Virus record (IMG/VR): IMGVR_UViG_2671180405_000016
Length of the DNA: 7,740 nucleotides
DNA from: a virus
Taxonomy: Duplodnaviria > Heunggongvirae > Uroviricota > Caudoviricetes
Direction: 5' to 3' (one strand)
In this document: positions 1-7,740 of the stretch, piece after piece
How positions within the stretch are numbered: position 1 is the first letter of the stretch
Layout: each line of letters opens with the position of its first letter
Translations under genes and position numbers: made by a program
Notes under the pieces: generated by a model
What the model was told of the DNA's origin: nothing
What the model saw: only the letters and a program-made list of their open reading frames with translations
The model's database searches: none

Positions 1-12
1 AGTGTAGCGGTA

Positions 13-1290
13 TTAAGCGCAGCTATTTAGTGAATTAAGTAAATTAGTCAGTGACCTTGTAAAGTCTGTTAAACCTTCCTGTGAACCATCGAACATTAAG
101 GCCAGATTATTATTCCATGAATTACTTAAGCGGCCTAACTGCGTCTGAGTAGAGTTAATAATCTTTTCCCATCCACCAGCTTTATCAATCATCCTTCCCA
201 TTTCAGCGGATACTTTAGGAAGAACATCTTTAGAAAGAATCTTACCGTCTTTCATGGCCTTGTCTAATTCTTCCGTAGTCATCCCAAGACTTCTGGCAAA
301 TAACTGAAAAGCACCTGCCATTCTGTCACCTAATTGACCGCGTAGCTCTTCAGCCTGAATCTTTCCTTTAGATGCCATCTGCTCGAAAGCTTTTAAAATC
401 CCGTTAATTTCATCGGTGCTTAGCCCCATTAATCTGGATGTACCAATCACATTAGAAAATAAGGATTCTTTCTGGTCTGCATTCATATCACCAGCACCAG
501 CGGAAAACTTAGCAAAACTGCTTAATGTTTCAATCTGGTCTACACCACTACTATCAGCAAGATTCTTAACAAATTCTGTAGCTCGTTTAGCACCTTCATC
601 ACCTAAAACGAATTGTGCCGCTCGTTGTGATGCTTCTTTTTTCAGACCAACCTCCATAATCCGCCTGTAAGCTTCTAAGGCTGTCTGAAAACTATAAATG
701 GCTGTACCTGCTTTGATTGCACTCGTAGCTAATACATCCAGACTATTTGAAGCATTTTCACTGTGATTATTTTTGCTGGTGGTCTTGTTAAACTTAGAAA
801 GTGTTTCACGAAGAGACTGATTTAACTTTGCTAACTCACGATTAAAAGTTTCGTTTCCAAGTGTCTTGGATTTACTGCTTAAGCTGTAATACTGGCTTTT
901 AAAATACTTCTCAAGCATAGGATTAAAGTCACGAAGCTTGCTCATATTCGCTGAGTAAGCTGCTGTGATTGCTCTGCTTCCGCTAATTCGTGGCTGTCTT
1001 GGTTGTCTAAGTGGCTTTAAAGTATCCTCAATTTCAGTTTTAATCTTAAACGCTCTAGTGTTTTTAAGACGCTGCTCAATCTTGGAAACAGTTTTATCGA
1101 CATTTCTTTCCATTAGTTTGAGAGAATCATTTAAAGGCGTAGGATTAACTCTAAACGACTTATTCAATCGCTTCTCAATTCGTGATGCTACCTGCATCGT
1201 TTGTTTCTCGGCTTTTTCCAAGCCTTTTAAAACTTTCTGAGAGTTAAAACTTAACTCAATCAGAAAATCATCAACTTTAAATTGTGCCAT
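13..1290 (-). CDS. phage tail tape-measure protein-like (lambda gpH-like), 425 aa, possibly C-terminally truncated
   Basis: Complete ORF with ATG at 1290-1288 and TAA at 15-13; upstream AGAGGTGA Shine-Dalgarno-like motif. The N-terminus (MAQFKVDDFLIELSF) has the pattern of the lambda H N-terminus (MAEPVGDLVVDLSL). The motif EELDKAMKDGKIL resembles lambda H EELNKALKDGKIL, and the C-terminal FDG...FTRSL resembles lambda H FDG...FTRSV. The protein ends where lambda H continues into its hydrophobic C-terminal region. Similarity is recalled from memory, not computed. Confidence 0.6.
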   Translation of the reverse strand: MAQFKVDDFLIELSFNSQKVLKGLEKAEKQTMQVASRIEKRLNKSFRVNPTPLNDSLKLMERNVDKTVSKIEQRLKNTRAFKIKTEIEDTLKPLRQPRQPRISGSRAITAAYSANMSKLRDFNPMLEKYFKSQYYSLSSKSKTLGNETFNRELAKLNQSLRETLSKFNKTTSKNNHSENASNSLDVLATSAIKAGTAIYSFQTALEAYRRIMEVGLKKEASQRAAQFVLGDEGAKRATEFVKNLADSSGVDQIETLSSFAKFSAGAGDMNADQKESLFSNVIGTSRLMGLSTDEINGILKAFEQMASKGKIQAEELRGQLGDRMAGAFQLFARSLGMTTEELDKAMKDGKILSKDVLPKVSAEMGRMIDKAGGWEKIINSTQTQLGRLSNSWNNNLALMFDGSQEGLTDFTRSLTNLLNSLNSCA

Positions 1291-1380
1291 TCATATTTTT
1301 CACCTCTTTAAGCGTGTTGTACGTAAATTCTATTTTTCAGTGTGGGTATTAGCTTTACAGATTTCACGTAGCACACATAC

Positions 1381-1425
1381 AAAAAAAGGGAGAGCTACCG
1401 ATGTCACTCGATAATCTCTCCCCGT
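1381..1425 (-). terminator. rho-independent terminator-like hairpin followed by a T-run on the minus strand
   Basis: GGGAGAG (1388-1394) pairs with CTCTCCC (1417-1423) around a 22-nt loop; on the minus strand the stem is followed by 7 T (plus-strand A-run 1381-1387). It lies between the 69-aa gene and the tape-measure-like gene. The loop is long, so strength is uncertain. Confidence 0.45.
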
Positions 1426-1446
1426 ATTTACCCAACCAATTCTTTT

Positions 1447-1656
1447 TTAATGTCGGACAAGATAATGTAATTCCGTTTCACCTATGATTTGAGCATCAGA
1501 AGGAATACGGTCAATACACCACTTTGGAATCTTGCGTGTTTTTGGTTTGTGTGAGGTGATAACTTGACGTTTGTTTTTAATTCTTAAGGCTGGCTTAGTT
1601 TGTAACTTTAAGTTTTCACAAACAGACCGAATAGTCTCTAAACGTTCTTCAAACAT
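1447..1656 (-). CDS. hypothetical small basic protein (69 aa)
   Basis: ATG at 1656-1654 preceded by TTAAAGAGGTGATTA (the same TTAAAGAGGTGA motif precedes the tape-measure-like gene); TAA stop at 1449-1447. The C-terminal half is rich in K/R. No recognisable family. Confidence 0.5.
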   Translation of the reverse strand: MFEERLETIRSVCENLKLQTKPALRIKNKRQVITSHKPKTRKIPKWCIDRIPSDAQIIGETELHYLVRH

Positions 1657-1678
1657 TAATCACCTCTTTAATTCATAA

Positions 1679-2389
1679 TCAAACAGCCTTGCTATACTTC
1701 TGAGAAATCTTCGTTAACTGCTCAATATCAGCCATCAAAGCAATCTTCTTCTGCGACTCATATTCACTAACAAGTTCTTTCATAGTATCAAGTTCTTTTT
1801 TAAGCTTTTGCTTTAACTTATCCAGTTTACCGGAATAATGCTTAGTCAAATTAGCTTCAGCTAACTGAAGAATCTCTTCATCTGTTTTATCAGTCATCAG
1901 AATAAATTGACCAGAACCCCTTAATGCTTGTCTGACATCAATTAACCGGAACCCTTCAGGGATACTTTGAAGAACTTTAGGAACGTCTTCAATCGCTGTA
2001 CCAAAACCATCATTAAAGTTTCCTTCATAATAGATAAACGGGTTTGACTTAATCTCGTAAGCAATATCATATTCTGAAGGTTTCGAGGTTTCTTCGAAGT
2101 TCTTAACAGCATCGTAAGCGACATCAAGTCTAAGACGCTGTGATTTTAAAGCTGGGTAATATTCACGCTCAAGCTCAAATAGTGCTTCAGTTTTGCAGAT
2201 ATCAGGCATTTCTTGAGGCTCAGGAGACACAAAGGAAATTACCTTTGGTGACATCTTTAGCTCTTGCTCAAGCTCAATGCGCTTGTCATGCTCTTGACGC
2301 TGAATAGTATGTAGCGGATGTTCACCCTGTGGTGACCAGTCTCCGAAGCTATCAACCTTTTTACCGTTAATATATAAATCGTTTGTCAT
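1679..2389 (-). CDS. hypothetical acidic protein (236 aa) with coiled-coil-like C-terminus
   Basis: ATG at 2389-2387 preceded by AGAGGAAATTATA; TGA stop at 1681-1679, 22 nt upstream of the next gene. No recognisable motif; its position upstream of the tape-measure-like gene could suggest a tail-module role, but this is not supported by sequence similarity. Confidence 0.65.
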   Translation of the reverse strand: MTNDLYINGKKVDSFGDWSPQGEHPLHTIQRQEHDKRIELEQELKMSPKVISFVSPEPQEMPDICKTEALFELEREYYPALKSQRLRLDVAYDAVKNFEETSKPSEYDIAYEIKSNPFIYYEGNFNDGFGTAIEDVPKVLQSIPEGFRLIDVRQALRGSGQFILMTDKTDEEILQLAEANLTKHYSGKLDKLKQKLKKELDTMKELVSEYESQKKIALMADIEQLTKISQKYSKAV

Positions 2390-2414
2390 TATAATTTCCT
2401 CTAAGTGTGGTTAT

Positions 2415-2490
2415 TTCTTAATAGAGCACCTTCAACGCCAATACACTTAGAAGATGACTTAACGATTTATTAAAGATGCTCTATTAAGAA
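2415..2490. repeat. 14-bp perfect inverted repeat (TTCTTAATAGAGCA / TGCTCTATTAAGAA) separated by 48 bp
   Basis: Arms at 2415-2428 and 2477-2490 are exact reverse complements; the element sits in the leader region upstream (on the minus strand) of the 236-aa gene and abuts a second hairpin. Confidence 0.5.
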
Positions 2491-2520
2491 AAGCCCTAAA
2501 CATAATCTGTGAAGGGCTTT
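2490..2520 (-). terminator. hairpin AAAGCCCT / AGGGCTTT, weak terminator-like
   Basis: 8-bp perfect stem (2490-2497 with 2513-2520) around a 15-nt loop; on the minus strand it is followed by TTCTTAAT. The loop is long. Confidence 0.3.
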
Positions 2521-2574
2521 GGAGGTTTGCTTATAACGTTAACGAAGTTTCAGGAAAACTTTCTTTAAAAGCTC

Positions 2575-2617
2575 TGTTTAAAAACTCTTAAAGAAAGCCC
2601 TAACTCATGATTAGGGC
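2575..2617 (-). terminator. rho-independent terminator-like hairpin on the minus strand
   Basis: Stem GCCCTAA (2597-2603) / TTAGGGC (2611-2617) with a 7-nt loop; on the minus strand it is followed by TTTCTTTAAGAGTTTTT. Positioned downstream of the 4718-to-2905 gene string. Confidence 0.4.
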
Positions 2618-2904
2618 AAAGCTGTAAAGGATTCAATAATGAATGAACAAAGACTTTTTGAGATAGCCTCTCAGACCAACCTGAAAGGCTAGGACGAAAA
2701 GCATTGCACCTTTCCAACTCAGAATATCCATCCATCGGATTATTGAAAGAAAAAATAAGAGAGAATTGCTCTCCCCCATATATACAATTATGTCATGCTC
2801 AAGGTTGTTTGTCAACAGCTTTTAACAGATTGGTAACATTTATACTTTAATAGATGCACCTGCAATCATACCAATCAATACAAAACAGATAATCACCAAT
2901 TCCA

Positions 2905-3228
2905 TTAATGCACCACCTTCGAATCCGTCACCAGAATATTATCGCTATACAAAATTGCTATAGCCGCCTTGAGATATTTTTCAGGGCTAACGCTGTATTT
3001 GTTCGTTTCTTCGATAATAAGACGCTTCATGTTTGAGTCGGTAACAGGAAACATAAAACGCGGTTCACCAGTTTCAATTTCCTGAATAAAGTCTTCAATT
3101 TCTTCTGAGTTTTCAGCCATTAGCTTTAGTAATTTATCAAGGTCAATTGATACACCGGAATCAGCGAAAGCCTGCACCATCATAGCAGTGTCGCTATCAA
3201 TGAAAATCTGTAATTCATATTCGTTCAT
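2905..3228 (-). CDS. hypothetical protein (107 aa from ATG at 3228; ORF track extends to a TTG at 3261)
   Basis: ATG at 3228-3226 preceded by AAGGAG with a 9-nt spacer; TAA stop at 2907-2905. The upstream TTG extension has no ribosome-binding site and would run into repeat copy 1. No recognisable family. Confidence 0.6.
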   Translation of the reverse strand: MNEYELQIFIDSDTAMMVQAFADSGVSIDLDKLLKLMAENSEEIEDFIQEIETGEPRFMFPVTDSNMKRLIIEETNKYSVSPEKYLKAAIAILYSDNILVTDSKVVH

Positions 3229-3248
3229 TTTTAAAATCTCCTTTTTAC

Positions 3249-3375
3249 CAGACCTCCTCAATCGCTCTGTAACGAGCTAAACAGTCTTTTTCAGGGGTAG
3301 CCTGTACAGTGGTATTACCCACCCTAAAATAAGATAGTTTTTTGCGTTAGAATGCGATTGAGAGCGTCTGATAAG
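3249..3375 (+). repeat. copy 1 of an inverted-repeat-bounded element of about 127 bp (conserved terminal blocks, variable centre)
   Basis: The 5' block CAGACCTCCTCAATCGCTCTGTAACGAGCTAAACAG and 3' block TTTTTTGCGTTAGAATGCGATTGAGAGCGTCTGATAAG are each about 85-90% identical to the corresponding blocks of the copy at 4901-5004. The terminal 16-mers (3250-3265 and 3354-3369) are imperfect reverse complements, giving about 15 bp of pairing with single bulges. Confidence 0.6.
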
Positions 3376-3406
3376 CTGTTTTTCTAATTTCTCTTAAAGT
3401 CTCGGA

Positions 3407-3607
3407 CTACCAATAACCTAATTCCGCTTTATTTCGTTCAAACCATTCCGCTGTAACTGCTGTCTTTAGTGTTACGTTTGGGCTGGTGGCATGAATGAAG
3501 ATATCTTTTGGATTGCAAGCATCACCGAAACCACCTTCTTTGATGAGCAGGTCTGATACATGCTTAATCATTTTATCTGTCAAATATTCGAATTTAATAC
3601 ATAACAT
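3407..3607 (-). CDS. hypothetical protein (66 aa from ATG at 3607; ORF track gives a TTG start at 3640)
   Basis: ATG at 3607-3605 overlaps the upstream gene's stop as TAATG and is preceded by GGAG with a 5-nt spacer; TAG stop at 3409-3407. No recognisable family. Confidence 0.5.
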   Translation of the reverse strand: MLCIKFEYLTDKMIKHVSDLLIKEGGFGDACNPKDIFIHATSPNVTLKTAVTAEWFERNKAELGYW

Positions 3608-3879
3608 TAAATCTCCAGGAGTAAATTGTTTGGGTGGCAATTTCTTTTATTACCATCCCTGAAGATAATCTTTTTAGTTGCCTGAACTTCATGATGCAAA
3701 AACCAGATGACATACTTCAGATAATAATCACGAGTGCCATAACGAATCATTGGATTACCGTAAGCATCATCTCTTGTCTTAACCTCTCCACCATCAATCC
3801 ATTCAAGCATTCCTGTCTCATAATTAATCATGAAGTAAGTTGCAAAGAACCGTTTAATATCATCTCGCCATTGCTTCAT
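3607..3879 (-). CDS. HNH-like (HNH_3-type) small protein, 90 aa, with a degenerate catalytic motif
   Basis: ATG at 3879-3877 preceded by AGGAGG with a 7-nt spacer; TAA at 3609-3607. The C-terminus YVIWFLHHEV...KKIIFRDGNKRNCHPNNLLL resembles the HNH_3 pattern (HRL.W.L.HG....IDHIDGN..NN..NLR), but the IDH position reads IFR, so the usual catalytic His appears absent. Assignment is by eye. Confidence 0.55.
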   Translation of the reverse strand: MKQWRDDIKRFFATYFMINYETGMLEWIDGGEVKTRDDAYGNPMIRYGTRDYYLKYVIWFLHHEVQATKKIIFRDGNKRNCHPNNLLLEI

Positions 3880-3881
3880 AA

Positions 3882-4160
3882 TCAGACCTCCTGAGACAGT
3901 TTGTGAATTTTGATACTTAGTAACCTTGCTAAATCCAGTCCAAAAGCATTTAAGGATTTCAGACTATCAAGGTCATCTTGCTTAATCCTGATATGGTGTC
4001 TTGCAGCCTCTAAGCGACTATTAAGCAAATCCTGTTCGTTAATATCACGGTTAATTGCAAGCTTCATCACTGCTGAGTGTGGCAGACCTGTAATGTTTTT
4101 GATTCGGTTCAGTTCATCAAAGGCTGTCTTTGTAACTCTGGTTAATGTGTGTTTATTCAT
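3882..4160 (-). CDS. hypothetical protein (92 aa), possibly a small DNA-binding regulator
   Basis: ATG at 4160-4158 preceded by GAGGA with an 8-nt spacer and directly abutting the upstream gene's TAA (4163-4161); TGA stop at 3884-3882, 2 nt before the next ATG. The segment TAFDELNRIKNITGLPHSAVMKLAINR is helix-turn-helix-like by eye only. Confidence 0.6.
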   Translation of the reverse strand: MNKHTLTRVTKTAFDELNRIKNITGLPHSAVMKLAINRDINEQDLLNSRLEAARHHIRIKQDDLDSLKSLNAFGLDLARLLSIKIHKLSQEV

Positions 4161-4718
4161 TTAAAAATCCTCTGTAACTAAATAGGGGTCAAACTCGAAA
4201 TCTGGTTGCTCGTTTTCCATTGGCTCAATATTCCCAACGGCAATATGATGTTCAACAATGCCAATTAATTTCGCGCACATCACAGCAAGCAAAGCGCAAT
4301 ATTTATCGCTTGGTAATTCGTAACTAAGTCTGGTTGCCTGTCGCTGAAGATGATTTGTCACGGTGGATGCGTTAATTTCGTCAAGATTCTTTAGCAGATA
4401 AAATAGTTTTTTGTTGTATTTCGGGTGGCCTTCACTTCTACAGAACCCAATAAAAACATCATCAAGCTTGCTTGGTAACTGCTCGTAACTGTCAAAGTTA
4501 GCCAGATAATTTTTAATAGTATTCTTTGTTGTTTTGCGTACTGGCATAAATCTGTCTCGTGGCGTAATGCTACGAATGACCGCTTCAATGTTCTTACGTT
4601 CGGATTTGCTAAAGGTTGGGACTTCGTAGCTGGTGGGGTTGTTTGTGTAAGCGTAGGAGTTGTGCTTGTTGCGTTCTCTTGATGCCTGAAGCATCGCTCT
4701 AAATTCTGAATACTGCAT
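4161..4718 (-). CDS. hypothetical protein (185 aa), first gene of the minus-strand operon
   Basis: ATG at 4718-4716 about 45 nt downstream of the predicted minus-strand promoter. A 5-codon upstream mini-ORF (ATG AGA GTC AGA ACA TGA) ends immediately before this ATG; the conventional Shine-Dalgarno sequence is weak. No recognisable family. Confidence 0.6.
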   Translation of the reverse strand: MQYSEFRAMLQASRERNKHNSYAYTNNPTSYEVPTFSKSERKNIEAVIRSITPRDRFMPVRKTTKNTIKNYLANFDSYEQLPSKLDDVFIGFCRSEGHPKYNKKLFYLLKNLDEINASTVTNHLQRQATRLSYELPSDKYCALLAVMCAKLIGIVEHHIAVGNIEPMENEQPDFEFDPYLVTEDF

Positions 4719-4769
4719 TCATGTTCTGACTCTCATAAGATGTTATTATTCTGTTAACCTATATATACA

Positions 4770-4798
4770 ATATTAGCATTTTCAAAGACTAATGTCAA
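4770..4798 (-). promoter_or_regulatory. sigma70-type promoter for the minus-strand operon
   Basis: On the minus strand: -35 TTGACA (plus 4793-4798), 17-bp spacer, -10 TAATAT (plus 4770-4775). Confidence 0.5.
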
Positions 4799-4804
4799 GT
4801 ATTT

Positions 4805-4834
4805 TTAACATTTTCGTAACATCTGTGGTATAAT
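4805..4834 (+). promoter_or_regulatory. sigma70-type promoter with extended -10, rightward
   Basis: -35 TTAACA (4805-4810), 18-bp spacer, TGg-TATAAT extended -10 (TG at 4826-4827, TATAAT at 4829-4834). It sits back-to-back with the leftward promoter, with 6 bp between the two -35 hexamers. Confidence 0.55.
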
Positions 4835-4856
4835 GGGTTTATGGGGAGAGTAAAAT

Positions 4857-5189
4857 ATGAGGCGTGGCTATGTATTTGGTCGCATATTTTGCATTGCACA
4901 CAGACCTCTTCAATCGCCCTGTAACGAGTTAAACGACCTCTTCAGGTCAACTCATAAGGTCAGGTACTTTTTGTGTCAGAATGCGATTGAGAGCGTCTTA
5001 CAAGGAAAACTAATGGTAAATCTCCCTCCTGAGCTGGGGTCACCTGATGTATGGACTGGTGGAGGTATTGGGCTGATTGCAGGCCTGCTACTTCGCTACG
5101 TCCTCGTCAGAGTGCTTGTTGTCTTTAAACTGTTCGGTCGTACATGGACGCTTGACCTTAAGGATAACGACCACACAGACCCCCGTTAA
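4857..5189 (+). CDS. hypothetical protein; the C-terminal 58 aa (alternative start ATG at 5013) form a small predicted single-pass membrane protein
   Basis: ATG at 4857 preceded by GGGGAGAG; TAA at 5187-5189. An in-frame ATG at 5013 has its own AAGGA ribosome-binding site (6-nt spacer) and gives MVNLPPELGSPDVWTGGGIGLIAGLLLRYVLVRVLVVFKLFGRTWTLDLKDNDHTDPR, with a hydrophobic stretch GGGIGLIAGLLLRYVLVRVLVVF. The 5' part of the long ORF overlaps repeat copy 2, so which start is used is unresolved. Confidence 0.4.
   Translation: MRRGYVFGRIFCIAHRPLQSPCNELNDLFRSTHKVRYFLCQNAIESVLQGKLMVNLPPELGSPDVWTGGGIGLIAGLLLRYVLVRVLVVFKLFGRTWTLDLKDNDHTDPR
4901..5004 (+). repeat. copy 2 of the inverted-repeat-bounded element (about 104 bp; shorter variable centre)
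   Basis: 5' block CAGACCTCTTCAATCGCCCTGTAACGAGTTAAACGACCTCTTCAGG and 3' block TTTTTGTGTCAGAATGCGATTGAGAGCGTCTTACAAG. The terminal 16-mers (4902-4917 and 4983-4998) pair as 4 + 4 + 7 bp with two single-nucleotide bulges. Same orientation as copy 1. Confidence 0.6.
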
Positions 5190-5201
5190 ACTCCTTCAAA
5201 A

Positions 5202-5242
5202 CCCCTGCACGAGATGACAGATAGAAGTCTATGGTACAGGGG
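5202..5242 (+). terminator. weak terminator-like hairpin downstream of the small membrane-protein ORF
   Basis: CCCCTG (5202-5207) pairs with CAGGGG (5237-5242) around a 29-nt loop, followed by TGTCTTTAGCATTTTGTG. The loop is too long for a strong call. Confidence 0.2.
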
Positions 5243-5324
5243 TGTCTTTAGCATTTTGTGCTATCTATTAAAAAATAGCTTGACAGAACCGGAAAGCTGT
5301 ATCTATCAAGCATTCACCTCTCTG

Positions 5325-5514
5325 ACAGTAATTTCTAAAAGTTCTTATTTTTCAATAAGTTGTAATTAGCCATATATAGAGAACTGACAAGTCTCTTCAC
5401 AGACAACTCTGCAACCTTAACAGTAACTTCTAAAAATGCTTATTTTTCAACGAGTTGTAATCACCCAATATATAAGGCTGTCCAGTACCTTCACAGATAA
5501 CTTCAAGCCCTCTT
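5325..5514 (+). repeat. tandem direct repeat, two copies of a 95-bp unit
   Basis: Unit 1 starts at 5325 (ACAGTAATTTCTAAAAGTTCTTATTTTTCAATAAGTTGTAAT...) and unit 2 at 5420 (ACAGTAACTTCTAAAAATGCTTATTTTTCAACGAGTTGTAAT...). The first 42 nt match at 37 positions, and homology continues through ...CTTCACAGA(C/T)AACT... to the unit end. Confidence 0.55.
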
Positions 5515-6243
5515 AACCGCCCCACTAATCGGGAGAAGAGCGATAACCCCAGAGAGGGAAGCTCCTTTCTTAACCGACCTCTTAAACGACCTTTACAGAC
5601 CTTGTTCAAGGTAATCACAATAGTTTTTCTTCCCTCGGTTTCCTGTGTTCCTCGGCTGGCTATTGAGATTTGAAAGACCTCTGTAAGCGCTCTCTTAGCG
5701 AGAGAAAAATCATTCATAGTGACCCCAAGCGAAGCGCCCCTCTAAAAAAAGATTTTTTAGCTATTTTGTTTAAAAGCATATCAAACGATACATTTTATTG
5801 ATTTAGGTCAAAGACAAAAGCATTGACAAAATGGTAAGATTGTTCACATGACCTTACTTATTTAAGAGACTTTGAAACAGCCTGTTTAACAGGTCACTAC
5901 CTCTGGTCTTATCGTTCCCTTCTTTCTAGGTGGTTATCTGTTAAGAGTTTTTCAGTTTTTATTCTTAAGATAATTGTTAAGATGATACTCTCCCTTCGGG
6001 TTATATCGTATCTCTTCTCCCGTTAAATATCCCTTCACAGTCAGACTAAATAACACCTGTGTAGTTCTTGGTAGAATCTTTCAAGGTAACTTAGCTCTGA
6101 GTTTATGAAGTTGACCTATGAGATAGACTCTACCGAATCTGTTAGTCAATTGTTGCTTAGGTGCTGCTAAGTGAAGTGGCACACTGAATTTGGCCACCTG
6201 AACAGAGGTGATATGCTCACCTCAGAACAACACAGGTGCTCCA

Positions 6244-7412
<1,169 letters not shown>

Positions 7413-7420
7413 CCACTTCA

Positions 7421-7711
7421 GGCGACTTATCAGTGGAAAAACACAGAACGATCAGGATATATGCGCCCTGGCAAAAGAGTATGAGATCGCCATGCTGTTG
7501 GTGACTAAAGGTGCAGAAGGGGTGGTGGTCTGTTATCGAGGACAAGTTCACCATTTTGCTGGAATGTCTGTGAATTGTGTCGATAGCACGGGGGCGGGAG
7601 ATGCGTTCGTTGCCGGGTTACTCACAGGTCTGTCCTCTACGGGATTATCTACAGATGAGAGAGAAATGCGACGAATTATCGATCTCGCTCAACGTTGCGG
7701 AGCGCTTGCAG
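7421..7711 (+). pseudogene. internal fragment of a pfkB-family carbohydrate kinase gene (fructokinase-like), truncated at both ends by IS elements
   Basis: The frame encodes ...ICALAKEYEIAMLLVTKGAEGVVVCYRGQVHHFAGMSVNCVDSTGAGDAFVAGLLTGL...AQRCGALA. DSTGAGDAFVAGLL matches the C-terminal pfkB/ribokinase-family signature (D-[ST]-x-GAGD). The coding frame is cut by the IS911 right end at 7420/7421 and runs into the IS1 end at 7712; about two thirds of a typical 300-aa kinase is missing. The ORF-track entry 7342-7716 is a chimera of IS911 sequence, this fragment and IS1. Confidence 0.7.
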
Positions 7712-7740
7712 GGTGATGCTGCCAACTTACTGATTTAGTG
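7712..7740 (+). mobile_element. IS1 terminal inverted repeat (left end), element continues beyond the window
   Basis: GGTGATGCTGCCAACTTACTGATTTAGTG matches the IS1 terminal sequence (GGTGATGCTGCCAACTTACTGAT...) as recalled. Only 29 bp are in the window; the boundary is uncertain by 1 bp because of the GGG run at 7711-7713. Confidence 0.75.

Follow-up and report, generated by a model that had tools for sequence, protein, structure and literature searches.

The two repeats that bracket the four-gene operon of the window (the whole analysed stretch of 7,740 nucleotides) belong to an island-specific family of non-coding quasi-palindromes, about 105-127 bp long, of which they are paralogous copies. 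In kind, they are best read as a palindromic insertion module resembling the Correia or ERIC elements. The joint reading that we favour, tentatively and at somewhat below an even chance, is that this insertion module is co-transcribed as a cis-acting double-stranded RNA hairpin, that it has spread by recombination and that its bracketing of the operon is incidental. It would add a defined island-restricted family to the small palindromic repeats transcribed as mRNA hairpins.

The host island

The window represents a 10-17 kb serine-recombinase island in its Shigella sonnei-type form, which IS911 and IS1 have truncated here. This island is found in about 539 E. coli genomes, about 10% of the complete ones, and its hosts are Shigella, E. 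coli and E. albertii. Its GC content is low, and it encodes a large serine recombinase, homing endonucleases and tape-measure and baseplate proteins of its own, and includes 2-4 kb of non-coding DNA rich in repeats. Only tape-measure and HNH domains were recognised among the island proteins with Pfam, PHROGs, NCBIfam and PADLOC, and the "transposase" label of a 236-aa protein is supported neither by Pfam nor by NCBIfam. No characterisation of the island was found in the literature on satellites, tape measures, serine recombinases and SpLE2; we take the O157 yecE island, as a guess, to be SpLE2. The island has the look of a phage satellite or of a minimal tail-module element, and may be of more interest than the hairpins themselves.

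Sequence and predicted fold of the two copies

The homology and direct orientation of the two copies (Table 1), claimed in an earlier note made from the sequence alone, were confirmed by a repeat search that recovers both conserved blocks. The 5' blocks (3249-3282 and 4901-4934) are 91% identical, or 87% over 47 nt by BLAST, and the 3' blocks (3339-3375 and 4968-5004) are 89% identical. The centres are unlike, with about 43 nt in copy 1 versus 20 nt in copy 2. The terminal 17-mers CAGACCTCCTCAATCGC and GCGATTGAGAGCGTCTG are imperfect reverse complements of each other, and the long closing stem proposed earlier extends further, the entire element being predicted to form one long imperfect hairpin in copy 1 and in copy 2. 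The predicted folds have energies of -46.1 kcal/mol (z -6.3) for copy 1 and -33.2 kcal/mol (z -4.0) for copy 2, and none of 200 shuffles was as good in either case.

The 10-mer CAGACCTCCT is present at 3249 and 3883, and at 4901 with one mismatch; allowing at most one mismatch, it has 4 matches versus 0.33 expected. The Shine-Dalgarno-like string that copy 1 was said to share with the start of the HNH gene is indeed there: it is AGGAGGTCTG, the complement of positions 3883-3892. On the other hand, the degenerate relatives proposed at 5574-5611 and 5661-5700 did not hold, as they do not outscore stretches of the window with no relation to the element, such as parts of the tape-measure gene. A third degenerate copy covering 5565-5705 was rejected, with z values of -0.3 and +0.9 (no fold) and a covariance model that misses both stretches.

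Table 1. Position of the hairpin copies and of the neighbouring features in the window.
Feature	Position	Strand	Description
Copy 1 (slot c1)	3249..3375	.	127-nt quasi-palindrome; covariance model 111.5 bits
Copy 2 (slot c2)	4901..5004	+	104-nt hairpin; outer arms as in copy 1, centre shorter and different; covariance model 115.3 bits
CAGACCTCCT site	3883..3892	.	Same 10 nt as at the start of copy 1; complement AGGAGGTCTG provides the HNH gene with its Shine-Dalgarno region
Swappable segment	3239..3875	-	Copy 1, 66-aa ORF and HNH endonuclease gene; homology stops at 3238 and restarts at 3876
Promoter-like site	4805..4834	+	TTAACA-18-TGgTATAAT; 11/12 matches plus TG; reads into copy 2 and the small ORF
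Divergent promoter-like site	4770..4798	-	TTGACA-17-TAATAT; faces the leftward operon
58-aa ORF	5013..5189	+	Predicted single-helix membrane protein; immediately 3' of copy 2
107-aa gene	2905..3228	-	ATG at 3228; end of copy 1 is 21 nt away

Distribution of the element in three slots

The earlier note had called for a search for further copies and empty sites, and both were found. The search recovered 134 copies in 131 loci, all of them in only three slots of one island family, with the canonical flanks in 62 of 63 copy-1, 38 of 40 copy-2 and 26 of 29 copy-3 elements. No further copies were detected outside the three slots with the covariance model, and the comparison of copy 1 with 5,426 E. 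coli genomes by BLAST gave only matches that were element-length or shorter. Clean copy-2 empty sites occur in Citrobacter, in E. albertii and in about 105 E. coli genomes, the Citrobacter islands having no copies at all. In one locus (L048), the empty site resembles a secondary deletion between short AG repeats. The third slot (c3), located in the distal non-coding region of intact islands, carries an inverted copy and is missing from the window, where it was lost through the IS911/IS1 truncation. E. coli A0 34/86 carries all three copies. Slot c3 contains either a hairpin or an HNH-AP2 gene, and a copy-3-type hairpin occupies slot c1 in two loci (L105 and L114).

The occupancy of each of the three slots is independent of the other two: copies 1 and 2 are both present in 17 cases, copy 1 only in 12, copy 2 only in 11 and neither in 4. 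The element is therefore a dispensable, self-contained insertion module, and any function that it has must be accessory. The 185-aa and 92-aa genes located between the copies are present whatever the state of both copies. We infer that the bracketing of the four-gene operon is incidental.

Concerning the mode of spread, identity between islands is about 95% for the hairpins and only 81-83% for the adjacent genes. This high identity extends over the whole element including the loops, and recent spread fits it as well as selection does. The hairpins are located at mosaic breakpoints, in regions that also hold homing-endonuclease genes, and the microhomologies at their junctions vary in length (10 nt CAGACCTCCT, 10 nt TAAAATCTGT or 1-2 nt). 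The swapped segment of copy 1 has CAGACCTCCT at both edges as a 10-nt direct repeat (3249-3258 and 3883-3892, 634 nt apart), a 10-nt repeat occurs on both sides of the copy 3 unit, and the sequence common to the copy 2 junction and the empty site is only 1-2 nt long. At the position of the swappable segment, other islands have a 128-aa HTH-like gene and no hairpin. An HNH gene accompanies slot c1 in 41 of 45 filled slots versus 4 of 16 empty ones. Copy 1 would thus be a passenger of the HNH homing-endonuclease cassette, and spread among the diverged island variants would proceed by homologous or microhomology-mediated recombination, with no dedicated transposase.

Gene and promoter context

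Copy 2 was said to form part of the leader of the 58-aa ORF, and this placing agrees with the sequence: a near-consensus promoter is predicted upstream on the + strand (4805-4834) and the ATG at 5013 follows. The promoter-like site is also found in locus L003, and the 58-aa ORF is conserved with or without the hairpin. In the predicted fold, codons 3-6 of the small ORF are paired to the 5' end of the leader both with and without copy 2. The same leader also accommodates a small insertion unrelated to the hairpin, about 50 nt long, which has inverted repeats at its ends and CTATG repeats on either side. The leftward operon is ordered 185 aa, 92 aa, HNH, 66 aa, copy 1 and 107 aa, so that copy 1 lies between the 66-aa and HNH genes and the 107-aa gene, close to the start of the latter on the - strand as the earlier note had it (Table 1). 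No terminator-like site was detected at copy 1 or copy 2, and the only promoter-like match inside the elements is a 9/12 match in copy 1, with none in copy 2. A role of the elements as terminator or promoter was thus not supported by the scan for such sites.

In the proposed mechanism, the copies would be transcribed together with their neighbours and would act in cis as double-stranded RNA hairpins, their most likely role being, by analogy, that of RNase III-substrate elements for processing or stability. The site of action would be the leader for copy 2, immediately before the ribosome-binding site of the small ORF, and for copy 1 the intercistronic spacer that follows the HNH cassette. The structured RNA leader suggested earlier appears plausible for copy 2, where an upstream promoter, a self-contained hairpin and pairing kept by G.U on the transcribed strand are combined. 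Natural alleles of this one leader exist with the hairpin (the window and L003) and without it (L046 and L048), a contrast well suited to measuring what the hairpin does to expression of the membrane protein.

Conservation of pairing

In the alignment of copies 1 and 2, 98.7% of the cells pair, versus 32-44% when the partners are slid, and a compensatory change is observed at three pairs. The covariation statistics, from the kind of analysis that had been suggested for the stem, are weak because the variants are closely related and because the metagenome loci were chosen by an exact 21-mer within the element. Among the polymorphisms, the frequent ones replace A by G or C by U and retain G.U pairs, with one U-A to C-G switch through a G.U intermediate, and the A.C-type changes are mostly singletons; a hand count from the per-pair table gives 17 polymorphic pair-states of G.U type versus 11 of A.C type. 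The transcribed-sense strand of copy 2 folds better than its complement by 6.2 kcal/mol, and 25 of 28 variants show this preference. Against an RNA role, the slightly better-folding strand of copy 1 is the + strand (by 1.9 kcal/mol), which is antisense to the operon.

Three structurally distinct versions of the hairpin were recognised, each keeping a long hairpin through different pairings. No single consensus structure covers the three classes, since copy 3 pairs in a different register. A protein scan of genome contigs recovered relatives only in E. albertii and Citrobacter, a homologue set too shallow for deep covariation. Quasipalindrome correction by template switching could also keep hairpins without selection.

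Alternative explanations

A selfish or neutral DNA palindrome, MITE-like or slippage-prone, maintained and shuffled by recombination in three insertion sites and devoid of any RNA or DNA function, is in our estimation rather unlikely, with a share of the probability that is not small. It accounts for the existence of empty forms of every slot in which the promoter and the adjoining genes are undamaged, for the contrast in identity between the elements, loops included, and the flanking genes, as expected of recent spread, for the deletion-like empty site of L048 and for the second, unrelated inverted-repeat insertion in the leader. It is opposed by the restriction to three slots of one island family, by the frequent variants, which keep pairing via G.U on one strand, the A.C-type changes being for the most part singletons, and by the three versions that all retain a long hairpin. 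The MITE-like origin proposed in the earlier note is borne out in part: the element has 17-nt imperfect terminal inverted repeats and clean copy-2 empty sites, but a comparison of the junctions of copies 1, 2 and 3 reveals no target-site duplication of constant length, none of the 134 copies in 131 loci lies at an unrelated genomic site and no related transposase was detected, the BLAST matches to copy 1 in the 5,426 E. coli genomes being no longer than the element. The plasmid collection gave no match to the element (whole 6.2-kb region, near mode) and the phage collection none to copy 2 in distant mode, the only phage matches to the window being to IS911 and cscK. We give a low probability to a homing-like mechanism in which the free-standing HNH endonucleases of the island drive a site-specific, structure-dependent copy-in, with the hairpin as its cis module. 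Such a process would explain why near-identical hairpins (95-99%) occupy three identical slots between flanking genes that are only 81-90% identical, why copy 1 is nearly always found with an HNH gene and why slot c3 holds either a hairpin or an HNH-AP2 gene.

It is very unlikely that the copies are strand-specific single-stranded DNA signals (ssi or primosome-assembly type) placed on opposite strands around an island replication origin used after excision, an origin that would be formed by the iteron-like 95-nt tandem repeats at 5325-5502. The strand with the better fold is indeed the + strand for copies 1 and 2 and the - strand for the inverted copy 3, a repeat-rich non-coding region lies between copies 2 and 3, and DNA hairpins are likewise stabilised by G.T pairs; however, a replication function is hard to square with the finding that the copies may be lacking in any combination and with Citrobacter islands that have none, and no replication initiator was found among the island proteins. 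A highly improbable possibility is a trans-antisense pair, in which the copy-2 leader RNA would form a duplex with copy 1 of the operon mRNA and couple the expression of the membrane protein and the 107-aa protein. Since the direct repeats would be transcribed in opposite directions, the two RNAs are complementary (cofold -128.5 kcal/mol versus -79.3 for the separate hairpins), and the divergent promoters would produce both at once. The complementary arms are nevertheless locked in stable stems, nucleation by kissing loops is unavailable because the apical loops differ, and copy 2 is found in 59% of the loci with copy 1 versus 73% of those without it, so that this pairing was set aside as thermodynamically trivial and unsupported by co-occurrence. 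Finally, we see a nearly negligible chance that the copies are res/hix-like or attC-like sites for one of the serine recombinases of the island, delimiting an excisable cassette (3376-4900, as the earlier note had suggested) or an invertible segment between copies 2 and 3. The orientations (copies 1 and 2 direct, copy 3 inverted) and a small resolvase/invertase-type gene near slot c3 in some islands would suit such sites. The cassette reading fails because no hybrid copy, deletion product or inverted arrangement was found among the 131 loci; moreover, the copies are independent and the genes between copies 1 and 2 constant, islands with copy 3 often have no small recombinase, no tyrosine (IntI-type) integrase is annotated in the islands examined and GTTRRRY core sites, searched by eye, are absent from the copies.

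Comparison with known systems

The co-transcribed insertion module that we favour was compared with described families; the curated covariance models of Rfam gave no match over the whole window at E <= 1. The type I toxin mRNAs (hok, tisB, zorO type) also have a small hydrophobic ORF behind a long structured leader and an mRNA 5' end that pairs with the start of the ORF. The hairpin studied here differs in being an optional leader insert and not a conserved regulatory fold, and no antisense RNA gene was identified. ERIC (IRU) elements are imperfect palindromes of about 127 bp, found in transcribed intergenic regions of enterobacteria and thought to form RNA hairpins (reviewed in PMC2229807, PMC3184786). 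They are dispersed chromosome-wide, in contrast to the island-confined hairpin family, in which the ERIC2 core sequence has no match with up to 3 mismatches.

The PeSLs of T4-type phages are small conserved stem-loops that mark the borders of inserted, deleted or replaced segments in hyperplastic regions with many small ORFans, and recombination between them shuffles modules (PMC2839356, PMC4122927). The island hairpins are similarly associated with mosaic breakpoints and homing-endonuclease genes. However, a PeSL combines a strong sigma-70 promoter with an effective terminator stem-loop, whereas the island hairpins have neither a good promoter nor a terminator, and no recombination product joining two copies was seen.

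Correia repeat-enclosed elements (CREE or nemis) of Neisseria are scattered through the genome in hundreds of copies, with duplication of a TA (or CA) target, whereas the island hairpins occupy three fixed slots with no constant duplication and have no sequence similarity to them. The 26-bp repeat ends, the TA target and the Neisseria host of Correia elements are not found here, the ends being different and the host enterobacterial (PMC2649163). The likeness lies in the general organisation: a size of about 105-155 bp, inverted repeats at the termini, a long form and a short, internally deleted one that differ by their central part, and presence or absence that is polymorphic between strains (PMC2649163). 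Correia elements are also often inserted between a promoter and its gene, hence transcribed, and their mRNA hairpins are RNase III substrates, bound or cleaved by this enzyme (PMC2649163); by analogy, the island hairpins may be cleaved by RNase III in the same way.

Structure of the two copies

The two homologous copies described in the earlier note (copy 1 in slot c1 and copy 2 in slot c2) are real, and sequence comparison recovers both of their blocks: the 5' block is 91% identical over 34 nt and 87% over 47 nt, the 3' block is 89% identical over 37 nt, and the centres differ. The inverted repeats proposed to bound each copy were borne out and exceeded, each copy being a single irregular hairpin from end to end (folding z-scores of -6.3 for copy 1 and -4.0 for copy 2). 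In the alignment of the two copies 98.7% of the cells pair, against 32-44% in the control where the partners were slid by 1-3 columns. Both-sided changes are observed at three pairs, and most of the pair variation is one-sided, from G-C or A-U to G.U. The string CAGACCTCCT, said to recur near the start of the HNH gene, is indeed found at 3883, its complement there being the Shine-Dalgarno sequence of this gene; it has 4 matches in the window for 0.33 expected. The degenerate copies suggested at 5574-5700 did not hold: they are indistinguishable from background, have no fold and are missed by the covariance model.

Divergent promoter-like sites are present at 4770-4834, which would make copy 2 part of the leader of the 58-aa membrane ORF (plus strand) and copy 1 part of the leftward operon transcript. 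No terminator-like feature was detected at copy 1 or copy 2, the Rfam search gave no match and the ERIC core is absent.

Distribution in three slots and empty sites

In intact islands a third, inverted copy is found in the distal non-coding region (slot c3). It has the centre of copy 1 and 33 nt of the 3' flank of copy 1, and its stem closes in a register unlike that of copy 1. From 131 loci taken from E. coli genomes, IMG/VR and metagenomes (the latter picked via an exact 21-mer inside the element), 134 copies were obtained, all confined to the three slots with a constant relative orientation. Canonical flanks surround 62 of 63 copies in c1, 38 of 40 in c2 and 26 of 29 in c3; the rest are accounted for by truncation by IS elements, a single chance match and a copy-3-type hairpin in slot c1 at two loci. 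A search with the covariance model, for which copies 1 and 2 were the input, detected no additional members, and the Citrobacter island gave no hit.

In the island of Citrobacter and in one from E. albertii, alignment to the window stops at 4900-4904 and resumes at 5012, so that copy 2 is precisely missing there; the same contiguous empty site occurs in about 105 E. coli genomes. The empty allele joins ...GCATTGCACACAGA to AGGTACATTGAATGG, the filled allele reads ...CACACAGA[CCTCTTC...GTCTTACA]AGGAAAACTAATGG, and the stretch common to both at the junction is no longer than 1-2 nt. In locus L048 the right flank of the empty allele is of the kind usual at filled sites, and the allele resembles a secondary deletion. 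Copy 1 is included in a swapped segment whose counterpart in other islands contains a 128-aa HTH-like gene and a different intergenic structure; of the intervals separating the 107-aa and 92-aa genes, 41 of 45 with the hairpin contain an HNH gene, versus 4 of 16 without it. Slot c3 can instead contain a G/U-rich segment with a canonical terminator at its end or an HNH-AP2 homing-endonuclease gene, and in Citrobacter it contains almost nothing. The copy 3 unit of locus L003 has the 10-nt direct repeat TAAAATCTGT on both flanks. Copies 1 and 2 are both present in 17 loci, copy 1 alone in 12, copy 2 alone in 11 and neither in 4: the slots are filled independently of each other.

Strand bias and leader pairing

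Each plus version was compared with its reverse complement over unique variants. The strand and polymorphism statistics come from closely related sequences and from metagenome loci pre-selected by a 21-mer and are only suggestive: the plus version folds better for copy 2 (-33.0 versus -26.8 kcal/mol; 25 of 28 variants), for copy 3 (-43.2 versus -38.7; 23 of 25) and, with a small bias, for copy 1 (-46.3 versus -44.4; 19 of 26), the common polymorphisms, A>G or C>U, yield G.U on the better-folding strand, A.C-type changes are for the most part singletons, and one U-A pair has switched to C-G via a G.U intermediate. In copy 2 it is the favoured strand that the promoter reads, and this supports an RNA hairpin; in copy 1 the favoured strand is antisense to the operon.

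Codons 3-6 of the small ORF are paired with the leader's 5' end both in the presence and in the absence of copy 2, and the hairpin is therefore an autonomous insert within the loop of a fold that predates it. This pairing is reminiscent of type I toxin mRNAs. In Citrobacter, alignments read by eye display a compensating G>A / C>T change in it.

The host island and neighbouring features

Coordinates of the features in the window and in related island loci (L numbers).
Feature	Position	Description
Island, right-hand part	window 1-6171	chromosomal
Inverted repeat	window 2414-2491	22-nt arms, 91% complementary; 34-nt loop
21-aa hydrophobic ORF	window 2840-2905	minus strand; MELVIICFVLIGMIAGASIKV
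Swapped segment with copy 1	window 3239-3875	edged by 10-nt repeat CAGACCTCCT
Leader pairing	window 4842-4850 with 5022-5030	GGGGAGAG with TCTCCCTCC (58-aa membrane ORF)
Tandem ~95-nt units	window 5325-5408, 5420-5502	blocks 85% and 74% identical; conserved in other islands
Extended -10 promoter-like site	window 5806-5835	AAGACA-18-TGgTAAGAT; rightwards into distal region
IS911	window 6172-7421	99% to Sf6/SfII copies
Fructokinase (cscK) fragment	window 7421-7711	after IS911
IS1 terminal repeat	within window 6172-7740	after cscK fragment
66-nt motif	window ~1310-1380; L003 15753-15818, 18007-18072, 24133-24158	
Copy 3	e.g. L003 23726-23852; L001 21259-21385	
~50-nt mini-insertion	L047 and L048 ~5040-5090	= window ~4872
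Motifs related to mini-insertion	L003 24428-24507; L010 ~7460-7500	distal non-coding region
Distal region with terminator	L016 8030-8285; L010 7240-7565	
HNH_3 + AP2 homing-endonuclease-type protein	L009 7314-7838; L131 11945-12469; L012	annotated 'AP2/ERF family transcription factor'; in the slot holding copy 3 elsewhere
Island extents	L001 11715-22330; L003 13236-25200	

IS911 and IS1 truncate the island, so that its distal part, including the third hairpin, is missing from the window. Records of proteins identical to those of the window are mostly from Shigella sonnei. The 6.2-kb island part was matched in 539 of 5,426 complete E. coli genomes, always on the chromosome; it had no match in the plasmid collection, and IS911 and cscK were the sole matching parts in the phage collection. 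Annotated relatives are 10-17 kb long and inserted at tonB/yciI, in yecE or at wrbA/ymdF; the O157:H7 yecE copy may be SpLE2. The gene order is a large serine recombinase, a 'baseplate' protein, a tape-measure protein, the 69-aa, 236-aa and 107-aa genes, a variable cassette, the 92-aa and 185-aa genes and 2-4 kb of repeat-rich, mostly non-coding DNA, which includes a 58-aa membrane ORF and, in some islands, a Dam methylase, HNH-AP2 or small resolvase gene. Homing endonuclease genes are among the island's contents. Family libraries recognised nothing in the window proteins except tape-measure and HNH domains. This uncharacterised island may be a phage satellite, and is probably a better follow-up target than the hairpins.

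The 66-nt conserved motif (...ACGTGAAA...GATTTCACGTAGCA) lies upstream of the tape-measure and baseplate genes alike, with a partial third copy distally, and resembles a common promoter or activator site driving late-type transcription to the left. The tandem units could be iterons of an origin or duplicated promoters. The ~50-nt mini-insertion (GAGGTTTATTCG...CCGAATCAACTATG), unrelated to the hairpins, has inverted ends and CTATG direct repeats on its flanks, and occupies copy 2's leader in islands without copy 2. The start codon of the 21-aa ORF and the stop codon of the 107-aa gene overlap (TAATG); the ORF is annotated in none of the relatives examined. The distal region of many islands terminates, after a G/U-rich segment whose fold is much stronger on the plus strand (-74 versus -48 kcal/mol), at a canonical terminator (GGGACTC...GAGTCCTTTTT); together with the promoter-like site this points to a ~0.5-kb non-coding RNA. 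The strong inverted repeat at 2414-2491, separate from the hairpin copies, is directly upstream of the 236-aa gene, and its equivalent in L003 (19125-19219) is a weak structural match to the covariance model.

Spread, possible role and relation to known elements

Between islands, identity is about 95% for the elements and only 81-83% for the neighbouring genes, which is more likely to reflect recent movement between diverged islands than strong constraint at every base. Several features point to spread by recombination, perhaps stimulated by homing endonucleases, and not by transposition: the junction repeats differ in length, the slots are fixed, no associated transposase was found and copy 1 is linked to HNH cassettes. 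Recombination boundaries marked by homing endonuclease genes are known in phages and satellites (PMC10055350).

We conclude that the hairpins form a family of palindromic insertion modules that are optional and specific to the island. Their role, if any, would most likely be that of transcribed double-stranded RNA hairpins altering the processing or stability of the adjacent message. The main rival is a purely selfish or neutral palindrome; signals for priming on single-stranded DNA are less likely. Less likely still is an antisense pair: the RNAs of copies 1 and 2 would be complementary (cofold of -128.5 versus -79.3 kcal/mol), but the independence of the slots disfavours a functional pair. 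Recombinase sites come last, and the proposal that the copies delimit a cassette (3376-4900) proved wrong, since the slots are independent and no hybrid, deleted or inverted arrangement exists among the 131 loci.

By anatomy and position the nearest analogue is the Correia elements, shown to act as transcribed hairpins altering the processing or stability of adjacent messages (PMC2649163); ERIC elements and the T4-type PeSL cassettes (PMC2839356) are other neighbouring kinds. Membership in each of these families fails on its defining sequence or architecture, and the resemblance is one of kind. The feature is real and belongs to a kind already known, the small palindromic repeats transcribed as hairpins, with a putative function.

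Follow-up and report, generated by a model that had tools for sequence, protein, structure and literature searches.

We suggest that four tightly coupled genes (g1 to g4) in a 7,740-nt stretch of Shigella sonnei DNA (IMG/VR record IMGVR_UViG_2671180405_000016, hereafter the window) form the early operon of a satellite-like island that responds to a Felixounavirus-type helper phage, either as a hitchhiker or as an interferer; judged from sequence comparison, we give this reading an even chance. The island is integrated in enterobacterial chromosomes, shares a tail gene and promoter-associated TGTTA repeats with Felixounavirus phages, and keeps g1 and g2 as a backbone, while the position occupied by g3 and g4 is exchangeable.

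Organization of the operon

The four genes had been described in an earlier sequence-only reading as coupled ORFs of 185, 92, 90 and 66 aa with 0-nt, 2-nt and TAATG junctions, and rereading of the ORFs and junctions, together with the pattern of selection, agrees with this. The junctions are TAA-ATG (0 nt) between g1 and g2, TGA-tt-ATG (2 nt) between g2 and g3, and TAATG (1-nt overlap) between g3 and g4, a style repeated in every related locus that was read. Values of dN/dS of 0.04–0.4 were obtained for g1, g2, g3 and g4 wherever dS was informative, indicating purifying selection. With all four genes on one strand, junctions of ≤2 nt or overlapping, a single upstream promoter and no internal terminator predicted, the cluster has the features by which an operon is predicted from sequence. 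A Shine-Dalgarno sequence of its own had been assigned to each gene; direct reading bears this out for g2 (AGAGGA), g3 (AGGAGG) and g4 (GGAG), each 6–8 nt 5' of the start, whereas g1 has only a weaker GAGAG, 11 nt from its start. An alternative TTG start would extend g4 to 77 aa, and RefSeq gives 66 aa at related loci.

The proposed strong promoter was recovered as a near-consensus prediction, P(-), with a -35 element invariant across 11 related loci and a -10 element that is conserved, with variants. Back-to-back with it lies a conserved divergent promoter, P(+), predicted to transcribe a 58-aa membrane-type ORF that is present in all island loci and annotated in RefSeq (Table 1). A third predicted promoter, P2, has the same architecture as P(-) and heads an operon of a 236-aa gene, a 69-aa gene and the tape measure gene. 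Along the minus strand from 4718 to 2779, the terminator scan found no terminator-like site before hairpin T1, and the transcription unit is thus probably made of six ORFs rather than four, running from P(-) through g1, g2, g3, g4, repeat A, g5 and a 21-aa peptide to T1. The T1 stem is energetically modest and is retained with differing sequences in two related loci (L002 and L003). Both additional ORFs are conserved: g5 is kept in all island variants at 65–79% identity with a dN/dS of about 0.23, and the 21-codon ORF is retained in five loci in two sequence forms, both hydrophobic.

Table 1. Coordinates of genes, predicted signals and repeats in the window (promoters and terminators are consensus predictions)
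Feature	Position	Strand	Description
g1	4718..4161	minus	185-aa ORF
g2	4160..3882	minus	92-aa ORF, pI 9.8
g3	3879..3607	minus	90-aa ORF
g4	3607..3407	minus	66 aa counted from ATG
g5	3228..2905	minus	107 aa, acidic; probably on the g1–g4 transcript
21-codon ORF	2905..2840	minus	Hydrophobic, MELVIICFVLIGMIAGASIKV; coupled to g5 (TAATG overlap)
58-aa ORF	5013..5189	plus	Membrane-type; predicted transcription from P(+)
5-codon mini-ORF	4736..4719	minus	MRVRT-stop; abuts the g1 ATG
P(-)	4798..4770	minus	TTGACA, 17-nt spacer, TG-n-TAATAT; consensus scan 10/12
P(+)	4805..4834	plus	TTAACA-18-TG-g-TATAAT; consensus scan 11/12
P2 with upstream TGTTA pair	2838..2787	minus	TTGACA-17-TG-n-CATAAT; TGTTA-N6-TGTTA at 2823-2838
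T1	2779..2755	minus	Hairpin and U-tract from terminator scan; probable end of P(-) unit; at P2 +1 region
TGTTA-N6-TGTTA pair	4806..4821	minus	Near -51 of P(-); overlaps P(+) -35 and spacer
TGTTA-N6-TGTTA pair, inverted	4741..4756	plus	About +8 to +23 of the predicted P(-) transcript
Repeat A	3249-3375		Imperfect palindrome between g4 and g5
Repeat B	4901-5004		In 5' UTR of the predicted P(+) transcript

Backbone genes and an exchangeable slot

Searches of Pfam, NCBIfam, PHROGs and PDB returned nothing above threshold for the four proteins, in keeping with the initial view that none belongs to a nameable family apart from a degenerate HNH-like member. The g1 protein combines a basic N-terminus, a confidently predicted all-alpha core (residues 61–165) and an acidic-aromatic tail, and no relative with a solved structure or known function was found for its family; it is a candidate DNA-binding regulator. 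In distant islands, where g2–g4 are missing, g1 is the only gene of the operon that is retained. The second gene is lineage-restricted but present throughout the close island family, as two types of allele that share about 60% identity, so that g1 and g2 constitute the island backbone. A role of either as directionality factor of the island recombinase was rejected because their alleles vary independently of recombinase type.

Several observations suggest that g2 is probably a tandem ribbon-helix-helix DNA-binding protein, comparable to the CopG/Arc class and to the tandem arrangement of F TraY. It has a basic pI and two modelled strand-helix-helix units, its internal repeat aligns in register (hhalign, P 0.005), and the helix pattern of the AF2 model fits the fold, albeit at a pLDDT of only 49.9. 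It also matches weakly the N-terminus of DndE (E 0.013–0.05, 14–16 bits against a 25-bit cut-off), a protein we take to be ribbon-helix-helix-related. The evidence for this assignment is weak: no PDB sequence match was obtained, and no ribbon-helix-helix family model reached threshold.

The third protein matches PHROG HNH entries and aligns with the core of Pfam HNH_3 (PF13392, I-HmuI type), including the DGN and NNL positions, at 22.7 bits (E 7.5e-5), below the 24.8-bit gathering cut-off. In a three-way alignment with two HNH_3 proteins, residues D75, N77, N80, N85 and L86 are invariant (DGN ... NL), whereas the position of the catalytic His is taken by Phe72, which is found in 5/5 allele-1 sequences. 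A variant g3 from other islands, 39–41% identical, retains the catalytic His. Judged by these alignments g3, at 90 aa and in an operon with g4, is a minimal core of HNH_3 type that lacks the C-terminal DNA-binding domain usually present; its dN/dS is 0.04–0.15 in the more informative pairs, and tblastn over 50,697 phage records gave no match to it. The 66-aa ORFan g4 is represented in just 25 clusters, all of them enterobacterial, and family searches, PADLOC and phage records gave no match. By the searches made here, g1 and g4 are families without known relatives.

The two genes g3 and g4 occupy an exchangeable slot after g2, where different islands carry g3-g4, g4'-g3', g3-76aa-g4'' or a single 128-aa HTH protein; g4 accompanies g3, in variable order. 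As g1 and g2 are retained while this slot is swapped, reordered or replaced, only g3 and g4 could serve as cargo, for instance in interference or exclusion.

The island and its distribution

The operon belongs to an island of ~11–12 kb and 38% GC, mobilised by a large serine recombinase encoded at one end and inserted inside yecE (which is split), between tonB and yciI, or beside ymdF. Of 5426 complete E. coli genomes, 383 (7%) contained a match to the block. Intact related islands encode the large serine recombinase, a tape measure protein, a baseplate-associated protein, Dam, a small recombinase and hypothetical proteins; as expected of satellites, an integrase is present and capsid and terminase genes are absent. 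No replication gene was recognised in the island. Distant islands retain g1, the tape measure gene, recombinases and Dam. Conservation of the neighbourhood beyond a single lineage had been set beforehand as something on which the sequence-only reading depended, and here the outcome went against it: the g1–g4 arrangement is confined to one island lineage, found in Escherichia, Shigella, Citrobacter and Salmonella. A scan of genome contigs with single proteins returned E. albertii and Citrobacter loci only, and three IMG/VR matches are larger contigs of 25–52 kb that reach well past the island.

The window itself does not include the recombinase end. In this S. sonnei copy, IS911 truncates the island at 6171 and other IS elements lie around it; owing to this truncation the operon may be stranded, even if still intact. 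In one E. coli copy both the tape measure gene and the 236-aa gene are interrupted by internal stops. The island is apparently undescribed: no account of it came up in literature searches by accession and keyword. Against phage records, megablast with the island found nothing, and the distant mode recovered a segment of the tape measure gene only.

Link to Felixounavirus phages

The closest tie to a phage group is the baseplate-associated protein, 78% identical at the amino acid level to its Felixounavirus counterpart, with 89% nucleotide identity over 529 bp; in phage wV8 the matching gene sits directly after the tape measure gene. The tape measure proteins of island and Felixounavirus are 28% identical over their full length, and GC contents are close (38.2% for the island, 38.9% for wV8). 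No homologue of g1–g5 was found in wV8.

Further to that, the promoter regions of the island share repeats with non-coding DNA of these phages. The pair at 4806..4821 is nearly identical to a wV8 repeat, TGTTAAGAAAATGTTA, and keeps its position throughout the E. coli-type loci. The window contains three matches to TGTTA-N6-8-TGTTA (0.12 expected), located at conserved promoter positions, and wV8 contains 17 (1.75 expected genome-wide), 13 of them at 14.36–15.32 kb. The 1.6-kb non-coding region of wV8 in which these 13 cluster holds 33 copies of TGTTA and is conserved in 257 Felix-like phages, and the repeat spacing is 11 bp in the island promoters and in this region alike. Three divergent lineages carry an extended motif, ATGTTACRRAAATGTWA, upstream of their g1 homologues; in a negative control of 120 unrelated viral contigs it occurred at chance level and never adjoined a g1 homologue. 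Two phage contexts that carry g1 homologues showed no convincing repeat arrays upstream of them. Other non-coding matches include window positions 5886-5921, which resemble wV8 14616-14653, and a GGT-rich element of related loci that matches four intergenic places in wV8, two of which overlap annotated DR_4 repeats. The shared gene, the TGTTA repeats and these additional matches supply the link to a helper by which a satellite is recognised.

Proposed mechanism and alternative explanations

We propose that g1–g4 are the promoter-proximal part of a leftward early or regulatory unit of the island, whose most likely life style is that of a satellite-like element that either hitchhikes on virulent Felixounavirus phages or interferes with them. 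P(-), P(+) and P2 would be governed through the 11-bp-spaced TGTTA repeat pairs, with g1 as the island's own regulator binding them, and the large TGTTA array of the helper genome may titrate or redirect g1; alternatively, the protein that binds the repeats may come from the helper or the host. The product of g2 would be a second small DNA-binding protein, of ribbon-helix-helix type, and g3 and g4 an exchangeable cargo pair acting by binding rather than cutting; this allele of g3 is without the catalytic His. The tail genes of the island could equally be used as interference decoys. More tentatively, and with a probability we place clearly below even, this would be the first PLE-like satellite family in Enterobacteriaceae that lives on Felix-O1-type phages, with a TGTTA-switched early operon, g1 as founder of a new family of repeat-binding regulators, and g3/g4 as an exchangeable cassette for interference with the helper, derived from a homing-endonuclease fold that has been disarmed.

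The location in a phage-derived island and the compact, coupled arrangement, both noted at the outset, are upheld, and they had been read as typical of defence, superinfection-exclusion or host-takeover functions; a self-contained module of any of these kinds finds no support here. That g1–g4 form a self-contained module of anti-phage defence or superinfection exclusion, carried as cargo by a prophage-like island, would fit small coupled ORFans inside a mobile element, a g3–g4 position that acts like a variable hotspot, the nuclease family of g3 and the evident engagement of the island with a virulent phage group. We nevertheless regard it as unlikely, though deserving some weight: PADLOC-DB v2 gave no match at E ≤ 0.1 for g1–g5 or the 236-aa, 69-aa and 58-aa proteins, the retention of g1 in distant islands and of g2 in the close family is not cargo-like, the arrangement is limited to one island lineage, and the g3 allele of the window is missing its catalytic His. 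The last point weighs also on a narrower proposal, in which g3 and g4 are a nuclease and its inhibitor (toxin-antitoxin or immunity type), g4 neutralising the HNH protein and the pair stabilising the island or attacking helper DNA. Such a pair would be expected to co-occur in either order, as these genes do; the His-retaining g3 variant comes after its g4 partner, in antitoxin-toxin order, and both genes are very strongly conserved. However, the substitution of Phe for His in the window allele is fixed under purifying selection, g3 is without a DNA-binding extension, one HTH protein can stand in for both genes, and g4 has no family match; we consider this proposal, too, unlikely.

Some cos phages have HNH proteins that assist their terminases, and a redirection of packaging was considered on this ground, g2 as a terminase-small-subunit-like protein and g3 as HNH accessory factor retargeting the helper terminase to island DNA. 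The match of g2 to the P27-family small terminase model (E 0.027) and the island's copies of helper non-coding DNA, which in some Felix-like genomes is found where the record ends, speak for it; yet the match scores 14.4 bits against a cut-off of 45.6, g3 is of the HNH_3 homing-endonuclease type and without the catalytic His, distant islands lacking g2–g4 keep the rest, and no HNH gene lies beside the wV8 terminase, so that we hold it to be very unlikely. Least probable in our view is a decaying prophage remnant whose four ORFs are currently functionless. The IS911-cut S. sonnei copy with its surrounding IS elements and the E. coli copy with internal stops would be in line with decay; purifying selection on all four genes, conserved coupling and promoters, intact recombinases, three or more insertion sites and occurrence in several genera speak against it.

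Comparison with known satellites and possible significance

Vibrio is known to harbour satellites of phages that are strictly virulent (PLE, PICMI), and satellites that virulent phages induce have been reported by one paper in Streptococcus thermophilus. PLEs resemble the present element in being small chromosomal islands that encode a large serine recombinase but neither capsid nor terminase, in their many small ORFans in tight operons, and in an apparent tie to one virulent myophage group. They differ in that no search gave sequence homology and that this island has no recognisable replication initiator; it also has a tape measure and a baseplate-associated gene, neither of them known from PLEs, and its dependence on a helper is putative.

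Cross-regulation between P4 and P2 involves the Ogr/Delta activators, which act at sites upstream of late promoters. Similarly, short conserved sites lie near position -50 of the satellite's promoters and recur in the helper genome, suggesting a shared regulator that would tie expression of the satellite to the helper. The island motif, however, is a direct repeat with 11-bp spacing whereas that of P2/P4 is a dyad; the island has no homologues of Ogr/Delta, Sid, Psu or alpha, and its candidate helper is virulent rather than temperate. The slot after g2, a fixed backbone position with alternative, unrelated small genes, recalls the defence and cargo hotspots of P2 phages and P4 satellites (PMC9122126). 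It differs from them in that the slot genes of the window match no defence family and the alternatives are small proteins of DNA-binding type.

Our literature searches found no description of satellites of the Felix-O1 group. Phages of this group are widely used in Salmonella and E. coli typing and in biocontrol, and an island that is matched in about 7% of complete E. coli genomes and copies a tail gene and control repeats of the group could affect the performance of Felix-O1-type phages. If the proposed life style is true, the island would make the hijacking of a virulent helper tractable in an E. coli model, with the operon as the obvious place for sensing and interference functions.

Repeats A and B and the leader of g1

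The two homologous repeats said to bound the operon are real, but they do not delimit a closed unit, as the probable transcript extends across repeat A, and repeat B is dispensable. The minus-strand RNA of repeat A folds at -51.6 kcal/mol (z -7.2); it is not an intrinsic terminator, since no U-tract follows it. Repeat B behaves as a discrete insertion/deletion unit and is precisely missing in 3/11 related loci (L003, L012 and L016). A genome-wide MITE was ruled out for these repeats, copies being present in 398 genomes against 382–383 carrying the island, at 1–6 places per genome. Segments flipped by an invertase are unlikely because the arms are about 70–80 bp apart, a very short distance for a serine invertase. 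Rfam scans returned nothing for either the window or the GN25 island. Among promoter-region bases, just one indel column was tied to the g2 allele type, and it is confounded by linkage.

The window does contain the 5-codon mini-ORF described upstream of g1; 4/11 related loci (L003, L014, L015 and L016) have lost its ATG, and the mini-ORF is therefore probably incidental rather than functional. An out-of-frame ATG at 4722..4720 is invariant and has a better Shine-Dalgarno spacing than the mini-ORF.

Organization and probable extent of the gene cluster

The four minus-strand genes g1–g4 are as tightly packed as the sequence-only reading had claimed, with junctions TAAATG between g1 and g2 (stop and start abutting), TGA-tt-ATG between g2 and g3 and TAATG between g3 and g4. 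Its claim of a Shine-Dalgarno sequence for every gene holds for g2 (AGAGGA), g3 (AGGAGG) and g4 (GGAG), while g1 has GAGAG 11 nt 5' of its start. The window belongs to Shigella sonnei, and hypothetical proteins of this species, seen on >1000 contigs, match the 185-aa g1 product at 100% identity. Compared with four E. coli loci, dN/dS is 0.12–0.40 for g1, 0.10–0.25 for g2 within one allele type and, wherever dS is informative, ~0.04–0.15 for g3 and g4. Because of these low ratios, and because the gene block is matched in 383/5426 complete E. coli genomes, we conclude that g1–g4 are not chance ORFs. The 5-codon mini-ORF described ahead of g1 is present in the window, but its ATG is missing in 4/11 related loci, and it is therefore treated as incidental. 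At the g1 start, ATGAATG (4716-4722, minus strand) is invariant in 11 loci; its first ATG is out of frame, is better spaced from the Shine-Dalgarno sequence and starts a 7-codon ORF that stops within g1, and could damp g1 translation.

The strong promoter proposed for the cluster corresponds to P(-), a near-consensus predicted promoter standing back-to-back with the divergent P(+); both are kept across related loci, and the -35 hexamer of P(-) is invariant. The idea of a closed four-gene operon fared less well. No terminator-like site was found on the minus strand from g1 to 2779, and repeat A, which lies between g4 and g5 and has a very stable minus-strand RNA fold (-51.6 kcal/mol, z -7.2), leads into the Shine-Dalgarno sequence of g5 and not into a U-tract. 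Two further ORFs lie downstream, namely g5, kept in every island variant, and an unannotated 21-codon ORF, maintained in five loci in two sequence forms that both look hydrophobic. Judged from this layout, the "four-gene operon" is probably the leading two thirds of a unit of six ORFs. The stem of T1, the hairpin 3' of the last ORF, is maintained with different sequences in other loci.

Features of the gene cluster and the surrounding DNA (window positions)
Feature	Position	Strand	Description
g1	4718..4161	-	ORF, 185 aa
g2	4160..3882	-	ORF, 92 aa
g3	3879..3607	-	ORF, 90 aa
g4	3607..3407	-	ORF, 66 aa
g5	3228..2905	-	ORF, 107 aa
Hydrophobic ORF	2905..2840	-	21 codons (MELVIICFVLIGMIAGASIKV); TAATG coupling to g5
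Mini-ORF	4736..4719	-	5 codons
P(-)	4798..4770	-	predicted promoter, TTGACA-17-TAATAT, TG directly 5' of -10
P(+)	4805-4834	+	predicted promoter
T1	2779..2755	-	hairpin and U-tract
TGTTA pair	4806-4821		~ -51 of P(-); overlaps -35 of P(+)
TGTTA pair, inverted	4741-4756		~ +8 to +23 of P(-)
TGTTA pair	2823-2838		~ -51 of P2
Repeat A	3249-3375	-	imperfect palindrome (strand as read)
Repeat B	4901-5004	+	imperfect palindrome (strand as read)
58-aa ORF	5013-5189	+	hydrophobic segment; downstream of the predicted P(+); in all island loci; annotated in some RefSeq genomes
236-aa protein gene	1679-2389	-	upstream of the tape measure gene
P2 and its hairpin	2755-2838	-	strong promoter-like; conserved hairpin and U-tract almost at +1
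Second hairpin	2617-2597		terminator-like
Direct repeats	5325-5502		two, ~95 nt each
Element taken to be IS911	6171-7420		end sequence and OrfA/OrfB
Gene fragment	7421-7711		sugar-kinase-like; beyond IS911
Window end	7712-7740		looks like IS1 terminal repeat

A carrier island linked to Felix-O1-like phages by genes and non-coding DNA

E. coli carries the gene block within an ~11–12 kb island located inside yecE (DUF72, split), between tonB and yciI, or adjoining ymdF. The order is a large serine recombinase (Resolvase, Recombinase and Zn ribbon), a "baseplate" protein with a Dit-like domain, a tape measure protein, 69-aa and 236-aa proteins, ~500 nt of non-coding DNA carrying a second strong promoter (P2), the genes g5, g4, g3, g2 and g1, the divergent promoters, a 58–62-aa membrane-type ORF and, in some copies only, an HTH-bearing Dam methylase plus a small serine recombinase. 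Among the island genes, none for capsid or terminase and none recognisable as a replication gene was found. An insertion, presumably IS911, cuts the island at 6171, and Dam is missing from the window and from locus L003. A far more distant version in another enterobacterial genome likewise sits inside a DUF72 gene and retains a g1 homologue, the tape measure protein, both recombinase types and Dam, without g2, g3 or g4.

Island GC content is 38.2%, compared with ~50–52% in the adjoining IS911 and chromosomal DNA and 38.9% in the Felixounavirus phage wV8. The baseplate-associated protein (locus L001:10068-10838, outside the window) has 78% amino acid identity over 98% coverage to the product of the Felixounavirus gene directly 3' of the tape measure gene, ~253 phage records fall in its 60–80% identity band, and its gene matches wV8 at 89% nucleotide identity over 529 bp. 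The island tape measure protein, whose N-terminal part is encoded at window 13-1290, aligns end to end with Felixounavirus tape measure proteins at 28% identity. Several non-coding segments of the island also resemble non-coding wV8 DNA: window 5886-5921 matches wV8 14616-14653 at 33/38 positions, and a GGT-rich element (L001:18634-18719, L003:11920-12005), absent from the window as it lies beyond the IS911 cut, resembles wV8 at four intergenic places (best E 3e-12), and annotated DR_4 repeats overlap two of these. The tape measure and baseplate genes and the ~38% GC common to both suggest that this is a satellite-like island, as yet undescribed, of virulent Felix-O1-type phages. No homologues of g1–g5 were found in wV8, and none of g3 or g4 among 50,697 phage records; g1 has one phage homologue, in an Aeromonas phage (31% identity).

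The 236-aa protein, annotated as "transposase" in some RefSeq E. coli genomes, has no match in Pfam, NCBIfam or PHROG and may, from its position, be tail assembly chaperone-like. A leader of ~350 nt lies between the P2-proximal hairpin and the 236-aa gene, and this layout, with the second terminator-like hairpin, suggests that the tape measure operon may be controlled by antitermination or a short RNA.

A TGTTA motif common to the island promoters and phage DNA

Three copies of TGTTA-N6-8-TGTTA were counted in the window, with 0.12 expected and at least three in 0/200 shuffles, at positions kept in all E. coli-type loci. P(-) and P2 have a common layout of TGTTA-N6-TGTTA, a few bases, TTGACA, 17 nt and an extended -10. 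The wV8 genome holds 17 matches against 1.75 expected, 13/17 of them within 14358-15321, and a 1.6-kb non-coding stretch carries 33 TGTTA, mostly with 11-bp spacing, at a density of 20 per kb where the genome as a whole has 3.4 per kb. Only one base separates the wV8 repeat TGTTAAGAAAATGTTA from TGTTACGAAAATGTTA of the island. Conservation of this non-coding stretch extends to 257 Felix-like phage records, in which it carries no annotation; since it lies at record ends in some of them, it could be an origin, a terminus or a packaging region. Temporal regulation of transcription is stated to be unknown in the Felix O1 genome paper, and that paper, searched for repeats, origin and non-coding regions, does not mention the array (PMC3185647). 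An extended motif, ATGTTACRRAAATGTWA, stands directly 5' of g1 homologues in two other lineages, where g1 is only ~30% identical; 120 unrelated viral contigs that chance to have this motif contain no g1 homologue.

Backbone genes and an exchangeable slot

Across 11/11 loci g1, g2 and g5 are present as mosaic alleles, and the position after g2 varies. It holds g3 then g4 in the window; a g4 relative (68–71% identity) then a g3 relative (39–41%) retaining the catalytic His; g3, a 76-aa ORF and a g4 relative (40%); or one 128-aa protein whose C-terminal part is an HTH. A 97-aa HTH protein follows g1 in the distant island. Because of this variation, g3 and g4, which co-travel, are yet occupants of an exchangeable slot. 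Alleles of g1 and g2 do not co-vary with recombinase type, which argues against these proteins as recombination directionality factors.

Candidate roles and alternative explanations

No match to g1 was found in Pfam, NCBIfam or PADLOC; it has two weak PHROG matches to families of unknown function, and its BFVD matches are uncharacterised phage proteins. An exhaustive search of 1.8 billion representatives returned a single full-length cluster, some fragments and three remote relatives, found in the distant island described above, on a prophage-like contig (heading a small-gene cluster upstream of terminase and portal genes) and on a short metagenomic contig. Its AF2 model is confident at residues 61–165 (block means 82–93). 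Basic at its N-terminus (pI 9.9), g1 ends in a 20-residue stretch that is acidic and aromatic. The basic g2 (pI 9.8) is lineage-restricted, with two allele types of ~60% identity; it tentatively reads as two strand-helix-helix units from DndE matches below threshold, an internal repeat in register (P 0.005) and the helix arrangement in a low-confidence model, and g2 is not demonstrably a ribbon-helix-helix protein. The ORFan g4 falls in 25 clusters, enterobacterial without exception.

The reading we favour is a satellite-like island, exploiting Felix-O1-type phages or interfering with them, in which the region serves as the early/regulatory operon. We consider the chances of this operon-and-island reading evenly balanced, those of any single role for g1–g4 being much lower. 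The cluster's anatomy, its selection and conservation, the split into backbone and cargo, and the genes, GC content and repeats common to island and phage are shown; the steps that follow are inferred. TGTTA pairs would serve as operators with g1 as their binding protein, and the large array of the helper might titrate or redirect g1; or else the binder would be a protein of helper or host. Within the operon-and-island reading, g2 would be a second small DNA-binding protein, and g3 and g4 in this allele a pair acting by binding, not cutting. A nuclease-inhibitor pair is a rival for the latter two. As to g3 itself, it scores just under the HNH_3 cut-off, it has Phe72 aligned with the catalytic His of two bona fide HNH_3 proteins and is without their C-terminal domain, and two defining tests of membership came out negative.

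The other rivals are a packaging-redirection module, a stand-alone defence module, the direction in which the sequence-only reading had pointed, and a dead remnant, against which the purifying selection on all four genes speaks. What makes the cluster interesting is mostly its context, and less a function demonstrated for g1–g4. The closest functional analogue is the PLE island of Vibrio cholerae, which has a serine recombinase and small ORFans and is linked to a virulent myophage; no homology to it was found, and tape measure genes are not known from PLEs. The proposed helper-coupled promoter sites recall P2/P4 cross-activation, although motif and proteins differ. No description of the island or of Felixounavirus satellites turned up in the literature covered, which is incomplete.

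Repeats and other non-coding DNA

The two homologous repeats said to flank the cluster were confirmed. Their arms are conserved and their centres differ, and as A and B are read on opposite strands, the two transcripts would be complementary over ~35-nt arms, an antisense-type arrangement. Neither repeat has an Rfam match. Repeat B is a clean insertion/deletion unit, missing in 3/11 loci, and copies of A/B are limited to roughly the number of genomes that have the island. The two direct repeats lie in ~1 kb of island non-coding DNA (5190-6170) that contains several CTTCACAGA-like and TTAAACGACCT-like words; with at most one mismatch allowed, the window has 9 copies of CTTCACAGA where 2.3 are expected.

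Follow-up and report, generated by a model that had tools for sequence, protein, structure and literature searches.

A candidate factor-operated promoter switch beside a small orphan membrane protein gene in a mobile island linked to Felix O1-like phages

The window (the whole stretch of DNA analysed, 7,740 nucleotides) carries at 4740-5260 what is rather likely a small integrative island's control region, acting as a switch operated by a DNA-binding factor, together with a small membrane protein gene that stands alone. All of this explanation was read from sequence. The host element is about 11 kb long and has a large serine recombinase at its end. Relatives of the island with the small protein gene were found in several hundred of 5426 complete E. 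coli genomes (about 8-10%), the protein is carried in E. albertii and Citrobacter as well, and a 58-aa family member has been annotated in Shigella dysenteriae. E. coli A0 34/86 (NZ_CP120567) is one strain whose island is intact. The predicted promoters and the operator-like sites at them are the following.

4770-4798, minus strand: leftward sigma70-type promoter (TTGACA at 4798-4793, 17-nt spacer, TAATAT at 4775-4770; 10/12)
4805-4834, plus strand: rightward sigma70-type promoter (TTAACA at 4805-4810, 18-nt spacer, TGgTATAAT at 4826-4834; 11/12 with TG)
4806-4821, plus strand: operator-like site O_R, TAACA-N6-TAACA over the rightward -35 and spacer, at -44 to -59 of the leftward promoter
4741-4756, minus strand: operator-like site O_L, reading TGTTA-N6-TGTTA on the plus strand, at about +7 to +22 of the predicted leftward transcript
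2787-2838, minus strand: paralogous leftward promoter TTGACA-17-CATAAT (2815-2787) with the third operator copy (2823-2838), from the promoter scan and motif search

Exactly as the preliminary description had it, two near-consensus promoters stand back to back with 6 bp between their -35 hexamers (4793-4798 and 4805-4810), and the promoter scan placed the TG of the rightward extended -10 at 4826-4827. A back-to-back pair with each member at 10/12 or better arose in 3 of 1000 dinucleotide-preserving shuffles of the whole window. The 16 aligned relatives come from E. coli, E. albertii and Citrobacter, and every one of them kept both promoters; this holds even for the Citrobacter locus L003, where the DNA of the small ORF is ~70% identical to that of the window. 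Across this alignment the promoter hexamers were near-invariant (variable columns: 0/6 in the left -35, 1/6 in the right -35 and 1/8 in the right TG plus -10), whereas 29 of 52 columns varied in the remaining intergenic DNA; the leftward -10 read TAATAT, TAGTAT or TAATGT. Start sites predicted from the -10 positions fall near 4763 (leftward) and near A4841 (rightward), ~78 bp apart. The predicted promoters form a sigma70 divergent pair, near consensus, on opposite strands and with abutting upstream regions. The leftward one is predicted to read the main operon of the island (a 185-aa protein, a 92-aa protein, an HNH protein and onward to the tape-measure gene), and the rightward one a short unit of variable leader, 58-codon ORF and terminator-like hairpin.

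That such an arrangement has the architecture of a genetic switch had been proposed from the promoters, and the proposal gained in-silico support from an operator-like motif that had been overlooked, the 16-bp TAACA-N6-TAACA. It occurs exactly three times per island, each time at a promoter. The window holds these 3 exact copies against 0.04 expected, and the 33.6-kb locus L001 has the identical three and none besides (0.08 expected); the motif was found at the same three positions in 15 complete loci. Among 16 loci, none of the 20 half-site columns varied, while 8 of the 12 spacer columns did. In both leftward promoter modules the operator starts 8 bp upstream of the -35, a common layout that puts the third copy, like O_R, at -44 to -59. 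O_R takes in most of the rightward -35 (TTAACA), and its invariance could partly reflect promoter function alone; this overlap does not explain the invariance of the other two sites.

The predicted sites overlap and flank promoters as repeated operators do in a lambda-like switch. In lambda PR/PRM, back-to-back promoters have starts about 80 bp apart and are served by 17-bp palindromic operators. The predicted starts here are similarly spaced, repeated operators would lie between and beside them, and a protein covering one -35 would be placed directly upstream of the other promoter, as in lambda. Unlike the lambda case, the rightward unit is without a repressor and encodes only the 58-aa membrane protein, each operator consists of 5-bp direct repeats phased at 11 bp, and the putative binding protein may come from an infecting phage.

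In the explanation I favour, one DNA-binding factor on TAACA-N6-TAACA would shut off the rightward promoter and act on two leftward promoters, with the potential to activate from -44 to -59 and to auto-limit from +7 to +22. Since the motif fills a gene-free region of phages that have tail genes in common with the island, the factor may be phage-encoded, in which case infection would flip the switch, or island-encoded, as the 92-aa or the 185-aa protein; a host factor is possible, too. The 92-aa protein weakly resembles ribbon-helix-helix proteins (hhalign probability 38%), weakly matches Pfam DndE (E = 0.0024-0.027) and has two weakly supported strand-helix-helix-like repeats, and its AF2 model was poor (pLDDT 49). 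The 185-aa protein had no match in Pfam, NCBIfam, PADLOC, PDB or the phage collection; its sole hits, both marginal (E about 0.005), were to two PHROG families of unknown function. PDB sequence searches with the 92-aa protein gave no match either. With the switch at rest, the island would express the small membrane protein from the following unit.

5002-5006, plus strand: Shine-Dalgarno AAGGA, 6 nt before the AUG; every relative keeps it as AGGA or AGGT
5013-5189, plus strand: gene for the 58-aa single-pass membrane protein, supported by intactness in 17 loci, dN/dS and PGAP annotation in relatives
5201-5259, plus strand: terminator-like hairpin (CCCCTGCAC...GTACAGGGG) followed by TGTCTTTAGCATTTTG; fold z -2.0 here and -3.8 in L001

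Ribosome-binding site and ORF lie where they had been claimed, and the substitution pattern identifies the ORF as a genuine selected gene. Median dN/dS was 0.19 in the ORF frame versus 0.59 and 2.6 in the shifted frames, the ORF was intact in 17 loci, with an in-frame 12-nt indel, and the Citrobacter orthologue is still intact at its ~70% nucleotide identity. PGAP annotates the small gene in RefSeq relatives, in many of which the protein has 62 aa. Whether translation starts at 4857 or 5013 had been left open, and the comparison of relatives upholds 5013. A 110-aa product from 4857 is scarcely credible: the frame is open from there in the window and in L005, but among 16 relatives 9 lack an equivalent ATG, and of the 7 that have one only 2 could read from it into the ORF, the ATG being out of frame or followed by a stop in the other 5; leader indels, moreover, are not multiples of three. 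The longer version was rejected on this lack of conservation.

The hydrophobic segment noted earlier was borne out by a Kyte-Doolittle mean of 2.29 in the best 19-aa window. Positive-inside analysis counted 0 K/R on the N-flank and 4-6 on the C-flank of the helix, and one N-out/C-in transmembrane helix is predicted, with a periplasmic part of ~14-18 residues; an AF2 model with a single helix at residues 11-54 adds little. The helix is glycine-zipper-like (GGGIGLIAG) and is followed by a basic amphipathic stretch. Together these point to a membrane-acting effector, which is the weakest step of the argument, and my guess from composition is that the protein may serve as a membrane effector or an exclusion protein.

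By the searches made, the protein is a member of an orphan family. Neither Pfam, PHROGs, NCBIfam, PADLOC nor the phage collection gave a homologue of known function, tblastn against the phage collection gave no match, and 1.84 billion representatives, searched with a word index and a full profile, returned only a narrow Escherichia/Citrobacter family. Small protein and neighbours together produced only a weak HNH match and tape-measure matches in Pfam, PHROGs, NCBIfam and PADLOC. The architecture is compatible with a toxin-like or holin-like protein. Profile and sequence searches found no homologous toxin, holin or defence family. A transmembrane segment and a charged tail, both holin-type features, are present; no lysis gene was annotated and no endolysin gene was annotated or detected in the islands examined, nor did Pfam or PHROGs give a match to a holin. 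If the protein damages membranes, the strong and apparently constitutive promoter ahead of it would call for some control, and none was found.

The gene is preceded by a leader of variable length, within which and beside which the following elements were considered.

4841-5012, plus strand: 5' leader predicted for the mRNA of the small protein (172 nt; 75-225 nt in relatives)
4843-4850, plus strand: polypurine 5' end (GGGGAGAG), able to pair with the CU-rich codons 3-6
4864-4883, plus strand: core leader hairpin GUGGCUA...UGGUCGC, whose loop takes a second optional ~50-nt insertion in some relatives
4901-4998, plus strand: repeat copy 2, imperfectly palindromic and folding as a long hairpin in the sense RNA, fold z-score about -4.1
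5021-5028, plus strand: CU-rich stretch of codons 3-6, partner of the polypurine 5' end
3249-3375, plus strand: repeat copy 1, a paralogous module, also palindromic, that lies between genes of the leftward operon

Copies 1 and 2 share blocks of 34 nt (91% identity) and 37 nt (89% identity). Like copy 3, they are imperfect palindromes, 100-130 bp long, and all three lie in transcribed DNA, either between genes or in a leader; each forms a long hairpin, and their presence varies between otherwise identical sites. Copy 2 is best described from the alignments as an optional self-folding palindromic insertion in the leader. ERIC/IRU and the Neisseria Correia elements are likewise transcribed palindromic insertion elements, and copies 1-3 resemble them in size, imperfect palindromy, hairpin formation and variable presence. 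They differ in being confined to one island type with one leader copy per genome, in lacking sequence similarity, and in that comparison of the flanks of relatives gave no clear target-site duplication at copy 2; Rfam gave no match at E <= 1 in the window or in 9000-20700 of the intact island in L001. A dispersed MITE was rejected as an identity for copy 2, which occurs once per genome and in this island only, as was an intrinsic attenuator (there is a U-run without an abutting hairpin). DNA inversion between copy 1 or 2 and the inverted copy 3 was discarded as well, no inverted arrangement being present among 15 loci. Obligatory antisense pairing of copies 1 and 2, as in P4 CI-like or P1 c4-like immunity, was rejected because the copies occur independently: copy 1 stands alone in L013-L015, and copy 2 in L005, L006 and L009.

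That folding of copy 2 near the ribosome-binding site gates translation, the mechanism put forward in the preliminary description, is now improbable. In its favour, pairing in the stem ends at 4998, so that 3 nt separate it from AAGGA (not 4 as first given), and the closing stem is maintained on the sense strand: 3 of its 15 pairs vary, staying canonical on the plus strand only, via G-U intermediates and one full compensatory change. Copy 2 is missing, though, from 6 of 16 leaders, all of which retain ribosome-binding site and ORF; both the site and the AUG are unpaired in minimum-free-energy folds with copy 2 present or absent, and no alternative pairing of the 3' arm with the site was seen. 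Copy 2 being optional and the site unpaired, it is not a general translational gate. Under the switch explanation copy 2 may tune processing or stability of the transcript but would not be required, and the leader would tolerate it because its ends pair with each other.

A second use of the leader would be that of a type I toxin-antitoxin-like locus, a somewhat less remote prospect but still unlikely: the 58-aa protein would be a membrane-depolarising toxin, its mRNA would be kept from translation by fold-back of the polypurine 5' end onto codons 3-6, and an RNA antitoxin would be made elsewhere. Type I loci include hok/sok, tisB/istR-1 and zorO/orzO, with which the unit shares a small hydrophobic peptide (under about 60 aa, one transmembrane segment), a leader of 75-225 nt and a possible fold-back of the 5' end onto the initiation region. 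The first 20 nt paired best with the CU-rich codons (+8 to +17 of the ORF) in 16 of 16 mRNAs, at -11 to -16 kcal/mol, the pairing recurred in minimum-free-energy folds, and both of its sides change between locus types, e.g. GAGGGGGA:UCUCCCUC versus GAGGGAA:UUCCCUC. This pairing is suggestive only. Purine and pyrimidine tracts are of low complexity, and the CU tract is also constrained by Leu-Pro-Pro codons; RNAalifold on 16 leaders returned the small core hairpin and not the fold-back helix, and the whole leader was no more stable than shuffles (z -1.35 for the leader in the window and ~0 to +0.8 for the short ones). Ribosome-binding site and AUG would remain accessible, unlike the sequestered site of the known loci, with which there is no homology. 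No antisense RNA gene was found, the minus strand of 4799-6200 having no antisense promoter-like site. One candidate antitoxin would be the leftward mRNA, in which copy 1 would be antisense to copy 2, as sense copy 2 RNA would pair with copy 1 through their shared blocks; the two copies are nevertheless independent, and copy 1 is missing in many islands that keep the gene.

Two further explanations concern what the rightward unit is for. With a predicted promoter and terminator around one gene in a mobile element, the unit has the make-up of a moron, and its product could be a superinfection-exclusion protein that blocks DNA entry or an early step of, for instance, Felix O1-like phages in the resting island. 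I regard this as a minority prospect, somewhat ahead of the type I-like reading. HK97 gp15, an exclusion protein, is an example of a small membrane protein from a prophage moron, and like it the unit has a predicted promoter-gene-terminator layout, a predicted single-pass inner-membrane protein and the only ORF that runs against the main operon; the island, moreover, is tied to one phage group. Against it, there is no sequence similarity to gp15 or to any known exclusion protein or defence family, and the periplasmic part is short. It is distinctly less plausible that the main role of the rightward transcript lies in the ~1 kb of non-coding DNA downstream, through transcriptional activation of an origin- or packaging-like region that mimics the phage gene-free region, with the ORF secondary. 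The 1-kb block to the right of the ORF is conserved in one orientation in all islands, it shares sequence with the phage gene-free region, and the terminator U-tract is weak. The ORF is nonetheless under clear purifying selection, and the hairpin separates ORF and block in most loci, although it was not aligned in L016 or in L003.

The tie to Felix O1-like phages, among which are SUSP2 and the CHB7 type, comes from genes and from DNA motifs. The island 'baseplate' protein is 67-71% identical to the product of the gene after the tape-measure gene in these phages, and the island tape-measure protein is 28-44% identical to theirs. The order of tape-measure and then 'baseplate' gene is common to island and phages. 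Phage REP5 has 14 exact motifs against 0.64 expected, 13 of them within 760 bp of a 1.7-kb gene-free stretch, and CHB7 has 14 in the equivalent stretch; the arrays in this gene-free region show 11-bp phasing. A 42-44-nt non-coding match at 93% identity recurred in most of 36 matching phage-type records. On these comparisons the element is a candidate satellite, being an integrase-bearing island with a specific genetic link to a putative helper phage. The searched literature held nothing relevant on a Felix O1-type satellite or a tape-measure-carrying island; the Tai paper (PMC11364771) concerns other proteins. PLE of V. cholerae is a satellite of the virulent phage ICP1 with helper-triggered transcription. 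The element resembles PLE and the PICMIs (PMC10803314, PMC13595925) in its small size, its large serine recombinase and its tie to one virulent phage group, a tie that consists here of shared genes and DNA motifs. Unlike them, it shares no proteins with PLE/PICMI and carries tape-measure and adjacent tail genes.

A bolder extension of the factor-operated switch is conceivable but speculative, namely that it is the induction switch of an undescribed ~11-kb island family that parasitises or counters virulent Felix O1-like myoviruses. A phage protein for the 11-bp-phased TAACA iterons would land on the three island sites upon infection, turning the small membrane protein off and the operons that end in a rival tape-measure and tail protein on. 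The small protein would then be a resting-state effector in exclusion, abortive infection or lysis timing.

Taken by itself, the unit is well supported but conventional: a mobile element with a promoter switch beside the gene of a small orphan membrane protein. What gives it value is that it opens two things to testing, a short invariant operator-like motif common to the island promoters and the Felix O1-like gene-free region, and a small protein carried by relatives of the island. If a phage protein reads the operator, the PLE-ICP1 type of interaction would have its counterpart in E. coli, involving virulent phages of a group employed for phage typing and therapy, and the small protein would offer a handle on the effects of the island on the host membrane or phage entry.

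A promoter scan recovered both arms of the back-to-back pair that the preliminary description had proposed, together with a further leftward promoter:

4805-4834, + strand: rightward promoter (TTAACA, 18 nt, TGgTATAAT), reading the leader and a 58-aa ORF
4798-4770, - strand: leftward promoter (TTGACA, 17 nt, TAATAT), reading the main operon (185-aa, 92-aa and HNH genes onward)
2815-2787, - strand: second leftward promoter (TTGACA-17-TGcCATAAT)

A comparable back-to-back pair arose by chance in 3 of 1000 dinucleotide-preserving shuffles. Across 16 distinct relatives, the leftward -35 showed zero variation and the rightward elements varied at one of six columns (-35) and one of eight (TG plus -10), against 29 of the 52 remaining intergenic columns in the same set. 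The elements of both promoters were also kept in the Citrobacter locus (L003), in which the small-ORF DNA is just ~70% identical to that of the window. Judging from the -10 positions, the start sites are predicted near 4763 and 4841, ~78 bp apart.

The window contained three exact occurrences of the word TAACA-N6-TAACA, an operator-like motif, where 0.04 would be expected, and all three sites lay at promoters:

4806-4821: over the rightward -35 and spacer, which corresponds to -44..-59 of the leftward promoter
4741-4756, inverted: at about +7..+22 of the predicted leftward transcript
2823-2838: at -44..-59 of the second leftward promoter

Exactly these three sites were found in all 15 complete relatives, and the 33.6-kb locus with an intact island (L001) held no further copy. 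None of 20 half-site columns varied among 16 sequences, compared with 8 of 12 spacer columns, and such invariant half-sites around a variable spacer are the sequence signature of a protein-binding site. The motif supports the earlier idea of a genetic switch. Binding at 4806-4821 would place a factor over the rightward promoter, occluding it, and at the same time in an activator-type position relative to the leftward promoter. The 92-aa protein of the main operon (3882-4160, - strand) could be the reader of the TAACA sites: it contains a pair of strand-like H-x-[LI]-R-[VI] motifs (KHTLTRV..., RHHIRIK...), each with two helices after it, and could be a tandem, single-chain ribbon-helix-helix DNA binder. 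Its hhalign probability against CopG was 38%, its Pfam match to DndE was weak (E = 0.0024-0.027), and its AF2 pLDDT was 49. On the same strand, a 5-codon upstream ORF (4719-4745, ATG AGA GTC AGA ACA TGA) abuts the start of the 185-aa gene (TGAATG), an arrangement maintained in relatives with a differing sequence.

The second leftward promoter is a paralogue of the first; common to both are ATTGTATATAT(A/G)G downstream of the -10 and an operator whose start lies 8 bp before the -35. Its predicted transcript starts TATGGGG(G)AGAG, identical to the rightward transcript at 4839-4850, and a terminator-like hairpin (2779-2755, - strand, GGGGGAGAG...CTCTCTT plus a T-run) follows the promoter almost directly. 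Nearby, an unannotated mini-ORF (2840-2905, - strand) encodes a 21-aa hydrophobic peptide (MELVIICFVLIGMIAGASIKV), and its ATG overlaps the stop of a 107-aa gene (TAATG). Relatives have a hydrophobic peptide of 21-25 aa at this position, in several divergent alleles (e.g. MGLIIAWTALGLFVGCWVGNTVNKN).

The rightward promoter faces the following gene:

From 5013, + strand: small ORF of 58 aa, an intact gene under selection

The ORF was intact in all 17 loci examined, at 58 or 62 aa (an in-frame 12-nt indel), and had a median pairwise dN/dS of 0.19, compared with 0.59 and 2.6 in the other two frames of the same alignment. PGAP annotates a 189-nt CDS at its position in many RefSeq genomes. The small ORF is a gene starting at 5013. 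The alternative start at 4857, giving 110 aa, was ruled out because only 7 of 16 relatives had an equivalent ATG, just 2 of them with an uninterrupted frame running into the ORF, and because the lengths of leader indels are not divisible by three. The product also conforms to the expected membrane protein, with a single long helix in the predicted structure (residues 11-54) and a hydrophobic core of mean Kyte-Doolittle 2.3. An N-out/C-in topology is predicted by the positive-inside rule, since the N-flank has no Lys/Arg and the C-flank has 4-6. Reading the sequence revealed a glycine-rich GGGIGLIAG with a basic amphipathic segment after it. This is an orphan family: searches of Pfam, PHROG, NCBIfam, PADLOC and a phage collection gave no match. 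Among 5.8 billion sequences, 48 clusters were retrieved, and all those with a source name were from Escherichia; a cluster look-up showed further members from E. albertii and Shigella dysenteriae, and a profile search of 1.84 billion representatives gave 17 matches. After the ORF, a hairpin with a U-rich tail (5201-5259) was present in most relatives.

Leader length ranged from 75 to 225 nt across relatives because two modules can be present or absent. One of these is copy 2 (4901-4998), a long imperfect hairpin (z ~ -4.1). Three of the 15 pairs in its closing stem varied among 10 sequences (U-A to U-G to C-G; U-A to U-G; G-C to G-U) and all were canonical on the + strand only, so the hairpin is one maintained on the sense strand, i.e. 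in RNA from the rightward promoter. Copy 2 had been proposed to gate translation. It was absent from 6 of 16 leaders (L003, L004, L013-L016), which retained the RBS and ORF, and the RBS and AUG were single-stranded in minimum-energy folds with or without it. A role as attenuator was rejected as no hairpin adjoins its U-run. Because copy 2 is optional, leaves the RBS and AUG unpaired and lacks an attenuator-like hairpin, it is read as a self-folding insertion tolerated by the leader and not as a general translational gate; it may affect RNA processing or stability.

Copy 2 occurs once per genome and is restricted to this island type. Its two paralogues are copy 1, situated between genes of the leftward operon (3249-3375), and copy 3, which is inverted; all combinations of the three were seen among loci. 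In some intact islands the right non-coding arm contains copy 3, which shares ~70% identity with copy 1 and whose closing stem does not use the register of copies 1 and 2; the window's copy 3 region was lost through IS911 insertion. Inverted copy 3 was located at:

L001: 18865-18997
L015: 6694-6806
L013: 5942-6055
L009: 6717-6829
L002: 166-297

The second optional module, of ~50 nt, also forms a hairpin (TTATTCGATAGGGGTTGGTACAAGCCCAACTAACCGAATCAA) and is placed in the loop of a small core leader hairpin. It was found in L007, L013 and L015 (columns 31-81 of the leader alignment A3) and was partly deleted in other relatives. Within the core leader, the first 20 nt of the mRNA (GGGGAGAG, GAGAGAGGGGGA or GAGAGAGGGAAA) had their best partner in the CU-rich +8..+17 of the ORF in 16 of 16 mRNAs, at -11 to -16 kcal/mol. 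Both tracts are low-complexity, the whole leader was no more stable than shuffles, and RNAalifold did not recover this helix; the pairing is suggestive and is offered as a lead only.

The window is part of an Escherichia/Shigella-type chromosomal island. Of 5426 complete E. coli genomes, 412-532 carry relatives (80-95% identity), chromosomal every time, and E. albertii and Citrobacter have the island too. In E. coli A0 34/86 (L001) the intact island spans ~11 kb between tonB and yciI; further copies lie inside yecE or adjoin ymdF. Its genes run from a large serine recombinase through a 'baseplate' protein, a tape-measure protein and several small hypothetical genes to HNH, followed by ~2 kb without an annotated gene and a small serine recombinase as the last gene. 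The window's island ends at 6171, truncated by an insertion element (6172-7420, orfA/orfB) that I take to be an IS911-type IS3-family element. A pfkB-type sugar-kinase fragment follows (7421-7710), and the sequence from 7711 is presumably the end of an IS1. Such an IS load is typical of Shigella. To the right of the small ORF, a non-coding block of ~1 kb (window 5231-6027) was conserved in every island, always in one orientation, with 73% identity in Citrobacter. Two tandem ~95-bp units in this arm (5325-5408 and 5420-5502) are 74-85% identical and kept in relatives.

The island's tape-measure protein most closely resembled its counterparts in Felix O1-like myoviruses (28-44% aa identity), and its 'baseplate' protein was 67-71% aa identical to the product of the phage gene directly after the tape-measure gene, with the order kept:

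Window 13-1290 (- strand) and L001 10876-13880: tape-measure and adjacent 'baseplate' genes, homologous to the phage TMP-gp67 pair

No homologue of any other island protein was found in the Felix O1-like phage REP5. A non-coding 42-44 nt of the island (window ~5888-5930) had a match, at an unannotated spot, in 36 phage records, mostly at ~93% identity, and among the matches listed almost all were Felix O1-like. One record has the spot 936 nt in from its start, which may put it near a genome end. In REP5 it falls inside a 1.7-kb gene-free stretch, a region with which the island's non-coding block has further short strings in common. REP5 contained 14 exact TAACA-N6-TAACA motifs against 0.64 expected genome-wide, 13 of them in the gene-free stretch and 11-bp-phased; CHB7, also Felix O1-like, had 14 in the equivalent stretch and 0 in 12.8 kb of tail genes. 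Because the phage stretch holds these repeats, island operators and phage iteron array use the same word. The reader of the switch would then be either a phage protein, in which case infection would flip the switch, or an island protein with the phage region as a further target. The island may act as a satellite or as a defence element towards Felix O1-like virulent myoviruses; no published account of an element of this kind turned up in a literature search.

The small ORF has the layout of a moron: a predicted promoter, a single gene and a predicted terminator, on the other strand from the main operon. Pore-forming small toxins and holins often have a glycine-zipper-like helix with a basic juxtamembrane segment, and such a role is about as plausible for the small protein as one in exclusion. 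The annotation of L001 included no lysis partner gene, the promoter scan found no antisense RNA gene, and no brake was found on the near-consensus promoter, which would be needed if the product were a toxin. The best reading is a membrane-acting or exclusion protein, produced while the island is at rest and turned off via the TAACA operator; a type I-like toxin and a copy 2 gate rank below it. The preliminary interpretation is thus retained for the switch and the membrane protein and abandoned for gating by copy 2 and for the 110-aa form, and what is chiefly added to it is the operator motif and its link to one specific group of virulent phages.

Follow-up and report, generated by a model that had tools for sequence, protein, structure and literature searches.

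A non-coding stretch of a chromosomal island in Escherichia and Shigella shares part of the terminal repeat of FelixO1-like phages and may act in cis

Background

Among the well-studied satellite families, including those that our literature search found, only PLE of Vibrio cholerae, to our knowledge, parasitises a virulent phage. In P4/P2 and the cos-PICIs the satellite copies the packaging signal of its helper and is thereby packaged by the helper terminase. FelixO1-like phages are widely used in typing, biocontrol and therapy; the literature that we searched held no description of a satellite of Felixounavirus. A 544-bp locus of phage vB_EcoM_DE7, annotated by RAST as a TMP gene, is homologous to E. 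coli chromosomes, and PHASTER finds no prophage at those chromosomal sites (BMC Microbiol 2024, PMC11069274). That report reads the likeness as lateral transfer between phage and 'prophage', and describes neither an island nor the non-coding region and terminal-repeat homology presented below; its chromosomal locus is probably the same island.

Here we report on positions 5190-6171 of a window, by which we mean the whole 7,740-nt stretch of DNA analysed (IMG/VR virus record IMGVR_UViG_2671180405_000016). From sequence comparison we suggest, with a probability of roughly 0.55, that these positions are the left ~1 kb of a ~2.6-kb non-coding, cis-acting region belonging to an ~11.5-kb island that exploits or antagonises FelixO1-like phages.

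The island is like PLE in its small size, chromosomal location, large serine recombinase and tie to one virulent myovirus lineage, and in having a sizeable non-coding region with cis-acting sites together with variable cargo. It differs in that PLE encodes RepA with iterons, neither of which was found in the island, and in that the island carries homologues of TMP and Dit as well as copied DNA of a helper terminal repeat, which is not known to be a PLE feature; any dependence of the island on a helper is putative. Nothing PLE-like was found by sequence or protein family with PADLOC, Pfam or NCBIfam. With P4-like satellites and PICIs the suggested island shares the idea of copying a helper packaging signal. 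The helpers of those elements, however, are temperate phages of the cos or pac type and their mimic is compact and near-identical, whereas phages of the island's helper type end in exact direct terminal repeats (DTRs) and the island copies are diverged, split, permuted and without a right boundary. The island has none of the genes that define P4 or the PICIs.

Results

The island and its copy in the window

The island is usually inserted in yecE, which it splits into two fragments, and in intact copies an ORF-free stretch runs for ~2.2 kb from the end of a small ORF (L001:15341-17530). Among 5426 complete E. coli genomes, 433-484 (~8-9%) carry the region at 84-96% identity, mostly unannotated; E. 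coli JML285 (NZ_AP024114) is one strain with an intact island. The same architecture recurs in E. coli and E. albertii islands with up to 30% difference between their genes. Only ~11 ORFs are present, encoding a 507-aa serine recombinase (Resolvase and Recombinase domains), a 'baseplate' protein, a tape-measure protein (TMP) and small proteins. Pfam, PHROGs, NCBIfam and PADLOC recognise only the TMP, a Dit-like protein, an HNH protein and the recombinase, and detected no capsid, portal, terminase, polymerase or primase. The attL and attR sites map to the island ends, with the core TGATTTT inside yecE, and the reconstructed attP reads ...TAGACCTTGA TGATTTT TATTAGACAC..., with inverted arms of its own. 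As in a phage satellite, the element is mobile and integrated, brings its integrase and att sites with it, is without the genes for an autonomous virion or replication cycle, and has a specific molecular link to one helper lineage.

Two island-length metagenome scaffolds (L137, L138) were considered as excised forms and rejected, since yecE or other flanks mark them as integrated copies. The reconstructed attP junction, with the predicted sequence TAGACCTTGATGATTTTTATTAGACAC, is present in one metagenome contig of 11,473 bp (L141), which is not closed and is a divergent island variant where the window-type stretch was not detected. The junction had no match in IMG/VR. A 14-mer scan of that collection gave mostly chance matches, and profile filtering left twelve true homologues. 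An island att site within the stretch was likewise rejected, as the stretch is internal and attR of the intact island L001 lies more than 2 kb to its right.

The window is a Shigella sonnei relic copy, cut short at 6171 by an insertion sequence that we take to be IS911. Homology to L001 ends at that position (L001:16312), and ~1.2 kb of the non-coding region has gone from the window together with the right end of the island and its attR. Changes private to the window are a 17-nt insertion, which lies in the loop of the hairpin at 5201-5262, a 7-nt deletion and two extra A. Because of the IS911 cut and the private indels, the window copy has probably ceased to function. The window's 185-aa protein recurs without a change on over 1000 contigs of S. 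sonnei. It is an orphan, with 1090 close matches that are all 'hypothetical' and form only 19 cluster representatives, without a relative in the PDB and with an AlphaFold model too poor for use (pLDDT 46). Nearby small proteins are DNA-binding-like, from sub-threshold DndE/RHH-like and HTH matches; the RHH-like one has 92 aa and the HTH-like one 128 aa.

The left end of the insertion sequence is also the right edge of the stretch, and the left edge is formed by a conserved 58-aa ORF and a terminator-like hairpin (Table 1). The first-pass annotation had none of these, and the satellite-like island tied to Felixounavirus, the helper terminal-repeat homology in a quarter of the stretch and the truncation lay beyond its view.

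Table 1. Features in and around the non-coding stretch (window positions)
Feature	Position	Strand	Remarks
Sigma-70 promoter TTAACA-18-TATAAT with TG	4805-4834	+	11/12 matches; reads into the small ORF
Repeat element copy B, inverted-repeat ends CAGACCTCTTCAATCGC / GCGATTGAGAGCGTCT	4901-5004	none	insertion between promoter and small ORF
Conserved 58-aa ORF, one hydrophobic segment	5013-5189	+	mostly unannotated
Terminator-like GC-rich hairpin and T-rich tail	5201-5262	+	ends the small-ORF transcript
Block A, island-specific non-coding	5240-5324	none	pi = 0.051; TTGACA 5280-5285 and short inverted repeats
95-bp tandem unit 1	5325-5419	none	pi = 0.025; most constrained segment of the region
95-bp tandem unit 2	5420-5514	none	pi = 0.129; duplicate, fast-evolving; single fused unit in L008
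Variable indel-rich spacer	5515-5723	none	pi = 0.213; cargo insertion site
Block B, GC clamp then ~75% A+T	5724-5870	none	pi = 0.050
DTR-homologous block	5832-6080	+	colinear with positions 227-475 of the 592-bp DTR of Felixounavirus / Mooglevirus
Core stem-loop ACTACCT (5896-5902), 25-nt pyrimidine loop with TCTTATCGTTCCCT, AGGTGGT (5928-5934)	5896-5934	+	
Insertion sequence taken to be IS911 (IS3 family)	6171-7420	+	truncates the non-coding region; IS3-family orfA/orfB

Organisation of the stretch

The first-pass annotation had described about 1 kb without a convincing ORF that contained a tandem repeat, palindromes and a TTGACA hexamer, and every feature that it listed was found where it had been placed. 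Window 5190-6170 holds no conserved ORF: the ORFs of 34-95 aa within 5190-6171 are disrupted in the closest relatives by frameshifting indels or stops, no frame is conserved, indels are not multiples of three, and frame-consistent remnants of a gene or pseudogene were not found. The flanking 58-aa ORF, unlike the stretch, has a coding pattern of substitution (diversity 0.062/0.018/0.136 at codon positions 1/2/3) and in-frame indels in L006 and L009, with no matches in Pfam or PHROG. The -10 region of the promoter upstream of it is invariant across 11 island copies, and this promoter diverges from that of a leftward operon at 4798-4770. Copy B of the repeat element is a clean presence/absence indel, missing from L003, L006, L007 and L008; the element, whose copy A lies at 3249-3375, occurs only within these islands (220 genomes, 1-3 copies each). 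The terminator-like hairpin folds with z = -2.3 in the window and -3.1 in L001.

The two tandem copies of the 95-bp unit agree at 77 of 99 aligned columns, and TRF reports them far over chance (5325-5502, period 95, 1.9 copies, 81% matches, score 240). Two units are present in 9 of 11 island copies, one in L008 and about one in the Citrobacter island L006. Folded as RNA, the units do no better than shuffles (z -0.04 for unit 1 and +0.84 for the other), and the duplication itself is probably incidental. Degenerate copies of the conserved blocks of the repeat element had also been proposed within the stretch, and here the support is marginal. Their local alignment has a score of 15, where shuffles give 9.6 +/- 1.7 and 4 in 300 do as well, and the match depends on a ~17-nt motif, TTAAACGACCTCTTCAG.

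The 13-bp palindrome CCTGTTTAACAGG is exact at 5881-5893 and is overlapped by a second one, AAACAGCCTGTTT, at 5875-5887. There is no excess of perfect palindromes at arm lengths of 6 or more (2 observed, 5.1 expected from shuffles of 1-6170), and among the island copies compared CCTGTTTAACAGG is present only in the window, L001 and L002, where it sits within the 5' flank of a longer, conserved hairpin. The near-palindromic A/T tract CTAAAAAAAGATTTTTTAG, exact at 5742-5760, is kept in all Escherichia copies with two A fewer than in the window. The TTGACA of block A is exact and conserved; an acceptable -10 is absent 16-18 nt downstream of it (CTATCA / TATCAA), and the promoter scan made no call there. 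Block B, whose A+T fraction was read from the sequence, holds CTAAAAAAAGATTTTTTAG, a further TTGACA (5824-5829) and TGGTAAGAT (5832-5840). Within the spacer a 12-13-bp array at 5568-5592 has 2-5 copies in relatives, and in L004 a Dam methyltransferase gene takes the place of window 5687-5725.

Selection on the non-coding blocks

Block A is 94-99% identical across islands, against 84-96% for the adjacent 185-aa gene, and block B is 92-99% identical in nine Escherichia copies; in Citrobacter L006, where most blocks of the architecture are recognisable, neither A nor B can be aligned. Block A, unit 1 and block B are more conserved than the adjacent genes, and their diversity (pi 0.025-0.051) compares with 0.136 at the third codon positions of the neighbouring small gene, so that 5240-5419 and 5724-5870 evolve 3-5 times more slowly than those positions. 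This low diversity indicates purifying selection at the DNA level, and recent recombinational spread of the module could lie behind part of it. The DTR-like block is fast-evolving (pi 0.2-0.3). No homologue of block A was found in phages or plasmids, and a plasmid collection searched with 5190-5870 returned none.

Homology to the terminal repeat of FelixO1-like phages

The closest phage relatives of the island's tape-measure and Dit-like proteins belong to Felixounavirus, the virulent FelixO1-like myoviruses. The best phage matches of the TMP are Felixounavirus TMPs (32% identity, E 1e-57), and its final 17 aa are 70% identical to ECP2307. The Dit-like protein, which matches Pfam Dit_like, is 70.6% identical to the ECP2307 product encoded directly downstream of the phage TMP; the two homologues are syntenic with Felixounavirus. 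Three non-coding homologies are restricted to Ounavirinae.

One of these is the DTR-homologous block, which covers a quarter of the stretch. An nhmmer profile of 10 islands detects it in HP1 (E = 2.6e-8) and ECP2307 (1.4e-6), and blastn against 50,697 phage records matched 145, of which 144 are Ounavirinae-type by organism name. These matches are visible only in the sensitive blastn mode; a phage megablast with the whole left 6.2 kb found nothing. Both ends of ECP2307 carry the same 592 bp exactly, HP1 has an annotated repeat of 570 bp, and the boundaries agree; in UAB_Phi87 the DTR was determined experimentally as 608 bp (PMC4837284).

A stem-loop, GGTCAC...TCTTATCGTTCCCT, lies within the colinear alignment of island and DTR. 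Its core stem, lengthened in the window by an outer stem (TTAACAGGT / ATCTGTTAA), is kept at 6-8 bp in 9 islands, and in a shifted register 12 of 13 phages have an 8-bp stem, the thirteenth (L103) having 5 bp. The stem carries a compensatory series (T-A in L002, T.G in the window, C-G in L001), and the core folds with z = -2.9.

In intact islands there is also a homologue of the left DTR boundary, that is, of the cut-site context (L001 ~16705, with ...CCCGTTT to its left and AGTAGCCC to its right); a right-boundary homologue was found in none of 12 islands. Compared with the phage, the island has its helper-like blocks in permuted order, with the DTR-internal one upstream of the left-boundary homologue, and this order, together with the missing right boundary, means that a simple 'surrogate concatemer junction' does not fit. 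Island copies of helper non-coding DNA are diverged (60-87% identity), and what is a terminal repeat in the Ounavirinae (FelixO1, UAB_Phi87, ECP2307, HP1) is a single internal copy in the island. The 12-13-bp array of the island resembles the CCTTCTAACAAG array of the phage. The TAACAR array of the phage is dense and strand-specific (45 copies/3 kb) and massively enriched at the phage ends, whereas the 981 bp of the island hold just 5 such sites, spread over both strands, with no enrichment. Motifs of the 95-bp units (GTTGTAAT, CTTCACAG and similar) are not enriched in ECP2307.

The first-pass annotation had also offered a repeat-encoded small RNA, and this is not supported: an Rfam match and a promoter-terminator pair are absent, and the repeat folds at shuffle level. 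With Rfam 15 the window had no match down to a cut-off of E <= 1, and the rest of L001 had chance microRNA/sRNA matches only. The whole stretch folds with z = -1.55 (+) and -2.42 (-); within it the structure signal is confined to the DTR-like hairpin, and neither an RNA family nor a structured RNA is recognisable. Beyond the IS911 cut, intact islands have a real sRNA-like promoter-RNA-terminator unit in common with the phage.

Discussion

If the stretch is part of a cis-acting region directed at FelixO1-like phages, the helper terminase and/or replisome would act on island DNA during helper infection through the terminal-repeat-like blocks, and block A, block B and the first 95-bp unit would serve DNA-binding proteins of the island or the host. 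The island might then be replicated and packaged, or might compete with the phage for those machines. We propose more tentatively, and with well under even odds, that the island represents a novel satellite family which parasitises virulent exact-DTR myoviruses (Felixounavirus) through split, diverged copies of their terminal repeat, re-tools the helper tail with its own TMP and Dit, and uses 5240-5419 and 5724-5870 as its own origin or switch. The hosts of such a family would be E. coli, Shigella, Citrobacter and Salmonella. The absence of a phage homologue for the most constrained blocks counts against helper exploitation, as do the fast evolution of the DTR-like block and the permuted order of the helper-like blocks. 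An island genome of 11.5 kb against a capsid for 88 kb is a further point against it.

Were the proposed reading correct, about 1 in 11 sequenced E. coli strains and, in relic form, all S. sonnei would carry a parasite of FelixO1-like phages, which could limit the efficacy of these phages or move host DNA. The stretch points to the parts of the DTR that matter in Ounavirinae, namely the mid-repeat stem-loop and the left cut-site context, on neither of which the literature search found anything; nor did it find a function for the Ounavirinae DTR, including the island-homologous part. It may also be viewed as a concrete set of sites for the hijacking of a DTR-type terminase or replisome.

The strongest alternative, which we nevertheless consider unlikely, is a transcriptional control region, made up of promoters, operators and short transcripts, that would detect an infecting helper and turn on the operons of the island, the DTR-like block being a shared promoter/terminator. 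The interval 4600-6300 is enriched in promoter-like sites (8 against 3.5 +/- 1.6, with 6 of the 8 on the + strand); there is one in each 95-bp unit and, in the DTR-like core, TTAACA-18-TATCGT. The core -35/-10 pair is kept by all 13 phages examined, 12 of them with TATCGT and HP1 with TATAGT, and by five of nine islands, but the -10 is gone in L004, L005, L006 and L009 (CTTCGT), whereas the stem is present in all. Extended -10-like motifs (TGnTAAGAT) recur in island and phage, DNA-binding-like small proteins are encoded next door, and the genuine phage-shared promoter-RNA-terminator unit follows right past the IS911 cut. Against such a role, the phage homologue is flanked by convergent gene blocks at the ends of the genome and is not upstream of genes, a usable -10 is missing for the TTGACA at 5280, and terminator-like sites are absent downstream of the putative promoters.

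Of the functions that the first-pass annotation had put forward, an origin is plausible in the broad sense of origin-like cis-acting DNA. A classical iteron-type origin, in which the 95-bp units would be iterons for an island initiator and AT-rich block B the unwinding element, is improbable. The direct repeats do adjoin a strongly conserved ~75% A+T block, their 95-bp spacing would correspond to about nine helical turns, the adjacent 185-aa and 236-aa proteins are without an assigned function, and another island variant starts with four tandem palindromic repeats of 14-15 bp. Yet there are two repeats only, the second evolving ~5 times faster and one island having a single unit; short iterons are lacking, with just one 8-mer present at least 3 times; and DnaA boxes, numbering 15 where 20.8 would be expected, show no enrichment. 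Rep, primase and helicase families were detected in none of the island proteins, a plasmid homologue was not found, and the orphan 185-aa protein has an uninformative structure model. Among the classical hallmarks (at least three repeats, a Rep, an AT-rich element, DnaA boxes), which are not found as a set, the AT-rich block is present.

A functionless remnant, the decayed genes or junk DNA of a degraded prophage, is very unlikely. The window copy is decaying (IS911 cut, private indels), and the DTR-like block and spacer evolve fast. This reading is possible for the truncated copy; for the island family it is largely refuted by the slow evolution of block A, unit 1 and block B relative to neighbouring third codon positions, by an architecture kept across islands with divergent genes and by the lack of frame-consistent ORF remnants.

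An attP-like attachment or recombination site for a serine or other recombinase, the remaining suggestion of the first-pass annotation, draws on the inverted repeats and palindromes of the region and the serine recombinase of the island, but the palindrome is not conserved, and attL, attR and attP map elsewhere, at the island ends and not within 5190-6171, which refutes an att site for the island's own integrase and leaves one for any recombinase highly improbable.

An IS-eroded copy of a mobile island

Every ORF from 13 to 4718 lies on the minus strand. The 58-aa ORF that follows on the plus strand is a real gene, because nine Escherichia copies show diversities of 0.062, 0.018 and 0.136 at codon positions 1, 2 and 3, and indels that keep frame. 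From the hairpin behind it to 6170, comparison with relatives revealed no conserved ORF, as the first-pass annotation had held. The IS3-family element that cuts the region short we take to be IS911; to its right lie what ORF translation suggests is a C-terminal fructokinase-like (PfkB) fragment (7342-7716) and, at the window end, presumably the first ~30 nt of the IS1 inverted repeat, a composition (6171-7740) typical of IS-driven erosion in Shigella. Since intact relatives align up to exactly 6171 and no further, and the window-encoded 185-aa protein is identical to one on >1000 Shigella sonnei contigs, the window is, judging from sequence, an IS-eroded S. sonnei copy, a relic in which the region is truncated.

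In complete E. coli genomes the stretch belongs to an island of ~11.5 kb splitting yecE, with the order serine recombinase (507 aa), 257-aa "baseplate" protein (Pfam Dit_like), tape-measure protein (TMP; 688-711 aa), six to eight small genes, ~2.6 kb unannotated, and variable cargo (a 306-aa protein, Dam methyltransferase, AP2/HNH gene or resolvase). The non-coding stretch occurs in 433-484 of 5426 such genomes at 84-96% identity, always on the chromosome and in up to four places in one genome, and relatives are found in E. albertii, Citrobacter and Salmonella. Towards its right, the island's non-coding region is a hot spot for cargo, which differs from island to island.

Features of the window and of related islands (plain coordinates, window; L001, intact E. 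coli island; L003, L004 and L006 (Citrobacter), other islands; L137 and L138, integrated metagenome copies; L141, metagenome contig ERZ1090866 NODE-760; pi, nucleotide diversity)
Feature	Position	Strand	pi	Remark
TMP N-terminal part, PF20155	within 13-4718	minus		domain match
HNH-like protein, 90 aa	within 13-4718	minus
Six small or unknown proteins	within 13-4718	minus
Divergent consensus promoters	4770-4834	both
58-aa ORF	5013-5189	plus		read into by plus-strand promoter
Its third codon positions			0.136
Terminator-like hairpin	after 58-aa ORF			fold
Block A	5240-5324		0.051
Repeat unit 1	5325-5419		0.025
Repeat unit 2	5420-5514		0.129
Spacer	5515-5723		0.213
Block B	5724-5870		0.050
DTR-like part			0.2-0.3
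IS3-family element	starts 6171
Promoter/G-rich RNA/terminator unit	L001:16375-16590			beyond IS911 cut, outside window
Left DTR boundary homologue	L001:16672-16774; L141:1649-1818; also L006, L137, L138			beyond IS911 cut
Cargo, 306-aa protein without known identity	L001:17531-18451
Cargo, AP2/HNH-type gene	L003:11577-12101
Cargo, Dam methyltransferase	L004:11007-11669
Cargo, small resolvase	L137:708-1256
attP junction	L141:2943-2969

Conserved non-coding blocks

Comparison among copies shows that the ORF-free region of this mobile island is conserved and selected. The tandem repeat and surrounding blocks, for which no phage or plasmid homologue was found, are better conserved than any other DNA of the island. 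All first-pass coordinates proved exact, and the 95-bp tandem repeat is well supported (TRF score 240; 77/99 identities), relatives holding one to two units; the "degenerate copies" of a repeat element found marginal support. In Escherichia copies, blocks A and B share 92-99% identity, and in the islands compared the figure is 84-96% for the adjacent 185-aa gene and as low as 66% for the 92-aa gene; because the blocks are better conserved than these genes, both are non-coding DNA under purifying selection, though spread of the module through recombination may play a part. The spacer, where one island has an inserted Dam gene, contains a 12-13-bp array whose copy number varies.

Homology to the terminal repeat of Felixounavirus

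In a sensitive blastn search of 50,697 phage records, 145 were matched by 5190-6170, 144 of them bearing Ounavirinae-type organism names and one a Staphylococcus phage. Among the 30 records listed the matches are confined to 5870-6140, and in records starting at physical ends they sit about 250-335 nt from the terminus. Phage ECP2307 has an exact 592-bp repeat at both genome ends, and the annotated 570-bp repeat of Citrobacter phage HP1 shares its boundaries, ...ATCTGCTT/GGTAGCCC and ...TGTTAAGGGGGC/ (slash, boundary); in UAB_Phi87 a direct terminal repeat (DTR) of 608 bp was shown experimentally (PMC4837284).

A profile of ten island copies is colinear, over window 5832-6080, with DTR positions 227-475 (E 1.4e-6 to 2.6e-8). 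The DTR-like core comprises GGTCAC, a 6-8-bp stem, a 23-30-nt pyrimidine loop with TCTTATCGTTCCCT, and the return stem. The stem is kept in 9/9 islands, among which ACTACCT/AGGTAGT, ACTACCT/AGGTGGT and ACCACCT/AGGTGGT form a compensatory series; in the phages examined it measures 8 bp in 12 of 13 and 5 bp in the other (L103), its register shifted two nucleotides relative to the islands. These comparisons show that part of the region is homologous to the helper terminal repeat, with a conserved stem-loop. The 13-bp palindrome noted at first pass lies where it was placed, but such palindromes do not exceed chance (2 observed vs 5.1 expected); it is present in only three closely related copies, and in one sub-lineage it makes up the hairpin's 5' flank.

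Intact islands carry two further helper-like pieces beyond the IS911 cut. The left DTR boundary homologue, the most widely kept phage-like non-coding block across island variants, reads ...CCCGTTT/AGTAGCCC where the phage has its cut site, against the phage context just given; it lies downstream of the DTR-internal block, an order permuted relative to phage, and no right boundary homologue was found in 12 islands. The G-rich unit consists of a consensus promoter (TTGACG-17-TATAAT), a ~150-nt RNA-like part with GGT repeats and an intrinsic terminator, and is 71-81% identical to four intergenic ECP2307 copies (41944-42159, 43336-43558); it matches no Rfam family and is a candidate sRNA family common to phage and island. 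The terminal gene-free region of ECP2307 (~1.7 kb; 86200-87442 and 1-1050), for which we found no published function, is flanked by convergent gene blocks; it bears a strand-specific TAACAR array (45 sites in three 1-kb bins vs a genome-wide 1.2 per kb), the 12-bp tandem CCTTCTAACAAG (x4-5) and, at the right DTR edge, three TGTTAAG.

The nearest phage relatives of the island TMP are Felixounavirus TMPs (32% identity, E 1e-57); against that of ECP2307 the final 17 residues are 70% identical, and the N-terminal part is 31% identical to its Felixounavirus counterpart. With 70.6% identity the Dit-like protein matches the gene directly downstream of TMP in ECP2307, whose complete genome holds no match to any other island protein. 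Both genes (window 13-1290; L001:8575-11644) are syntenic with Felixounavirus TMP and the following gene, and such syntenic homologues suggest that the island may swap or poison helper tail components. Between window and L001 the TMP region shares just 67-72% nucleotide identity; the islands are therefore mosaic. That a virulent coliphage and E. coli chromosomes share homology in the TMP region has been reported without recognition of an element (PMC11069274).

A putative satellite and its rivals

We suggest, with a probability of about 0.55, that the island is a satellite, or satellite-like defence element, of Felixounavirus, and that helper and island proteins would act on its DNA in the non-coding region for replication and/or packaging. 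The permuted helper-like blocks and missing right DTR boundary weaken this reading. Two orthologous small proteins give sub-threshold matches to DndE (ribbon-helix-helix-like; window 3882-4160, 92 aa; L001:14032-14313, 93 aa) and a third has a weak C-terminal HTH (L001:13646-14032, 128 aa); these are possible candidate binders of the conserved blocks. Among known systems the island comes nearest in behaviour to PLE/ICP1, helper dependence being presumed here, and in concept to the cos/pac mimicry of P4 and PICIs; gene content excludes membership of the PLE, P4 or PICI families. Our literature search found neither a Felixounavirus satellite nor a function for the Ounavirinae terminal repeat.

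The chief rival, a transcriptional control region, would account for the excess of plus-strand promoter-like sites, but the core -10 is gone in four islands that retain the stem, and we consider it rather unlikely; the TTGACA flagged at 5280, though conserved, lacks a usable -10. A classical iteron origin is more doubtful still, given that the stretch lacks short iterons, that its DnaA boxes are not enriched and that no initiator gene was recognised among island proteins. A small RNA encoded by the repeats, proposed at first pass, found no backing: the units have no RNA structure (fold z about 0), the fold of the stretch as a whole beats that of shuffled sequence by a narrow margin, and an Rfam search gave no match. 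Neutral decay of a remnant is very improbable for conserved, selected non-coding blocks. An att site, another early suggestion, is excluded by the mapping of attL, attR and attP elsewhere.

Excision and minor repeats

Comparison with K-12 yecE gives attL and attR a 7-nt core, TGATTTT. Among public metagenome contigs the reconstructed attP junction was found a single time, within a contig of 11,473 bp (L141) without chromosomal flank, and the island therefore excises in nature. Because the junction is present and the flank absent, L141 is an excised or concatemeric island; it starts (1-120) with four tandem copies of palindromic GTGACATTTTGTCAC and terminates in Nextera adapter, so the contig is not closed.

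Inside the leftward operon lies a second ORF-poor stretch of ~500 bp (2390-2905), with a 13-bp tandem repeat (2555-2588), a repeated AAGCCCTAA motif and a 22-nt inverted repeat (91%; 2414-2435/2470-2491). A repeat element of ~105-125 bp with 17-nt inverted ends is present at 3249-3375 and 4901-5004, the latter copy a clean presence/absence insertion separating promoter from small ORF. Confined to these islands (220 genomes, 1-3 copies apiece), it could represent a miniature mobile element, or a hairpin element, peculiar to this family of islands.
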